64,000 nucleotides of DNA from a virus (Duplodnaviria > Caudoviricetes): positions 4,003-68,002 of IMG/VR virus record IMGVR_UViG_3300029288_000170. The stretch is one strand, 5' to 3'. Both the position numbers and the translations under genes were made by a program. Below are positions 1 to 64,000 of the stretch, one piece after another (position 1 is the first letter of the stretch; each line of letters opens with the position of its first letter). The notes beneath the pieces were generated by a model. That model ran no database searches. It had not been told where the DNA came from and was given only the letters and a program-made list of their open reading frames with translations.

Positions 1-1412
1 TCTATAGTAGTATCGGTACAAAACGTACAACCTATTGCAGAGTTGCCACCATTTATGATCGTATTTCTTGCTATTAGTGTATTTGAGAACCATTCAGGAT
101 AAGCATAACCTTTATTAATAGATATCCCCCAACAACCGGATTTAGTTTTATCTGGTCTTTGGTAGATTAGATTATCAATAACAGATAAATGTGTTACTTG
201 TCCATGTGCTACTAGTTGTACAGCTTCACATTCGTTATTAGGGTTTCCAGACCACATGGCGTTATCTCCAATAATATTATTAGAGATCGTCATATAGTCA
301 CTTCCAGTTATATAGACATTATGGTGTAAAAACCTATCAGTAAAACCATTGTTAATGATTATATTACTATCTATTAAGGATTTAAAACCCCACATATGGT
401 CTACACCCATAGCCATATTCTCTAGCCTACTATTCTTTAAAGTGATGAATGAATAGTCTCTATCAAAATTGGTCACAGATATAGTTACATCTGGTGTATT
501 AGCTTCATCAACAACATCCCAAATCTCTCCTTGAGTAAGTGTGATAGTAGTAGAAGTTGCACTTTGTACTCTATACATCCTCTTTTTAGTTGCAAAGGAA
601 GTTTTCTGACTATACTCTATATCTGCGTCATTAAGGCCACCAGAAGAACCGGATATAATAATACCATCCCCCTTATTAGGTGTAACAGTCCAAGTACCAC
701 TGGCTCTACTAATAGTATCACCTACATTTGGGTCAGCATTATGTGTAAAGGTAAGGTCAGATAAAGTTTCAGTACTTAATATTGTAGGTACTTGTGTGCC
801 ATTAGGTATAACACCCATTCTACATTCTTCTATCCATAGATTATCTATAGTAACATAGTCTACATCTTGGTACAATCTGATTCCGTAGTTAGTACCTTGG
901 TCTGTCTCACCTAGTTCAGTATGTATAGACTCTAAACCACAACGAATATGCAGATTTAAGAAAGTTACACCCTCCCTCCCACTAGGTTCTACTCTAAACA
1001 TAGGCTTACCATTAACTATATTTATAAACTCTGGCGGTTCTATGTTAGTAGCATAGTCAGGCATATAGTCCCTAATAACTATAGGTTGCGCTGCCGTAGC
1101 ATTAGCATTAGCAATGTTAGGTGGGCCTGCTGGATCAGTTTGATAAAATCTACCACCTCTACAGAAAGCTAATGCTTCATTTGCTTGTAAAGTATTTACA
1201 ATAGATAAAGCCTTAGCATAGGTTTGGTAGGGGGTTGTTGGATTCTCTGGTGTTACTGAAGTATCTCCACTAGAATTAACTGTGCCATTGGGTAACTTAT
1301 CACATATATAATATACTTTAGCATATGGATAAGATACTCCTGTACCTATTAGTCTAGATATAGTATCTGGTTGTGGATTGTAATATGCTGTAGCTATAGT
1401 AGGTAACAGCAT
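1..1412 (-). CDS. Partial (runs off left edge) parallel beta-helix / pectin-lyase-like protein, >470 aa
   Basis: Not in ORF track (no stop in window). ATG at 1412 (MLLPTIATAYY...) is in frame with the open left end (...ARNTIINGGNSAIGCTFCTDTTI); recurring N/I-rich beta-helix turns (SNNIIGDN, IDNLIY, ARNTIING). Confidence 0.65.
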   Translation of the reverse strand, partial: MLLPTIATAYYNPQPDTISRLIGTGVSYPYAKVYYICDKLPNGTVNSSGDTSVTPENPTTPYQTYAKALSIVNTLQANEALAFCRGGRFYQTDPAGPPNIANANATAAQPIVIRDYMPDYATNIEPPEFINIVNGKPMFRVEPSGREGVTFLNLHIRCGLESIHTELGETDQGTNYGIRLYQDVDYVTIDNLWIEECRMGVIPNGTQVPTILSTETLSDLTFTHNADPNVGDTISRASGTWTVTPNKGDGIIISGSSGGLNDADIEYSQKTSFATKKRMYRVQSATSTTITLTQGEIWDVVDEANTPDVTISVTNFDRDYSFITLKNSRLENMAMGVDHMWGFKSLIDSNIIINNGFTDRFLHHNVYITGSDYMTISNNIIGDNAMWSGNPNNECEAVQLVAHGQVTHLSVIDNLIYQRPDKTKSGCWGISINKGYAYPEWFSNTLIARNTIINGGNSAIGCTFCTDTTI

Positions 1413-1431
1413 AAAACATAAAATTAGAAAT

Positions 1432-1734
1432 CTATACATAATTTTTCCTTACATTGTAGTAGTTTTGTAAAAGTTCAGTTATCTCTGTTTCTGCATCAGC
1501 TATAGGTACATTTACAAAGGTATTTGTTTTAGTTCTAAATCTAACATCTGTTTGACTTGTTAATACAGCTATTCTTCTTTGACTAATCATTGTTCCAATG
1601 TAATCTATGGAAGCATCATAAGTATGTCCTAACGATGTTGTAAAAGAGTTTAAAGATGTTACTTCATCTACATTATAAGTTGATGTAACCCAATCTGGTA
1701 TGCTACCAGTAACAGTAGCTTTTGATACTCTCAT
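1432..1734 (-). CDS. Hypothetical protein, probably virion-associated
   Basis: ORF track 1432..1782; better start MRVSKAT at 1734 with GAGG RBS; co-oriented and tightly packed in the left operon. Confidence 0.5.
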   Translation of the reverse strand: MRVSKATVTGSIPDWVTSTYNVDEVTSLNSFTTSLGHTYDASIDYIGTMISQRRIAVLTSQTDVRFRTKTNTFVNVPIADAETEITELLQNYYNVRKNYV

Positions 1735-1741
1735 AACTACC

Positions 1742-2233
1742 TCACTCAAACAACACATTAAACCAGCAATCAGCAGCACCAATAGTCTTAGTTGGGCCAG
1801 TAGATGAGTTACCTATAACCATGCCAGTAGCAAATGGGTAAGGTTTACCTCCTGAGTCCCAACTAAAGTTATCAGTTGCAGCAATTTTAATAATGATAAT
1901 TGGAACTGCTGTATCTGCTGGTAAGGTTGCTGAGTTATATATTTGTATAAACTGAGCAGGCCCACTGTTATAACCAGAAAAACCATGTAATTTACCAGCA
2001 GTAGCTTTGATTACATGACTAGCTTCATAGGCAGTAGAATGTACTTCCGAAGCATCTGTACTGCCCCCTAATGCGTTTATGGTTTCTGTGCTTAGACTAA
2101 CAGTTTCTAATGCAGCCAAACTGGTAGAACCTAGCTCTGTAGTTTCTAATGCTGCTAAAGTAGTAGCACCTAATTCGACATTACTTATTGTAACATCACC
2201 GACTGTAATACTTGCACCTGCTGGAAATGGCAT
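1742..2233 (-). CDS. Virion-like protein with short internal repeats and a beta-rich C-terminal domain
   Basis: LGATTLAALET / LGSTSLAALET repeats followed by YEASHVIKATAGKLHGF...CWFNVLFE; Ala/Thr/Gly-rich like structural proteins. Confidence 0.5.
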   Translation of the reverse strand: MPFPAGASITVGDVTISNVELGATTLAALETTELGSTSLAALETVSLSTETINALGGSTDASEVHSTAYEASHVIKATAGKLHGFSGYNSGPAQFIQIYNSATLPADTAVPIIIIKIAATDNFSWDSGGKPYPFATGMVIGNSSTGPTKTIGAADCWFNVLFE

Positions 2234-2244
2234 AGTTGTTCTCC

Positions 2245-2802
2245 TTAGTTAATAATATCAACAGTATCGCCAATAGCACCAGTAACTTTAAAGTTAGATA
2301 TAGGTGCAAAAATGGCTACTGAAATGTGATCCACAGCAGTTACATCTGGTGTTAAAGTATCCCAAGACTTTTCATTATTAGTAGAAATTTCTATCTTTCT
2401 GCCAGCTTCCGCCGAATTGAGTGTTATTGTCATAGGAAATGTATAGCCACCCATTCCCTGCTTTAAAGTAGTTGCATCAAGTGTAAATTCTGCCATGTTA
2501 GTTACCTTGTAAGATTTAATAAAGTAAAAGTAAGGTATGATTATACCAGAACCACCCCCTGAAGGAGGTACTGGATCATTGATTGTATCAGCTACAATTA
2601 GACTTCCATCGGGGGCTGTCTTTGCACCAGAAGTAACTATTGTAACTAAATCACCATTAGCTAAAGTTTTAAAAGAGTATTGTTCACCATATTGTACAAT
2701 TAAAGCTATCTGACCTGTACCATCTGGAAGTGTTTTAAACCCATTGGACAGGAGTACTAAGTCCCCATTACCTATAGTTTTAAATGACACCGACTGCTCC
2801 AA
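2245..2802 (-). CDS. Hypothetical protein with duplicated FKTxxNGDLV motif; possible internal second start at 2496
   Basis: SFKTIGNGDLV / SFKTLANGDLV and KTLPDG / KTAPDG repeats; in-frame ATG (MAEFTLD) preceded by AAGGT. Confidence 0.5.
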   Translation of the reverse strand: MEQSVSFKTIGNGDLVLLSNGFKTLPDGTGQIALIVQYGEQYSFKTLANGDLVTIVTSGAKTAPDGSLIVADTINDPVPPSGGGSGIIIPYFYFIKSYKVTNMAEFTLDATTLKQGMGGYTFPMTITLNSAEAGRKIEISTNNEKSWDTLTPDVTAVDHISVAIFAPISNFKVTGAIGDTVDIIN

Positions 2803-4123
2803 CGTAGATAGTTGTAGATGGTTTTACGAGAGTTACCTTAATCTTAACATATCCTTTTTGAGTTGGTGTAAAAGCAGGTACAGTTAGTCTATGAGTACGT
2901 TCAGTAGTATAACCATCACCTGTGTAAGTTACTGTACCAGCAGCAATATCAGCAGGAGTAGCTAGTACATTTGGGCAACTTGTTACAGAAGTACCTAAAG
3001 GGCTGTCAGCACCGCTAAAATAATTAGCAGTTATAAAAAGTTCATCATTCTTTAAAGCTGCTGCACCATCACCTTCAACTAAGACCTCAACGTAAGGAGT
3101 GATACTTGCTAAAGTAGTTATATCAATGCAATAGGTTCTTTCTAGTGGAACACCTCTACCAGAATTAGCAGAAGTAGCCATTTTATTGCTTAAAGAAACT
3201 GCACCATCAACAATAGGGTTTGTGTCTGATATGATAGTTGCATTAGTAGTTATACTTCCTGCTGCTGTATGTCTTTCATAAGCATAATGGATATTGCCGA
3301 CACTTGTATTAATTAAAGTAACTGAAGAATAAGGTGAGAAAGAAGCACCTGTAAATAAATTAGCACCAGCAGGTAGCTTGCAGTTTTCTAAGATTACTTC
3401 AATTTGAGCATCTAAGCTAACATCAATTAAGTTTGTCCAAGACTTAATAGATAAATCACTATTTTTAATTACTACTTTTGATACTGTACCAGCTCCAGAA
3501 GTAAATAGTGTGGTTGGTGTAACCGCTCCACCTAGTATAATATTATCTAATTCAACATAACCTTGCCCAAGTGATATTTTATTGCCGATATGTCCTGCTA
3601 TTAAAGTACAATCCTTTGTTTTAAAGATACTAGGATCACAACCATTGCCAGAAGGCCCACCAAATTTTGCTAAGAAACCTGTTGCATTTGTAGATAATGT
3701 ACCTATAATGCAACTTTCTAAATACATATTGCTGTGTTTAGCTATAGTACCAAAAGCAGGATATTGGTTTGTACTTCCTGATGTACATTTTATCTCTACA
3801 CCATATATGTGCCAATTGCCCTCAAAAGTCATAACACCAGAAGCTACTGACCAATTTAGTTTAGCACCGGCGGCTAAAGTACCTGGACTTGCATCAAAAT
3901 CAGAAACAGATAGCAGTTTTTGTGGATTAGCATCTGCTTGAATGGAAGAGAAAGTTGTTGCAGCACCAATAACTTCAGTTGATGTGTTATTAATGAAAAT
4001 TGCTTCTGTACCTGCTACAGTAATAGCTGCAAGTGCAGTTGCTAAAGTTGTAGAAGCTGTTTCTGGTGATTCATAAGGAGCAGTTGCCCCTGCACTTGCA
4101 CTATCATAATATTTATTTGCCAT
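2780..4123 (-). CDS. Tail-fibre/appendage-like beta-helical protein (447 aa)
   Basis: N-terminal NKYYDSASAGA...TTLATALAA motif of the kind that precedes beta-helix domains; Thr/Ala/Gly-rich. Confidence 0.45.
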   Translation of the reverse strand: MANKYYDSASAGATAPYESPETASTTLATALAAITVAGTEAIFINNTSTEVIGAATTFSSIQADANPQKLLSVSDFDASPGTLAAGAKLNWSVASGVMTFEGNWHIYGVEIKCTSGSTNQYPAFGTIAKHSNMYLESCIIGTLSTNATGFLAKFGGPSGNGCDPSIFKTKDCTLIAGHIGNKISLGQGYVELDNIILGGAVTPTTLFTSGAGTVSKVVIKNSDLSIKSWTNLIDVSLDAQIEVILENCKLPAGANLFTGASFSPYSSVTLINTSVGNIHYAYERHTAAGSITTNATIISDTNPIVDGAVSLSNKMATSANSGRGVPLERTYCIDITTLASITPYVEVLVEGDGAAALKNDELFITANYFSGADSPLGTSVTSCPNVLATPADIAAGTVTYTGDGYTTERTHRLTVPAFTPTQKGYVKIKVTLVKPSTTIYVGAVGVI

Positions 4124-4132
4124 TGTTTAACC

Positions 4133-4462
4133 TCAATCTAGTTTAGTGTTAAGACGTTTATTTGCCCAACTTTCAGCAAATTTTTCAAATTGTAGTATAA
4201 TTTTGCTACCCATGTGACCTGAAACACCTACTAAAGCCGGTGTTAGAAGTTGATTAAGTTCCGCGGCTTCACAAAGATAAAAGGTAATAACACCAGCAAA
4301 GGCTGATGTAACTATTTCACCAATTAGCTCTGTAAAATTAAATGGCCGTGTATCCCCATTTTTACGTTTAGTATTCCAGCTCACAACACCTCCCCAAGCT
4401 GATAGTATAAGTACCCATAGATACGTAATATAAGAATAACTGGTAGGGTCTTTATCAGGCAT
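4133..4462 (-). CDS. Holin (LydA-like, superfamily III)
   Basis: MPDKDPTSYSYITYLWVLILSAWGGVVSW..., 2-3 hydrophobic segments, ALVGVSGHMGS motif, basic C-terminus. Confidence 0.7.
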   Translation of the reverse strand: MPDKDPTSYSYITYLWVLILSAWGGVVSWNTKRKNGDTRPFNFTELIGEIVTSAFAGVITFYLCEAAELNQLLTPALVGVSGHMGSKIILQFEKFAESWANKRLNTKLD

Positions 4463-4575
4463 AGCTACATCCAAATAGTTATTAAAGAATTAGGTTATTT
4501 GTTATTAGTATTATTACAAACCCTACCGAAAGATAGATTTGTTTTGTGAGAGAAAACTTGATATACTCCTTATAT

Positions 4576-4604
4576 AGTGTATCCTTTTAAAACAACAAAA
4601 TCAA
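4576..4604 (-). promoter_or_regulatory. Putative sigma70 promoter for the leftward holin operon
   Basis: Minus strand TTGATT-N17-TACACT in the 155-bp divergent gap between holin and terS. Confidence 0.4.
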
Positions 4605-4629
4605 GACCTTTAACTAAGAAGGGCAGGAA

Positions 4630-5367
4630 ATGATAGAAGATATAAACAATTCGTACATAAATGTTGATAGTACAATATCTCCACAAGTACTAGCAGGACT
4701 TCTAGGTATAAATGTCAGCCTAGTTTACCAAGAAAGTCAAGCAGGTAGGTTGCCCAATGATCTATCAGTAGCAACTTATCGTCAATGTGTCCAGCAGTAT
4801 GTTAACTACTATAAGAAAAAACAGGATTTGAAGATAGAGAAAGAAAAACACGATCAGGAACTAAAACTAGAAAAACTTGCTTCGGATGAGAAAGTCAAAC
4901 TAGAAAAGGCTAGATTAGCTCAGGAAGAGGCAACTAGAGTAGCTAAGATGAGGGAAGAAAAACAAAAGAATAAGATTAGTTACTCTACAGAGGGGGATGA
5001 TAGTATACATCCTTTGATGGCAATTAAAATTAAGCAGAATATAAAGACGGAACGTGCAAGGGAAGAGCAGTTAATACAGAAAAATGCAATCGAACGACAA
5101 GATTACATAGATAAAGATGAGCAGTATGAACTAGTAGAACCTTTTGTAACTGCTATAGCTGATGTTCTAAAATACATAGCAGGAACTACTAAAGACACGG
5201 AAGTGCAGAAGAAGGTAGATGAAGGGATGGAGGAGTTACACCAACTAGGGGTAACTTTGTTGGAGAAAGTAGAGATAGATGCGAAGAACTATGTTAAGGT
5301 GATGTTGGAAAGGGAATTTGATGCAGAAGAGATAGATGATATTGAGGAAGAAGTAGATGAAGATTAA
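4630..5367 (+). CDS. terS: Terminase small subunit (Nu1-like)
   Basis: N-terminal HTH (SPQVLAGLLGINVSLVYQ), long charged coiled coil, overlaps start of GpA-type large subunit. Confidence 0.75.
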   Translation: MIEDINNSYINVDSTISPQVLAGLLGINVSLVYQESQAGRLPNDLSVATYRQCVQQYVNYYKKKQDLKIEKEKHDQELKLEKLASDEKVKLEKARLAQEEATRVAKMREEKQKNKISYSTEGDDSIHPLMAIKIKQNIKTERAREEQLIQKNAIERQDYIDKDEQYELVEPFVTAIADVLKYIAGTTKDTEVQKKVDEGMEELHQLGVTLLEKVEIDAKNYVKVMLEREFDAEEIDDIEEEVDED

Positions 5368-7327
5368 ACGAAGTTATAAGAATATCTCAGAAAGGCGATT
5401 TATAGGTACATTACTTAAACTATTTGCTCCTGCGATCAGGATAAGTACGATTGATTGGGCGCATTTGTATCGAAGAATGACTTCCGAAGAATCTGAAATG
5501 GTTGGTAGATTCGATTGTAATAGAACACCTGCTTTAGAGTATGTTTATGATTGTTTAGACAACTGGCAAGTTTATATTGTAGTTGTGATGAAAGCATCTC
5601 AGATTGGTTGGAGTGAGTTAACAAACAACTTCTTAGGTAAGTTAATACACACAAACCCATGTAAGATAATGATGGCGTTTCCTGGGTTAACTCTTTGTAG
5701 GAACTATAGTAGGGAGAAACTACAAAAACTAATAGATAATACTAAAGTACTTCGAGATATTATTAACATAGGAGTTGCTAAAGAGAGTTTTAACTTCTTT
5801 AAGTTTCCTGGAGGTTGGTTAAAGCTAACTACTTTAGGTTCAATACAATCAGTACTTTCATCTTCAATTAAAGTAATTATTATTGAAGAGCCAAGTCAGG
5901 TTAAAAATGACCTTGTTAATCAAGGTGATCCATTAGAACTTGCAATAGGTCGCCAAAAGACCTTTAATATAGGGCAAAAGAAACTTATTTTTGGGGGAAC
6001 ACCAACACATAAGGATTTTTGTAGAGTAGATAACGCATATAAGAAGAGTAACCAGTTAGTATTTAAAGCTGAATGTCATTTATGTGGCGAGTTAAGTGAA
6101 CTATCGTTTGATAATCTAAAGTATGATGAGTATCAAGATAGATACATTGATGAAGTATACGGGAAGTATAACCCATATTCAGCTTATTATGAATGTCCTC
6201 ACTGTCTCGGTAGATGGAGTTTTGAGGAAAAATCCCAAAACATAATTAATGGTAAGAAACATGGTTTTACAGACGAATGGGGAAATTTCTCAAAAGGTTG
6301 GCATAGTAAAAGAGAAAGTAGCGTATCTAATATGGTTGGTTTCCATATACCGGAATTGCTCAACAGTTTCTCAGATAGTTCAGATTATGTCACTCTGGCT
6401 AAGAAGGTTATTTTAGCTAACATAGCCCTTGAAAAAGGTAACGAAAGTAAAATGAAAGACCTTATGAATAATAATAAAGGTCTGCCTTATGCTTCTGGTG
6501 TTTCGGCCATGGAAGTAGAAGAAATGATTGCTTTAAGGAAGAACTATCCTGAACATATAGTTCCTATGGAAGGCTTAGTTTTAACTATGGGTGTTGACGT
6601 TCAAGATAACAGGTTTGCTATAATTATTCGGGCTAGAGGAAGAAATAATAACGCTTGGTTAGTTACTTGGATAGAGATATTCGGTGATGTTAAAGTACAA
6701 GAAGTAGATGAATATGGAAAGTTTAAAGGTGTTTGGGGGGAACTATGGGACAGGATATTAGGAAAAGTTCCTCATGCAAGCGGCAAAGAATTAGGTATTT
6801 CCGCTTGCTCAATAGATTCTGGGGATAATACAGAACTTGTTTATAAGTTTATACTAGCCATTAATGAGTATCATCCACAAGTATTTGCTACTAAAGGTGT
6901 TAGGGATTTACGTCATTCAGACGATGAGATATATATGGAGCCTGGGTTACTTGAAATTAATGCAGACAAACAGTATAGAAAATCATTAGCTGAGCGTATG
7001 GGTGTTACTTTATTTAAACTAGGCGCACACCGCGCACATGATGAAATCCTTACAAGAATTGCTTTAAATAAGAAACCAGATGCAAGAAGTAATATGTATT
7101 ACCACAATGAACAGTCCTATGGTGACTATGAGAAACAAATGCTGTCTTGTAGAAAGATTATAGATACAGAAAGTAACTACGATAAGAGTGTTTATAAGCT
7201 AATTCCTGGACAACGTAAAGAAGCTATGGACGCTGAGAAAAATGCTTTACATGCTGCACACGCTATTGGTATTCGTAACTATACTAATGAGCATTGGAAA
7301 CAGATCGAAAATTATTTATATCAATGA
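5357..7327 (+). CDS. terL: Terminase large subunit, lambda GpA family
   Basis: RTPAL, MKASQIGWSE Walker A region, IIIEE Walker B, Zn-ribbon CHLC...CPHC, LTMGVDVQDNR nuclease motif, SIDSG. Confidence 0.93.
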   Translation: MKIKRSYKNISERRFIGTLLKLFAPAIRISTIDWAHLYRRMTSEESEMVGRFDCNRTPALEYVYDCLDNWQVYIVVVMKASQIGWSELTNNFLGKLIHTNPCKIMMAFPGLTLCRNYSREKLQKLIDNTKVLRDIINIGVAKESFNFFKFPGGWLKLTTLGSIQSVLSSSIKVIIIEEPSQVKNDLVNQGDPLELAIGRQKTFNIGQKKLIFGGTPTHKDFCRVDNAYKKSNQLVFKAECHLCGELSELSFDNLKYDEYQDRYIDEVYGKYNPYSAYYECPHCLGRWSFEEKSQNIINGKKHGFTDEWGNFSKGWHSKRESSVSNMVGFHIPELLNSFSDSSDYVTLAKKVILANIALEKGNESKMKDLMNNNKGLPYASGVSAMEVEEMIALRKNYPEHIVPMEGLVLTMGVDVQDNRFAIIIRARGRNNNAWLVTWIEIFGDVKVQEVDEYGKFKGVWGELWDRILGKVPHASGKELGISACSIDSGDNTELVYKFILAINEYHPQVFATKGVRDLRHSDDEIYMEPGLLEINADKQYRKSLAERMGVTLFKLGAHRAHDEILTRIALNKKPDARSNMYYHNEQSYGDYEKQMLSCRKIIDTESNYDKSVYKLIPGQRKEAMDAEKNALHAAHAIGIRNYTNEHWKQIENYLYQ

Positions 7328-7334
7328 GGTTAAA

Positions 7335-7607
7335 ATGGCTAGAACATTAGCAGACGTAGAAGCAGAATTAGTTACAGTTAATGCCGCTATACAACAACTG
7401 ACACAGGGCAAACGTGTAACACAATTAGAAGTAGGTTCCGGCAACTTTCGTAGAAGATACAACTATCAAGAAATATCTATGGATAGTTTAAAAGCTTTAC
7501 GGGATGATTTATTGGTTGAAAGGGATTCGTTATCCACAACACCAGTAACACCTACTTTCAGAACTAATGCAACAATACCAATGGTAGTTGGTAAGGATAT
7601 ATTCTAA
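7335..7607 (+). CDS. Head-tail joining protein (gpW-like)
   Basis: MARTLADVEAELVTVNAAIQQLTQGKRV...; between terL and portal as in lambda; ATG at 7335 with GAGG RBS. Confidence 0.7.
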   Translation: MARTLADVEAELVTVNAAIQQLTQGKRVTQLEVGSGNFRRRYNYQEISMDSLKALRDDLLVERDSLSTTPVTPTFRTNATIPMVVGKDIF

Positions 7608-9052
7608 TGGCCGTAGATGAAGAATCTCAAGAATTAATTTATAACATAGTTAGCCAACCTGGATTAGCTTATGAAGGTGCATCAGTTTCTTACAAACAAG
7701 GTTTAAGAGGTCTATTAGCTGGTGAAGCAGATACTTTAGCTGCAAGAGAAATCCAGTACCTACAAATGCGTTCTGAACATGCTGTTAGAAACAACGGGCA
7801 TGCTAAAGCGGCTTTCGATAGATATTGTACTAATCTTGATGCAGTTACAGTTACTTGGAAAGATGCTAAAGGTAAATCTCATAAGCAAATGCAAGCTATG
7901 TGGGATGAGTTTGCAGATAGTCCTAACTTAGATGGTTATGGTTCATTAAAAACTACCCAAAGTATTTGGAATGGTTCGCAGTTTAAAGCAGGGGCAGCTT
8001 ATACTAGGATGCACATTCGAAGGAATGGTAATAGAAATAAAGTTCCGTTAAAACTTCAACCAATTCCAGCTATGTTACATGATATCTCTTATATGGGTAA
8101 ATCTCATAATGAGATAACAAAGTACGGCATTACCTTTGAAGATACTAAACCAGTTACTTATTACTTTAGAAAAGGGTTATACGAACAGGCTTGGTTAGAT
8201 TCTAACCTTAACTACCCACAAGTAGCTATTCCTGCTAATGAACTATTACATATGTTTATTAGAGAGTCGCCTGGGCAATGGATAGGTATACCATTCTTAT
8301 CATCTGTTCTGTTACCTCTATATGAAATAGATGAATTAACTGACGCTACTATAGCTAAACAAAAAGCTGCACAGGCTATTGCATGGATTATTGAAAATAC
8401 TAATCCTTTAGCTATGACACCAACTGGTTCGCCTGTAACTGTTAAAGATAGTGCAGAGAACAATAAAGTGGTGTTTAAGGCACAAGGTGGTTCTACCCAG
8501 TATTTGAATAAAGGTGAAAAGATTAACTTTTACCAGTCAACAGATATTGGTGCTAACTTACCAGTTTTGATTAGGTCGGAGTTACTTAAAATAGCTGCAT
8601 CACTAGGCATACCTTACTATCAACTAACTGGCGATACTTCTGGTTTAGACTTTAGTTCTATTCGTGCTTTAGCTATTGAATTAAGAACTAGGATAGAGTA
8701 TATACATTACTTTTTTACTATACCTTTAGGTTTAATGCCATTAGCTTTATACTTTAAAAATTTAGCTAAACTCTATAATCCTAAAGTAGCTAACGCAATT
8801 CCTGACTTTCAACTGCCTAGGTACAGAGGTATAGATGAGTTAAAAGATATACAAGCAGATGTGTTAATGGTTCAAAATGGTATGGGAACTTTAGAGGAAG
8901 TGTTGGAAAAACGTAATTCTTCTTACGACAAGGTTATGGCAGATAGAGAAAAGATAAAAGAGATAGGCTTAGATAACTTACTTGATCCTACCGGGGCAGC
9001 TATGAAACAAGCTAATAACACGGAAGCTAATACAAACTCTTCATCGAACTAA
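7607..9052 (+). CDS. Portal protein, lambda family
   Basis: RSEHAVRNNGHAKAA, GQWIGIPFLSSVL, IAASLGIPYYQLTGDTSGLDFSSIRA motifs; 481 aa; synteny. Confidence 0.92.
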   Translation: MAVDEESQELIYNIVSQPGLAYEGASVSYKQGLRGLLAGEADTLAAREIQYLQMRSEHAVRNNGHAKAAFDRYCTNLDAVTVTWKDAKGKSHKQMQAMWDEFADSPNLDGYGSLKTTQSIWNGSQFKAGAAYTRMHIRRNGNRNKVPLKLQPIPAMLHDISYMGKSHNEITKYGITFEDTKPVTYYFRKGLYEQAWLDSNLNYPQVAIPANELLHMFIRESPGQWIGIPFLSSVLLPLYEIDELTDATIAKQKAAQAIAWIIENTNPLAMTPTGSPVTVKDSAENNKVVFKAQGGSTQYLNKGEKINFYQSTDIGANLPVLIRSELLKIAASLGIPYYQLTGDTSGLDFSSIRALAIELRTRIEYIHYFFTIPLGLMPLALYFKNLAKLYNPKVANAIPDFQLPRYRGIDELKDIQADVLMVQNGMGTLEEVLEKRNSSYDKVMADREKIKEIGLDNLLDPTGAAMKQANNTEANTNSSSN

Positions 9053-9062
9053 ATAATTATAA

Positions 9063-9109
9063 GTGCAAGTCAAAATTTCCTTGCGTACTTGCACCTTCCA
9101 TGCTATCAT
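9063..9109 (+). promoter_or_regulatory. Internal sigma70-like promoter overlapped by an inverted repeat, upstream of head genes
   Basis: TTGCGT(9081)-N17-TATCAT(9104) with extended -10 TG; GTGCAAGT (9063) / ACTTGCAC (9087) inverted repeat straddles the -35. Confidence 0.5.
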
Positions 9110-9135
9110 TTCTGTAACTCAAAGAGGGTTATTTT

Positions 9136-10317
9136 ATGGAACTGAAAAATCTAACATTAGAAGATATACGTAAACTAGATACAGAGGGTAAAAAAGCCCT
9201 TTTTGAGTCTAAAAAATCGCAAATTAAATACACTGATACTATCTTATCTACTCCATTGCTTCGCGCCAAGGAATCTACTCTACCTACCCAAGACGAAGTT
9301 AAAAAAAAAGATAGTCTAGATGTTACTATAGTATGTAACACAGCTTGGTTCTGTGACAGTCACATGGATGTGCTTACTGCTGATAGTTACAACAACTCAG
9401 TTAAGGCTAGAGGAACTACTGTACCTCATATAGCAGATCACAGACAATCATCTACAAGTCATGTTGGTGATGTAACTGCACTTTATACAAAAGAAGTTGC
9501 GCTAAAGGACTTAGGGTTAGAGCAGGAAGGTAAAACTACTGCTTTGATTATGGAAAGTACTGTACGGAAGGATTATAATGAGGATGTTTTTAAGTTTTAT
9601 GCGAATGGGAAGATTAATCAACATTCGATAGGTTTACGATACGTTAAAATCTATTTAGCTTATGACTCATCTGATCCTGATGAAGCTGCATATAAGGACG
9701 TATGGGACAAATACTATCCTTCAATCATTAATAAAGAAGAAGTAGATAAAAGAGGTTATTTTTGGGCAGTTACAGAAATAGACTTAATGGAAAATAGCTG
9801 TGTACTATTCGGTGCAAACTCTCTAACACCGACATTAGAAGTAAAGAGTTTATTTCCGGTTGATGGTTTAAAAGAACCAACGGAAGTAATTAAAAAAGAA
9901 CCATTAACCACAACAAAGGGCATTTATATGACTTTAGAAGAAGCATTGCTTGAGAATGTAAATCTCAAAGCACAAGTAGATAGTGCTAAAGCTGCAACAG
10001 TACTAGCTGTAGCTAAAGCAACACAAGACGAACGTAATAGAACTTTAGGTATTCTGGAAGCCGCTAATACATTTAAACTTAAACCAGATTTGGCTATTAA
10101 ACGCATTAAATCAAACACAACTGTAGAAGATGCAGTTTCTATGTTTGAAGATATTGCTGAATCAGTTACTAAAGGCAATCCTTTAGATACTACTGATGGT
10201 GTCTTGCCGTCTGTTACTAAAACTACTGTAGGTGAAGAACAAGACTTTCATTCAGTTTTGGGTGAAGCCTTCAAAAAAGTAGAATCCATTCAACCACTAT
10301 TTAAGGATATGAAATAA
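9136..10317 (+). CDS. Prohead protease fused to C-terminal scaffold region
   Basis: DSHMD, HIADH, NQHSIG and ENSCVLFGAN motifs of caudoviral prohead proteases, then helical Ala/Lys-rich tail; position before decoration/capsid genes. Confidence 0.75.
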   Translation: MELKNLTLEDIRKLDTEGKKALFESKKSQIKYTDTILSTPLLRAKESTLPTQDEVKKKDSLDVTIVCNTAWFCDSHMDVLTADSYNNSVKARGTTVPHIADHRQSSTSHVGDVTALYTKEVALKDLGLEQEGKTTALIMESTVRKDYNEDVFKFYANGKINQHSIGLRYVKIYLAYDSSDPDEAAYKDVWDKYYPSIINKEEVDKRGYFWAVTEIDLMENSCVLFGANSLTPTLEVKSLFPVDGLKEPTEVIKKEPLTTTKGIYMTLEEALLENVNLKAQVDSAKAATVLAVAKATQDERNRTLGILEAANTFKLKPDLAIKRIKSNTTVEDAVSMFEDIAESVTKGNPLDTTDGVLPSVTKTTVGEEQDFHSVLGEAFKKVESIQPLFKDMK

Positions 10318-11108
10318 TGGCTACTAACAACGGTGCATGGTATAACTATGCTAATGTAAGTCCTAGAGCTACTTTCTTTCGTAACTCACGTAGGGCGACT
10401 AAATCTGTAACAGTTAAGTCTGGTCAAGTACTCAAAGCTATGTCTTTCCTGGAAACAGGAACAGATGGTAAAGCTATTGCTCATAGTGGCATTAATGAAA
10501 AAGCATTAGTCACTTTTGCAGATATTACAAACGCTCAAACAGTTATCTTAGCTGGTTTGACATTTACTGCTGGTGCTTCTGGTGCAACTAAAGAAGAACT
10601 AGTTACTGCTTGGACTGGTTTACAAGCTGGTGTTACTGCTGCTGCGGCTACTACACAAAATCCTGTAACTGGTGGTACTTTTACTGCTGGTACTTTAACT
10701 GGTTGGAATGTAGATGCTTCTGCAACTGCTGACAGTGTGTTGTTTGTATCAACTACGCCATTCGCGGGTGTAACTGATTTAGCTGATTCTGGTACTGCTA
10801 CTGACCCAACTATTGCTATTACAGCCGTAGTTGATCCTATTAATAAAGTAGCTGGTGTTTTGTTATATGACGTAGATGCTTCTGCTGCTGATGTAGTTGC
10901 TGAAGCTTATGTAGAAGCTAGTTTTTGGGCAGATGCTTTAGTTTGGGATGCTGACATTACTACTGATACAATTACTTTGTACGATGGTACTACTAAAGCT
11001 GTCACAGCTTACAACACTGGTGCTACATCAGACATTCTTAAACAAAAGTTTGTGGAAAATACACCTTTCCATGAATTAGGATTCAAAAAAGCAGGAGAGG
11101 TATATTAA
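10317..11108 (+). CDS. Head decoration protein (gpD-like) with large inserted domain
   Basis: VTVKSGQVLKA N-part and VAGVLLYDVDASAADVVAEAYVEASF C-part of gpD-type cement proteins separated by about 120 Thr/Ala/Gly-rich residues. Confidence 0.7.
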   Translation: MATNNGAWYNYANVSPRATFFRNSRRATKSVTVKSGQVLKAMSFLETGTDGKAIAHSGINEKALVTFADITNAQTVILAGLTFTAGASGATKEELVTAWTGLQAGVTAAAATTQNPVTGGTFTAGTLTGWNVDASATADSVLFVSTTPFAGVTDLADSGTATDPTIAITAVVDPINKVAGVLLYDVDASAADVVAEAYVEASFWADALVWDADITTDTITLYDGTTKAVTAYNTGATSDILKQKFVENTPFHELGFKKAGEVY

Positions 11109-11109
11109 T

Positions 11110-12243
11110 ATGGCTGAATTTCTTTCACCCTATGAAACAAGTAAGCTACTGGAAGGCGTTATTCCTGCCGAAAAAGTAGCTAGACCTAATTGGTTACAGT
11201 CTGCTTTTGGTACTGTAACTACTAGAGACACAGAAACAGTAAACTTTGATGTTGAATTTGCAACAAAGAATACTCCTGCAATGTATGTAGCTCCTAATGC
11301 AGATGCTCCTTTAATCCAACTGCAAGGTTATGGTACAAAGGAACTGCGTTTTGCCTATGTTAAAGAAGGTTTATCTTCACCAGATTACGAAGAAATCAAC
11401 TTTAGACAAATGGGACAACAGTTCGGCCAAGTAGATATTATGGCGAATTGGGTAGCTAATGTACGTAAAAAACTTACAGTAACAGAAGCTAACTTCGAAA
11501 ACTTGTTCGAATTGAACGCTTCTAACTTAATCTTTACAGGTGTACATACTGCTGAATCAGAAAAACACCCTAAAGTGTACTATGATTTTGCTAGAACTAA
11601 AGTTACTACTGATGCAGGTTATTTGGCTGGTAATGTTCCTGAAATTGACTTAACTACTTTAAACGGTAACGGTGGAGTAGGTAAACGTGCTTGGGGTTCT
11701 ACTGGTGGTACTGCTGCCCCAACACCTTACCGTGACTTTGTTAAAGCTTGCCAAACATCTTTACGTAAAGGCCCAATTCGTGCGGCAGTTCTTTCTGGTG
11801 ATGCTTATGAATTGTTAGAAGCTGATATTACTGCTAACTTTTCTTCTGCTGCCGATTTAACTAAAGCAGTTGAAGCTAGAATTGAACTGAAAATTCTTCC
11901 TACTATTGAAAAATATCAGGATTTAAACTTTAGACGTTCAATCCCTATTGGTCAAGGTATGTTCGTAGATGTATTCACCTACGATGCTATTTATCACAAC
12001 CGTACCACTGGTGTTGCAGCTAAGTTTGTTCCAGATGGTTATATGGCTATTCTGCCTTCATCTGATAAAGGTATTAAAATCTATGGACGTATCATGCACT
12101 TAAAAGCTAGATATGCTGCCATGCCAAGATTTGTTAATACTTGGATTGATCCTAAGTCCGATAAGATGGAATCTGAAATTCATTGTAACTATTTGATGGG
12201 TTTTAGTGACATTGATGCTGTGGTAGCCTGGAAAGTTAAGTAA
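11110..12243 (+). CDS. Major capsid protein, lambda gpE family
   Basis: 377 aa; TETVNFDVE, PAMYVAPNA motifs; follows decoration gene; strong codon bias. Confidence 0.88.
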   Translation: MAEFLSPYETSKLLEGVIPAEKVARPNWLQSAFGTVTTRDTETVNFDVEFATKNTPAMYVAPNADAPLIQLQGYGTKELRFAYVKEGLSSPDYEEINFRQMGQQFGQVDIMANWVANVRKKLTVTEANFENLFELNASNLIFTGVHTAESEKHPKVYYDFARTKVTTDAGYLAGNVPEIDLTTLNGNGGVGKRAWGSTGGTAAPTPYRDFVKACQTSLRKGPIRAAVLSGDAYELLEADITANFSSAADLTKAVEARIELKILPTIEKYQDLNFRRSIPIGQGMFVDVFTYDAIYHNRTTGVAAKFVPDGYMAILPSSDKGIKIYGRIMHLKARYAAMPRFVNTWIDPKSDKMESEIHCNYLMGFSDIDAVVAWKVK

Positions 12244-12269
12244 TTTAACAGGTAGTAATTGGAGATCCA

Positions 12270-12851
12270 ATGCCTAAAGATAGTACTTTCGTTGAGATAT
12301 ACGGTTTAGCTGATTTGAAAGAATCACTGGAAGGTAAGAAGTTAAAACGAGATATACCTAAAGGCATTGGTTCTGCTGCTAAAACTATTCATTCTGCACT
12401 AAAGTTCGAACTAGCTCAAAAGTACAATGTACCACACAATTTAGATAGTGTTCTAGTAGGTAAGTCTACATCTAACGTAACTTTTGGTAAAAATGTTATG
12501 GAAGGTGGTTTAGTTTATAAATGGAAACCAGTAGACCTAGCTAAATTTCCTTATGCTTGGGAGTGGGGTAACATACCACCATTACCTAAAAAGAGGAAAG
12601 GTAAAGTACATTCGGTAGCTGTTAGAAGGGGAAGTAAGAAAATAGTACATGGTAAATCTAATCATGGTGGTTTTACGCAAAAGAATGGTTATTACGGAAC
12701 TCAGATGTTTGAACGTGTGGGTAGAGAAAGAAAACCTTTAAGACTTTTGTTTGGCCCATCCCTATCTGAAATGGCTTCTAGAAGTTTAGATAGTCCTAAA
12801 GTTACTAAAGCAATAGATGATTTAGTAGAATACATTATTGAGGTTATTTAA
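12270..12851 (+). CDS. Tail completion / minor tail protein (gpZ-like)
   Basis: Basic protein ending FERVGRERKPLRLLFGPSLSEM, typical of gpZ-like proteins; synteny. Confidence 0.6.
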   Translation: MPKDSTFVEIYGLADLKESLEGKKLKRDIPKGIGSAAKTIHSALKFELAQKYNVPHNLDSVLVGKSTSNVTFGKNVMEGGLVYKWKPVDLAKFPYAWEWGNIPPLPKKRKGKVHSVAVRRGSKKIVHGKSNHGGFTQKNGYYGTQMFERVGRERKPLRLLFGPSLSEMASRSLDSPKVTKAIDDLVEYIIEVI

Positions 12852-13174
12852 TGGAAACACAAGAAGATATAACAGTAATGTTAGATGTTGTAGGTGAAAG
12901 CTTAGTTTTCACTGGTGTTACTATTAAAGGAATACCTGGACAAGCAGTTTATAATGTTCAGAACTTTGATTCTCCTTATGATGTAGAGAAACAAGACTTT
13001 AGTTTTCAAATATCTGCTACTTCTTTTTATGCTAATTCTTTAGATGGTTTGTCCTTCACATATACTCATCCTTCAAACCCTAAAAAGTTTACCTTTAAAA
13101 TCTTATCCTTCTCGGACGATTTAACAGGTTGGGTTGAGATTAAAGTAAAACTAACTGGAAAAGCTAATGTTTAG
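12851..13174 (+). CDS. Head closure/adaptor protein (putative)
   Basis: Size, beta-rich composition, position in neck block. Confidence 0.45.
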   Translation: METQEDITVMLDVVGESLVFTGVTIKGIPGQAVYNVQNFDSPYDVEKQDFSFQISATSFYANSLDGLSFTYTHPSNPKKFTFKILSFSDDLTGWVEIKVKLTGKANV

Positions 13175-13565
13175 TGAAAGTGATTTAGTTACATGGATTG
13201 GAAATCAAACTTCTTATTCAACCTACTTAGCCGAAGATACTTCAATAGATAACCTAGACTTACCAGTACCTAGAGTTTATGTAGGACATTTGGGTATTAA
13301 ATTAGAAAATCCTAGTGACTTACATTGGAATGGTTATAGTGGACAAGAGAACCAAGAAGTACTTTTAACATCCATACAGTTTATCTGTAATCGTACTGAT
13401 TTAGTAACTGTTCGGACTAATGTGAAAAATGCTTATAACTCTTTCGTTATAGACGATCCAGATACTTCTAAGGTAAGTTTTGCAGAAGCTAGTGTAATAG
13501 AAAAGAATAGCGATAGAATCTATTGGCAAGAAATAGTAGCAACAATTATGCCTAGAATGGGCTAA
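13167..13565 (+). CDS. Tail terminator protein (putative)
   Basis: Acidic 132 aa, VPRVYVG motif, precedes tail tube gene. Confidence 0.5.
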   Translation: MFSESDLVTWIGNQTSYSTYLAEDTSIDNLDLPVPRVYVGHLGIKLENPSDLHWNGYSGQENQEVLLTSIQFICNRTDLVTVRTNVKNAYNSFVIDDPDTSKVSFAEASVIEKNSDRIYWQEIVATIMPRMG

Positions 13566-13602
13566 ATAAACAACTTTACAAACACTAACAAAAGGTGATA
13601 CA

Positions 13603-13779
13603 ATGGCAATATATCAAGAAAACCCTGATGGTAGTTTAACCTGTGTTAAAGCAGATACTACACTAGCAGATGTAATTACAGAAAAGACGAACTCTTTACT
13701 AGAACAAGGACTAGAAGTAACTCCTTGTGTTAAAGAACTACTTGAACTACCCGTACCATCAAAAAAGAAAGAGGTATAA
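13603..13779 (+). CDS. Small hypothetical protein (58 aa), not in ORF track
   Basis: AAAGGTG RBS, ATG 13603, MAIYQENPDGSLTCVK...KKKEV stop 13779; fills the gap before the tail tube gene. Confidence 0.6.
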   Translation: MAIYQENPDGSLTCVKADTTLADVITEKTNSLLEQGLEVTPCVKELLELPVPSKKKEV

Positions 13780-13782
13780 TCT

Positions 13783-15060
13783 ATGGGTGTTAAATTTCAT
13801 GAGAAGGCGATTGCCATTTACGGGGTAGCTCAGATAGCAGAAGGCAACTCAGCTATTAAGACAACTGCTCAAACCACTGGTACAGTAACTACTACAGTAG
13901 CTTCGGCTAACTTAGTTGGTACAGGTACAGAATTTTTAACTGAATTAACCGTTAACTCTTATATTTTTGATCCTACTGGAGCTATTATCGGTCAGGTTAA
14001 AACAGTAACTACTGATACTGCTGCTGTCTTGTATGATGTAGTTCCTGCATCTGCTACAGTTCAAAGTGCTGGTGTTATGGCTATTGCAACTGCTGTTACT
14101 GATGTTGAGTTCTCTACAGGCTTAGGCCCAAAGAACGCATTAGCAGTTCTTAACCTTAACTACTCTACTGAACTAGAAACAGAAGCTTTCCAATATACAG
14201 GAGATGAATTAGATAGAGATGAAACTACTGTTATTAAAGACAAGTACGCTAAGTTTGATTTTGAAACCTTTATTCCAGCACTAGGTACTATTGCTGGTAC
14301 TGATCCTACTGTATATGAAATACCTATGCCTGATTGGTTTCAAGCAGCAGGTATGGCAGCAGTACTATCTACTGGTTCAGGTGGCTATGTTAAATATACT
14401 AATGGTGTTGCATCTAATGTATATATGACTATCGAAGTTAGACGGTCAAGTCCTGATTTGGCGGCATTGTTCTTGCAAAAATCGTTTGTAGTTACTGATG
14501 GTCGTGGTAACGTAGACTTAGACGATACAATGGGTACTAAAGGTAAGTTAAAATGGAACTTCCAAGGTAATTTAACTACTATTGCAGATAAAACAACTAT
14601 AGTACCCAACTTTGTAGATCAGAAAACAACTGTTGCGGGTTCGATTAAATCCTCTACTATCTCATTGTCTGAGTTAACACTTTATACTGATGCTAATGAA
14701 CCAGCAGTAGGTGGAACTAGTAACGTCTGTTTCGATAAACTAAATGCACCAAATGTATCTGGTTTTGAGTACTCTAGATACTTAACTGGTTGTGGTGATG
14801 GTTGGTCAAAAGGTGCTGTTCCTACTGATGTAACTATTACTATTATTGAAGATAAGGCTGGTGCTACTTATAATCCAGATGACCAGTTAGAGGTTAACCA
14901 TAAATTGACTTTGAGATATGGTTCAACTACTGGTTTTAAAGTTGAGAAAACTTTTAAGAAGTTGCAGTTGGCTAAAGTAACAAATAGTAAGGTTGCTAAT
15001 TATTCTGGACAGGATTTATCTTTCAGAAATATTGGTGTTACTGAGTTAAAACTTTATTAA
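13783..15060 (+). CDS. Major tail tube protein with N-terminal inserted domain
   Basis: 425 aa, high-expression codon bias, followed by hairpin and chaperone genes; Thr-rich insert GTVTTTVASANLVGTGTEFLTEL. Confidence 0.75.
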   Translation: MGVKFHEKAIAIYGVAQIAEGNSAIKTTAQTTGTVTTTVASANLVGTGTEFLTELTVNSYIFDPTGAIIGQVKTVTTDTAAVLYDVVPASATVQSAGVMAIATAVTDVEFSTGLGPKNALAVLNLNYSTELETEAFQYTGDELDRDETTVIKDKYAKFDFETFIPALGTIAGTDPTVYEIPMPDWFQAAGMAAVLSTGSGGYVKYTNGVASNVYMTIEVRRSSPDLAALFLQKSFVVTDGRGNVDLDDTMGTKGKLKWNFQGNLTTIADKTTIVPNFVDQKTTVAGSIKSSTISLSELTLYTDANEPAVGGTSNVCFDKLNAPNVSGFEYSRYLTGCGDGWSKGAVPTDVTITIIEDKAGATYNPDDQLEVNHKLTLRYGSTTGFKVEKTFKKLQLAKVTNSKVANYSGQDLSFRNIGVTELKLY

Positions 15061-15068
15061 TCTTTATC

Positions 15069-15093
15069 GGGGAGTGTAACAACTCCCCATTTT
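15069..15093 (+). terminator. Stem-loop after tail tube gene (terminator/attenuator)
   Basis: GGGGAGT-gtaaca-ACTCCCC followed by ATTTT. Confidence 0.6.
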
Positions 15094-15110
15094 AAACTAT
15101 TGGGGTCAAT

Positions 15111-15335
15111 ATGAAAGATCAACATACGCAGATTAGAGGATATAGGGACTTATCACAAGAAGAAATAAACCTGATGAATGAAATTAAAGATACAGGTATA
15201 GTCTTAGGTTCTTTAATTGAAAAGTTGCAACTATACAAACAATTAGATCAAAGATTTGTAGCATTAGGTAAAACAGACTTACAAACAGGTATTATGTACC
15301 TAGTTAGAGCAGTAGCTCAACCAACAACTTTCTAA
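15111..15335 (+). CDS. acb2: Anti-CBASS cyclic-oligonucleotide sponge, Acb2 family
   Basis: QHTQIRGYRDLSQEEINLMNEIK ... RFVALGKTDLQTGIMYLVRAVAQP matches the Acb2/T4 Vs.4 signature including Y11 and K26 at the same positions as in PaMx33 Acb2. Confidence 0.9.
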   Translation: MKDQHTQIRGYRDLSQEEINLMNEIKDTGIVLGSLIEKLQLYKQLDQRFVALGKTDLQTGIMYLVRAVAQPTTF

Positions 15336-15358
15336 ATAACAACATTGAGGACAAAACA

Positions 15359-15820
15359 ATGGCAAAATTATCAGTAAAACTTCAAAAGCCCACAATCGAA
15401 TTACCAGTTAAAGCTAAAGATGCTGCTGGTGAAATAGATACAATTAAAGTAGGCTTCAAACGCTATGAACAAAAAGACTCTCAAGCTAAATTGAAAAAGC
15501 TTCAAGAGATTCTTAAAGCAGAAGAAGAAAATGAAGAACCTACTACCGAACAGTTAGATAAAGCGATCTCAGAAGAAATCGTTTATATCAAAGATGTTAA
15601 TCTTGAACTAGAAGATGATAATGGCAAGGTTAAGAAAGTACATATAGCTGACACCCGTACAGCTACTCCGATTCCTACTCTGTGGGAGACTAGTGAGGAA
15701 TGTTTAGCCGTCCTCACTGAACTCTACCTCGCTTCTTCTCCTTACAGAGTAGGTCTTTTATCTGCATCTATGAAAGCATTAGTTAATAGTGACTTTGCTT
15801 CCGGTGAGATAAAAAACTAA
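15359..15820 (+). CDS. Tail assembly chaperone (gpG-like)
   Basis: Position before tape measure; ends in slippery ATA AAA AAC TAA. Confidence 0.75.
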   Translation: MAKLSVKLQKPTIELPVKAKDAAGEIDTIKVGFKRYEQKDSQAKLKKLQEILKAEEENEEPTTEQLDKAISEEIVYIKDVNLELEDDNGKVKKVHIADTRTATPIPTLWETSEECLAVLTELYLASSPYRVGLLSASMKALVNSDFASGEIKN

Positions 15821-16197
15821 TAGAGGCTGGTGAGATACTAGGAAAGGCTGTTCTTTCAATACATAAACAAGCTGAAATTGATAAGGTAGATGAAGAAGCT
15901 AGTTTGTTGGAAGAACAGTTCCCTGGAATGGTGTTTGCAGAAGATGAAGAGGAAGATATAGAGGAAGAAGAGGAAGTATTTTACTTATGGGATAGTTTAA
16001 ACTACTTGTTTGAATTATATAAAATTCTGAAAAACTACAACTCTGCAAATTACGAAATCAATTCAGCCGTTATGCTAAAACTTATAGATGTTGACAATCT
16101 ACCAGTCAAACAGACTATAGAGTATATCCCGTACCTACATTCGGGTTACATTAAAACCATCCAACCTCGGACTACTGATAATGGCAACGGCAACTGA
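15810..16197 (+). CDS. Tail assembly chaperone gpGT extension via -1 programmed frameshift
   Basis: A AAA AAC heptamer at 15810-15817; the -1 frame is open (LIEAGEILGKAVLSIHKQ...) and continuous with ORF 15904..16197. Confidence 0.8.
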
Positions 16198-19100
16198 AAA
16201 AACGCTAAAAATCAGGATAGTTACTCAACTATCTGGTGAAGATGCTTTCAAAAAGTTAGGGGCTAGTATAGACTCTGACAACACAAAAATCAATCAATTC
16301 TCTACAACATTAAAGAAAAACAAAGAGGGTGTAGATGTTTATACACATTCAATTCAATTACTTTCTAAAAACCTTAACGATCTTAGAATAGCTAAAGAAG
16401 TAACTGATGCTGTTTTTAACAATAAAGTTAAAACCAACAATCCTATTATCTCAGAAAATCCACTTAAATCACAACTCACGGCACAAAACCAAATTGCTGC
16501 TGCCTATGCTGAACAATCCAGACTAGCTACTGCAAATTTATACAAGCAACTAGCTTTAGAACAATCTATTCGTATAAATGGAAACACTAGTTTAAAAGTC
16601 TTACAGCTAAAAGCTGCACAAGATGAACAAGCTATTAAGGAAAATCTGGCTAATAGATTAAACTCCATTGAAGAAGATATTAAAAATGGAGTTATTACTA
16701 AAGTTAAACAAGCTGAGAAAGCTAGGGTAGATGCTGTAAAACTTGCTGCTAAAGAGATAACACAAATACGTAAAGCTACTGAAGCAGAAGAGTCTAAAAT
16801 AGTTAAACGGGATACTTCTGCTAATATCTTTAAAACTGAAACTGATAGAGCCATAACTGAAATGAATAGAAGATTGTCTATGGAACAAACCATTAGACAG
16901 CATGGCGCTAAAAGCATAGAAACCTTAGAACTGAAGTCTGCTAATGAAGTAATAGCTATTCGTGAACGTATGGCTGCTAAATTGCTTGAAGTAGAAAATA
17001 GATTACGTACAGGTACATTGGGTAATAGAGGGCAAGCAAATTTAATTCGCTCGAACATTCTTAAACAAGAAGAACGTGAAATCAATCAAGTTACTTCCAG
17101 TTATGATAAACAGATACATGCTTTGCGGGAAGCTGCAAATGAACACCAAAATTTATTTACACGGGTTGGTGAGATTGTAGGTATTTACCGTATATGGAAC
17201 TTTACCATTAACTCTGTAGTTGCTGCTTTAAAAGCTATCCCAAAAATAGGCATTGAGTTAGAATCTACCCAAGCAAGTTTGACTGCTACAACAGGTAGTT
17301 CATCTGGTTTGGCTAGTGTTATGAGCTTTTTAAAGAATGAAGCTGAAAGAACTGGTATTGCTGTAAGCACGTTAAGAGAAACCTTTAGAGGTTTTCAAGC
17401 ATCTACAAGTTTAGCTGGTGAAACATTACAAACTACTGTTAATATTTTTCGTGATATTAATACAGTTGTGACTAGTTTACACTTACCTGCTGAAAAAGCT
17501 TCTGGTATATTCAATGCGTTAGCTCAGATATTTAACAAATCTAAAGTACAATCAGAAGAGTTAGTTAAGCAGTTAGGTAACTTAATTCCTGGTGCGTTTG
17601 CTGCCTTTGCTGCTGCTAATAAAGCCCAATTTGCTAATTCGTCTATTCTTATTGAAGAAATGAAGAAAGGAACGGTATTTGCACACGAAACAGTTGAAAG
17701 ATTTGCTGCGTTCCTATCAAATAGATTTGCTTCTTCTTTTGATATTGCTAGTAAAGGATTAAATGCAAATATCGGTAGGATGCAAACTAGTTTTACATTG
17801 CTAGGAGAAGCTATTTATGGTTTATCTTCTGGAGCTTTAAGCGATATAACTAAAAGTTTAACTTCTTTTGCTAATTACTTAACATCATCTATAGATGGTA
17901 CTACAAATCTAACTGTTGCTGTAAAAGGCTTAACGGAAGCTTTAATACTTTTAGCCAGTGCAGGTTTCTTAAAAGTTATAGACAAAGCTTTATTAGCTAG
18001 TTCAACTATAGTCGCAACTACTGGTGTTATGGCTAGGCTGTCTGGTGCCGGTTATTTAGCTGTAGCGGCTTTAGATAAACTAAAATTGGCTTTTGGTTTC
18101 TTAGTAAACCCATATACAATTATTGCTGGTATTGGTTTATTAATTTATCATTTTGGTAACTTACAAGATAGGGTTAATGAGACTGCTAAAGCGGTAGCAC
18201 AGAAATCAAAAGAAATGTTAGAGTCTATCAAAGCGGCTCAAAACCCATCTAGGGAGAAAATACTACTAGAATTAGATTTTGATGTTGCCAATGATTCTAT
18301 GGTAAAGACCTTACGTAAACAGATTCAGGAAGAGCAAAAAAATATATCTGATTTATCTAAAAAACAATTAACATTAGGTTTTTCAACTAAAGAAGCTATC
18401 AAACAAAATGATGAAAGAGTACAACAACTTAAAGAGGCTAGAATCCGTTTACAGGATTTAACCAAAGAAGAAGCTAACGCAGTAAAGGTAGCTAAAGAAA
18501 AGTTGCAAATTCAAAATGCTGAACAACGAACTTTAACTAATCTAACGGGTGTAAATCCTGCTGGAGTTTTACGTGAACAAAAGCTAAAAGAGCTTAGTTT
18601 TACTAATCCTGTAGCTTTTGCTAGAGAAAACTATCTAGAAACTGCTTCATCTGATCTTAAAGGGTTATCTGAAAAGATAGAACAATACCCAAAAGATATA
18701 AAAGTACTCCAAGATGAAATAGCCAATTTAACTAAAGTAGCTTCTACGGCGACAGGTTCACAATTAGAAGAAACTACTATAGCTATTGAATCTTTAAAAG
18801 GAAGATTGAATGAAACTAAAACATTATTAGATCAATCAATTAATAGTGTTAATTTAATTTATAGTAATGCTGATAAGGCAGCAGAGAAAGCTAAGACTAA
18901 AACAGAAAAGTCAGGTAATAAAGCTGTAGAATCTGCACATGCTCTAAGTATGACTACGTTAAAAGCACATTTAGCTGAACTTAAAGAAGCTGCTGAGACA
19001 GAAGTTAAAATTCATAAGGATAAACAAAACGAATTAGATTTATTGCAAAAATTAGGTAGAGTTTCATTAGCTACTTACTACTCAGGTTTGATTGAAGAAA

Positions 19101-22100
19101 TTAAACTAGGTGCGGCTGAGCAGGAAAAAGGCATTAAAGAAAGGATTGATGCTATTAATGCTGAACTAGGTAAAGTAGGTGATGCTAAGGGCGATCCTAA
19201 ACGTAAAATTGAACTTAATAAAATGTTGTTCTTAGCTACACAAGAATTAACACAACTTAAACTTTCAACTGCGGATCAATTACGTAAAATAGATGAAGAT
19301 GAAATAAACAAACTAAATGAAGTTTCTGGTAAAACAGATGTTGTTATAGAAAAATATAACCGTTTACTTTCTACTTTACGTGGATTAAAAGATGTAAGAG
19401 ATAGTAAAGGTAAACCGATTATTGATGCTAAAGACTTTGCAAGTATTCAGGATGACTTACAAAACAAGATAGCTAATGAACATGCTAAACCATCAGAAGG
19501 TTTAAAGTCGTACAATGAACTGATTAAGGATATTATTGCTAACACTAAAGACCTTGGTGCTACTAACTCAGGTGTTTTTGATGCTGCTTTAGGTGGATTT
19601 AATCAACTAGCAGGTGCTTTAGATAACTTATCTGAACACTTAGAGTTCTATGCAAATAAACAACTAGAACTTAATGATAAGAAGTTTAAAGCAGAAACAG
19701 AAAACTCTAAAGAACTTGACCCTGTTTTACGTTATGCTAGAGAACTTGATATAGCTGAGAAAGCGGCAGAAGCACAAAAGAATCTAAACTCTGACACAGT
19801 TAAGGCTAAACTAGCTGGTGTTAGTCAGATGTTAGGTGCAGCAGAAGGTATGTTTAAGAAAGAATCTGGTGCAGCTAAGGCATTACATTCATTAAATGCT
19901 GTACTAAGTGCTGCTAGGATAGCAATGGCTATAGCAGAAAAAGCAGAGTCTTTAAAAACTATGGCAGTTAATGTTGCTGGAGGTGTAGCTAAGATGTTTG
20001 AACAATCTGGTTGGGCTGGCTTTGCTGGTGCTGCTGGTTTCTTAGCTTTAATGGCTGGTTTAGGCTATAGTGCTTTTGGTGGTACATCTAAACAAGAAAT
20101 ACCTACTGATAGTGGAACTAAAGGTACAGTTCTGGGTGACAATGAAGCTAGTTCACAATCTTTATCTAATGTAGCAGAACTACTTAAAGACATTCATGCT
20201 AAAGAATATAGAGAACTGGTTGGTATTAATCAATCTGTAACTAGTATGGCAGCAGGTATACAAGATGCGGTAGCTAGTGTATTTCGTGGTGGTGGTTTAG
20301 AGACTACGTCAGCCGGTTTTGGTAAAACGATTGGGGTAGGGGTAGGAGGGTTTGCCCAAACTGCGGTGAGAACTTTTGATAATATCTACAATCCAGTCAA
20401 TTTGCTTGTACGTAAACTTCCAGTTGTAGGTAAGTTTATGGAAGCTATAGATGGATTTTTATTCGGCACTAAAAAAGTAGAGCTAAAGGCTGTTGGTATT
20501 GAAACTGCTATAACTAAATTAACTAATATAGCTGCTGGTGTCAATCCTACCCAGTTCCAAATAAATCACGTTAAAAAGAAAGGTGCATTAGGTGGACTAT
20601 TTGGCGGTAACAAAGAGTTTGATGAACAATTTAACTCACCATTAGATACTGAAACTGCCTTGACTATTAACAAAATCTTTGCTAATGCTGGTGAAGCTAT
20701 CTTTGGAGCATCTAAAGTATTTAATAATATCTTCGATGAAGCAATAAACAACTATGTGCTGCCTGGTTTAAAGGTAGATTTGAAAGACCTTAAAGGAGAA
20801 GATGCTGCTAAGAAGATGCAAGAAGCTATTTCAACATTACTAGATACTGCTTCTGGTGCTATCTTTGACTCATTAAAACAATTCCAACAACTTGGTGAAG
20901 GAATGTTTGAAACAGTCAACCGAATAGTTATAGATGTATCTGTAGTTCGTGATAGTTTAAAGATGGTAAACACCCCATTAAAAGTTCTTGGTTTAGATGC
21001 TATACAAGTTGCAGAAGCTATTGTAACTGCTTCTGGGGGTATTAAAGAAGCTAGAAGTAACTTTGAAAGTTTCTTTGAAAAGTTCTTTAGTGACTTGGAT
21101 CATCAGCTATATAACTTTGAAAACTTGCAGGGTATGTTACAAGACATGAACTTAACCCTTCCGTTTTCTAGAGAAGGTTGGAAAGATTTAACTCAGGAAA
21201 TGTTAAAAGGTGGTGTTGCTACAGCTACTACTGCTGCAAGGCTGCTCGAACTAACAACTTCTGCTGATGAGTTCTATAAGTTCTTAGAAAAAGGCGAAAG
21301 TAGGTTCCAGAATGTTTCAAGTGGTGGTCAAAACATTATAGATAAACTAATTGAACAATTAAACTTCTTATACGTTAAATTTAGTAATATCTTTGCTGTA
21401 ATGTCTATTGATCCTAATAGAACTTGGGCAGGTTTTGACAACAAGATGCAAGAAGTTGTAGGAGCGGCTAAAGAAAGTTTAAATGCTTCTCTCTACGCTT
21501 TAGACCAATTAACTGCATCTATTCAACGAGGTATTTTAGATAAAACTAATGCTTTTAAAGACTTAATTACTACAATCGGTATAAATACTTATCAGACTTT
21601 AGCTACTGCTAGACTAGCTGGTGACTTAAATAGTGCTGATTGGAATAAACAGTTTGCCGCTCAACGTAAGTTAGAAACGGTAAGAGCTAATGTAGTTAAG
21701 TTAGAAGATGCCTTAACACATAGGCAACTAGTTAGATTTAATGCGGAACTTAATCGAAATATAGCTGGTGAAGATTTTCAAGACCGCTATAATCGCCAGT
21801 TCTCAGCATTAGAGAAAATCCAGAACCTAGTACAAACTAAATATGACAAGGAACTACAACTACTAACACAAACTATAACTGCAATCTCAGGTATACAAAC
21901 ACATGTAAGAGAATTGTTAACAAACGAAACATTGTCACCTTTGTCTAACACACAAATGTTAACAAGACTTCGTGAACAGTTTGAACTAACTTTACAAGCG
22001 GCAAAAGGTGGCGATGTAACTGCTTTAGGTAATGTAAACAGCACATTAGATGCTTACTTACAACAAGCTAGAACATTCTACTCTTCATCTGAGCAGTATA

Positions 22101-22963
22101 GTAAAATATTTACACAAGCTACTACAGATGCTTTAAGTCTCACAGATTTGGCTTTAACAACTGAGGAAAAGATTGAATCTAACACAGCTAATATGGTATC
22201 AGAACTGCAACGTCTGCAACTTAAGTTAGATGAGTTAGAACTAGCAAGACAAGAAATTGCAGTTACCGACCGTGAAGCTTTACTTACCAAATACGATCAA
22301 ATTGCTTTTAGTTTCTTATCTTCTATACAAATCTTAGTAGATAAAGCAGCTCCTGGAAGTGGTGTAGATGTAGGTAGAAGTTATGGTGGAACTGGTAGTG
22401 GTACTTCAGGCAAAAACAACTTCACTACAGTAGATGCTAAAGTTAGGAAAGAAAACATAGATCACTTTAATGCTTTAATAAGTGCATCTAGATTTGCCGA
22501 AGCTGCGAAGTTTGGTTTAGGCAAAGGTTATAGTAAACAAGCTATTGCTAAGTACATGTCTGATGTGTACGGTATCTCCCAAGGCGACACTATGAAGTGG
22601 TTTGCTGCTAATGGTTTCGCAGTTGGAGGTGCCTTTACTAATGGAGTAGTAAGTAGACCTACTTTGTTCAATGCTGCCGTAATGGGTGAAAAGGGAAGTG
22701 AGGGAATATTGCCTTTGTCTAATGTTGGTGGTATACTAGGTGTACATGCAAATATAGGTGGTAGTAAGGAATTGATAGCAGAAGTTAGGGCTTTAAGACA
22801 AGAAGTTAGTTCTTTACGTAATGAAGCTAAACAACATACTGGCGATCTAATTGCTTATAACTATGATGCTACTAATAAAGCCGCTCAAACTATAGTTAAA
22901 GGGACTGATGAAGCAACGGATAAACTTAATTGGAAAGAGAAATCTAAACCAGCTTTAGTTTAA
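16181..22963 (+). CDS. Tail tape measure protein (2260 aa)
   Basis: Very long helical Ala/Leu/Lys-rich ORF; tape-measure domain (GIFNALAQIFNKSKVQSEELVKQLGNLIPGAF); C-terminal FAVGG...MGEKGSEGILPL motif. Confidence 0.93.
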   Translation: MATATEKTLKIRIVTQLSGEDAFKKLGASIDSDNTKINQFSTTLKKNKEGVDVYTHSIQLLSKNLNDLRIAKEVTDAVFNNKVKTNNPIISENPLKSQLTAQNQIAAAYAEQSRLATANLYKQLALEQSIRINGNTSLKVLQLKAAQDEQAIKENLANRLNSIEEDIKNGVITKVKQAEKARVDAVKLAAKEITQIRKATEAEESKIVKRDTSANIFKTETDRAITEMNRRLSMEQTIRQHGAKSIETLELKSANEVIAIRERMAAKLLEVENRLRTGTLGNRGQANLIRSNILKQEEREINQVTSSYDKQIHALREAANEHQNLFTRVGEIVGIYRIWNFTINSVVAALKAIPKIGIELESTQASLTATTGSSSGLASVMSFLKNEAERTGIAVSTLRETFRGFQASTSLAGETLQTTVNIFRDINTVVTSLHLPAEKASGIFNALAQIFNKSKVQSEELVKQLGNLIPGAFAAFAAANKAQFANSSILIEEMKKGTVFAHETVERFAAFLSNRFASSFDIASKGLNANIGRMQTSFTLLGEAIYGLSSGALSDITKSLTSFANYLTSSIDGTTNLTVAVKGLTEALILLASAGFLKVIDKALLASSTIVATTGVMARLSGAGYLAVAALDKLKLAFGFLVNPYTIIAGIGLLIYHFGNLQDRVNETAKAVAQKSKEMLESIKAAQNPSREKILLELDFDVANDSMVKTLRKQIQEEQKNISDLSKKQLTLGFSTKEAIKQNDERVQQLKEARIRLQDLTKEEANAVKVAKEKLQIQNAEQRTLTNLTGVNPAGVLREQKLKELSFTNPVAFARENYLETASSDLKGLSEKIEQYPKDIKVLQDEIANLTKVASTATGSQLEETTIAIESLKGRLNETKTLLDQSINSVNLIYSNADKAAEKAKTKTEKSGNKAVESAHALSMTTLKAHLAELKEAAETEVKIHKDKQNELDLLQKLGRVSLATYYSGLIEEIKLGAAEQEKGIKERIDAINAELGKVGDAKGDPKRKIELNKMLFLATQELTQLKLSTADQLRKIDEDEINKLNEVSGKTDVVIEKYNRLLSTLRGLKDVRDSKGKPIIDAKDFASIQDDLQNKIANEHAKPSEGLKSYNELIKDIIANTKDLGATNSGVFDAALGGFNQLAGALDNLSEHLEFYANKQLELNDKKFKAETENSKELDPVLRYARELDIAEKAAEAQKNLNSDTVKAKLAGVSQMLGAAEGMFKKESGAAKALHSLNAVLSAARIAMAIAEKAESLKTMAVNVAGGVAKMFEQSGWAGFAGAAGFLALMAGLGYSAFGGTSKQEIPTDSGTKGTVLGDNEASSQSLSNVAELLKDIHAKEYRELVGINQSVTSMAAGIQDAVASVFRGGGLETTSAGFGKTIGVGVGGFAQTAVRTFDNIYNPVNLLVRKLPVVGKFMEAIDGFLFGTKKVELKAVGIETAITKLTNIAAGVNPTQFQINHVKKKGALGGLFGGNKEFDEQFNSPLDTETALTINKIFANAGEAIFGASKVFNNIFDEAINNYVLPGLKVDLKDLKGEDAAKKMQEAISTLLDTASGAIFDSLKQFQQLGEGMFETVNRIVIDVSVVRDSLKMVNTPLKVLGLDAIQVAEAIVTASGGIKEARSNFESFFEKFFSDLDHQLYNFENLQGMLQDMNLTLPFSREGWKDLTQEMLKGGVATATTAARLLELTTSADEFYKFLEKGESRFQNVSSGGQNIIDKLIEQLNFLYVKFSNIFAVMSIDPNRTWAGFDNKMQEVVGAAKESLNASLYALDQLTASIQRGILDKTNAFKDLITTIGINTYQTLATARLAGDLNSADWNKQFAAQRKLETVRANVVKLEDALTHRQLVRFNAELNRNIAGEDFQDRYNRQFSALEKIQNLVQTKYDKELQLLTQTITAISGIQTHVRELLTNETLSPLSNTQMLTRLREQFELTLQAAKGGDVTALGNVNSTLDAYLQQARTFYSSSEQYSKIFTQATTDALSLTDLALTTEEKIESNTANMVSELQRLQLKLDELELARQEIAVTDREALLTKYDQIAFSFLSSIQILVDKAAPGSGVDVGRSYGGTGSGTSGKNNFTTVDAKVRKENIDHFNALISASRFAEAAKFGLGKGYSKQAIAKYMSDVYGISQGDTMKWFAANGFAVGGAFTNGVVSRPTLFNAAVMGEKGSEGILPLSNVGGILGVHANIGGSKELIAEVRALRQEVSSLRNEAKQHTGDLIAYNYDATNKAAQTIVKGTDEATDKLNWKEKSKPALV

Positions 22964-22972
22964 TATTTATAA

Positions 22973-23008
22973 GGTAGGTTAATGTAAAAGTTAACCTACC
23001 ATCTTTTT
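22973..23008 (+). terminator. Rho-independent terminator after tape measure
   Basis: GGTAGGTTAA-N8-TTAACCTACC then ATCTTTTT. Confidence 0.7.
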
Positions 23009-23018
23009 GGAAATAATT

Positions 23019-23459
23019 ATGGCAGATAATGTTAATCTTAATATAGGTATTGGTGGAGATGTTCTTGCAGCAGATGACATTGGAGGAGTTAAGTACCAAC
23101 GGGTTAAACCTGTACATGGGCCAGATGGTACTGCTACAGATACAAGTTCTGCAAACCCTTTACCAGTTTACCAACAACCCTTTAAACCCAATTACACAAC
23201 TGGACAAACTGTAACTCCTGCTGCTGCTGCTGCTAGTGTTGCTATAAACTCAACAGATAAACAGGTATGTTTAACTAATACTGGTTTAAATGATTGCCAT
23301 GTTCGTATAGATGCTAATGCTATGAGTGCAACTGTAGCAGACTTTCTTGTCCTAGCTGGCTCACAAGTTATTATAACTAAAGCGACTGGTGATGATGTTT
23401 TAAGTCATATCTCAGCATCTGGAACTACTTTACATATAATTACAGGAGAAGGTAACTAA
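23019..23459 (+). CDS. Virion structural protein (putative)
   Basis: MADNVNLNIGIGGDVLAADDIGGVKYQRVK... beta-rich, translationally coupled to tailspike. Confidence 0.5.
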   Translation: MADNVNLNIGIGGDVLAADDIGGVKYQRVKPVHGPDGTATDTSSANPLPVYQQPFKPNYTTGQTVTPAAAAASVAINSTDKQVCLTNTGLNDCHVRIDANAMSATVADFLVLAGSQVIITKATGDDVLSHISASGTTLHIITGEGN

Positions 23460-25174
23460 TGCTTAAGTCAGTTAGAAATGCTTTGGCTGTTTTAAACTAC
23501 AATACTGGTTCGTCTTTAATTGGCTATCTTGCAGCTTTTGTAGGAGCAGTTCCAAGAACAGTTGAAGGTAAATTACAAGAGATCATTAGCGTTAAAGAAT
23601 TTGGTGCCGTAGGTGATGGTATAACGGACGACTCAGCCGCGTTTAGTGCGGCATGGGCGAAGATGATAGAAACTAAAACGCTTTATGGGTTAGAGCGTTA
23701 TGTGCATATCAGTATAGTAATTCCTCCAGGCAAATATTATATTGGTTCCAGTATTAACTGGACAGATTGCGCCGCCTATAACTTGAGTATTTATGGCTAT
23801 GGAGCAGTTATAATTGGGGATGTTGCGGGCGGCAATATTATAGACATGATTGGGGCGCTTGGTGCTCATATACTTGGGCTAACGGTAACAAGTGGTGCTG
23901 TTAATGTAGCTAAAACTGGTTTATTGTTAGGCCCAATAGGAACTGCTACTTGTGGAATAAACAAGCTGTCTGATGTAAAGATTGAAGGGTATTACAGTGC
24001 GGGGCCATTATTAAATATAGGCTCTGAAACAACTAAATTTGATAATGTACGGTTGTCAAACTTTAATACCATCGGGGATTCTTATGCGTATGTAGGAGAC
24101 GGCATGAACCGATTCGGTGCTGTTAGTGAGTATCAAACTATACGCGCACCTAATACGGCTGCCAGTTTCACAGAAAACACATTTAATCATTGCTCACTTA
24201 GAAACTACTCTACTGTAAATAATGGGGCGGCTGTTTACATAGAAAATACTGTTGGCTGGTCATTCGATAAAGGATGTTATTTTCTGGCATTTACCGGCCC
24301 TGCTGTGCGTATTCGTAACGAAGCCAACTCCAGAAACTACGGGTTATCTCTAAAAGGACTATTCGAAACAACCTTAGCACCTGGGTTAGATTATGCTGTT
24401 GAGTATTGGGTAAGTACAGGAGCAGTAACTACAACTGAAGACAATGATTTTGATCTTACTACACCACATGCTAAGACAGCTATTATAAAAGTCAGTCATC
24501 CTACTGGTGGGCCTGTTGGCGATCTTACATTCTATGGCACTATCAGGCTAAGAGGATCTTATGCTGGTTCGGCTGTACCACTCTTTGATGCACCAACATT
24601 AACTTTTGTTGGTGATATTCACTGCGTGTTAGGTGGGGCAATACAGTTAGAAAATATTGCGGCAGGTAGTGGTGTTATCTATACAACAAATATAGCAAAT
24701 ATAACTTTTCCAGCAGATGCCAGCCCATATAACTTTATGGTTATGGATACAACATCTGGAACGCTTAATACAGTAGCTAAAGATTCTGTATTTCATTGTT
24801 TCTCTAGTGCAGAACAAGCAGGTTCTCTTAAATTTGCTAGGCTTCCAGGTCATGCAGATCGTGGAAGTAAGCTAGAAGTCTTTAACTCAGCTACCACTGC
24901 ACTTAACTACATTAAATTAAAAGTTCATAATGGTACTATTGGGGCAACTGTAGATACATTAACTGCTAAGGGTGATGGAAGCATAGATGTAGCTACTTCT
25001 ATTAGTATTGCTGGAACTAAAGTACTTGGCCCACAAGATACTGGTTGGACTGCTGCAACTGGAACTGCTAGTAAAGGTGCATTTGATACAGCTACCGTAA
25101 CCTTACCAGATTTAGCACAACAAGTTAAAGCCATACGTGATCTACTTGCAACTAATGGAACAACTAACGCTTAA
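23459..25174 (+). CDS. Tailspike / depolymerase (pectate-lyase-fold)
   Basis: RTVEGKLQEIISVKEFGAVGDGITDDSAAF N-terminal signature; beta-helix body; C-terminal VLGPQDTGWTAATGTASKGAFD...VKAIRDLL motif seen in tailspikes. Confidence 0.8.
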   Translation: MLKSVRNALAVLNYNTGSSLIGYLAAFVGAVPRTVEGKLQEIISVKEFGAVGDGITDDSAAFSAAWAKMIETKTLYGLERYVHISIVIPPGKYYIGSSINWTDCAAYNLSIYGYGAVIIGDVAGGNIIDMIGALGAHILGLTVTSGAVNVAKTGLLLGPIGTATCGINKLSDVKIEGYYSAGPLLNIGSETTKFDNVRLSNFNTIGDSYAYVGDGMNRFGAVSEYQTIRAPNTAASFTENTFNHCSLRNYSTVNNGAAVYIENTVGWSFDKGCYFLAFTGPAVRIRNEANSRNYGLSLKGLFETTLAPGLDYAVEYWVSTGAVTTTEDNDFDLTTPHAKTAIIKVSHPTGGPVGDLTFYGTIRLRGSYAGSAVPLFDAPTLTFVGDIHCVLGGAIQLENIAAGSGVIYTTNIANITFPADASPYNFMVMDTTSGTLNTVAKDSVFHCFSSAEQAGSLKFARLPGHADRGSKLEVFNSATTALNYIKLKVHNGTIGATVDTLTAKGDGSIDVATSISIAGTKVLGPQDTGWTAATGTASKGAFDTATVTLPDLAQQVKAIRDLLATNGTTNA

Positions 25175-25183
25175 AGGTAAAAT

Positions 25184-26674
25184 ATGTCTTTAGCTATACT
25201 ATTAAACTTATTAAATCTACCTGATTTAAACTCTTTGTCTGAAAAAGCAGACCAGTTAACACTTATTGCTGAAATAGGTGTTAAATCTGGTGGTTCTGAC
25301 ATAACTAGAAGATTGTCTAACAAAATATATAAAACTAAAGCAGGTGACAGCCCTGCTAATCAACCTTATCTAGACATTCTATCTGGTAACATACAAACAT
25401 CAGAAGATATTTCTTTAGACGGTTCTCCTAGTTTTAGCTTTACTGACTTAGAAATAAGCAATCAGGAAGGTTTGTATGATAGTTGGCTATTAGATATATG
25501 GGTTAATCAACCAATTAGAATCTATATCGGTCTAGATAATTCCGCTAGAAGCAGTTTTGTGCTTGTGTTTGATGGAATTGTTGCTGATATAGATTCAAAA
25601 AGTCGAAATACCTTAAACATTAAAGTAAGGGATAAGTTACAAAGGTTAAATACCCCAATAACTGAAACCGTTTTAGGTGGTTTAAGTGAAAATGCCCAAG
25701 CAATTATACCTTATGCTTTTGGGGAATGTTTCAACGTAACTCCTTTACTAACTGACCAACTTAACTTAACTTACCAGTTTTGCGGCCATGCTAGTGAAGA
25801 TGTTATAGAAACCAGAGCTACAGGTGCGCCAGTAAGTATAAATAAACTACTTGCAACTGGTAAATTTAACTTAACTCGTCGGCCTTATGGTGATGTTACT
25901 TGTTCAGTACAAGGTTATAAAGACACAACTTACTACAATGATATAGGTAACTTAATTCAATTAATTGTTTTGAACTTTGGCAAACCTGGAGATATGTTTA
26001 GTTCAGGAGATATAGATTCTTCTAACTTTGCAGCTTATATTGCCACTCATACACAAGCAGTTGGCTATTACGTTAACGATAAACAAAACATTATAACTGT
26101 TATACAGGAACTTGCATCTAGTTTACAAACTCAAGTCCTTTGCAATCGTTTAGGAAGGTTACAACTACACCAAATAGCGTTATCTGGAACCCCAAACAGA
26201 ACAATTACTGGTTCTGATATGGTAGCTAATTCGCTACGGATAGTTGCTAAACCAGAAGTTCAAAGTACAGTTATGTTAAATTACTGTAAAAACTGGACTC
26301 CTCAAAACAACTTACAAACGGGCTTGGCTAACCAAAGTAGAAGTATTTTAGCTGATGAATGGCGACTTGTAACATCTACTGATACAACTGTCAAGGACAA
26401 CTACAAACAAACTACTTATCCTGAACCTGCAAATTCCTATCTAGTTAATAAGGCAGAAGCACAGACAGAAGCAGATAGAAGAAGGGATTTATGGAAAGCA
26501 CAAAGGTTTGTATTTGAATTTGATGGAACACCTAACACAGCAAACTTAACAATCGGACAAACAATAACTTTACAACACTCAAGATTTAACTTACAATCTG
26601 GTGTTACTGGTTTAATCATTGGTGTTACGATTAACTGGAAAACTTTACGTACCTCAATAAGAGTACTTGCATAA
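25184..26674 (+). CDS. Tail tip / hub protein
   Basis: 496 aa; IPYAFGECFNVTPLL motif; position in tail tip block. Confidence 0.6.
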   Translation: MSLAILLNLLNLPDLNSLSEKADQLTLIAEIGVKSGGSDITRRLSNKIYKTKAGDSPANQPYLDILSGNIQTSEDISLDGSPSFSFTDLEISNQEGLYDSWLLDIWVNQPIRIYIGLDNSARSSFVLVFDGIVADIDSKSRNTLNIKVRDKLQRLNTPITETVLGGLSENAQAIIPYAFGECFNVTPLLTDQLNLTYQFCGHASEDVIETRATGAPVSINKLLATGKFNLTRRPYGDVTCSVQGYKDTTYYNDIGNLIQLIVLNFGKPGDMFSSGDIDSSNFAAYIATHTQAVGYYVNDKQNIITVIQELASSLQTQVLCNRLGRLQLHQIALSGTPNRTITGSDMVANSLRIVAKPEVQSTVMLNYCKNWTPQNNLQTGLANQSRSILADEWRLVTSTDTTVKDNYKQTTYPEPANSYLVNKAEAQTEADRRRDLWKAQRFVFEFDGTPNTANLTIGQTITLQHSRFNLQSGVTGLIIGVTINWKTLRTSIRVLA

Positions 26675-28125
26675 TGGCAACTATAAAAAATGAAGCAGAT
26701 TTACTTCTGCAAGCAATAGTACCTAGGTTTACACCATTATCTGTAACTGGTTTAACTGATGACCAGTTGACTACTATAGCTAACATGACTGCTATAACAG
26801 ATAATAATGTTGTTGCGGTTGCTGAGAAAACTACTTTTAATACTTGGTGGTTGGCTGTTGTTAAAGAGTATACAGTATTAAATGACCAATCAGCAATTAT
26901 TGGCCTAGATGCAACTATACGGGCAGATTATACAACTAACTACAACACTTTAGCTGCCTTAGTTACACCTGTTCTGGTAAGTCTAGTAATTGATGATGTT
27001 ATAGATGGAGATGCTTTTACCTCTGCCATTTATGACTACTATACCAAACGACAAGAGTTAATACAAGAACGGACAACTTACTATAACCAGAACCTTTTAG
27101 CTGGTCGGGGTGTTAATATATGCCACCCTAGGTATAGTAGCTTTGAGGAATCTTCGTTACCTCCAGTATTTCCTGGACTTAATAGTACAGTTACTCAAGA
27201 TGCTTCTTTTTCCTACTACGGGGCTAAAGCTCTACGTATTACTGCTACTGGTACAGATGCCTACGCTTATATGGGAGCAACAACAACAGACTACAATATA
27301 TCTATTAAACCAAACAAAAAATGGATAATTTCTGGAATGGTTAGGGCTTCCGCAGCATCTAATGTACCAGTACAACTTTATCTAAAAACATCTGCTGGAA
27401 ACCACTATAATGTAGATGCAACTACTTCTGCAACTCCTGGCGAATGGACTTTAATAAGCGGTGTTTTAGATTTAACTGCTGATGCTTCTACTAAAGCCAT
27501 CTATAGAGTAGATAATGAAGGAGGTACTGGTGCTATTGTAATGTTCGATGGTTTGATGTTAGAGGAATTAGCAGGTGAAATTACTATACCATCTGCCTTT
27601 AATCAACCACCTAACTTCCGTACAGACTATACAGGAGCGATGGATGCTACAAAAGGGGCAACTATAGGTACAGATTTAAATGGTCAAATAGGTGCAGCTA
27701 ACTATAAAACACTTATAGCTAATAACACTATTACTAAAATGTCTTATAGCAATAACTCAGGAACTTCATCAACTAATATAGTAACATCTTTAGCATTTGA
27801 CTCTGATTCTGAAAACGTACTAGCTATTATAACAGGAGTACTAACTTCCCGCTACAACTCTACAGTAGATACACGCGCTAGTATGGTTTGTAAGTTAAAA
27901 GTAGATGGTACTTATATACTTAACAAATTTGTAGCAGTAACACCTAATGCTCCGGCTGGCACAATATCAGGTCATGTAGTTAGTTTTAGTGAGCCAGTAC
28001 TTGTATCTACTCCTGGGACTGGTGCAATATCATTTAGTGCAGAGTTACATTATAGTGATACAGGTGGAGGTACTACTGGTTTTGTAGGTGATGTAGGTTT
28101 AACTTTAATGGCATTGAAACGATGA
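26674..28125 (+). CDS. Tail fibre-like protein with carbohydrate-binding (CBM-like) domain
   Basis: NICHPRYSSFE...YYGAKALRITATG...WIISGMVRAS...FDGLMLEE jelly-roll pattern; ADATKGATIG-type linker. Confidence 0.6.
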   Translation: MATIKNEADLLLQAIVPRFTPLSVTGLTDDQLTTIANMTAITDNNVVAVAEKTTFNTWWLAVVKEYTVLNDQSAIIGLDATIRADYTTNYNTLAALVTPVLVSLVIDDVIDGDAFTSAIYDYYTKRQELIQERTTYYNQNLLAGRGVNICHPRYSSFEESSLPPVFPGLNSTVTQDASFSYYGAKALRITATGTDAYAYMGATTTDYNISIKPNKKWIISGMVRASAASNVPVQLYLKTSAGNHYNVDATTSATPGEWTLISGVLDLTADASTKAIYRVDNEGGTGAIVMFDGLMLEELAGEITIPSAFNQPPNFRTDYTGAMDATKGATIGTDLNGQIGAANYKTLIANNTITKMSYSNNSGTSSTNIVTSLAFDSDSENVLAIITGVLTSRYNSTVDTRASMVCKLKVDGTYILNKFVAVTPNAPAGTISGHVVSFSEPVLVSTPGTGAISFSAELHYSDTGGGTTGFVGDVGLTLMALKR

Positions 28126-28751
28126 AAACATTTACAATTTACGATATGAATGGGGAATATCTACGACATGGTAGTTGTCCTCTTAATGAATTTATGGCGC
28201 AAGTTGGCACTGGAGAAGTTATAATTGAAGGTTTGTACCCTAAAACTAACTACTACATGCTTAATTGGGAAGTTGTAGAGAAAGGTAATCCTCCTACTGA
28301 GTACCATAAATGGGACAGTGTAAGTAACTCCTGGGTTCCTACTGTAGCCAAAGCAGTTTATACTATACACAAAGCCATTGAAAAAGAACGTGATACTCGT
28401 AGGTTTGCAAATATCACAGTAGATAGCATAACTATCCAAGCAGATGAAGAAGCTATAAGAAACATAGAAAAGAAACAACAACATATAGGTGCCAAAGCAA
28501 GACTTACCTCTACCTTACCTGTTGATCAACTTTTTTGGCGTGATGCAGGTAATACAATACATACTTGGGCAAATGCAACTGCTTATGCTACTTGGTTAGA
28601 TAATGTAGTCGCTGCCCTAGGCGACAGAGAAACCTTAATTTGGGCAAAAAGCTTTATTCACAAAGATAACATAACTACTTTAGGTCAAGAAAACACTGAA
28701 ACTGCCCTAAATAACATACTTTCGTATAACATAACTACAGGATGGGAATAA
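28122..28751 (+). CDS. Tail fibre assembly-like protein (DUF4376-like C-terminus)
   Basis: YHKWD...WV; IEKERDTRRFANITVD...QADEEAIRNI; WRDAGN motif. Confidence 0.55.
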   Translation: MKTFTIYDMNGEYLRHGSCPLNEFMAQVGTGEVIIEGLYPKTNYYMLNWEVVEKGNPPTEYHKWDSVSNSWVPTVAKAVYTIHKAIEKERDTRRFANITVDSITIQADEEAIRNIEKKQQHIGAKARLTSTLPVDQLFWRDAGNTIHTWANATAYATWLDNVVAALGDRETLIWAKSFIHKDNITTLGQENTETALNNILSYNITTGWE

Positions 28752-29587
28752 TGGCTTGCTTACGTATATGTGCAAACAATCTAGTTGAAGGTGGAAATCT
28801 GGTAAATAGCCTAACGGCAACTACTGAAGTAGCTACGATGCCAGTAAATAATCTACTAAACTCTAGAAAATCTGCTGTTTGGCGAACGACAAGTGTTGCT
28901 AGTGAGCAGATTATCTCAACTACTTTTAACACTTCACAAACTATTAACTTTATTGCACTGTTTTTTACTAACTTATCAGTACTAGCTACGGTTGAAGTTA
29001 AGGTATTTACTCTAGATACAGATGTTGTACCTGCTTATACTTCAGCGGCCACATTAGTTATGTCAAATGAATCTAGTGTTTCTGGTATCTCACCTACTAT
29101 ACATAGTTACGCTTATGGTGCTGGCGCTATGGGGGTAGTTTATTTTCCAGATATAAGTGGTGAGAAAGTAACTATAGGTTTAACTGATACAGGTAATACT
29201 GATGGGTACTTGGAAGTAGGTAATATGGTTATAGGTAAGTACTGGAGTCCTGCGAGGAATTTTGAAAAGGGCGAAACATGGTCTATTGTTGATACAGGAA
29301 ACCATTATAGAACTGATAGTGCAGACTTGTTGACGGAAGCTGGTGTCAAGTACCGGAGAATTGCTCTCAAGCTCGGTTTGATGGAAAGTAATGATAGGGA
29401 TGCGATGTTAAATTTACTACGCTCAAACGGCAAAAATCGGCCTATTTTTATGTCCCTGTACCCAGAAGATTTGGATAAAAAGAAAGAATTAATGTATACT
29501 ATTCAAGGTAAGTTAGAAGATTTAGGACAACTCGACCATCATCTAACATCTTACTACAGTTTACCAACAACTATTATAGAAGTTTAA
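28751..29587 (+). CDS. Tail tip protein (Dit-like)
   Basis: NNLLNSRKSAVWRTT, GYLEVGNMVIGKYWSP motifs typical of proteobacterial siphophage tip proteins. Confidence 0.55.
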   Translation: MACLRICANNLVEGGNLVNSLTATTEVATMPVNNLLNSRKSAVWRTTSVASEQIISTTFNTSQTINFIALFFTNLSVLATVEVKVFTLDTDVVPAYTSAATLVMSNESSVSGISPTIHSYAYGAGAMGVVYFPDISGEKVTIGLTDTGNTDGYLEVGNMVIGKYWSPARNFEKGETWSIVDTGNHYRTDSADLLTEAGVKYRRIALKLGLMESNDRDAMLNLLRSNGKNRPIFMSLYPEDLDKKKELMYTIQGKLEDLGQLDHHLTSYYSLPTTIIEV

Positions 29588-29597
29588 AGGGTTTAAA

Positions 29598-29939
29598 ATG
29601 AATAAAGTAAAGAAATTTATGGTTAAAACGTGTGTTTTTGTGGTTATTTTATTAGGTTTGGCCGTTTATATGGATCAAAGTTATGCTGCTTGTCGATCAT
29701 CCTATCAAGTTAAGAAGTTTAAGAGACTGACCGGATACCCTAATGGTAGAAAAGGTTATGTGGTGGATCATAAATGTAGCTTGTTTAATGGAGGGATTGA
29801 CAAACCTAGTAATATGCAATGGCAAACAATTTTAGATAGTAAAGCTAAAGATAAAGTAGAGAATACACAGTTAGGTAAACAATGGTATTGTGATGAATTT
29901 AATTCCACCAAAACAAGACAAGTGTTTAACTGTAAGTAA
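29598..29939 (+). CDS. HNH-like protein with N-terminal signal/TM segment
   Basis: Hydrophobic FVVILLGLAVY then GYVVDHKCSLFNGGIDKPSNMQWQT. Confidence 0.65.
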   Translation: MNKVKKFMVKTCVFVVILLGLAVYMDQSYAACRSSYQVKKFKRLTGYPNGRKGYVVDHKCSLFNGGIDKPSNMQWQTILDSKAKDKVENTQLGKQWYCDEFNSTKTRQVFNCK

Positions 29940-29953
29940 GTGTGTTAACAAAT

Positions 29954-29989
29954 GCAAGCTAGACTCTCACACAAATTTGTCTAGCTTGC
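29954..29989. terminator. Hairpin at convergence of late and early transcription
   Basis: GCAAGCTAGAC-N14-GTCTAGCTTGC, 11-bp perfect stem. Confidence 0.6.
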
Positions 29990-30022
29990 CTTCGCCACAT
30001 ATCCGAAATAACCTATAAAGGT

Positions 30023-30214
30023 TTAAACCACCAACACAACAAAACCTAACTTTTCCAACTTCTTAGCTAAACCTAATGTTGTTACTGGTTTAGCTTTCCT
30101 CTTACTTCTTCTTTTCAGCATATAGTGTACCCAATCCCACTTATCTATATACACTAAGTTATCTCTTAATGATTTAACTAAACCCAATCTTTGTAATGTC
30201 TCTATTGCTTTCAT
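30023..30214 (-). CDS. Small basic protein (63 aa), possible DNA-binding
   Basis: Lys/Arg-rich; IETLQRLGLVK and LAKKLEKLGFV resemble winged-helix ends; has own promoter. Confidence 0.5.
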   Translation of the reverse strand: MKAIETLQRLGLVKSLRDNLVYIDKWDWVHYMLKRRSKRKAKPVTTLGLAKKLEKLGFVVLVV

Positions 30215-30230
30215 ATTATTCTTATCTTTA

Positions 30231-30280
30231 GGTGTACGTAATTAAAGTTTTATTGTACACCTTTTTAAACAGCTAGTCAA
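30231..30280 (-). promoter_or_regulatory. sigma70 promoter of the 63-aa gene with GGTGTAC/GTACACC inverted repeat over the -10
   Basis: Minus strand TTGACT-N17-TACAAT (30280-30252); GGTGTAC at 30231 and GTACACC at 30255. Confidence 0.6.
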
Positions 30281-30299
30281 CTAACATTTAAAGTCAGTC

Positions 30300-30360
30300 G
30301 GGGGATAAACTGTACACTTTTCGGGATTTTTTGTACACTTTTCGGGATAAAATGTACACC
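30300..30360. repeat. Three 21-bp-period direct repeats (iteron-like)
   Basis: GGGAT-N4-TGTACAC(TTTTC) with TGTACAC starting at 30311, 30332, 30353. Confidence 0.85.
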
Positions 30361-30397
30361 CTGTTTTTTCACGAACCCAGTAAAATCAAGGCTTCCA

Positions 30398-30413
30398 GGG
30401 GCCCCGACCGCCC
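30398..30413. other. Candidate cosN (cohesive-end) site
   Basis: GGGGCCCCGACCGCCC GC island; 30399-30410 matches lambda GGGCGGCGACCT at 9/12; genome encodes GpA-type terminase. Confidence 0.35.
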
Positions 30414-30696
30414 TATGATATGTATATGAAAGAAAATCAAAAGCAAACAAAATTTTCTTTATTTCATAAGCTAGTTCTCACAACACAACTAATAACTTAG
30501 ATAACAACCTAAAGGCCGTGGCGGTGGGTGTGCGTTACTCACCACTCAAAACAACTACTAGTTTAAATTAACTACTATAAACAAGTAACAACAGTTAATC
30601 TAACAACCACTGTTCAGGGCCAGACAAGCTGGCAACTTAACTATATAACCTATTATATATATATATAAATATATAAATAGAAAGTAGAAGTAAGCA

Positions 30697-31080
30697 CTAT
30701 TCAGGGTCGGTTCCCGACAAACCTAATATATCTCTTTTATAAACTTCCGTCCTACCACTAGATATAAAACTAATACCCTTCGCCCTATCTTCTTTAAACA
30801 ACCTATGTAAATTCTGTTCTATATTATAAAGAACTATAAAAGGTTGAGTTGTTGAGGTCGCAATAACATTAACTTGTATAAATAAAGGAACTTTTAACTC
30901 TTTAACACGCTCTTCAACTGTCCTTGTTGTAATTCCAAGTTTATAATAAACCTTTTTACCATAAATAAACTGCAAGTAATACAGTTTGGATGGTTTATAG
31001 TATGACACTCCTTTCTGTTTAGGCTTGTACTTACGACTATAACACCCTTCCGCCCCTATTAATTGTATAACCTTGTCCAT
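30697..31080 (-). CDS. GIY-YIG / T5orf172-like endonuclease
   Basis: LYYLQF...YKLGITTRTVEERVKEL...IEQNLHRLF...GRTEVY pattern. Confidence 0.65.
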   Translation of the reverse strand: MDKVIQLIGAEGCYSRKYKPKQKGVSYYKPSKLYYLQFIYGKKVYYKLGITTRTVEERVKELKVPLFIQVNVIATSTTQPFIVLYNIEQNLHRLFKEDRAKGISFISSGRTEVYKRDILGLSGTDPE

Positions 31081-31303
31081 TTCAATACCTTATTTATATA
31101 AATAAAGTAAGTTTAACAGGTAAACAAGGTGCGAAGCAAGTATTTAGTTGTTATTTATAACTGTTGTTGGACTTTTGGGGAAAATTTGGTATGTACTCTA
31201 TGTCCACGTGTAAACTTTACGCATATAGATTTTGTTGTTCGGAGTACCTTTCTTAATGTTATTAAAGTACATCCATGTACATTAGTGGTAAGCTTGTCGC
31301 CGG

Positions 31304-31742
31304 TTAGATAATCACATTACAAGCTTTAAGAACTGAATAACACACTTCGTCCAAGGGCGTTAATTGTATTGCTGTATAGATTGCATCATCTTCATTGTCA
31401 AAAGTTGCAATGATTAAATTGTTATTATCTATAACTAACCAAGTATCATTGTATTTGTACTTAGTATGATCTACGTCTTTTATTATTTTATTTAACATGG
31501 GCTTATCCTTAAGCTGGTTTGCGTAAAGTAATTGTAAGCATGATTCCAAAGTTATCTTTAATTACTTGAACTTCATGGAACATAACTTCCAAAGAGTTAA
31601 TTAAACAGTTTAGCTTCCATTCATCCAAGTCTGTATATATAGCAATTGTTCTTTCATTTTTAGAACTAATCTGGTCAATTTCATTAACACCATAGTTCAT
31701 TAATACTATTCTTAAATATTCGTTTATTTGTTTAGTTGTCAT
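31304..31742 (-). CDS. Two small hypothetical early-type proteins (31509..31742, 31304..31549)
   Basis: ORF track; directly downstream of consensus promoter at 31799-31826. Confidence 0.55.
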
Positions 31743-31798
31743 GATAATTTCCTACTAGATTAAAGGGTTATTTGTTAATTCCCGTCTGGGATGGCTCC

Positions 31799-31826
31799 AT
31801 TATATCAAGTTAGCTAATCTTGTCAA
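31799..31826 (-). promoter_or_regulatory. Consensus sigma70 promoter
   Basis: TTGACA-N16-TATAAT with extended -10 TG. Confidence 0.8.
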
Positions 31827-31895
31827 GTAGCTTATCTAATTAGCCATAACTCGCACATAACATACTTTACCCTAGGCTTACAAACTTTTAGCTTA

Positions 31896-32042
31896 AAATA
31901 AATATCTTGACAAAGTAAAATATCGTCGTAGCGAGGCGTTTAATAGATAAGCTAAACAAGTGTATTGGGTACTAGTTAAACGTGGCGCTATGAGCATTTT
32001 TTAGTTTGTCAATACTGCGTAGCGTAAATAAATATCTTGACA
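31896..32042 (+). repeat. 17-bp direct repeat AAATAAATATCTTGACA x2
   Basis: Perfect copies at 31896-31912 and 32026-32042 in a non-coding gap. Confidence 0.85.
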
Positions 32043-32109
32043 GTTAGTTGTTTATTGTACTAGCTAGTTTATATAATTAAATGATAATAAACTAATGTAA
32101 AAGGGCATT

Positions 32110-32140
32110 AAAAAGGCCAGATATTGAAGTATCTAGCCTT
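32110..32140 (-). terminator. Rho-independent terminator
   Basis: Minus strand AGGCTAGATA-cttcaa-TATCTGGCCT then TTTT. Confidence 0.75.
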
Positions 32141-32173
32141 GTTTGTATGTATATGTGCGCCCATGTCGCCGGT

Positions 32174-32317
32174 TTAATAGTTTGTGTAGATAAATCCGGT
32201 ATTAACTAAATCAACCTGAGATCGAATCATGTTATAAGGGCTTGTTGAACTTGCAGGTAAGGTAGTGCATCCGGTTAAAGCTACAATAACAAGTACAAGA
32301 ATGAGTTTATTATACAT
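32174..32317 (-). CDS. Small lipoprotein (47 aa), not in ORF track
   Basis: MYNKLILVLVIVALTGC-TTLPASS...; LTGC lipobox; overlaps stop of upstream ORF; followed by terminator. Confidence 0.7.
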   Translation of the reverse strand: MYNKLILVLVIVALTGCTTLPASSTSPYNMIRSQVDLVNTGFIYTNY

Positions 32318-34252
32318 TTGAGTCACCTATAACACGTTCTAGCATGGCTTTTGCTGTACCTAATGCGTCCTGTTTATCGTCTGTGTAGTATGTTGAATCA
32401 GATTGTCTGACTCCATTAACAGTCAGTACACAATAGTATTCTTTTATGTCACTATTATATTTAACCTGCACGTAGGTTGTTAAATGTAAGATGGACTTAC
32501 TTTCAATTAATTTAATGTTACGTATAGACACAGCTATTCTCCAATTACTTTATTAATTTCGGATTGATGATAGTTGTTAGCGGCCTTGACATAGTTAACT
32601 AAAGGATATGCTACGCAAGCAACAACAACTAATAACAAGATTGTTTTTATAGTAACGTCGATTAAATGTTCTAGGATATTGTTCATAAACTAACCTTTAA
32701 TAATTAAAGTAACTGCACCGGATTGTTTATTGTAAGGTTTAAATTGAATGTCTAAAGCATCTGCTCTATTAACAAAGCGTTCTAGCTCTATATCAGTTAA
32801 ACCATAAAATGTAATGCTATTATCACCTAAGTTTGAGATATAACCAGCTATATGTTGCCCAGTAGCTATATTTATTAATTTATCTATATTATTCATATTG
32901 AAACCTTTATAAAGTAAATGATTAAAGCAATTAATGGTAGGATAACTAAAGTAATCATGATTAATGTCCTGTAAATTAGTTAAGTTAGACTATAGGTTAT
33001 AGTAGTTTAATCTAATTGCCAAGCCCGAAGGCAAAATAAAACCCTAAAAGCTTGTAGGCTAATAGGGTTTATTGTGAGCTTGTCCTTTATCCTTCTATTG
33101 GTTCAACCGTAAATCCTCTTAAAACTAATTGTAGAAAGGATTTAAGGCATGTTTTGTTAAGGTTTATGTAAGCGATTGTACGGCCATTTTTAATTAGCTT
33201 GTGTTTCATGTTTAAATTCCTTTATTGCTTGCCGATACGCTTTTCTAGCTTCTGTTAAAGTGTCGTAACAATCCCATAAAAGGCTTTCACGGTTTAAACC
33301 ACAATCCTTATATACTTTAATATGGAAACAGCCATCAAGGCTTAATTCAACTATTATTGTGTCGTCGTGTAGTTTCTTTTGTTGCAAATAACCACAAGCT
33401 AAAGAATATAAAGTCAAACTACCGTCTTTGTTTTTAAACTTATCTTTAGTTGGTTTCATAAACCTAAAACCCGTTTAATTGTTTGATCTGTTTTTGCAGT
33501 AGAAATAAAAGCGAATGGCGGCCAATGTCCCCAACGGCCAATAATATATTGTTTACATTCGGACTTAGTTGTCCAATTAGTCATTAAAGTGTACTTACTA
33601 TCAGAATCTTTTGTTATAACTCTGTATTGTTTAGACATAACTATTCCACCAATTCAAATAAATGATTGTTTGTATGGTCAATGTATCCATAGTTGTATAG
33701 ACCATGTTTAATAGGCAGTTTGAACTCATCCGGGCGTGTTTTCCATGTTTTAATGGAACCATTAACGCGCCAGTTAATAGGTTTAGCTAAAACAGTTTCA
33801 TTAAGATAATGTTTATACATTCTCATATTTGAATCATGTTTAACTATGTAATCCGGGCCGTAGGTTCTAACTTGTTTAATAACTTGACCGTGTTTAAGGT
33901 TTAAAGCTTGCTCTTTAGTAATCATTTATCGTTCTCCAAACTCTTTACAGCCTTTATAATTTACATCTCTAATATTTTTAGAGATATAAATACCTGCTTT
34001 TCCGAAGTCAAAACCATATAAATTAATATCTTTTAAGCGTTTGTAGGTTTTAGATACAGCTTCCAGACATACTATATAAGGATGATTATCATAACCTATT
34101 TGCATAGGTATATAAATGATGTTGTCATGATCTTTATTAACTATTACTTGAGCCGAAAAGTAGGTATTGCCTGCTGTTTTATCCCAATACGATCTTATGT
34201 GGAACTCAATAATAGTTCTAACTGGTTTAGGTAGTGCTTTTATTCTTGGCAT
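32310..34252 (-). CDS. Cluster of small hypothetical early-type genes (32310..32531, 32534..32686, 32690..32896, 33190..33459, 33456..33638, 33641..33925, 33926..34252)
   Basis: Tightly packed co-oriented 50-108 aa ORFs with RBSs; no recognisable families. Confidence 0.6.
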
Positions 34253-34273
34253 GATGACACCTTTTAGGTTGAT

Positions 34274-34300
34274 AAAGGGTATACGGTAATATACCCTTTT
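34274..34300. terminator. Terminator hairpin after the 267-aa gene
   Basis: AAAGGGTATA-cggtaa-TATACCCTTT(T). Confidence 0.7.
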
Positions 34301-34314
34301 ATTTAAGTTATTGA

Positions 34315-35118
34315 CTAAGCTGGTTCTGTTTCTTTAGTTTCTTTCTTAGGTAGTTCTTTGAAATAGACTGAAATAACACCTTTATCGGCCAAAAAGTCTG
34401 CATTGATAAAGCTATAACCTAAAGTTGTGAGTCTGTTTTGTAGGTCTTTAGCATTACTTACATCTACATAAGCTGTAAGACTATCACCAGCAGGCAAAAT
34501 GTTAGTGAAACCATCATCAGTTAAGGCGGCAAACTTAGCGGCTAAAGCTTGTTCCTTATCTACCATTACAGAATAAGTTTCTCTGTTCGTTTCAGTAATG
34601 AATAAATCTTGATAGGCTTTAAGCAGTTCTACAGCTTCATTGTATTTCTTAGTTATATCTGCTTTAGTTGCGCTTGCTGGTATGTCACCATCTAGATTGA
34701 TAACTGCTGTATCTAAACTTAGTAACTCATCCGCTAATTCAATATTAGCAAGGTTAAGTACAACGGCATTTTTTAGGTAATCATCCGAAGTAATGTTCGA
34801 ACCCGTTGGAATTGGCTTAGAAAATGTTTTAGTTCCTTTACCGGCATTGTTCTGGTGTGCTACGCCAAGATAACCGAGTTCCATAGCCTTTAAAGTTTTA
34901 GACAAAGACTCTAATGATGTCTTTTTGCCTTCGGATGCAAGCATTTGAATCAGTTTTGCTTTTTGAATAGAGTCGGAAAGTGTAAAGCTGCCTACAGACT
35001 CTATTGATAATGTGTTTTCATCCACAAAAGTATATGCTTCTGCAATGTCGGTTGTCTTGCCAACTCCAATAGCATTAGAGGATAAAATGTTTTTAACTGA
35101 TTCTGTAATTGTGTTCAT
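34315..35118 (-). CDS. Hypothetical 267-aa protein, first gene after the promoter hub
   Basis: ORF track; GGAG RBS; high-expression codon usage. Confidence 0.7.
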   Translation of the reverse strand: MNTITESVKNILSSNAIGVGKTTDIAEAYTFVDENTLSIESVGSFTLSDSIQKAKLIQMLASEGKKTSLESLSKTLKAMELGYLGVAHQNNAGKGTKTFSKPIPTGSNITSDDYLKNAVVLNLANIELADELLSLDTAVINLDGDIPASATKADITKKYNEAVELLKAYQDLFITETNRETYSVMVDKEQALAAKFAALTDDGFTNILPAGDSLTAYVDVSNAKDLQNRLTTLGYSFINADFLADKGVISVYFKELPKKETKETEPA

Positions 35119-35180
35119 TTGGAAACTCCAGTTTATTTTTAGGTTTAAGGTTTAAGTTAGTTGCTTCTAACTTGAGTTCT

Positions 35181-35450
35181 ATTTTAATTTAATTTTTACA
35201 AGCTTGTCAAATTTATTTTTAGCTTGTTTCAAAGTCCGTTTACTGTATAACTGTTTGTCGAAGTCCTTGATGGAGAATTATATACATATTGTGGTAAGTG
35301 TCAATAGGTTTAGTTATTTATTTTAGTGTTTGGTAGGTTTAGTTAGTTGTGGGTAGAGTAGATAGGATAAGCAAGGATCGTGCCAATCGGTGTGTGAGCG
35401 TATATAAATGAAGCGGGCGCGCGAATACCGGAATTTTGGATGATTGTCAA
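35181..35450 (-). promoter_or_regulatory. Three tandem leftward sigma70 promoters
   Basis: TTGACA-N18-TAAAAT (35210-35181), TTGACA-N16-TATAAT (35304-35277), TTGACA-N17-TATTCG + GC-rich discriminator (35450-35422). Confidence 0.7.
35370..35386 (-). promoter_or_regulatory. sigma54 (RpoN) -24/-12 promoter
   Basis: Minus strand TTGGCACGATCCTTGCT = TGGCAC-N5-TTGCW consensus; the only such match I found in the window; non-coding. Confidence 0.7.
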
Positions 35451-35539
35451 GCCTTCGGCAATGATTTTAAATGGTAAGATGTTTTATCGTTTTGAAGTTG
35501 GGAGTTAGTTGTTGTTGTTAGTTGTATGTATAGGTGTTA

Positions 35540-35631
35540 GTGGATGTAGGTCGCCAAAGGAAGGAGGTTGTTAGATACTTTAGTAAAATTGGGTCGCCGA
35601 AATTTATATATGTTAGTGTTTGGGTCGCCAG
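35540..35631 (+). repeat. 92-bp element, copy 1 of a long-range perfect inverted repeat
   Basis: Base-by-base reverse complement of 63909-64000; contains three GGTCGCC boxes (35549, 35592, 35623). Confidence 0.95.
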
Positions 35632-35732
35632 TTGAACTAGCTAATTAAGATTTAGTATTTAGTTTAATAAGGGCATTTTAGTAGTTTATGATAAGGTAGA
35701 TTACCAATTAAAACTAAATAAAGGAAGATAGA

Positions 35733-35747
35733 TGAGAATGATTCTCA
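35733..35747. promoter_or_regulatory. Fur-box-like 7-1-7 palindrome
   Basis: TGAGAAT-G-ATTCTCA; 12/14 to TGATAATnATTATCA. Confidence 0.55.
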
Positions 35748-36032
35748 ACAATTATTTGATTTGAGCGTCGATAAATTTACCTGTACCTACGTATTAGTAA
35801 ATCTAGTTCGCCAGAATTTGGAAGGATTTGGTGGGTAGGTTTGCACATCCTTGTGCAGTTGTGGATCAGTCGAAAATCTTTTTAATATAAGAAGTTACAA
35901 ACAACACCACTAAAATAACTACAAAAGCTATCTTGTCCAACATCTAGTTTATCTCCTATTAAAAGGCCAATAGTAAACATAACTGCTATTGTCATTACTA
36001 TAATATAACATTCGAGAAGTAGTTTAGTCATA

Positions 36033-36722
36033 TTAGCCACATTTAGAGTATCCGCACTCTAAGCAAGTATCACATCCATCTAACTTTACTACTGATATAT
36101 TATTACAATCAGGACATTGTTTAGCATTTGTGTACCCTTTTTTAACTTCTCCTATAGTTAATTCACCCTCACTTGGTACAATAGCATCTTCCAAGGCTAC
36201 TACATACTTTTTAGGTTCTTTATTGCAATTGTTTATATCATCTAAACTATCTAAATGGAGTTTAATAATATCACCAATTTCATTAACTAATGATTGATAG
36301 TATTTACCTTTACCTGTTACTTTGTCTTTACTCCAATAACCACCACTAGGACTATGAATTGCAGCTAGTTCATCAATGATAAATCTAGTATCACCTCCCT
36401 TGCGGAAGATAGCTGAGATTAATCTAGTTAAAGTAGCTGTCCATTCAAAATGTTTAGTATCTTTGGAGTTAATAAACACTTCGAAAGGATAAACTTTGTT
36501 ATCAATCTCTATGTTATTTATAGTTATATAGTAGCTGAATTGGCCGTTAGGTTTTATTTTGTAGGTAGTTCCTGCTAGTATCTCCTCTCTAGCTACACCT
36601 TCATGGATACCTACAGGTTCCGGTACTGTAATTTCTAGCCTATCTGCACTTTGGTCTACTCCTTTTACTTTCTTTACTTGTTGATCTACTATTTTTTGTG
36701 TTATTTTTAATGGTTCGGTCAT
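36033..36722 (-). CDS. nrdJb: NrdJb-like (TSCPD domain) class II ribonucleotide reductase small subunit
   Basis: GTTYKIK...YITIN...PFEVFINSK...LTRLISAIFRKGGD...GGY and C-terminal CPDC...GCDTCLECGYSKCG. Confidence 0.8.
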   Translation of the reverse strand: MTEPLKITQKIVDQQVKKVKGVDQSADRLEITVPEPVGIHEGVAREEILAGTTYKIKPNGQFSYYITINNIEIDNKVYPFEVFINSKDTKHFEWTATLTRLISAIFRKGGDTRFIIDELAAIHSPSGGYWSKDKVTGKGKYYQSLVNEIGDIIKLHLDSLDDINNCNKEPKKYVVALEDAIVPSEGELTIGEVKKGYTNAKQCPDCNNISVVKLDGCDTCLECGYSKCG

Positions 36723-37278
36723 TTATCTTTCCTAACTAAGTTCAATCCACGATTAGCATAATAAATAATCTTATTAATTTCCCTTTCTTCGGAAGCAAAC
36801 TCACCTTTTTTAGCTCTTTCGTTTATAGCATAGTTAGCTTTCATAACTTCATGCTGCCAAGGTTTCATTTGTTTATACTCTATTAAATCATTAAGTGTTT
36901 GTGGACATAACTTTAATATTTCGTCAATAGCTTGCTCTACACTTAAACTAGAGGTTATCAAAATGGTTCTTAACTTATCTCTGTCAGGTAAAGGTAAGTC
37001 GTAGTAGTTAGTCTTTCCTCCGTTGTTTTCTGAACTCATAAACTTAACTTCCTTTTATAGTAAGCGTCTAAGTTATCAGCGAATGGTTGGTAATTATCGG
37101 ATACATTTGTGTGGTTGCTTGTTAACTTATTTCTAATTATACTTCCATCAAAGTTAGTACTATCTAGTATACCTGAGTGATTGAATATGTTGTAAAAGTC
37201 TTGTACTTCTTGTAAAGTTTCTAAGGTAATTTCTAATACAACGGGTTTAAACTCTGGTGTTTTTTGTTCTACTTTCAT
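36719..37278 (-). CDS. Two hypothetical proteins (36719..37039, 37036..37278)
   Basis: ORF track; first begins GGKTNYYDLP, reminiscent of DUF3310-like phage proteins. Confidence 0.45.
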
Positions 37279-37907
37279 TTCTTTTTACCTTTTAAAATTG
37301 TTTGGAATTCATATAGTTTTTGCCAACTATCAATCGCAGGAATAAACTCTAATAGCTTCTTTAGTAACATAACAGTCTTAACTGTATCTGTAAAACTATC
37401 ATGTTTATCTTTAACTACTTTTCTAGCTTCTTCACCATAAAAATGAACTATTAAATTATCTTGTTTATGTGAGTCGAAGTTTAGTTTAAAGTGTTTGTCA
37501 ATTACTTTAGCCAATTCCATTGTACAAATTAACTTAACATCCGGTTTCCCTAAACATCTATGGTCAAACTTAATGTTATGTCCTAACATATACTTTACTG
37601 TAGGTGAGAAAGTTAATGTTTCTTCTTTCCTACACCCCATTAAGTCTTTATAGTAAATACCATGAACCTTAATTGCTTCTGGGTGAATAGGCATACTAGG
37701 TAAAAACCTTTCAGTATAGGCGATTGCCTGTAAAGCATTTGATAGATAATCTATGTCTACAGACGCTAATTTATTTTTATAGATTACTAAATCTTCGTCT
37801 AAAGGGATAGTTGTTAACTCAATTACTTGTGGACGACCTAATGTTGGATGATTATTTAATCCAGTTGTTTCAACGTCTGCTACTATAACTTCATAATGCT
37901 GTTTCAT
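37275..37907 (-). CDS. DEDD 3'-5' exonuclease (DnaQ-like)
   Basis: VADVETTGL, HGI, GHNIKFD, HDSFTDT motifs. Confidence 0.85.
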   Translation of the reverse strand: MKQHYEVIVADVETTGLNNHPTLGRPQVIELTTIPLDEDLVIYKNKLASVDIDYLSNALQAIAYTERFLPSMPIHPEAIKVHGIYYKDLMGCRKEETLTFSPTVKYMLGHNIKFDHRCLGKPDVKLICTMELAKVIDKHFKLNFDSHKQDNLIVHFYGEEARKVVKDKHDSFTDTVKTVMLLKKLLEFIPAIDSWQKLYEFQTILKGKKK

Positions 37908-38788
37908 TAATCTATCTCACTTGGTAGTTTATCTGTTCTGATGCTTTTGAATCTCGGTTCCCTGTACACTCCATCGCTAGTACGTAACATACACCATATT
38001 TCTACTACTAAACCTACAGGATCAATATAATCAAATGATTCAATAACTGAATGTTTAGCTATTACTACAGGAACCTTATTACCAGCTTTATCTTTAAGTA
38101 GTAAATTATGTGCTAAATTACCTTTTTCACCTTCTGATGTATAGTGGGAGATACAAAGTAAATCGAAGCTATTTTCCAGTTTAATTTTCATCAAAGATGA
38201 GTTACGTTTGTCTGGTTGATATAAACTATGACAATGTTTAAGTACTATGCCTTCTTCACCAGTTTGCTCTGCATTATAGAAGGCTTCCATCCAGTCATTA
38301 CGATTAGCTGATACTCCTAACAATGGGTGTATCTTAAACTTCTCTGATTCAGTATCTCCAAACCATTCTTTTAAGTCTTTGTACCTATGCCAAGCTTCAT
38401 TAGATAACCAATCTTTATTGTACGTATCTAAGTTAATCATATCATGTATATGAAACTCCACTTCTTCGGCTTGGCAATCCCCTACAGACCTATTCATTAT
38501 ACCATTGGCTTCATAAAAAGACTTCCCAGGTATAACTGCTTCCATGATGAATCTATATCTACCATTAGGATTAGGTAATTGTTTTGAATAGAGCATAGCA
38601 TGGTACATAGAAGGTATTTCTCTATGCTGCCTACTACGTACACAATCCCATACACCATAGCCTAAATAGTCTATATAACAAAACCATCCATCTAATTTAG
38701 TTGAGTACATATACTCACCATTAATCTTGGGACGTTTTTTAGACTCTTCTAAGTGAAGATGCAGTACTTTTTGTATTCCTAATGTCAT
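37907..38788 (-). CDS. lig: ATP-dependent DNA ligase
   Basis: STKLDGW (KxDG), EGIVLK, KRNSSLMKIK, REPRFKSIRTDK. Confidence 0.9.
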   Translation of the reverse strand: MTLGIQKVLHLHLEESKKRPKINGEYMYSTKLDGWFCYIDYLGYGVWDCVRSRQHREIPSMYHAMLYSKQLPNPNGRYRFIMEAVIPGKSFYEANGIMNRSVGDCQAEEVEFHIHDMINLDTYNKDWLSNEAWHRYKDLKEWFGDTESEKFKIHPLLGVSANRNDWMEAFYNAEQTGEEGIVLKHCHSLYQPDKRNSSLMKIKLENSFDLLCISHYTSEGEKGNLAHNLLLKDKAGNKVPVVIAKHSVIESFDYIDPVGLVVEIWCMLRTSDGVYREPRFKSIRTDKLPSEID

Positions 38789-39469
38789 CTATAACACCAA
38801 TAAAAGTAAAATTAAGCCAACAAAACCCCAAAAGGTAATTTTATACTTATCTATTAAAGCATTTAATCGTTGATTTTCTGTTAACAATTCATTAACTAAA
38901 CCATGTAAAGCCTTTTTATCCTTATTTAAAGTAATTAAAGCATCAGTTGTTTCTTTAATTAATGTTTTGTTTGATTCAGTAAGTAATAAAGTATCTACTT
39001 CTTTACATGCTTCTTTAATCTGGTTATCTTTAATCATTTTCTAGCTCCTACAATAAAGGTTCTTGATTCTCGTCTAAATCCCAAAATATCCAAGTATCAC
39101 ATTGATTACATATTTTACGTTTTAAGGACATTAGTTTAATTAATCGGTCATTGCCACAAATACATTGTTTTGTTGATTTAAGCTTTAGTGGATTGTTTTC
39201 GCTCTTTCCGCATATCATATATAACCATACCGACAAGTATTGGAAAAAAGATTATTGTACCAATAGGTATAATAAGTTTCTTTGCTAAAGATGCTCTTTT
39301 GTACTGTTTCCAGCAAATCACAAGCATGAGTAGTGTAAATAAAGTTGTAAAACTAAAGTAATAGATCATATTAAGCCTATAAGTTAAAAGAAGGGAAGGT
39401 ATTTCACTTCCCCGATAGAACACCTATCTTATAATTTTACGTACTTTCGGAGTTAGCAGGTACGCACCA

Positions 39470-39709
39470 CTATTCTTCATAATCACCAACTAAAGGTATA
39501 TCTCTAGAAGTGTTAAGTAAGTAAATACCTAAAAGGTTAACTGCCCTTTGTATCTCAAAACCATCCATACTTTCTACCTTTACTTTCTTTAAATAGCTTT
39601 CAGAGTAACCTGTAGCATCTGCTAGTTCTTTAATAGAACAGTTTGTATCGATTAGAATTTGGCGAATTAATACTGGAACATCTAACTCTTTTTTAGGTAG
39701 TTTTAGCAT
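39470..39709 (-). CDS. HTH DNA-binding protein
   Basis: SIKELADATGYSESYLKKV. Confidence 0.65.
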   Translation of the reverse strand: MLKLPKKELDVPVLIRQILIDTNCSIKELADATGYSESYLKKVKVESMDGFEIQRAVNLLGIYLLNTSRDIPLVGDYEE

Positions 39710-39712
39710 ATT

Positions 39713-40129
39713 TTAACTTGTTGGTGACATAAATGGTTTATATTTTACAAACTCAAATAACTCAGCTCTGTTGGGTTTTTCTTGTATATTACATATAGTT
39801 GCTATTTTAGTAGCAAGAACCCAACGATTGAACTTATCTAAATCATCTACTACAATTAAATTATACTTATCCCGTCTAACTATACAAGTACCTGTATCCC
39901 AATATTCCGAATATTCCGAACTGCTACAATCTTTCCAAGCCCTTTCAAAATCGCTATAAAAAGATTCACTGTCTCTAACTAGAATAACAATATCTGTATC
40001 TGTAGTTTCTATTGGAGGATTACAAATATATCTACTACCTGTTAATAAAACATCTAAAGATTTATCTAAAAGTATTGTTAAATATTCTGGAAAATCTTGC
40101 GTTTTCCAATCAACTAGCTCTACCTTCAT
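39713..40129 (-). CDS. Minimal Pol-beta-type nucleotidyltransferase
   Basis: LLTGSRYICNPPIETTDTDIVILV (GS...DxD) motif; 138 aa. Confidence 0.7.
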   Translation of the reverse strand: MKVELVDWKTQDFPEYLTILLDKSLDVLLTGSRYICNPPIETTDTDIVILVRDSESFYSDFERAWKDCSSSEYSEYWDTGTCIVRRDKYNLIVVDDLDKFNRWVLATKIATICNIQEKPNRAELFEFVKYKPFMSPTS

Positions 40130-40311
40130 AACTTCCCACCTTTAAAATCTTCAAGTTTTAGTTTTAACAAATCTAAATCTTTAACCCTATAGATTCTATT
40201 AAAACCTCTCATAGTATAACTAATCAACTTATCGTAAGAATGTAGGTCATCTATTGAAATACCTAGATAAGTTGCTGCATCGTAAGATGATTTTTGTTGG
40301 TCTGGTTTCAT
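40126..40311 (-). CDS. Small MerR/Xis-like HTH protein
   Basis: YDAATYLGIS...RIYRVKDL. Confidence 0.55.
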   Translation of the reverse strand: MKPDQQKSSYDAATYLGISIDDLHSYDKLISYTMRGFNRIYRVKDLDLLKLKLEDFKGGKL

Positions 40312-40805
40312 CAGCTTCTACCTGTATGTCCGAAACCACCTTCACCACGTTCAGTTACTTCTTCAAACTCTTCTACCTCGATAAACTGAACGACACCACA
40401 AGGCACAAATAACAATTGAGCAATACGTTCACCAGGTAAGATAGTAATAGGGGTTTCATTTCTATTACTTGCACGAATTAGTACTTCCCCTTGGAAGTCA
40501 GCATCAACTACACCTATTGTATTGCGTAGATAGAAACCTTTAGAACCTAAACCACTTCTAGGTACGATCAATGCAGCAAATACAACATCATCTGTAGTTA
40601 TTTCAGACGTATCACCAATATCTAAGTGAATACCTGTATGTAACTGGATTGTTTGTCCTAAAGGGATTTCAATAGGTTCTGATGAGCAGTTTTTAATATC
40701 ATAACCTCCTGCTAACTTACTTCCTCTTACTGGTGTAAAGTCAATACCTTGTTCTTTACTGATTTCAATTGCTTGTTCTGTTAGTTTAAATTTAATTGGA
40801 AACAT
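40311..40805 (-). CDS. dut: dUTPase (trimeric)
   Basis: AGGYDI, IVPRSGLG, GVVDADFQGE, GERIAQL, RGEGGFGHTG. Confidence 0.95.
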   Translation of the reverse strand: MFPIKFKLTEQAIEISKEQGIDFTPVRGSKLAGGYDIKNCSSEPIEIPLGQTIQLHTGIHLDIGDTSEITTDDVVFAALIVPRSGLGSKGFYLRNTIGVVDADFQGEVLIRASNRNETPITILPGERIAQLLFVPCGVVQFIEVEEFEEVTERGEGGFGHTGRS

Positions 40806-43525
40806 TAGGCCGCCTTATCAAAAATATGTTTTTTACAATCACCATAACTAATTACACTTGTTTCTAAATCAGCAGGAATAACTAGTGGATCATTGTAAGG
40901 TATGGTTATAGTCATGTGTTCTTTAATTCGTCTTGGTGCTTGTACATCTGTTGTCAAGAATTGTCCTGCTACAGCATCATGTATTTGCATTAATGGTTGA
41001 ACATTTCTTATTCTTACCCCTCTAGCATCTACAATGCCTCTTTCATTCTTATGGATATTAACTAAACCTTTATTAACTAGAATAGCGATTGTTGACTGAG
41101 GGATTAAAGCATAAGCTTGGTTAAGTAAAGTTGGACAATTCCTATCTAATAACCAGAACCTAGCCCCAAAGATATTCTCAATATACCCTTTACTATAAAC
41201 ATCACTTTTAATTCTTTCCTGCCAATCTGGAATTTCAGGACATTTATCAAAGTACCACCTTCTTAACTCCCTAGCTACAGGTATAGGCAAACCAGAACTT
41301 GCTGCTGCCTTTTCTTCCATACCACCATAATTAGTTAAATGGACGAATTGTTTAATCTTCTTATAGAATGGATCATCTGAATTAACTTCTCGTTGTAAGT
41401 ACTCTCTAGCAATGTAAATATATAGCTTCTCATCACAGGTATTAAAGAAGTTCTTTAACCAAGCGCAATCACTGTCCCAAGCTACTACCATAGCATCTGC
41501 ACCGGAGTAGTCTATATTAAAGAAAGTATGTCCATCATCTGGTAAAAATAATGATTTACAGTTAGGTAACTTTACAATACCTTCGTATTCTGGTATAGTT
41601 CCATCAATATCTTCATCAATTTCTATCTCTTCATCTTCTTCATACTCCATTAAAGCGTATTTTAGGTCAATCTTACCCTTAGAAGGTACATTCGCAAGGT
41701 TCATACCCTTACCTCTAGCATTTTTCCTAGAAGATAAACGATAAGATTTAGTTCCAGCTACATTATAAGATGTCCGCATCCTTCCATCATCATCAACTTT
41801 AGCTGATAAAAATGTTTTAACAAATACTTTAATTGATCTGTACTCTAAGATTAATGTTATCAATGGTCTGTAGATAGGGTATTCAGCTAGATAAACCACC
41901 ATCGCAGTACTACCGAATGATTCAGTTTTACGCTTTTTATCTATTACTGCTTTAATACCTAAGAAGTCCGTAAAGAGTTGTTTAATCTGTTTAGGACTGT
42001 TTAGGTTTATCTCCATCCCAATAATATCATTAACCATCTTTTCTACACGATTCATTAATGCTAACAACTGGTCATGTAGTCTTTGTTTCTCATCTAAATC
42101 TACCCTAACACCTGTATTCATTACGTCAACTAGAACTGGTGCAATTTCGTACTGTTGAAACTGGTAAAATTCTTGTAGTTTAACTGGTTGCTGACTTAAT
42201 AAATCTAACAGAACTTCTGCAATCTCAAGGGTGTAACAAATATCCTTGATATTATACTTCCATCTAGTTTCTGGTGCTTCTTTGGTTGCATCCACCTCGT
42301 CCTTCCAGTATTTGTAAGTATCGCAGTATAAACTAGCTAAAAATGCTAAGTCTTTTGGGCGATAGTTATATAATACATGGGCAAGAATCATTGTATCGGT
42401 ATCAGAATCTACTCTAATTCCCCACATATCATAGAAAAACTGACAGTCGTATGAGTAGTTTTGCCCTACGTGCAAGCAATTAGGATGAAGCATTACCTCC
42501 TGTATCTTACACATAATCACTATTTCATCTTCTACAGACCAGTAGTTAGGGTTTCCCACATGAGCAAATGGGATACATAAACCTTCTTCTGTTGAGTCTG
42601 TAATACCTATACAATCAATCAATGAAGAAAACATCGTTTCTACATCCACCGATACCTTACGTTTACCTTCATTTAACCTATCCAGCAAAGCATTTAGATA
42701 ACTTAAAACCGTTTCTTTATCTGTACCAAGAATTAAGTTCTTATCTGGAACTAAGTAATGTTGTACTCCTTGTTCTTTGATAACCTGATAAACCCAACCT
42801 AGCCTTTGTAAATCCATATTAATAACTGGAACTTTATCAGGCATACCCATTGCATTTACTGTATGAAAGATAGGTACAACTACTGTAGGTGGTAGATTGT
42901 ATACTTCATGTGGTTCTAGAATAGATGCACGATATGTATTTAACGCCCCTAAAGGTTTTTTATCTTTGTGATTACCTTGTGTTTGTGCTACACTAGATAA
43001 ACCAGTTAAAAAGAACAAACTCCATTTACCAGTTACAACAACTAACTTAGGCTTTACAGTTCTTATTTCTTCTATTAAACCTTGAAGTTCTTTGTGTAAA
43101 CGGTTTGAGATATATACATCTTTTTGATGTTCTAGTTTGTGATATTCATGAGGTAAAATATCTTCACCTACAACAAACTCATACTCTTTGTCTAAAAGAC
43201 AATACTCCCCCTCTCCTTCCCCATATTGTACTAGTTGTAAATCCTTTCTTTTCTTAATCTCCCTAGTATAGTCAAAATTACCTTCGTTGAATGGTTCGTA
43301 GTCTAAGTATGTTTGGTAAATGTCAGTAGAAACAATACCTTTATAACCTTCTGGTGTTATGCCACTATAATTATTACATTTACCTGTACGTAAAGCAGTT
43401 AATAAACCTGTATTGGCCGCACTACTAAATTTCTCACCATCTTGAACTTCATTCTTAAATGGCTGATCGTTAAGGAGTAAAACTGTTTTCTCTTTCGGAA
43501 ACTTACTTCTAAGTATTATACTCAT
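40805..43525 (-). CDS. polA: Family A DNA polymerase with N-terminal UDG-like and 3'-5' exonuclease domains
   Basis: UDG-like EIRTVKPKLVVVTGKWS; exo SVDVET, GQNYSYD, YNIKD; pol GTKSYRLSS, DYSGAD, KQFVHLTNYG, QIHDA. Confidence 0.92.
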   Translation of the reverse strand: MSIILRSKFPKEKTVLLLNDQPFKNEVQDGEKFSSAANTGLLTALRTGKCNNYSGITPEGYKGIVSTDIYQTYLDYEPFNEGNFDYTREIKKRKDLQLVQYGEGEGEYCLLDKEYEFVVGEDILPHEYHKLEHQKDVYISNRLHKELQGLIEEIRTVKPKLVVVTGKWSLFFLTGLSSVAQTQGNHKDKKPLGALNTYRASILEPHEVYNLPPTVVVPIFHTVNAMGMPDKVPVINMDLQRLGWVYQVIKEQGVQHYLVPDKNLILGTDKETVLSYLNALLDRLNEGKRKVSVDVETMFSSLIDCIGITDSTEEGLCIPFAHVGNPNYWSVEDEIVIMCKIQEVMLHPNCLHVGQNYSYDCQFFYDMWGIRVDSDTDTMILAHVLYNYRPKDLAFLASLYCDTYKYWKDEVDATKEAPETRWKYNIKDICYTLEIAEVLLDLLSQQPVKLQEFYQFQQYEIAPVLVDVMNTGVRVDLDEKQRLHDQLLALMNRVEKMVNDIIGMEINLNSPKQIKQLFTDFLGIKAVIDKKRKTESFGSTAMVVYLAEYPIYRPLITLILEYRSIKVFVKTFLSAKVDDDGRMRTSYNVAGTKSYRLSSRKNARGKGMNLANVPSKGKIDLKYALMEYEEDEEIEIDEDIDGTIPEYEGIVKLPNCKSLFLPDDGHTFFNIDYSGADAMVVAWDSDCAWLKNFFNTCDEKLYIYIAREYLQREVNSDDPFYKKIKQFVHLTNYGGMEEKAAASSGLPIPVARELRRWYFDKCPEIPDWQERIKSDVYSKGYIENIFGARFWLLDRNCPTLLNQAYALIPQSTIAILVNKGLVNIHKNERGIVDARGVRIRNVQPLMQIHDAVAGQFLTTDVQAPRRIKEHMTITIPYNDPLVIPADLETSVISYGDCKKHIFDKAA

Positions 43526-44310
43526 TAATATACTTTTCCTTAGCTTGTTTTAGAACACTACCTACTGTGCGTAAACCCAAAGTTCTATGATTAACACAAT
43601 TAGCTAGCATAAAATCAGGTAAATGTGTTAGTCGGTCACGATTAAGTTTTAATTTAACACAAAGAAACGGATCATAACAATGAATTAGTTTGTTAGGTAG
43701 GGTATCTAAGACTAAAAGATAATATTGTTTGTTATGGGAATTAAACCCTACAAAGTCACCTTTTTTAAACATCTTCTTTCTTATGTGAATTTGAACTTTG
43801 ATTGCTTGTGTTAATGCTTTGTCTAACCCCTTTTACTGTGATACATCTTCCTTTGTTTACTGATGTTAACTTTTTAGTAAATGGAATCTTTCCACCTTGC
43901 TTATGTGTAGCTGTAACTTGTTTACGTAAAGCAATTTTTCTAGCGTTTTTATTTTGTCTCGACATTTTTATTCTCTTCTTGTTGTTTTAACATCTTCTGG
44001 CGTTTAGATAACTTAGTTTTCTTCTTTAGAGTATCAAATCTTCTCCAAGAATTAATAGCATACCACTCTGTTCTAAGCATTACCTTACCTATTAGTAAAT
44101 GCACTTCCTTGTGCAATGAATCCTTTATACTTCTTCTAAGACACTAGGCCAAGCCCAATAACTCTGTGCCCTACTTGTACCATCAGGTGATAGTGGTTGA
44201 AAGTCTACATTCTTTACATGCAAACCATCATATTTACCAATTACTTTTCCTGTAATACCATTTTCTATATCACGGTAAGTTTTGCCATTTACAATATCTT
44301 CGAAAATCAT
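43509..44310 (-). CDS. Small hypothetical proteins (43509..43772, 43765..43965, 44125..44310)
   Basis: ORF track; co-oriented within replication operon. Confidence 0.45.
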
Positions 44311-44324
44311 AGAACCATCTCCTA

Positions 44325-45017
44325 TTAATCTTCAAGGTCGAACTCTGCGCCTTCAGTATAAGCCACAATACCGCAAGAATCTTGATATTGGCCTTGACCT
44401 AAAGCGTTAATTTGTTTTGTTGTATCGGGATAACCGTTTGTTTTGACAATTGAAGCGATGCAAGGCAGACCGTTAGCCGCTTGGCAAATATAGCCAAACA
44501 AAATCTTTTGATATTCTACTGAGTTAAGCATATCCACAATATTAGGTACGTGTGCTAATTCTTCTGGAATCTCAATAGCATCATTATAAACAAAGTCTTG
44601 TTCAGCTTGTGCATTAAAGTCAATATCCTTAATCCCCAATGCTGCTAAGAAACCACCAAGAACTTGGTTAGGTACATACGTTAATGCTTCTTTATCGAAC
44701 TTCAATCTGATTCTACCGAAGAATTTAGGTTCATCACGTTGAAGTACTTTAATTGCTTTTTTACTATTTAATGCTACACCAAAGTAGATAGTTCCATCAA
44801 TAATGTACTCACCTGTTTTATCCCATTTTTTACCATCACGATCATATACTTGTTCTTCTACAATCTTAATATGCGATGATTGGTCACTAGCTTTTGTAAT
44901 AGAAGTATTAGTTACAACACCTGCATAGAAACCATTTTCAAGTAATGGGAGTGTTTCTGGAATGTCTTGAGTATTTACACCGAAAGAACGTTTTGCTGTA
45001 GTAGTTGATTTAGCCAT
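44325..45017 (-). CDS. Single-stranded DNA-binding protein (putative)
   Basis: LENGFYAGVVTNTSI N-terminus, acidic end (FDLED), sits in AAA/Cas4-like recombination module; strong codon bias. Confidence 0.55.
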   Translation of the reverse strand: MAKSTTTAKRSFGVNTQDIPETLPLLENGFYAGVVTNTSITKASDQSSHIKIVEEQVYDRDGKKWDKTGEYIIDGTIYFGVALNSKKAIKVLQRDEPKFFGRIRLKFDKEALTYVPNQVLGGFLAALGIKDIDFNAQAEQDFVYNDAIEIPEELAHVPNIVDMLNSVEYQKILFGYICQAANGLPCIASIVKTNGYPDTTKQINALGQGQYQDSCGIVAYTEGAEFDLED

Positions 45018-45129
45018 TTTAATTGTCTCTTATTTAAATTTAAGTTGTTTGTTTAGTTTATTGTAGTTTACCATATTCTACAGTTGTTTGAAGTACAACG
45101 GTCATGACTGTAAGGTATCGGCCTTACGT

Positions 45130-45294
45130 TTAATACTTTCTAGCTAGTATGTATGCTAATAAATAGAAAAATGCAGCTAGTGTTAGTGGAATCCAGAAAG
45201 GTGAGAATACCCACCACCAAGACCAAGTTATTGTATTGGTAAGTTTAAGTACTAAAAAGATAAGAAATAGTACAGAAGTAAAAGTTAATTTCAT
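45130..45294 (-). CDS. Small membrane protein (54 aa) of the phage LKL...WSWWWVFSPFW family, not in ORF track
   Basis: MKLTFTSVLFLIFLVLKLTNTITWSWWWVFSPFWIPL...; own consensus promoter. Confidence 0.7.
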   Translation of the reverse strand: MKLTFTSVLFLIFLVLKLTNTITWSWWWVFSPFWIPLTLAAFFYLLAYILARKY

Positions 45295-45319
45295 TTGTTT
45301 AATCTCTAAGTGTTTGGTT

Positions 45320-45347
45320 ATTATAAAGATTTTTAAATTTATGTCAA
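45320..45347 (-). promoter_or_regulatory. Consensus sigma70 promoter (drives membrane gene, SSB, polA block)
   Basis: TTGACA-N16-TATAAT. Confidence 0.8.
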
Positions 45348-45721
45348 TAGGTTATTTAAAATATTTTTACAAACTTAACATTTTTCCTAAAATTAAAATT
45401 ATGTTCATTGTCATAAATATAGCTGAACCTAGTGATAAGAAACTACGTTCTCTTCTATAATTTTGTATAAAATATGCTGTTGTCAAAGACATTACATATA
45501 AGATACCTAAGCCTATCAAATAATACATACATTATTTACCTTTTGTTAATTTTTCTATTCTTCGTTCAATTAAAATCTTTTGATACGCAAAATACATTCC
45601 CACTAAAGAAGCTAGTATACCAATAAGTTGCAGGTAACCACCAAACTTTACCCATAGTGCTATATTTGCTACAAAGAAAAATAGATTTAACGCCAATAAT
45701 GTGTAATTTAGTACTTTCATC

Positions 45722-46606
45722 TTATTTACCCGTAAAAAAGCCATGTTTAGCAAAATTAGGTTCAATTTGTGATTGCCCAACTACTCTTCTACTTACAGTA
45801 TATACTCCAGGTTTACTTACTTCCCACCTAAAAGTAGGCCCAACTTTAGTAGCATGAATAACATCAGTAAATAAGCCCATTAATGTAGCGTAGTTAGCAT
45901 TACCAACAAAAGTATTAACTCTAAGTTGTATTAAGTTACCTTTATCATCTGTAAAAGGTTTCTCATGTGCTAAAAGAATAACAGGGCAAGACAGTATCGA
46001 CAATTCATTTAAGATTATGTGCATTAACCGTTGTGGTTGCCCATAGTCTGTCATACTAATGGCGATTTTATCCCCTACAACTGAGTTCCAAACTTCTAAC
46101 CCTATAGGTGATAAACCATCTACAACTAGAATATCTTGTAAACCCAATACCGAGACATTACCTACTTTAACTTCTTCACCTGTTACATAATCAATGCCTA
46201 CAAAATCTTCTAAAGCTGTGATAATGTCTTGTAGATAGGTATAATGTTCTGTTCCTTGTGTAGTATCTGCATTACCCTTTAAGCTATCCTTCTTACTTTC
46301 TTTAACAAAAGCCTTTAAAGACCGTGATAAATTGGTAAAAGCTTTTTTCTTTTGCTTAGGGAACACATAAATAATTTGGCCTTCTTTTGGCTTAATATTG
46401 TAGTGTTTAAGACCGTTTTCAAAACCTATCGCGGCATTACGTTCAGTCATTAAATATATGATTCTACGATCTTCTGGTGCATCAATTAAAGCTGTAGCCA
46501 CACTAAAGGATTTACCTAAACCAGCTTCCGCATAAATAATTACCTTATCTGCCTTTTCAAACCTTGCATCTGATGAAACTTCTTTTAACGGTATGTTAGC
46601 TGCCAT
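45722..46606 (-). CDS. AAA / Sak4-like ATPase
   Basis: YAEAGLGKS Walker A, LVVDGLS Walker B, ILLAHE. Confidence 0.75.
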   Translation of the reverse strand: MAANIPLKEVSSDARFEKADKVIIYAEAGLGKSFSVATALIDAPEDRRIIYLMTERNAAIGFENGLKHYNIKPKEGQIIYVFPKQKKKAFTNLSRSLKAFVKESKKDSLKGNADTTQGTEHYTYLQDIITALEDFVGIDYVTGEEVKVGNVSVLGLQDILVVDGLSPIGLEVWNSVVGDKIAISMTDYGQPQRLMHIILNELSILSCPVILLAHEKPFTDDKGNLIQLRVNTFVGNANYATLMGLFTDVIHATKVGPTFRWEVSKPGVYTVSRRVVGQSQIEPNFAKHGFFTGK

Positions 46607-46829
46607 TATCTTCTTCTTCCTAATAAGTAAATTGTACCAGAATATGTTACTATTAATTGCCCTTCTTCAACACTACCAGATACCACTGGTGATGTTGTAA
46701 CTATAGCAGCATCATGGAATCTCTTTTGTATATCATCAAAGATATTACCATAGAGCCTACCATTAAAATCAAATACCCAATTCTCTAACCTAGCATGGTA
46801 AGTTACTTCTTTAGTTGTTTCTTCTGTAC

Positions 46830-47834
46830 TCATTTCAAACCCCTTTCTAGTTTAAATTGTTGTAATGGGACTTCTAGTTGTTTCGCTGAATCCCATACAA
46901 GTTGTTGGTACTTACTTGCAATCAGTTGTTCACCATACTTGTCAAAACAACCATCACTAACATAACATGGTCGGTCGTAGTTGTTACAACCATTCCCAAG
47001 TATCGGATAAAATGCCACATGAGGTAATCCTCCATTCTGTTTGTAGTAAATATACTTGTCTTTCAACTCTTCGATCTTATTTACCATAGTAGTTGACCAG
47101 ATTTCTATTTGAAATGGTGTTACTGGAATTATCAACTCTACTGGTGGTTCGTAAGTTGCAGCTATGGGTACTTTACGGATTAAAGACTTTTCTGTTTTAA
47201 CACCTAATTGCCTTGCTGCCCAATGATACCCGATGAATTGTCCGTTTGTTTTATAAAGTAATTCCTCTTTAGTCTTATCAACTAACTTAGTACCATTAAT
47301 ACGATGGAGTTTCCTAGTTGTTTTCTCATCAAGAACAACTATCTCATCCCTAACCCCATGACTTCTATACTCATATAAACCATCCAATTTGCCTTTATAC
47401 GTTAAATTAGTTTCAGGTAACTCAGGATGCGCTATACCTAAATCAAACTCAAAAACATACTCAATAGCGAAAGTACCATCAGCTAATTCTACTGGTGTTA
47501 AACTACTGTCAAGGGGAAAACTTCTAAAGTATCTACGTAAGGCAAAGGCAACTCTTTCATTAGTTTTCTCAACGTGTCCGGTATTTTCAGCTTCTAGTAT
47601 GTAGTTTGAACCTAGTTCTATAGCTTCTTCGGGGTCTTTTTTGTCGTTATGGTAGGCTTTTCTTACGATCTCACAAGCTTTCGCAAAATGACCACCAGCA
47701 ATTAAATCAGGTTCTTTGTCGGAACTTCTGAACTTTTGACAATACTTCCTGAACCATAGCATCTCACATAACCACACATCATTCATCATGGAGTTACTAA
47801 AAGCTATTGGAAATAAAGTATCTACTTTATTCAC
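46830..47834 (-). CDS. Cas4-like PD-(D/E)XK exonuclease
   Basis: FSNSMM...CEM, KGKLDGL, VLDEKTT, C-terminal CNNYDRPCYVSDGC cysteines. Confidence 0.8.
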   Translation of the reverse strand: MNKVDTLFPIAFSNSMMNDVWLCEMLWFRKYCQKFRSSDKEPDLIAGGHFAKACEIVRKAYHNDKKDPEEAIELGSNYILEAENTGHVEKTNERVAFALRRYFRSFPLDSSLTPVELADGTFAIEYVFEFDLGIAHPELPETNLTYKGKLDGLYEYRSHGVRDEIVVLDEKTTRKLHRINGTKLVDKTKEELLYKTNGQFIGYHWAARQLGVKTEKSLIRKVPIAATYEPPVELIIPVTPFQIEIWSTTMVNKIEELKDKYIYYKQNGGLPHVAFYPILGNGCNNYDRPCYVSDGCFDKYGEQLIASKYQQLVWDSAKQLEVPLQQFKLERGLK

Positions 47835-48757
47835 TTATCTCACCAATTAATTTTTGGAAGTTGTGTTTGATTGTATCTACTTTTTGTTGTTCTTTTCTAA
47901 GCCTAAGATCATCTTCATTCTTAACAACAATTTGTTTGTTCAAGTTTTGTATCTCGCAACCAATACCAACTCTAGTTTCTACAATTTGGTTATGTAGTTT
48001 CTCTAGCTCTTTGATGTTATTTTGAAACGAGCTTAAAATTTTATTTAATTTTCTAGTAAACATATATTTGTCCTCTAAACCTTAGTTGTATTTGCATTAA
48101 AAAATTCTTCTTCTTCTTGTGTTAAGTCTTGTCCTGTTGCCATTTTCATAACAATATCATTAATCTTTTTCTTCTTTTCTGCTGCTGTTAACTTCTTAAC
48201 TCTAGGTTTTTTCTCTTTAGGTTCTTTAGCTACTCGTTCTTTTGGTTCCTTTTTAGGCTTTTCAGGGTTTAGATTAAATACAGTTGTCCTGTGGATTCTT
48301 TGAAACGGAACAACAACATCTTTCATTTCCTCTAAAGTAACTGGTTCTAGTTGTAAGTCACGTTTCTTGATCCCTTCCATAGCTTTAACTATCTTATCTA
48401 CTTCGGGTTCTGAATAACCATGTTCGTATTTAGGTATTTCTGTTGCAACTGGTTCTGGATTTAGGTTAGCTGCAAAACTTTTAACTGGTTCGGCCATTAA
48501 TGCGTCCTTGTTGGATTTCTAGGAACATAGACTATATGTTCATGGTCATTAATCAATATACTTTTAAAAGAATACCTGGGTGTCCAAGCAGTAACTTCTG
48601 AGCTATTAAAAGTACCTACAACAAATTCCTCATGTAATGCTTCTATACTTATATCACTAATAAGTAAGTTTGGGTTTTCGCCTAATTCTTGGCAAAGTCT
48701 ATCTAGTTCCTTGTACCAACTAGTTGTCTCTATTGGCAAACCATCATCATTTGTCAT
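47827..48757 (-). CDS. Hypothetical proteins (47827..48063, 48075..48497, 48497..48757)
   Basis: ORF track; coiled-coil and Lys/Glu-rich. Confidence 0.5.
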
Positions 48758-50058
48758 AACATTCCCCTATATATACCTAGATCATTTATAGCTCTAGAAC
48801 AAGCTACATATAATAGTTTTTGTTTCAATATCGGATTACCACACTTAGCTATGTCATTAAAGATTACTTTAACTTTAGGTATTGATGCACCTTGTAATCT
48901 GTGTGCCGTTGCAGCGTAGTAATGCTTAATGTTAGCGAAACAACTTAGTATAAAGTGTTTCTCCTTATATGCTTTGTCTTTATCTTTTTTAGTATGCTTG
49001 CCCCATGCTAAATGCTCATAATACGTTGATATTTTTAAATAATCGTTTGAATCAATACATTCGTAAAACTGGCTCATGCCTTCATCTGTTTTAACTTCTA
49101 TCTTATAACAAGGAATATGTAAGGAATTATTAAGCTTAATAACAACCTCTTTACAAGAATAAACTTCTGCTTTTGTATTAGCATAATGCTTCGCATGTTC
49201 CTTATTCATTGCTCTTTTTAAAGCTAGATCAGAGTATCGTTCGAGTTCATTAATTTCCGTTAATGGTTGAATAAGAATAACCTTATCACCTGAAAGATAT
49301 TTACTTTTAGCACTTGAACCAAACAATTTGTCTCTAACTATGTTATTATACCTGTCTACCCCACCATTAGTATAAAGAACTATCTTAGTTTCACCATGTA
49401 GTAATTCATCTTTACCTTGCGGTGAGTCTAAGTATTGTAACATATTTGCACGATCTATGTCAAAATCATTCGGAATTCGTCTATCTTTTGAATAAATAGT
49501 TTCCTCAATTAAGTTATTAAACTCCCATAACTTACCTACATTCCTCATAGGTATAGTTAGTTTAGTTGTGGGATACCCTTTCTCAAATACTGGCGACACG
49601 CACTTATCAAATACACTAAGGTTTGTTTTAACTGGCGGTAACTGGCTCCCGTGACCTAAGTAAAGTATTTTAATTCCGATAGATATAAGTAATTCTATTG
49701 CCCAATTATCTACCATTGAAACTTCATCTACTACTGCTAGGTTAAAGTCATCCCATAAACTAGGTATAGCTATATGTTCAAACTTTATGTCCTTCTCAGT
49801 AGTTGTAGGTGCAAGGCCGAGGGCGGAGTGAATTGTTCTAAACTCATAATCACCTTCTGTTTTGTCCTTTAGTTGCTTCAATGCCTCATTAGTTGGGCTT
49901 AGTAGTAAAGGTATTGATTTTATGTTCTTCAATACCTCATTTACTAAGTATGACTTACCAGTCCCACCAGCCCCATCAAGTAGAAAGTACATCTCGTTTC
50001 CACGATACCAGTTACATATTCTACGTAATGCTTGTTGTTGGTCTGTGTTTAGCGCCAT
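48754..50058 (-). CDS. Dda/RecD-like SF1 helicase
   Basis: LDGAGGTGKS, LSPTNEA, TIHSAL, VDEVSM, GHGSQLPPV, TAHRLQGAS, LYVACSRA. Confidence 0.9.
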   Translation of the reverse strand: MALNTDQQQALRRICNWYRGNEMYFLLDGAGGTGKSYLVNEVLKNIKSIPLLLSPTNEALKQLKDKTEGDYEFRTIHSALGLAPTTTEKDIKFEHIAIPSLWDDFNLAVVDEVSMVDNWAIELLISIGIKILYLGHGSQLPPVKTNLSVFDKCVSPVFEKGYPTTKLTIPMRNVGKLWEFNNLIEETIYSKDRRIPNDFDIDRANMLQYLDSPQGKDELLHGETKIVLYTNGGVDRYNNIVRDKLFGSSAKSKYLSGDKVILIQPLTEINELERYSDLALKRAMNKEHAKHYANTKAEVYSCKEVVIKLNNSLHIPCYKIEVKTDEGMSQFYECIDSNDYLKISTYYEHLAWGKHTKKDKDKAYKEKHFILSCFANIKHYYAATAHRLQGASIPKVKVIFNDIAKCGNPILKQKLLYVACSRAINDLGIYRGML

Positions 50059-50283
50059 GTTAGATTATAAGAACTCTTTTAAGTGTAAGTAGCTTAGCCC
50101 ATATATCAGCATAGTGTTCCCTAACCCTTAGACCTTGATAATCTTCTCTAGTATTCCCTATCTCATACACTATAGCACCTGTACCTTCATCTGTATCTGA
50201 AATTAGTATCTTATCTATAGGGAAAAGAATTTCTCTATCTGTAGCTCCAACTGTTAGTTGTATGTGGGTTATGTTAGGCATTG

Positions 50284-50664
50284 TTACTCCAATGATTGTA
50301 GTTCTTTCTGCAAATCTTCAATACTCATGCTCTGCAAAGTTTCGTCTTGTTTCGCAGCTAAGATACGTTTAATAGTTTCTTTCTTTGCTGCTGCCTGTTC
50401 TTTGACTTTCTTAGCTTCTCTTGCCTCTACCTTAACCTCAATAATGTGCTTTACAATACCAAACCGCAACTCATTAAGGCTCGTTGCAGCTTCTCTTATA
50501 TTACTGGTGATAAAAGAAACTTCTTCGGCTTCGCGTAGTTCTTTATGTAATCCTCTGGCAATTTTATCTAAAGATTCTAATGATAAATCCCATAAATCTT
50601 CTGTAGAAATTGTACCATTAGCTACTTTATAACGTAATTTTAATTTAGATGCTTGTTCAAACAT
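50284..50664 (-). CDS. Conserved phage hypothetical protein (126 aa)
   Basis: MFEQASKLKLRY...STEDLWDL motif; C-terminal coiled coil; coupled to upstream 662-aa gene. Confidence 0.6.
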   Translation of the reverse strand: MFEQASKLKLRYKVANGTISTEDLWDLSLESLDKIARGLHKELREAEEVSFITSNIREAATSLNELRFGIVKHIIEVKVEAREAKKVKEQAAAKKETIKRILAAKQDETLQSMSIEDLQKELQSLE

Positions 50665-50675
50665 TGTTATTCTCC

Positions 50676-52664
50676 TTAAAATTTAACTTTAATTACTCTA
50701 GTTGTTCTACCAGTTACTCTTACAAACACTTCATTACGCTGTGTAGTAGAGAAACCTAGCCCTGATAGCTGTCTATCACAATCTGCAACTACCATTTTAT
50801 TGCCTAGTAGTTCAAATACACGTTTATGATGTTGCAAAAGTTCTTGTTTCAAAAACTCATTAAAGATACCTCTAGGTCTGCTTGTGTTTCTTGCCTTATC
50901 TAATATAAAAAATGTATGTTTATTACCAATTTCTTGCCCATTCCAGAAGTTAGGAGAATTAAGAACCATAGATACTTTATGGAACTTGTTTGTATCAATG
51001 CCCCATACTTCTTTAGATTGTACGTTTGTACTTTCACTGATATTGTTTTTAAGTTCAACAATACCATCTTTCTTAGTGTAGTAGATTGAAGCAACTAAAA
51101 TACGTTGATCGTTTCCTACTGCTGTTGATTGACCTAATTGTACTACACTCCCTCTACACTCAATTTCAACATTAAAACCAAGATCAATGTTTTCACGTTT
51201 ACTATAGTTATGTACATACACTTTATACAAACCATCGTGCATAAGGTTTTTGTTTCTAAAGATAATGTTTTCTACTGCTTCCCTACTTTGCCCACCACCA
51301 GCGTTCATATCTACATCTAAGAAACCGCTGCTATTAGACACTTTTGCTCTAAACCAAATCTTATTACCATTAGGTTCTTCTACACTTAAATCTAAATCAT
51401 CATAGTTAAACCATTCAAGTGAAACTCTTAATTCCCCTTCTACTGTACCACCTGCTGCTTTAACCCTTTCTTTAACACTATCTGTTAAACCATCAGCATA
51501 AGACCAAGAGATACCATTATCCCATTTAAATAAAGTAGGTGCTTCACGATACTCTGGTGCAAACAAACTCATAAAGTTACTTGTATGTTTGTTCTCCAGC
51601 AAAACTTCTAAACTGGTTGCAGTAGGTACAACTTCTTCAATAAACTTATCTACTGGCACTTCTTCCATTCTAGAGAATGTTCTAGGGTTTACCGCAACAT
51701 CATCTTTCAGGCCAGAAAATAAGTCATTTTTAACCGGAGTTCGATCTACAAAGATTAAATTATCTACTGTAATATCTTCTGGTACGGCATATCTACGGTA
51801 GATTGATTGATCTAAACCAAACTCCTTTAAATCTTGTTCTGCCCGTTCTAACTGTGCTTTAGTTACAATAGCTGTTGGGCGTTTATAGTTAGCTGGTGCT
51901 ACCATGTTTTCAAAAGCCTTAACTGCTTGTTCTAAATCACGACCTTCTGACAAATCAACAAGTAAAGTTCCGATAGATGAGTTTCTAATTCTAGCTTCTG
52001 ATGCTCCACAGTTTAACCAAGCAAACAGTTCTTTTTGTTGTTCAGTTAATCTACTGTAATCACGTTTAGCTTCCTGAAATCTAGTTAAGGTTGGTTTGAA
52101 CTCTTGACCACGATAAATAGAATCTTGTGAAATTAACTCAAGTACTGTTTCTACTGCTTCAATAGTAATCTCATCTAACGCACGTTTGAATACTTGTTTA
52201 GATGTTCTGTGATTACCTTGTGCTGACTCTACAGAAGCTACACTAGTATGTCTTTTTTCTGCTGGAAGGCGCATACTAAAGTGTTCCCATCTTTTAGTGT
52301 AATCTGCTTTAACTTGTATGTTAAAATCAGTACCTAAGTTTATTTCACTAGAAAGAAAAACATCTCTAATTGTAGCTTCACGAACTAACTTAGCTAATGT
52401 TTTAGGAACATCTTGATACATACCTTCGAGTTCAAAATCCCAAACAGTTTGTACGTCATTGTTCACAATAGCTACTATACCACCATATTGACGTAAGAAG
52501 CTTTTGCAGCAGTTACAGTTATGTTCTTGTCTGATGTCTGGATCAGAGAAGCAAGACAAGTAAGCGTCTACTAAAGCATCTCGGTTTAACTCCACTATAA
52601 ACAACGGATGTTTTGCTAATTCAGCAAATTGTTTTTCTACTTTTACTTTAATTTCTTTAAACAT
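50676..52664 (-). CDS. Conserved 662-aa phage protein with HNCNCC motif and YfaP/DUF2135-like domain
   Basis: EHNCNCCKSF; LRVSLEWFNYDDLDLSVEEPNG; LDVDMN...EAVENI. Confidence 0.6.
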   Translation of the reverse strand: MFKEIKVKVEKQFAELAKHPLFIVELNRDALVDAYLSCFSDPDIRQEHNCNCCKSFLRQYGGIVAIVNNDVQTVWDFELEGMYQDVPKTLAKLVREATIRDVFLSSEINLGTDFNIQVKADYTKRWEHFSMRLPAEKRHTSVASVESAQGNHRTSKQVFKRALDEITIEAVETVLELISQDSIYRGQEFKPTLTRFQEAKRDYSRLTEQQKELFAWLNCGASEARIRNSSIGTLLVDLSEGRDLEQAVKAFENMVAPANYKRPTAIVTKAQLERAEQDLKEFGLDQSIYRRYAVPEDITVDNLIFVDRTPVKNDLFSGLKDDVAVNPRTFSRMEEVPVDKFIEEVVPTATSLEVLLENKHTSNFMSLFAPEYREAPTLFKWDNGISWSYADGLTDSVKERVKAAGGTVEGELRVSLEWFNYDDLDLSVEEPNGNKIWFRAKVSNSSGFLDVDMNAGGGQSREAVENIIFRNKNLMHDGLYKVYVHNYSKRENIDLGFNVEIECRGSVVQLGQSTAVGNDQRILVASIYYTKKDGIVELKNNISESTNVQSKEVWGIDTNKFHKVSMVLNSPNFWNGQEIGNKHTFFILDKARNTSRPRGIFNEFLKQELLQHHKRVFELLGNKMVVADCDRQLSGLGFSTTQRNEVFVRVTGRTTRVIKVKF

Positions 52665-52665
52665 T

Positions 52666-53894
52666 TTAGCAACCTTTTTCTTCTAAAAGTTTATAAATTG
52701 TATCAACTGATTCTGTTACAAACAGAACATCCATTCCAGCTACATTTTGTACGGCTATACCTGTTGACTTTTCAATATTGTTATGCTCCACAAACCGTAT
52801 CTCCTCTATGTGTAATATAACTGACATAGGTGCATTTGTTGCCTTATTGATTGAATGTAATTTAATAAATTTGTTCATTTGTTTAACCTTTATAAATTAG
52901 TTTATTCGCTTCTTCTTGTGTAAGGGGTTTTGCATAAATCCATTGTGATCCTGATTTACTTACAAAAGGGTAGCTTGTGATTTCTAGATAGGCTACTATT
53001 ACTGCTGTTGATGTAAGTACAGAATCTTTACGATCATCTACCCAACATAAGACACCTTCTTCTGGTATTTGTTCATACCATTCTTTTGGTGGTATGTATT
53101 CTGTTGAAGGTACTAGATATTGCGGAAATAAGTTAGAGTTTGTCCAAGCATTACCTAAAGTTGCTGATTTATTTAGTACTTTGTTGTCTTTTAACTTGTA
53201 AATAGCGTTTCCATTACTACTTAAAAGAACCTTACCAGCTAATAAAGCCTCCATAACTTCTTTTATGTTTGTGTAAGTTTGTGGTACTTCTTCTGTTTTG
53301 ATAATTACTTCTGTTACATCCCAATGTAGGTAATTGTATTCATCAGCCGGTAAAACATACCTAGTAATACAATAATCATTTAAAAAGTATCCTATAGTTA
53401 AATTACCATCACCAACACCATGTAACTCCCTTTCCCCGCCTTTAATACTCCAAGTAATGTTGTTTTTAAATAAAAGTTCTTGTACTAATTGACTTTCATG
53501 TACGCCTACTCTACATTTAAAAGGTTTTTTCAACTTAACTAAATTCTCAATAGTTGTAACTGTTTCTTCTGTTAACTTTAACATCTTCTTTACCTTATTT
53601 AGAAAATAATAACTCGGCTTGACTAATTAAATCTTTCTTTATTTCTGCTAACTCTGTTACTGGATTCTTCAAAGCTTCAAACATTAAACCATTATCTTTA
53701 AGTTTAAACTTCTTCCAGTATTCATTGTTATCTAATGTATAGAACTTGTACCTTAATGCTCTAGTAACAAGTTCTTTGTGGTGTACTGATAGCTTAGTTG
53801 TTACAATTAGGATTAAATCTAACAACTGCTCATTTGACAAGAATTTACTTCTTTGTGTCCGTAAAGTATATACATTATCCATTTGTAGCTCCAA
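52666..53894 (-). CDS. Hypothetical proteins (52666..52878, 52883..53584, 53595..53894)
   Basis: ORF track; first genes after promoter at 53985-54012. Confidence 0.5.
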
Positions 53895-53984
53895 AGGTTA
53901 TTGTTTTTGTTTTTTGTCTTTACTTTAATTCTTTTTAGTCTGACACCTGTAAGAAAAATCTTACTGCTGTGCCAGTGATTGAGA

Positions 53985-54179
53985 ATTATACGCTGTTTTA
54001 CCTAGCCGTCAAGCGGTTATTAAGAAAAAATTAAGATATTTTTAATTAAATTTAAAGGAAATTTTAGGTATATAATAAGTATAAATTTTGAACCCTACGC
54101 AAAAATACTTATAAGGTTAGCCCAGGCTCAACAATTTAATAAAAAGTGCTTGACAGGGCTTTGCCGCCTTTAATATAAT
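53985..54179. promoter_or_regulatory. Divergent sigma70 promoter pair
   Basis: Minus TTGACG-N16-TATAAT (54012-53985); plus TTGACA-N18-TATAAT (54150-54179). Confidence 0.8.
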
Positions 54180-54239
54180 AATTTCACGGCAGGTTTTATT
54201 AGCTATTTAAAACTTACGTTAATTTAAAAGGATAAATTT

Positions 54240-55741
54240 ATGATAAAAACAAAAATAGGTAAAAACTTAACTGATGTAGAACAAGCTAATGCTAATGATA
54301 ACTTTAAACTACGAAACTACTTAAAGAACTTAGCAGTTAAAGATAGTGATATAAACAATACAATTAAAGAAATAAAAGATAAGTACAAGTATTGTGAACG
54401 ACAAGAAGTTATAGATAAGATAGTTTATCTGGAAGTCAAACAAAGCCAGTTACGTTCAAATATTAAACAGATAACTGGCGCACCGATAGAAGAAAGAAGG
54501 AAAGCCCAAAGTACTTTCTACTGGTCACAGTTAGAGTTAAATAAAGTACAAATTGAAACTATTGTTCTAAAGTATTTAATTAAAGAGATTAAAAGACAAG
54601 AACACATAGAGCAGATGAAAACAGAGCAGATAGGTCGAGGGGCGCTGGATGTTATTGTTAGACAGTACTTACCGAAAGACAAAGCAGATAGTTTAACAGA
54701 AGAACTTTATAATAATTTCTACATAAGATCAGTTATTTAAGGAGAAAAACTATGAAACGTACAGATGAAATAACGTATGACTTAGATGATGAAGAAATGG
54801 TTAAAATCGGCCAATGGATAGGAATTAAAGTAGAACAAGTTGCAGTTCTAACTACTTATAGATACCATCCAGAAGGACAAGAAGTAGAGTTGTTTGAGTA
54901 CAAGCCATACGCAATACATACTTTTCATGGTAAGAACTGGTTAGCAATAGATTCAGTTATGCGAGATAGTTTAGCAAGACTTCTTGATGAAACAAAGTTG
55001 ATTGAGTTTATTGTAAATAAGATTGACTATGATAAAGTTCAAGATGAGTTGAATGGTTATAATGGTTTGGAGTTTGGGTTATGAAAAGAAGCAAGTACAT
55101 AAAGAAACTATCTTACGCTTTAATGTACGGAATGTTAACAGACTCACCTTTAGCTAATACCTTTAAACACAACTTAGGTTTAAGAAGATTTAAAGTAGTT
55201 TACAAGGATTACAAAAAGAACGTAACATTACAACAATTATTAAGAGGATAAACAAATGAGTACAATTATTTTAGGGTTATATTTACTTTTCGGAACTGTT
55301 ACATTCATTAGATCAACAAGAAAAATGGATATAAAAACAATTAACACTGGTAGATATGTTAAATGGTTTTTATTAACTATGGTTTTCTGGCCTATTCTAG
55401 CTGTAGTAGATACTTTAATAAGGGTAGGTGTCGTTAAAGTAGTTACTAAAAAGAAGGAAGATTAAATGTGTTGGGTAACTAAACTAGAACAAAACTGGCT
55501 TAGTACAAGCCACAAAGATAAACATAAAAGAAGCAAGTACTGTATGGAATGGTTAACTCACCATAATGTAATGTACTTTACTAGTAACAACGGAATACAT
55601 ATTTACTTTGACTGGTACTATAAAGGTGAAACAGTAACAGTCAATATCTGGCCTACTACCTGTAAAATGCGTATTGATAACCGAAGTATTAACGGTACTT
55701 CTTTAATCATACAAGAACTATTAACTTTAATTGAAGGATAA
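54240..55741 (+). CDS. Hypothetical proteins (54240..54740, 54752..55084, 55081..55251, 55256..55465, 55466..55741)
   Basis: ORF track plus a 56-aa ORF read by hand; tightly coupled start/stop codons. Confidence 0.55.
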
Positions 55742-57236
55742 AATCATGTTTAAACCCACTAAAGAACAAGCTACTATTGTTGAGACTGCTGAAACTGGTT
55801 GTAATATTGCGGTCAGTGCTAAAGCAGGTGCAGCTAAAACCAGTACCTGTGTTCTAATAGCAGAAGCACTAGTGCAACCTAGTCTTTATGTTGCTTTCAA
55901 CAAGTCCATAGCCGAAGAAGCTTCTGAAAAGTTCCCTGAGCATGTAGAATGTAGAACTATGCACTCGATAGCATATAGGGCAATAGTAACTCCTGGTTTT
56001 AGAAAGAAATTAAACAACTTCTTAGACTTTGGTGATATAGAAAAGTTAAAAAGCTGGCCTATTGAAGGTGATATTGATTTAAAACTTATGGTTGCAGATG
56101 TTATTACTAAGTTCTGTCAATCAGCTTCTTACAGTCTTATTTCATTTATTACCGAAAATGCTACAGATGAAATGGATTTAGGTTTAGTTATTCCGTTATG
56201 TTCGGAGTACTGGGATAAGTTAGTTAATGACAAAAATGATGTAAAAATAACTCATGATGTTTATTTGAAACTATTCCAGTTGTCTAAACCTGATTTAACT
56301 ACACATATAAGGGAGAAATTTGCTACTAAAGTTATACCTTATCAAACCATCTACTTAGATGAGGCACAGGACTCGAATCCAGTTACTTTAGATATTATCT
56401 TAAATCAGAAGTCACAAATTATACTTGTCGGTGATGAGTACCAAAGTATTTATGAATGGCGTGGTGCTGTTAATGCTATGCAAAACTTACCGGATGATTT
56501 TGTACACTTGTATCTAACCGAAAGCTTTAGATTTACACAAGATATTGCCGACCTAGCTACTAGATTAACTAAAATCTTAGGCAATACTAAGCAGATTATA
56601 GGTAGAGGGGTTAAGCCGGCAAACTTTAATGAAGATAGTCCTGAATTTACTAAAGCTATTATTGTTAGAAACAACTCTACACTTTTAGATTACCTTCTTG
56701 AGGCTTATGATAAAGGTGAAAAGGTTTATGTAGTTGCTGATTTAAATGATTTATGGAGCAAGTTGTACCATATCAGTGCTTTAATGTTTAACTCTGAACC
56801 CAAGTATCCTAATAAAGAATTAGCTATGTTTAATACTTTTAAAGAATTAACAGAAGCGGCACAAGCTGTACCGGAACTTAGTAAACTGCTTAACCTATCT
56901 AAGAACCTTTCTCAAGGTGCAGGTTTACATACGAATATAAGTAATATTAAGAAGGCTATTGTGTCAAGTGCTAGTGAAGCTAATTATACTTTAACTACAT
57001 GCCATAAAAGTAAGGGTTTGGAGTATGATGTTGTTACTTTGGATGATGATTTACTACCTACGGATGAAGAAGGAACTCCTTTAGGTGGTGCTAACCTAGT
57101 TGCTGAGTTAGTTAAAGACCAAGTAGGTAATTTATTGTATGTTGCTATAACAAGGGCTAAATATAAAGTCTATTATCCTGCTCAATTACAAATGTTATTT
57201 GCTTGGTTAGATCAGGATAACAAAGCTTCTATATAA
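55731..57236 (+). CDS. UvrD/Rep-like SF1 helicase
   Basis: AKAGAAKTS, YVAFNKSIA, TMHSIAY, YLDEAQD, VGDEYQSIYEWRGA, LTESFRF, TCHKSKGLEY, LYVAITRA. Confidence 0.9.
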   Translation: MKDKIMFKPTKEQATIVETAETGCNIAVSAKAGAAKTSTCVLIAEALVQPSLYVAFNKSIAEEASEKFPEHVECRTMHSIAYRAIVTPGFRKKLNNFLDFGDIEKLKSWPIEGDIDLKLMVADVITKFCQSASYSLISFITENATDEMDLGLVIPLCSEYWDKLVNDKNDVKITHDVYLKLFQLSKPDLTTHIREKFATKVIPYQTIYLDEAQDSNPVTLDIILNQKSQIILVGDEYQSIYEWRGAVNAMQNLPDDFVHLYLTESFRFTQDIADLATRLTKILGNTKQIIGRGVKPANFNEDSPEFTKAIIVRNNSTLLDYLLEAYDKGEKVYVVADLNDLWSKLYHISALMFNSEPKYPNKELAMFNTFKELTEAAQAVPELSKLLNLSKNLSQGAGLHTNISNIKKAIVSSASEANYTLTTCHKSKGLEYDVVTLDDDLLPTDEEGTPLGGANLVAELVKDQVGNLLYVAITRAKYKVYYPAQLQMLFAWLDQDNKASI

Positions 57237-57268
57237 AATATACATAGCAGTTAAATCACAAAAAGTTG

Positions 57269-57464
57269 TAAGTTATTGATTCTAAAGGAAACTTAGGCAA
57301 AAATTCTAAAATTAAAATGCAATTTGTGAAAGTCAAGGAATATTTGTTGTTTTAAAACAGTAACTTAGCTTTCACAAAATTTCCTAAAATCGTACAAATT
57401 TTATACAATTCTGCACTGTTGAGCATGAATTTCAGTTTACAAGGACAAATAAACGTGCTAAAAT
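57269..57464 (+). promoter_or_regulatory. IHF site, 10-bp inverted repeat and promoter upstream of RepL-like gene
   Basis: AATCAATAACTTA (minus, 57269-57281) fits WATCAANNNNTTR; TTTGTGAAAG (57323) / CTTTCACAAA (57369); TTTACA-N17-TAAAAT (57436-57464). Confidence 0.55.
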
Positions 57465-57496
57465 GCAATTATAGACTAACAAATTCGGGAGATAAA

Positions 57497-58006
57497 ATGT
57501 TTGTAAAGCATCATAAACCAAGATTGTATAAAACAAAAACAGAAACATCTGAAACAGATCATTATAAAAGAGTATCAAGAACACATACAGTTGATACCTT
57601 AAAAGATGATACATTAGTTGTACCTATAGCAGCAATGATAAATCCTGTAGGATTGTTTGAACTATGCAAACTATCGAGTTCAGCAGTTAGAGTTGGTATT
57701 ATTCTAACAACATATTTAAATGGAAAAGAACAACAAAGTGTAGTTAGTGTGAGTCATAGTGCTTTAGCTAAATTTTGTAACATATCCGTAAGGTCAGTTG
57801 TTTCGGCTATAGAGGAACTTACAGAAAGTGGCTTAGTAACTATAACAGGTAAACAAAAGTATAGGCTGTCTCCCTTAATTGCTTGGTTTGGTTCTCAAGT
57901 AGATTGGGCAGTTGCATTATCTCCAATATATACAGAAAGACAGAAAAGAGGACAAGAAAGTTTTGAAGTAGAACATGCAGCAGAACTTATAAAGTATTCC
58001 AGATAA
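57497..58006 (+). CDS. RepL-like winged-helix protein
   Basis: SHSALAKFCNISVRSVVSAIEELTESGLV HTH followed by YRLSPLIAWFG; GGAG RBS before ATG 57497. Confidence 0.6.
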   Translation: MFVKHHKPRLYKTKTETSETDHYKRVSRTHTVDTLKDDTLVVPIAAMINPVGLFELCKLSSSAVRVGIILTTYLNGKEQQSVVSVSHSALAKFCNISVRSVVSAIEELTESGLVTITGKQKYRLSPLIAWFGSQVDWAVALSPIYTERQKRGQESFEVEHAAELIKYSR

Positions 58007-58100
58007 CCAATGAACAAAGAACAAATTTACATAACATTTACCCTAATCGCTGGGACATTTGTTCTAGCTACTATCTTAACAACAATAATAAAGGTGATTT

Positions 58101-58514
58101 ATGAAAACTAAACTATTACTTTCAGCTATTGCTTTAAACCTAACTGGTTGCGCCGCTTACCAAGCAGTTAAACAACCTGGGCCAGCAGACCTAACAGGAA
58201 TAGGTATTGGTACTTCTAGACAATCAATAGTAACTAGACTTGGCCCTCCTAAAATGATAGATACTCTACATGATGGGACAAAACAGGATATGTTCGAGTT
58301 TCAATCAGGTATGCACCAAGCCAGTAAAGCAAGGGCAATACTTTATATTGCTGGTGATGTATTTACTTTAGGTTTGAGTGAATTGATCTTTTGGCCTTTA
58401 GAATTAACTGTTATGGATAGTGCTACTTGTACAGCATTAGCTACTTATGATAGCCAATATAATGTACAATCTTGGTCTGTAACTGACAAGAATAACTCAG
58501 CTCAGGGGTGTTAA
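58101..58514 (+). CDS. Lipoprotein (137 aa)
   Basis: MKTKLLLSAIALNLTGC lipobox; GIGTSRQSIVTRLGPP resembles SmpA/BamE-like motif. Confidence 0.7.
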   Translation: MKTKLLLSAIALNLTGCAAYQAVKQPGPADLTGIGIGTSRQSIVTRLGPPKMIDTLHDGTKQDMFEFQSGMHQASKARAILYIAGDVFTLGLSELIFWPLELTVMDSATCTALATYDSQYNVQSWSVTDKNNSAQGC

Positions 58515-59331
58515 GATGGGATTAGATATTAAGTTTAACTTAGAACTTGCTAAACAAGCTGGCTTAACCGTAAGTACAGAAGTTATTGGCACAGATGAGG
58601 AAATACTAGCAGCAGATATAATGTTCACTGGTGAACCCACTAACGCTAATAAGGAACATCTTGAATGGTTAAAAAGTATAGAAACTTATGGAAGATTGCC
58701 AAACTATCCAAGTGCTTTTGATGTAGATGATTCTGTTAAAGGATATGCAATCGTCAGAGCTAACAAATGGGGTAATCTCTACGCACCATTAACCGAGTTC
58801 CTAAAAAACAACAACATTACCTGGGAAGAGTACTAATGAGAGTTAGAAAATTATTAAGTTACTCTCTTAATGAATTTGCAGTAGCTAATTTAAAAGAACA
58901 ACCTACAATCTTTAAGAACAGAAAAACTTCTTTTAGAAGTGCTAAAAGTTTTTTAAAAAATTTGGCTAGAGAATATAAGAGGTTTGGTGAATGATTGAAC
59001 AACAAACAAAACTGTATCGGTATGAAGATTTCTACTATGATACAGTTATAAGAGTAGAACTTATTGAATGTGACATTATAAGTTTTACCCCTTGTGGGGC
59101 TTGGATATGGTATTGTGGTGTAAAGAAATTTGTTAACTTTAGTTGGAGAAAAGCACCGGCTTATAGAACTAAAGAAAAAGCATTACAGTCGTTTATTTAT
59201 AGAAAACAAAGGTATTTGTCTATCCTTGAAGCTAAAGTTATCCAAGCAAAAATAGCTTTACAAATAGCTGAAAGTGGTAATTTACATGAACCAGTTAAAT
59301 ATACTAATAATATAGATAAGGTACTATTTAA

Positions 59332-59736
59332 ATGAATACATTAACTTGCCTAACCTTAATAATTTTCATGGAAGGTTCCAACCAATCCATTTTCACACAA
59401 GACCTTTTAGCATCTTTTGCACTTGCAACTGCCAGTCGTCTTAATAGAACAGTATGTGAAACTATAACTGACAAACATACCTATTCTTGGTCGTGGAATG
59501 GTGACTTGCGAAAGAGAAAAGTCCAGTTGTTTAAGAAGAAAAACTTGATTAAAGTATCCAAGCTACCTGGAGAACAAGAAGCACTTACTCAAGCCCGACT
59601 TGTAGCCGAACATGCAATTAAACGTGAGAAGATAATGAACCGGACTTTCTTTAATAATTGTACAGTAGGTAAGAAAGGTAGGAGGTTTGTTACTGATAAG
59701 CCGATAGTTAGAAGTGATAAATTGTGTTTTTACTAA
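59332..59736 (+). CDS. SleB-like cell wall hydrolase, divergent
   Basis: CLTLIIFMEG...NRTVC...TYSW aligns loosely with CLAxxIYxEARGE...NR...QFSW. Confidence 0.5.
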   Translation: MNTLTCLTLIIFMEGSNQSIFTQDLLASFALATASRLNRTVCETITDKHTYSWSWNGDLRKRKVQLFKKKNLIKVSKLPGEQEALTQARLVAEHAIKREKIMNRTFFNNCTVGKKGRRFVTDKPIVRSDKLCFY

Positions 59737-60283
59737 TGTTTGTGAGTAAATAAGATGATTAAAGTATATATTATAGAGTATAAGAAAGGTAAAACGCCTT
59801 TAATAGAAGAAGTACGGGAGTTTAAAACAACTTTACAAGCTGAAATTTTTATAAATAAGTTTAATTTAGTATCTAAACTACGTGCGGCTAAAGCAAATGG
59901 AGTTAAGAAACCCTTGGAATGGGCGCTACTTGCCTCAAGAACTGTTGAAATTGGTGTCAAATCTGCACTTAATGTGTTTGTACCTGGGAGTGTTGAGTTA
60001 TGAAAGTAAGTGATATAGTTTGGTTGGAAGATATAGAAGCTACGTATGGAGATACTTTATATCTGGCAACAAATATACCGCAGGAAATGGGTAGAATAAC
60101 TGTGTTAAATAGAGTTACTGGTTATATTGGTTCACCTAGAGATACAGAAACTGGTTATAAAGAGTTTAATGGTAAGTTCTGGTTAGCGTCAGGGCAGTTT
60201 GATATAAGGCACTATCCTGATTTAACTATAGAAGATGCTATAGAATTAATTAAACAAAATGCAAATACTTGTAAAGGTGTGTA

Positions 60284-60607
60284 ATGAAACTCGATGAAAA
60301 GAAACTACTTGGTGATTTACAAAAATACATTCTACTTTCTATAGAACAAGGTTGTTTTACCGCTACACAGATTAAATCAAATATATTTACTAAAATTGGT
60401 AAAGAAGTTTCAGTTGGTGCTTTATATACTGTGTTAGATAGATTAAACCGTTTGGGTTATATAGATGTTAACTACAGTGCAACAAATTCTACTAGAGGTT
60501 ATAGGAAAGATGTTAAGGTGTATAGTGTTACGGTACTTGGTTTAGTTGTTTTACAGGAAAATATTATTGATTTATTAGAAATGATTGGAAAAGAAAATAA
60601 AGCTTGA
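60284..60607 (+). CDS. PadR-like transcriptional regulator
   Basis: VSVGALYTVLDRLNRLGYID...VKVYSVTVLG. Confidence 0.8.
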   Translation: MKLDEKKLLGDLQKYILLSIEQGCFTATQIKSNIFTKIGKEVSVGALYTVLDRLNRLGYIDVNYSATNSTRGYRKDVKVYSVTVLGLVVLQENIIDLLEMIGKENKA

Positions 60608-60631
60608 CAAGTTGTTCAATCGGCGTATAAT
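60604..60631 (+). promoter_or_regulatory. Consensus sigma70 promoter
   Basis: TTGACA-N16-TATAAT with GC-rich discriminator. Confidence 0.8.
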
Positions 60632-61041
60632 GCTCCGCATGGGGCATTAACACAAACCTCATTATTATCATTAATAATAATTATCTTTAAGAGACAAACA
60701 TGAATAGTCTAAAGAATAAAAAGAAAAGACCTAAATCTAACTGGATGAAACATTTTATCATTCTGCCAAAAACTAAAGAAGAAAGAGAAGCTAATCTAGT
60801 TGAACGTGCTAGAGTAGAAAGAGCTATAAACTACCATCATAAATTAATTAAACAAAGGGGTTAAGATGTTAGCAAATAAACATAGGAGTTGGTCTATAAA
60901 TGAACTAGCTAAACATTTGTTAGACAACCAAATTATAAATGGAGAAAATTCTAATAGAAAACATGCTTTCAAGATAGCCAAAAAGAATTTAAAACTAGTT
61001 AATAGATACTACAGAAATAACTATAAATTGGAGTTTTAGAT

Positions 61042-61632
61042 GTGGAACATAAAAATGCTTGGACAGTTCACGAAATAAAGATTCTAGAAAAATATTACCC
61101 TATAGAAACTAGCAAGGAAGTACTTAAAAGATTACCAAATAGAACTTTAGGTAGTATAAGGTATATGACTAAACAGTTAAACCTAAAGAAAATAGATAGC
61201 TGGTCAGATGAGGAAATTCAAATACTTACAGAAATTTATAAATCAACCTCTCTTAAATCTAACTTTGTTTCTATGATTAAAGAGAAATTACCTAATAGAA
61301 CTAGAGAATCTATAAAACGTAAAGCACTTAAACTAGGTATAACCCATAAAAACTATTCAGTAGAGGAAAAAGAAACTTTAAAGGAGTTTTATAATAAAGA
61401 AAGTCTGGAAGATTTGGTTAAAAGGTTTCCCAATAGAACTACAAAAGCTCTTCAGGATAGGGCAAGTAGAGAACAAATAACTAAACTAGGTTGGACAGAA
61501 GCAGACATTAATTTACTCAAAACAAACTACAAAACCAAATCATTAAAAGAACTAGCAAATGACTTTGGGAGAACGGTAGTGGCTATTTCTAAAAAAGCAC
61601 AACAACTAGGGTTAACAAAGAGATTGAAATGA
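61042..61632 (+). CDS. Protein of four tandem Myb/SANT-like repeats
   Basis: WTVHEIKILEKYY...PNRT, WSDEEIQILTEIY...PNRT, YSVEEKETLKEFY...PNRT, WTEADINLLKTNY...GRT. Confidence 0.75.
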   Translation: MEHKNAWTVHEIKILEKYYPIETSKEVLKRLPNRTLGSIRYMTKQLNLKKIDSWSDEEIQILTEIYKSTSLKSNFVSMIKEKLPNRTRESIKRKALKLGITHKNYSVEEKETLKEFYNKESLEDLVKRFPNRTTKALQDRASREQITKLGWTEADINLLKTNYKTKSLKELANDFGRTVVAISKKAQQLGLTKRLK

Positions 61633-62982
61633 AACAACTAGACAAACTACAACAACTAAAATCTTTGTACGATGAAATAACTGAAAGTCTTAAAACTTGT
61701 AACACTGACAAATATATGTTTTGTGTTATGTTACATTATAAGGAACTTGTTATAACTGGTTGGTTACGAGATAGAATTGAAACACAGTATAATTGTTCTT
61801 TTGTTATAGTAAACGGTAGGGTATACCCAAATGATGTTTTTGGCGTAGTAGCCTCAGATGTAAACGATATGGTGAACATAATAACCAACTGGTTAAATGG
61901 AGAAACAGAATGAACCATAGAGAAATTTTACAGGCTTTGTTGGATGGTGAAACAATAGTTGATACATCTAACCTATCAGTAACATTGGACAACACAAAAC
62001 TTGTCTACAATAAAGGACTTAGTACAGAAAGAATAGTTTGTAGTTTATCTTTTGTACACTTGTTTCAAATCAAATCCAAAACAATCAACATTAATGGTTT
62101 CGAAGTTCCTGCACCTGTTAGTAAACCTTTACAAGATGGTACTACCTTCTATTTACTAAACATAATATTTAACAACATACAAACCTATTCTTGGACAGGC
62201 CATGATTCAGATAAACTATGGCTAAATCTTGGGTTAATACATCTAACAAAAAAAGCAGCCGAACTGCACCAAAAAGCCCTATTAAGTTTTACTAAATTGG
62301 AAAATAAAGATGATAACTAGAGAAGAAGTGGATACAATTTTAGCTGAATTGCCTTGTAACTTAGAAGAGACAGTACAAAATTATATAAATCAACTAGAAA
62401 ATGAAATTTATCACCCCAAACAACCAAAAACAAAAACTGTTTATATTTATCATTACTATGCTAAAGCACAAGAGGGAGCAACTTTCGATGGTTTATATAC
62501 CTCAGATGAAAAGATTGATAACCCAAATGCAATACTTACACTAAAAAGATTGATTGTAAAAGAAGCTAATAAAGACGGGTTTAGTATAAAATACCCGGAA
62601 AACCTTGCTTTATGTTCTTTAACCTTCCTACATACTGTAGAAGAACCATGTTAAATCATATAATCATTTAAGGAGACAAACAATGAGTAGAGTAACTAAT
62701 ATTATTTTAACAACAACCGTTGTTGAAAATGAAGAACCTATCGAAGAAATAAACAAAATTCTACAGGCTAAAGGATATACAGGTTATTTAACCAAAGTAG
62801 ATCAATACGTTAACAGTACTAAATGTATGGAATGTGGGGTTTATATAGCTGCAATTAACAACATTGACCTTTCTGATTTTATGGAAATAGTTAGAAGTGT
62901 TGAATGGGGAGATGCAGATAATGTACAAGTGTATGTGAAAGAGCAGGAGGATGAAAGGTTTTACAAATATAATGTAGTTTAA
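61629..62982 (+). CDS. Hypothetical proteins (61629..61913, 61910..62320, 62310..62654, 62683..62982)
   Basis: ORF track; overlapping start/stop codons. Confidence 0.55.
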
Positions 62983-63027
62983 AAAAAAAAGAAAAGGGTT
63001 ATGGTATCTTTCACCCATAACCCTTTT
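62981..63027. terminator. Bidirectional terminator
   Basis: A10 tract, AAAAGGGTTATGG-N10-CCATAACCCTTTT between convergent genes. Confidence 0.85.
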
Positions 63028-63137
63028 GTCACTAACTAACCGATATGAAAATCACTAAATATCTTTCTTACTATCCTACCGCTAATATATAATGTTAATA
63101 GAATGGTTAGTTTTAGTTAGTTAGCTATCTTTAACCT

Positions 63138-63764
63138 TTAAATAGCTTCTGCTTCTTCCAAACGCAGTTTAGCCAGTTCCAAAGCAACTTTAGGATGGTT
63201 ACGCAGTTTGTTTTTGCCACCAGTAGTTAAAGTAGCAAAGTAAGCCTGAACTTCTTCAATAGTTCTTTGGTCGGCCAAGTCACTAAAATACTCAGGAGCG
63301 TCACCTTGAACAACTTTAGCCAGTGCATAAGCTTTTTCAAGATCACTTAAACCAACTTCTGCTTCTGCATGACCGCGAGTAGTAAATTCAGCTTTAGCAA
63401 TAGCATCCAGTTGTTTAGTTACTGCTGTAAACAAACCATCTACTTTAATAGGAGCCAAAGATGTTTTAATTTTAGCCAAAATACCATAAACAAATACTTG
63501 TTTCTGGAAAGCAGTAAAGGTTTCTACTGTCTGACCTTCAATGCCAAAAGCATTAAAAGAGATAGTTTCACCAGTAAAGAAGTCGAAAGTAACTAAACCA
63601 GTTTCATGATCTACATTAGTTAATAGGTTAGCACGTACACCAAAGTTCTTTACAGAGCCGTCTTGCATAGTTACTAAACGGTCTTTTTTAGCTTCAACTG
63701 GTGCAAGCACTTCTTCTACTGAACCCACTTCATTTGCATTAATTTCTTGTAATTCGTTTGACAT
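63138..63764 (-). CDS. Hypothetical 208-aa protein, solitary gene next to the right repeat copy
   Basis: GAGG RBS, high-expression codon usage, own promoter and terminator. Confidence 0.7.
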   Translation of the reverse strand: MSNELQEINANEVGSVEEVLAPVEAKKDRLVTMQDGSVKNFGVRANLLTNVDHETGLVTFDFFTGETISFNAFGIEGQTVETFTAFQKQVFVYGILAKIKTSLAPIKVDGLFTAVTKQLDAIAKAEFTTRGHAEAEVGLSDLEKAYALAKVVQGDAPEYFSDLADQRTIEEVQAYFATLTTGGKNKLRNHPKVALELAKLRLEEAEAI

Positions 63765-63825
63765 TTGTTTGTCCTCAAGGATTGTTGTTAATTGTTGTCC
63801 GGCTCTTTCTCAACCGTTGAAAGAG

Positions 63826-63854
63826 ATTATACAGATGTAAGCATTTACTTACAA
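63826..63854 (-). promoter_or_regulatory. sigma70 promoter for the 208-aa gene
   Basis: TTGTAA-N17-TATAAT with extended -10 TG. Confidence 0.65.
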
Positions 63855-63908
63855 GTTTTATTTTAACTATTTTATAAATTATTTTAGTTATAAAAGCTAA
63901 CCGGAATT

Positions 63909-64000
63909 CTGGCGACCCAAACACTAACATATATAAATTTCGGCGACCCAATTTTACTAAAGTATCTAACAACCTCCTTCCTTTGGCGACCTACATCCAC
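63909..64000 (-). repeat. 92-bp element, copy 2 (may extend past window edge)
   Basis: Exact reverse complement of 35540-35631; match reaches the last base of the window. Confidence 0.95.

Follow-up and report, generated by a model that had tools for sequence, protein, structure and literature searches.

The 74-residue open reading frame at 15111–15335 (+ strand) of the window, by which we mean the whole 64-kb stretch analysed here, taken from a 68-kb linear IMG/VR viral contig with an estimated completeness of 66%, clearly encodes a protein of the Acb2 family, judged by both its sequence and its modelled fold, with homology far beyond chance. Members of this family act as ‘sponges’ for the alarm nucleotides of bacterial immunity. 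The gene sits between those for the tail tube and the tail assembly chaperone, and its polymorphism among close relatives leads us to regard it as accessory cargo, apparently gained, swapped and lost by recombination in a ‘plug-in’ slot, and as no fixed part of the tail module. With good confidence, we take the most likely product to be a late-transcribed Acb2 hexamer, expressed by read-through, that would sequester the cyclic di- and trinucleotides of CBASS.

Family membership and predicted fold

Against the Pfam model PF24729 (Acb2/Tad1 hairpin) the translated reading frame scores 61.9 bits (cut-off 27; E 6.5e-17), with the model matched over its full length (1–58), and a phmmer search of PDB sequences returns PaMx33 Acb2 (8h2j, 8ixz) at E 1e-16 and T4 Vs.4 (7uq2) at E 1.2e-3; the search against Acb2/Vs.4 that the original prediction had proposed as a check therefore comes out in its favour. 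Likewise, every residue of the Acb2 signature that it had read from a 74-aa ORF is present (Y11, K26, R48...K54-T-D-L-Q-T-G60...R66-A-V-A-Q-P71). It had, however, placed the feature at 15069–15335, of which the end holds but the start does not: position 15069 is the first base of a hairpin, and the reading frame begins at 15111.

An AlphaFold2 model, built with 61 homologues in the alignment (pLDDT 86), consists of two long antiparallel helices, spanning residues 16–41 and 47–69, with extended N- and C-terminal segments; that is, the helical hairpin by which we judged the Acb2 protomer fold. When this model was submitted to Foldseek, ranks 1–9 were all occupied by Acb2 and Vs.4 chains, the top six being Acb2, with 8h2x and 8h2j as the best matches (TM up to 0.77). 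The gene is single-copy within the 68-kb record, where the PF24729 match was reproduced on the genome. A second sponge, of the Sequestin family (PF21825), was not found in the record, in a search that was weak in that the control genomes gave no match either. Homologues of this kind carry the NCBI label ‘Acb2/Tad1 domain-containing protein’; matches of 222 bp are found in many cultured phages (Salmonella phage Arash, Acinetobacter phage Ac42, several Vibrio phages and jumbo phages), and homologues occur in podoviruses, in myoviruses and in replication modules.

At 74 aa, the protein has 19 residues fewer than the 93-aa Acb2 of PaMx33, all of them missing from the tip of the hairpin. The description of it as a ‘compact variant’ is correct insofar as the central hairpin is shorter than that of PaMx33, but not in the sense of a special or unusual form, as a length of exactly 74 aa is shared by 107 of the 120 best-matching database homologues. 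We also considered JBD67 Acb2 as a further compact form of ~75 aa, as deletion coordinates had indicated (PMC10312549); this was ruled out, the annotated gene translating to 108 aa.

Predicted ligand-binding pockets

Residues 1–38 and 47–74 align without gaps to residues 1–38 and 66–93 of PaMx33 Acb2, whose cyclic-dinucleotide (CDN) pocket, as defined experimentally, comprises Y11, L14, K26 and P90, and whose cyclic-trinucleotide (CTN, cA3) pocket comprises R67, A70, I71 and T74 (PMC10312549, PMC12393519). All four CDN-pocket residues are kept, as Y11, L14, K26 and P71. The CTN-pocket equivalents are R48, A51, L52 and T55, in which the R/T pair is kept, at two positions (R67 and T74 in PaMx33) that are variable across the Acb2 family as a whole. 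Y11, K26 and T55 do not vary in any of the 107 homologues that are 74 aa long, and 105 of these also have R48. From this alignment, both ligand pockets are apparently intact.

In PaMx33 Acb2 a helix kink at E64 opens the cA3 pocket (PMC10312549), and the position of this kink falls within the shortened loop of the 74-aa protein. Acb2 homologues vary in their ligand spectrum, some binding the Thoeris signal 3'cADPR instead (PMC12393519), so that sequence is no sure guide to specificity.

Genome setting

The window has a GC content of 34%, and its structural genes, terminase included, run co-directionally on the + strand from ~4630 to 29939, in a block with a lambda-type portal (PF05136) and a gpE-type capsid protein (PF03864). 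Terminase has a closest match of only 32% identity, and neither Megablast with 12 kb of the tail region nor tblastn with the tube protein gave a match among 50,697 phage records; no cultured relative is therefore identifiable.

The gene immediately upstream of acb2 (13783–15060, +) encodes a 425-aa protein that has no match in Pfam or PHROG, and which we assign as the tail tube (major tail) protein from its AlphaFold2 model (pLDDT 89.9), for which the best Foldseek matches are the tail tube proteins of T5 (pb6), DT57C and P74-26 (E 1e-9, probability 1.0). Its fold is of the duplicated, trimer-ring type seen in T5 pb6 and P74-26, and some 80 homologues were found in metagenomes, with none from cultured phages.

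Downstream, at 15359–15820 (+), lies the gene for a 153-aa tail assembly chaperone, assigned from a PF08748 match that is marginal at 21.2 bits (cut-off 21.1), and from its adjoining the tube gene in 20 related loci. By three-frame translation and the list of open reading frames, it has a −1 frame extension of the gpGT type (15808–16197, +): a slippery A_AAA_AAC lies directly before the chaperone stop codon, and the −1 frame stays open for ~125 further codons, overlapping the start of the tape measure gene. The stretch at 15800–16197 thus has the features of a canonical −1 programmed frameshift. The tape measure protein itself (2260 aa; 16181–22963, +) matches PF20155 (TMP_3) at E 1.3e-14, and right behind its gene a terminator-like hairpin with an 11-bp stem and a T-run occupies 22973–23000, beyond which same-strand tail genes continue.

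The hairpin and transcription signals

Behind the tube gene lies a hairpin (15069–15088, +) with a 7-bp GC-rich stem and a 6-nt loop, followed by AUUUUAAA. It is stable (−14.2 kcal/mol; z −4.6), with equal folding reached in none of 200 shuffles, but with a T-run of only 4 it fails a simple terminator rule. The location of acb2 between tube-gene hairpin and tail chaperone, as originally described, is thus borne out by the tube model, the PF08748 match and the stability of the hairpin. We suggest that this structure is probably a leaky terminator (attenuator) or an element that stabilises the mRNA, the 4-U tail making a terminator function uncertain. If it does terminate it would have to be leaky, because the genes for the chaperone, the tape measure and the distal tail proteins all lie behind it and have no visible promoter.

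The start codon of acb2 is 22 nt 3' of the hairpin stem, and 23 nt separate its end from the chaperone gene. DNA alignments with a relative that lacks the gene (L004, below) delimit a 243-bp cassette at 15100–15342 (+), with borders good to a few nucleotides, that consists of the reading frame, a 7-nt trailer and an 11-nt leader in which a run of GGGG resembles a Shine-Dalgarno sequence. Scanning revealed no promoter-like or terminator-like site of the cassette's own. In particular, a scan with a sigma-70-like consensus, which may not be the host's type, gave no promoter-like site in 15061–15110; this agrees with the earlier statement that no separate promoter is evident, and the early promoter hidden in that interval, which had been named as the finding that would speak against a late gene, was not seen. 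Across the region as a whole, promoter-like matches fall below the number expected from shuffled sequence (23 vs 45.7).

Lacking its own transcription signals, and placed behind the hairpin, acb2 would have to be transcribed by read-through. We consider it likely, for what is an uncultured metagenomic contig, that this occurs late, on the morphogenetic mRNA, with the dose of Acb2 being the lower level that the hairpin would set for all of the genes behind it. The original proposal that the inhibitor is timed with morphogenesis is a reasonable one on these grounds; its further suggestion, that Acb2 could be packaged into virions, finds no support in our analysis.

The strongest promoter-like match in this region (TTTACA, an 18-nt spacer with TG, TACAAT) lies elsewhere, at 13575–13604, in a 37-nt gap that precedes a 58-aa reading frame and the gene for the tube, whose expression it might raise as an internal late promoter.

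Variation at the slot among relatives

Relatives were collected by a search with the tube protein and the contents of their post-tube slots surveyed by script; a metagenome contig scan returned only L004. Among the 20 distinct contigs surveyed, the slot is empty in 12 and holds other genes in 5, these being two different endolysins, an HNH endonuclease and a 236-aa protein of unknown function.

The closest comparisons are the most telling. In L004, with a tube protein 92% identical in amino acid sequence and a chaperone gene 94% identical in nucleotides, acb2 is absent: the same hairpin is followed directly by the ribosome-binding site of the chaperone gene, so that the two sequences differ by a 243-bp indel at 15100–15342 of the window. 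In L039 and L040 (JGI metagenomes 3300068450 and 3300068443; tube 93% identical) the slot holds an 80-aa Acb2 that is 56% identical to ours, extended by 6 residues at its hairpin tip, and encoded behind an unrelated RNA hairpin. The chaperone gene of L039 is nevertheless 99.6% identical to that of the window in DNA, and the two acb2 reading frames end in the same 24 nt, which places a recombination breakpoint at the conserved 3' end of the acb2 ORF; comparison of these sequences points to an allele swap by recombination. L041 (tube 75% identical) has the second hairpin, behind which no more than the terminal 19 nt of the acb2 region survive (final codons, stop and spacer), a remnant that has the appearance of a deletion scar. 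The gene had been described as ‘hard-wired’ into the tail operon, and this we can discard: acb2 is a presence/absence cassette of 243 bp, with an empty slot, a different allele and a remnant all represented among its relatives.

In most of the more distant relatives, with lower tube identity, the chaperone gene lies directly behind the tube gene. Others at lower tube identity carry an Amidase_3 endolysin (L045 and L046; L045:4271-4807), an M15 peptidase endolysin of the Peptidase_M15_4 type (L057:4699-5166) or the 236-aa protein (L061 and L062), and the HNH endonuclease is found in one Logan contig (tube 68% identical). That the slot holds endolysins in some relatives is in keeping with late expression from it. 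As an observation in its own right, L045 and L057 have the gene for a lysis enzyme right behind that of the tail tube, and hence inside the tail operon.

As to how the cassette might be lost, a short repeat resembling a ribosome-binding site (TTGAGGAC or TTGGGGTC) stands ahead of both acb2 and the chaperone gene, and recombination between the two copies could excise it. The third-position GC content of acb2 (GC3) equals that of its neighbours (0.21).

The hairpin has its own pattern of variation. That of the window (15069–15088) is identical in L004, although the flanking coding DNA is only 86% identical, and at the corresponding position L039 and L041 have an unrelated hairpin of equal stability (−21 kcal/mol; z about −5). 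Two unrelated hairpins thus stand behind the tube stop codon (L039:4279-4336 and L041:4276-4332, against 15062–15100 of the window) between flanking genes that are 88–99% identical. Such non-homologous replacement suggests, at the level of sequence, that the structure itself is under selection.

For us, this polymorphism is the most useful part of the locus, as it amounts to a ‘natural experiment’ in which near-identical phages have an empty slot, allele A, allele B or a deletion scar, and which shows how anti-defence cargo that lacks its own transcription signals enters an essential operon, is exchanged there and is lost again.

Proposed function and alternative explanations

Synthesising these findings, we propose that the 74-aa protein most likely forms a homo-hexamer, with ligand pockets at the interfaces between protomers, and that this hexamer would sequester cyclic dinucleotides, and probably also cyclic trinucleotides, made by the cGAS-like enzymes of host CBASS systems, such that CBASS effectors would never be switched on.

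A related possibility is that the Acb2 fold serves here as a sponge that has been retuned to another immune signal, such as the 3'cADPR of Thoeris, and does not inhibit CBASS. There is precedent for this, in that type I Thoeris is inhibited by 10 of the 46 Acb2 homologues that were tested, among them Acb2_43, which does not inhibit CBASS (PMC12393519), and the short beta bridges at residues 11 and 71 of our AlphaFold2 model could be read in the same direction. The four CDN-pocket residues and the CTN R/T pair are, however, all kept, and are invariant across the 74-aa subfamily (with R48 in 105/107), and the sequence is much nearer to that of PaMx33 Acb2, a CBASS binder, than would be expected of a rewired pocket; we therefore regard retuning as unlikely. 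Position might instead be taken to indicate that the protein merely resembles Acb2 and has a part in tail structure or assembly, as an additional chaperone or an accessory of the tube, as the gene sits between those for tube and chaperone and would be co-transcribed with them. That it is wholly absent from relatives whose tube protein is 92% identical and whose chaperone gene is 94% identical in nucleotides, that the chaperone gene directly follows the tube gene in most relatives, and that homologues are found in podoviruses, myoviruses and replication modules, together make such a role extremely improbable.

Two further explanations concern the expression and the fate of the gene. A cryptic promoter, located perhaps within the 3'-terminal part of the tube gene, might drive acb2 early or on its own, in which case the position of acb2 would be uninformative about timing. 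Weak sigma-70-like matches do exist inside the tube gene (14846–14874, 10/12; 15006–15033, 9/12), and the promoter type of the host may differ from the consensus used; yet such matches are rarer here than in shuffled sequence (23 vs 45.7), both lie upstream of the hairpin, and the cassette itself brings only the 11-nt leader, all of which renders independent expression very unlikely. Finally, the repeated loss at the slot, empty in L004 and reduced to a remnant in L041, might be thought to mark a decaying passenger that is on its way out and has no current function. An intact reading frame in which every invariant residue of the family is kept, a GC3 equal to that of the neighbouring genes and a plausible ribosome-binding site all speak against decay, and we give this explanation scarcely any credence. 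A hexameric, CBASS-directed sponge, made late by read-through, is accordingly the reading that we retain.

Comparison with known systems and placement in other phages

The nearest characterised proteins are those of the PaMx33/PaMx41 group (PDB 8H2J, 8H2X, 8IXZ-8IY2), with which ours shares Pfam family, fold, Y11, L14, K26 and P90 of the CDN pocket, and R67 and T74 of the cA3 pocket. Genes of the PaMx type differ in their setting, as in PaMx43, where acb2 closes the replication operon and is followed by a terminator of its own, unlike the gene described here, which is inside a tail operon. T4 Vs.4 (PDB 7UQ2) has the same fold and the same CDN-binding N-terminal motif but is far more distant (E 1e-3); it does not bind cA3 (PMC10312549), whereas the 74-aa protein keeps both of the cA3-pocket residues. 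Comparable in arrangement is the Acb2 of JBD67, a temperate Pseudomonas phage, which has been functionally validated, binds cGAMP and cA3, and is likewise encoded co-directionally within a late structural operon. It differs in its annotated length of 108 aa, which includes a long central region, in occupying a head slot and not a tail slot, and in belonging to an unrelated phage. Its gene is naturally absent from JBD18, a close relative (bioRxiv 10.1101/2022.03.30.486325), and the pair thus parallels the presence and absence that we see at the tail slot and shows that such variation inside a structural operon was already known.

The cassette also invites comparison with phage ‘morons’. Classical morons, cargo genes of the Hendrix type in late operons, carry their own promoter and terminator. 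As with these, acb2 is a small accessory gene that some close relatives have and others lack, and is flanked on either side by an essential structural gene; unlike them, its cassette brings only a ribosome-binding site, with neither promoter nor terminator.

The original prediction had contrasted the tail operon with an early anti-defence region. This contrast holds for the founding PaMx-type gene, which ends a replication operon, but not in general, as JBD67 and six further lineages have acb2 in a late or structural placement. In JBD67 the gene is flanked by those for the major head protein and the head-tail adaptor; in Vibrio phages 1.087.A and H188, it lies just ahead of the sheath gene; in Acinetobacter phage Ab9 and in podovirus contigs related to it, between the portal and protease/capsid genes, beside a Sequestin gene; in Leptolyngbya phage Lsp-JY19, behind the capsid gene; in Xanthomonas phage PB119, ahead of terS; in Vibrio phage 1.204.O, where the T7-like late region ends; and in VP882, at the end of the tail cluster. 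Early placements, among replication and recombination genes, are found in PaMx43, Pseudoalteromonas phage B8b, a T4-like contig and three other contigs, where acb2 lies beside or among recombination and replication genes, with ERF or RecT in only two and no informative neighbours in the third. Late or structural placement is therefore about as common as early placement for Acb2 genes, a point on which our literature search returned no relevant explicit statement.

Taken on its own, the gene described here belongs to a known family and lies in a cargo slot of variable content, a well-supported but ordinary case; it adds one more predicted Acb2 sponge, in an uncultured, low-GC siphovirus lineage with a T5-type tail tube. 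We can nonetheless put forward, tentatively and as rather less than an even prospect, a broader model in which the post-tube junction is a dedicated late-expression slot in this group of phages, with acb2 alleles being exchanged at the conserved 3' end of the coding sequence and repeatedly deleted. Such flux might arise from alternating selection, where hosts with CBASS favour the sponge and hosts that sense sponges, for example through Panoptes, penalise it; and, if about half of acb2 genes are more generally tied to virion-gene operons, the sponge could appear together with the capsid and tail proteins that trigger signalling immunity. Were late co-expression of sponges with immune-triggering virion proteins to prove general, it would bear on when CBASS signalling must be suppressed, a speculative point and one that is not specific to this locus.

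A related arrangement is found in the head module of BPP-1-like podoviruses, namely contigs L028-L031 and Acinetobacter phage Ab9 (L034:2998-3725), in which a Sequestin-family gene (PF21825) and a 74-aa Acb2 gene stand in tandem between the portal and protease/capsid genes. The Sequestin family is one that we take to be a sponge family directed against Thoeris, and, on the basis of gene content, the tandem would constitute a two-sponge anti-signalling pair inside the head module.
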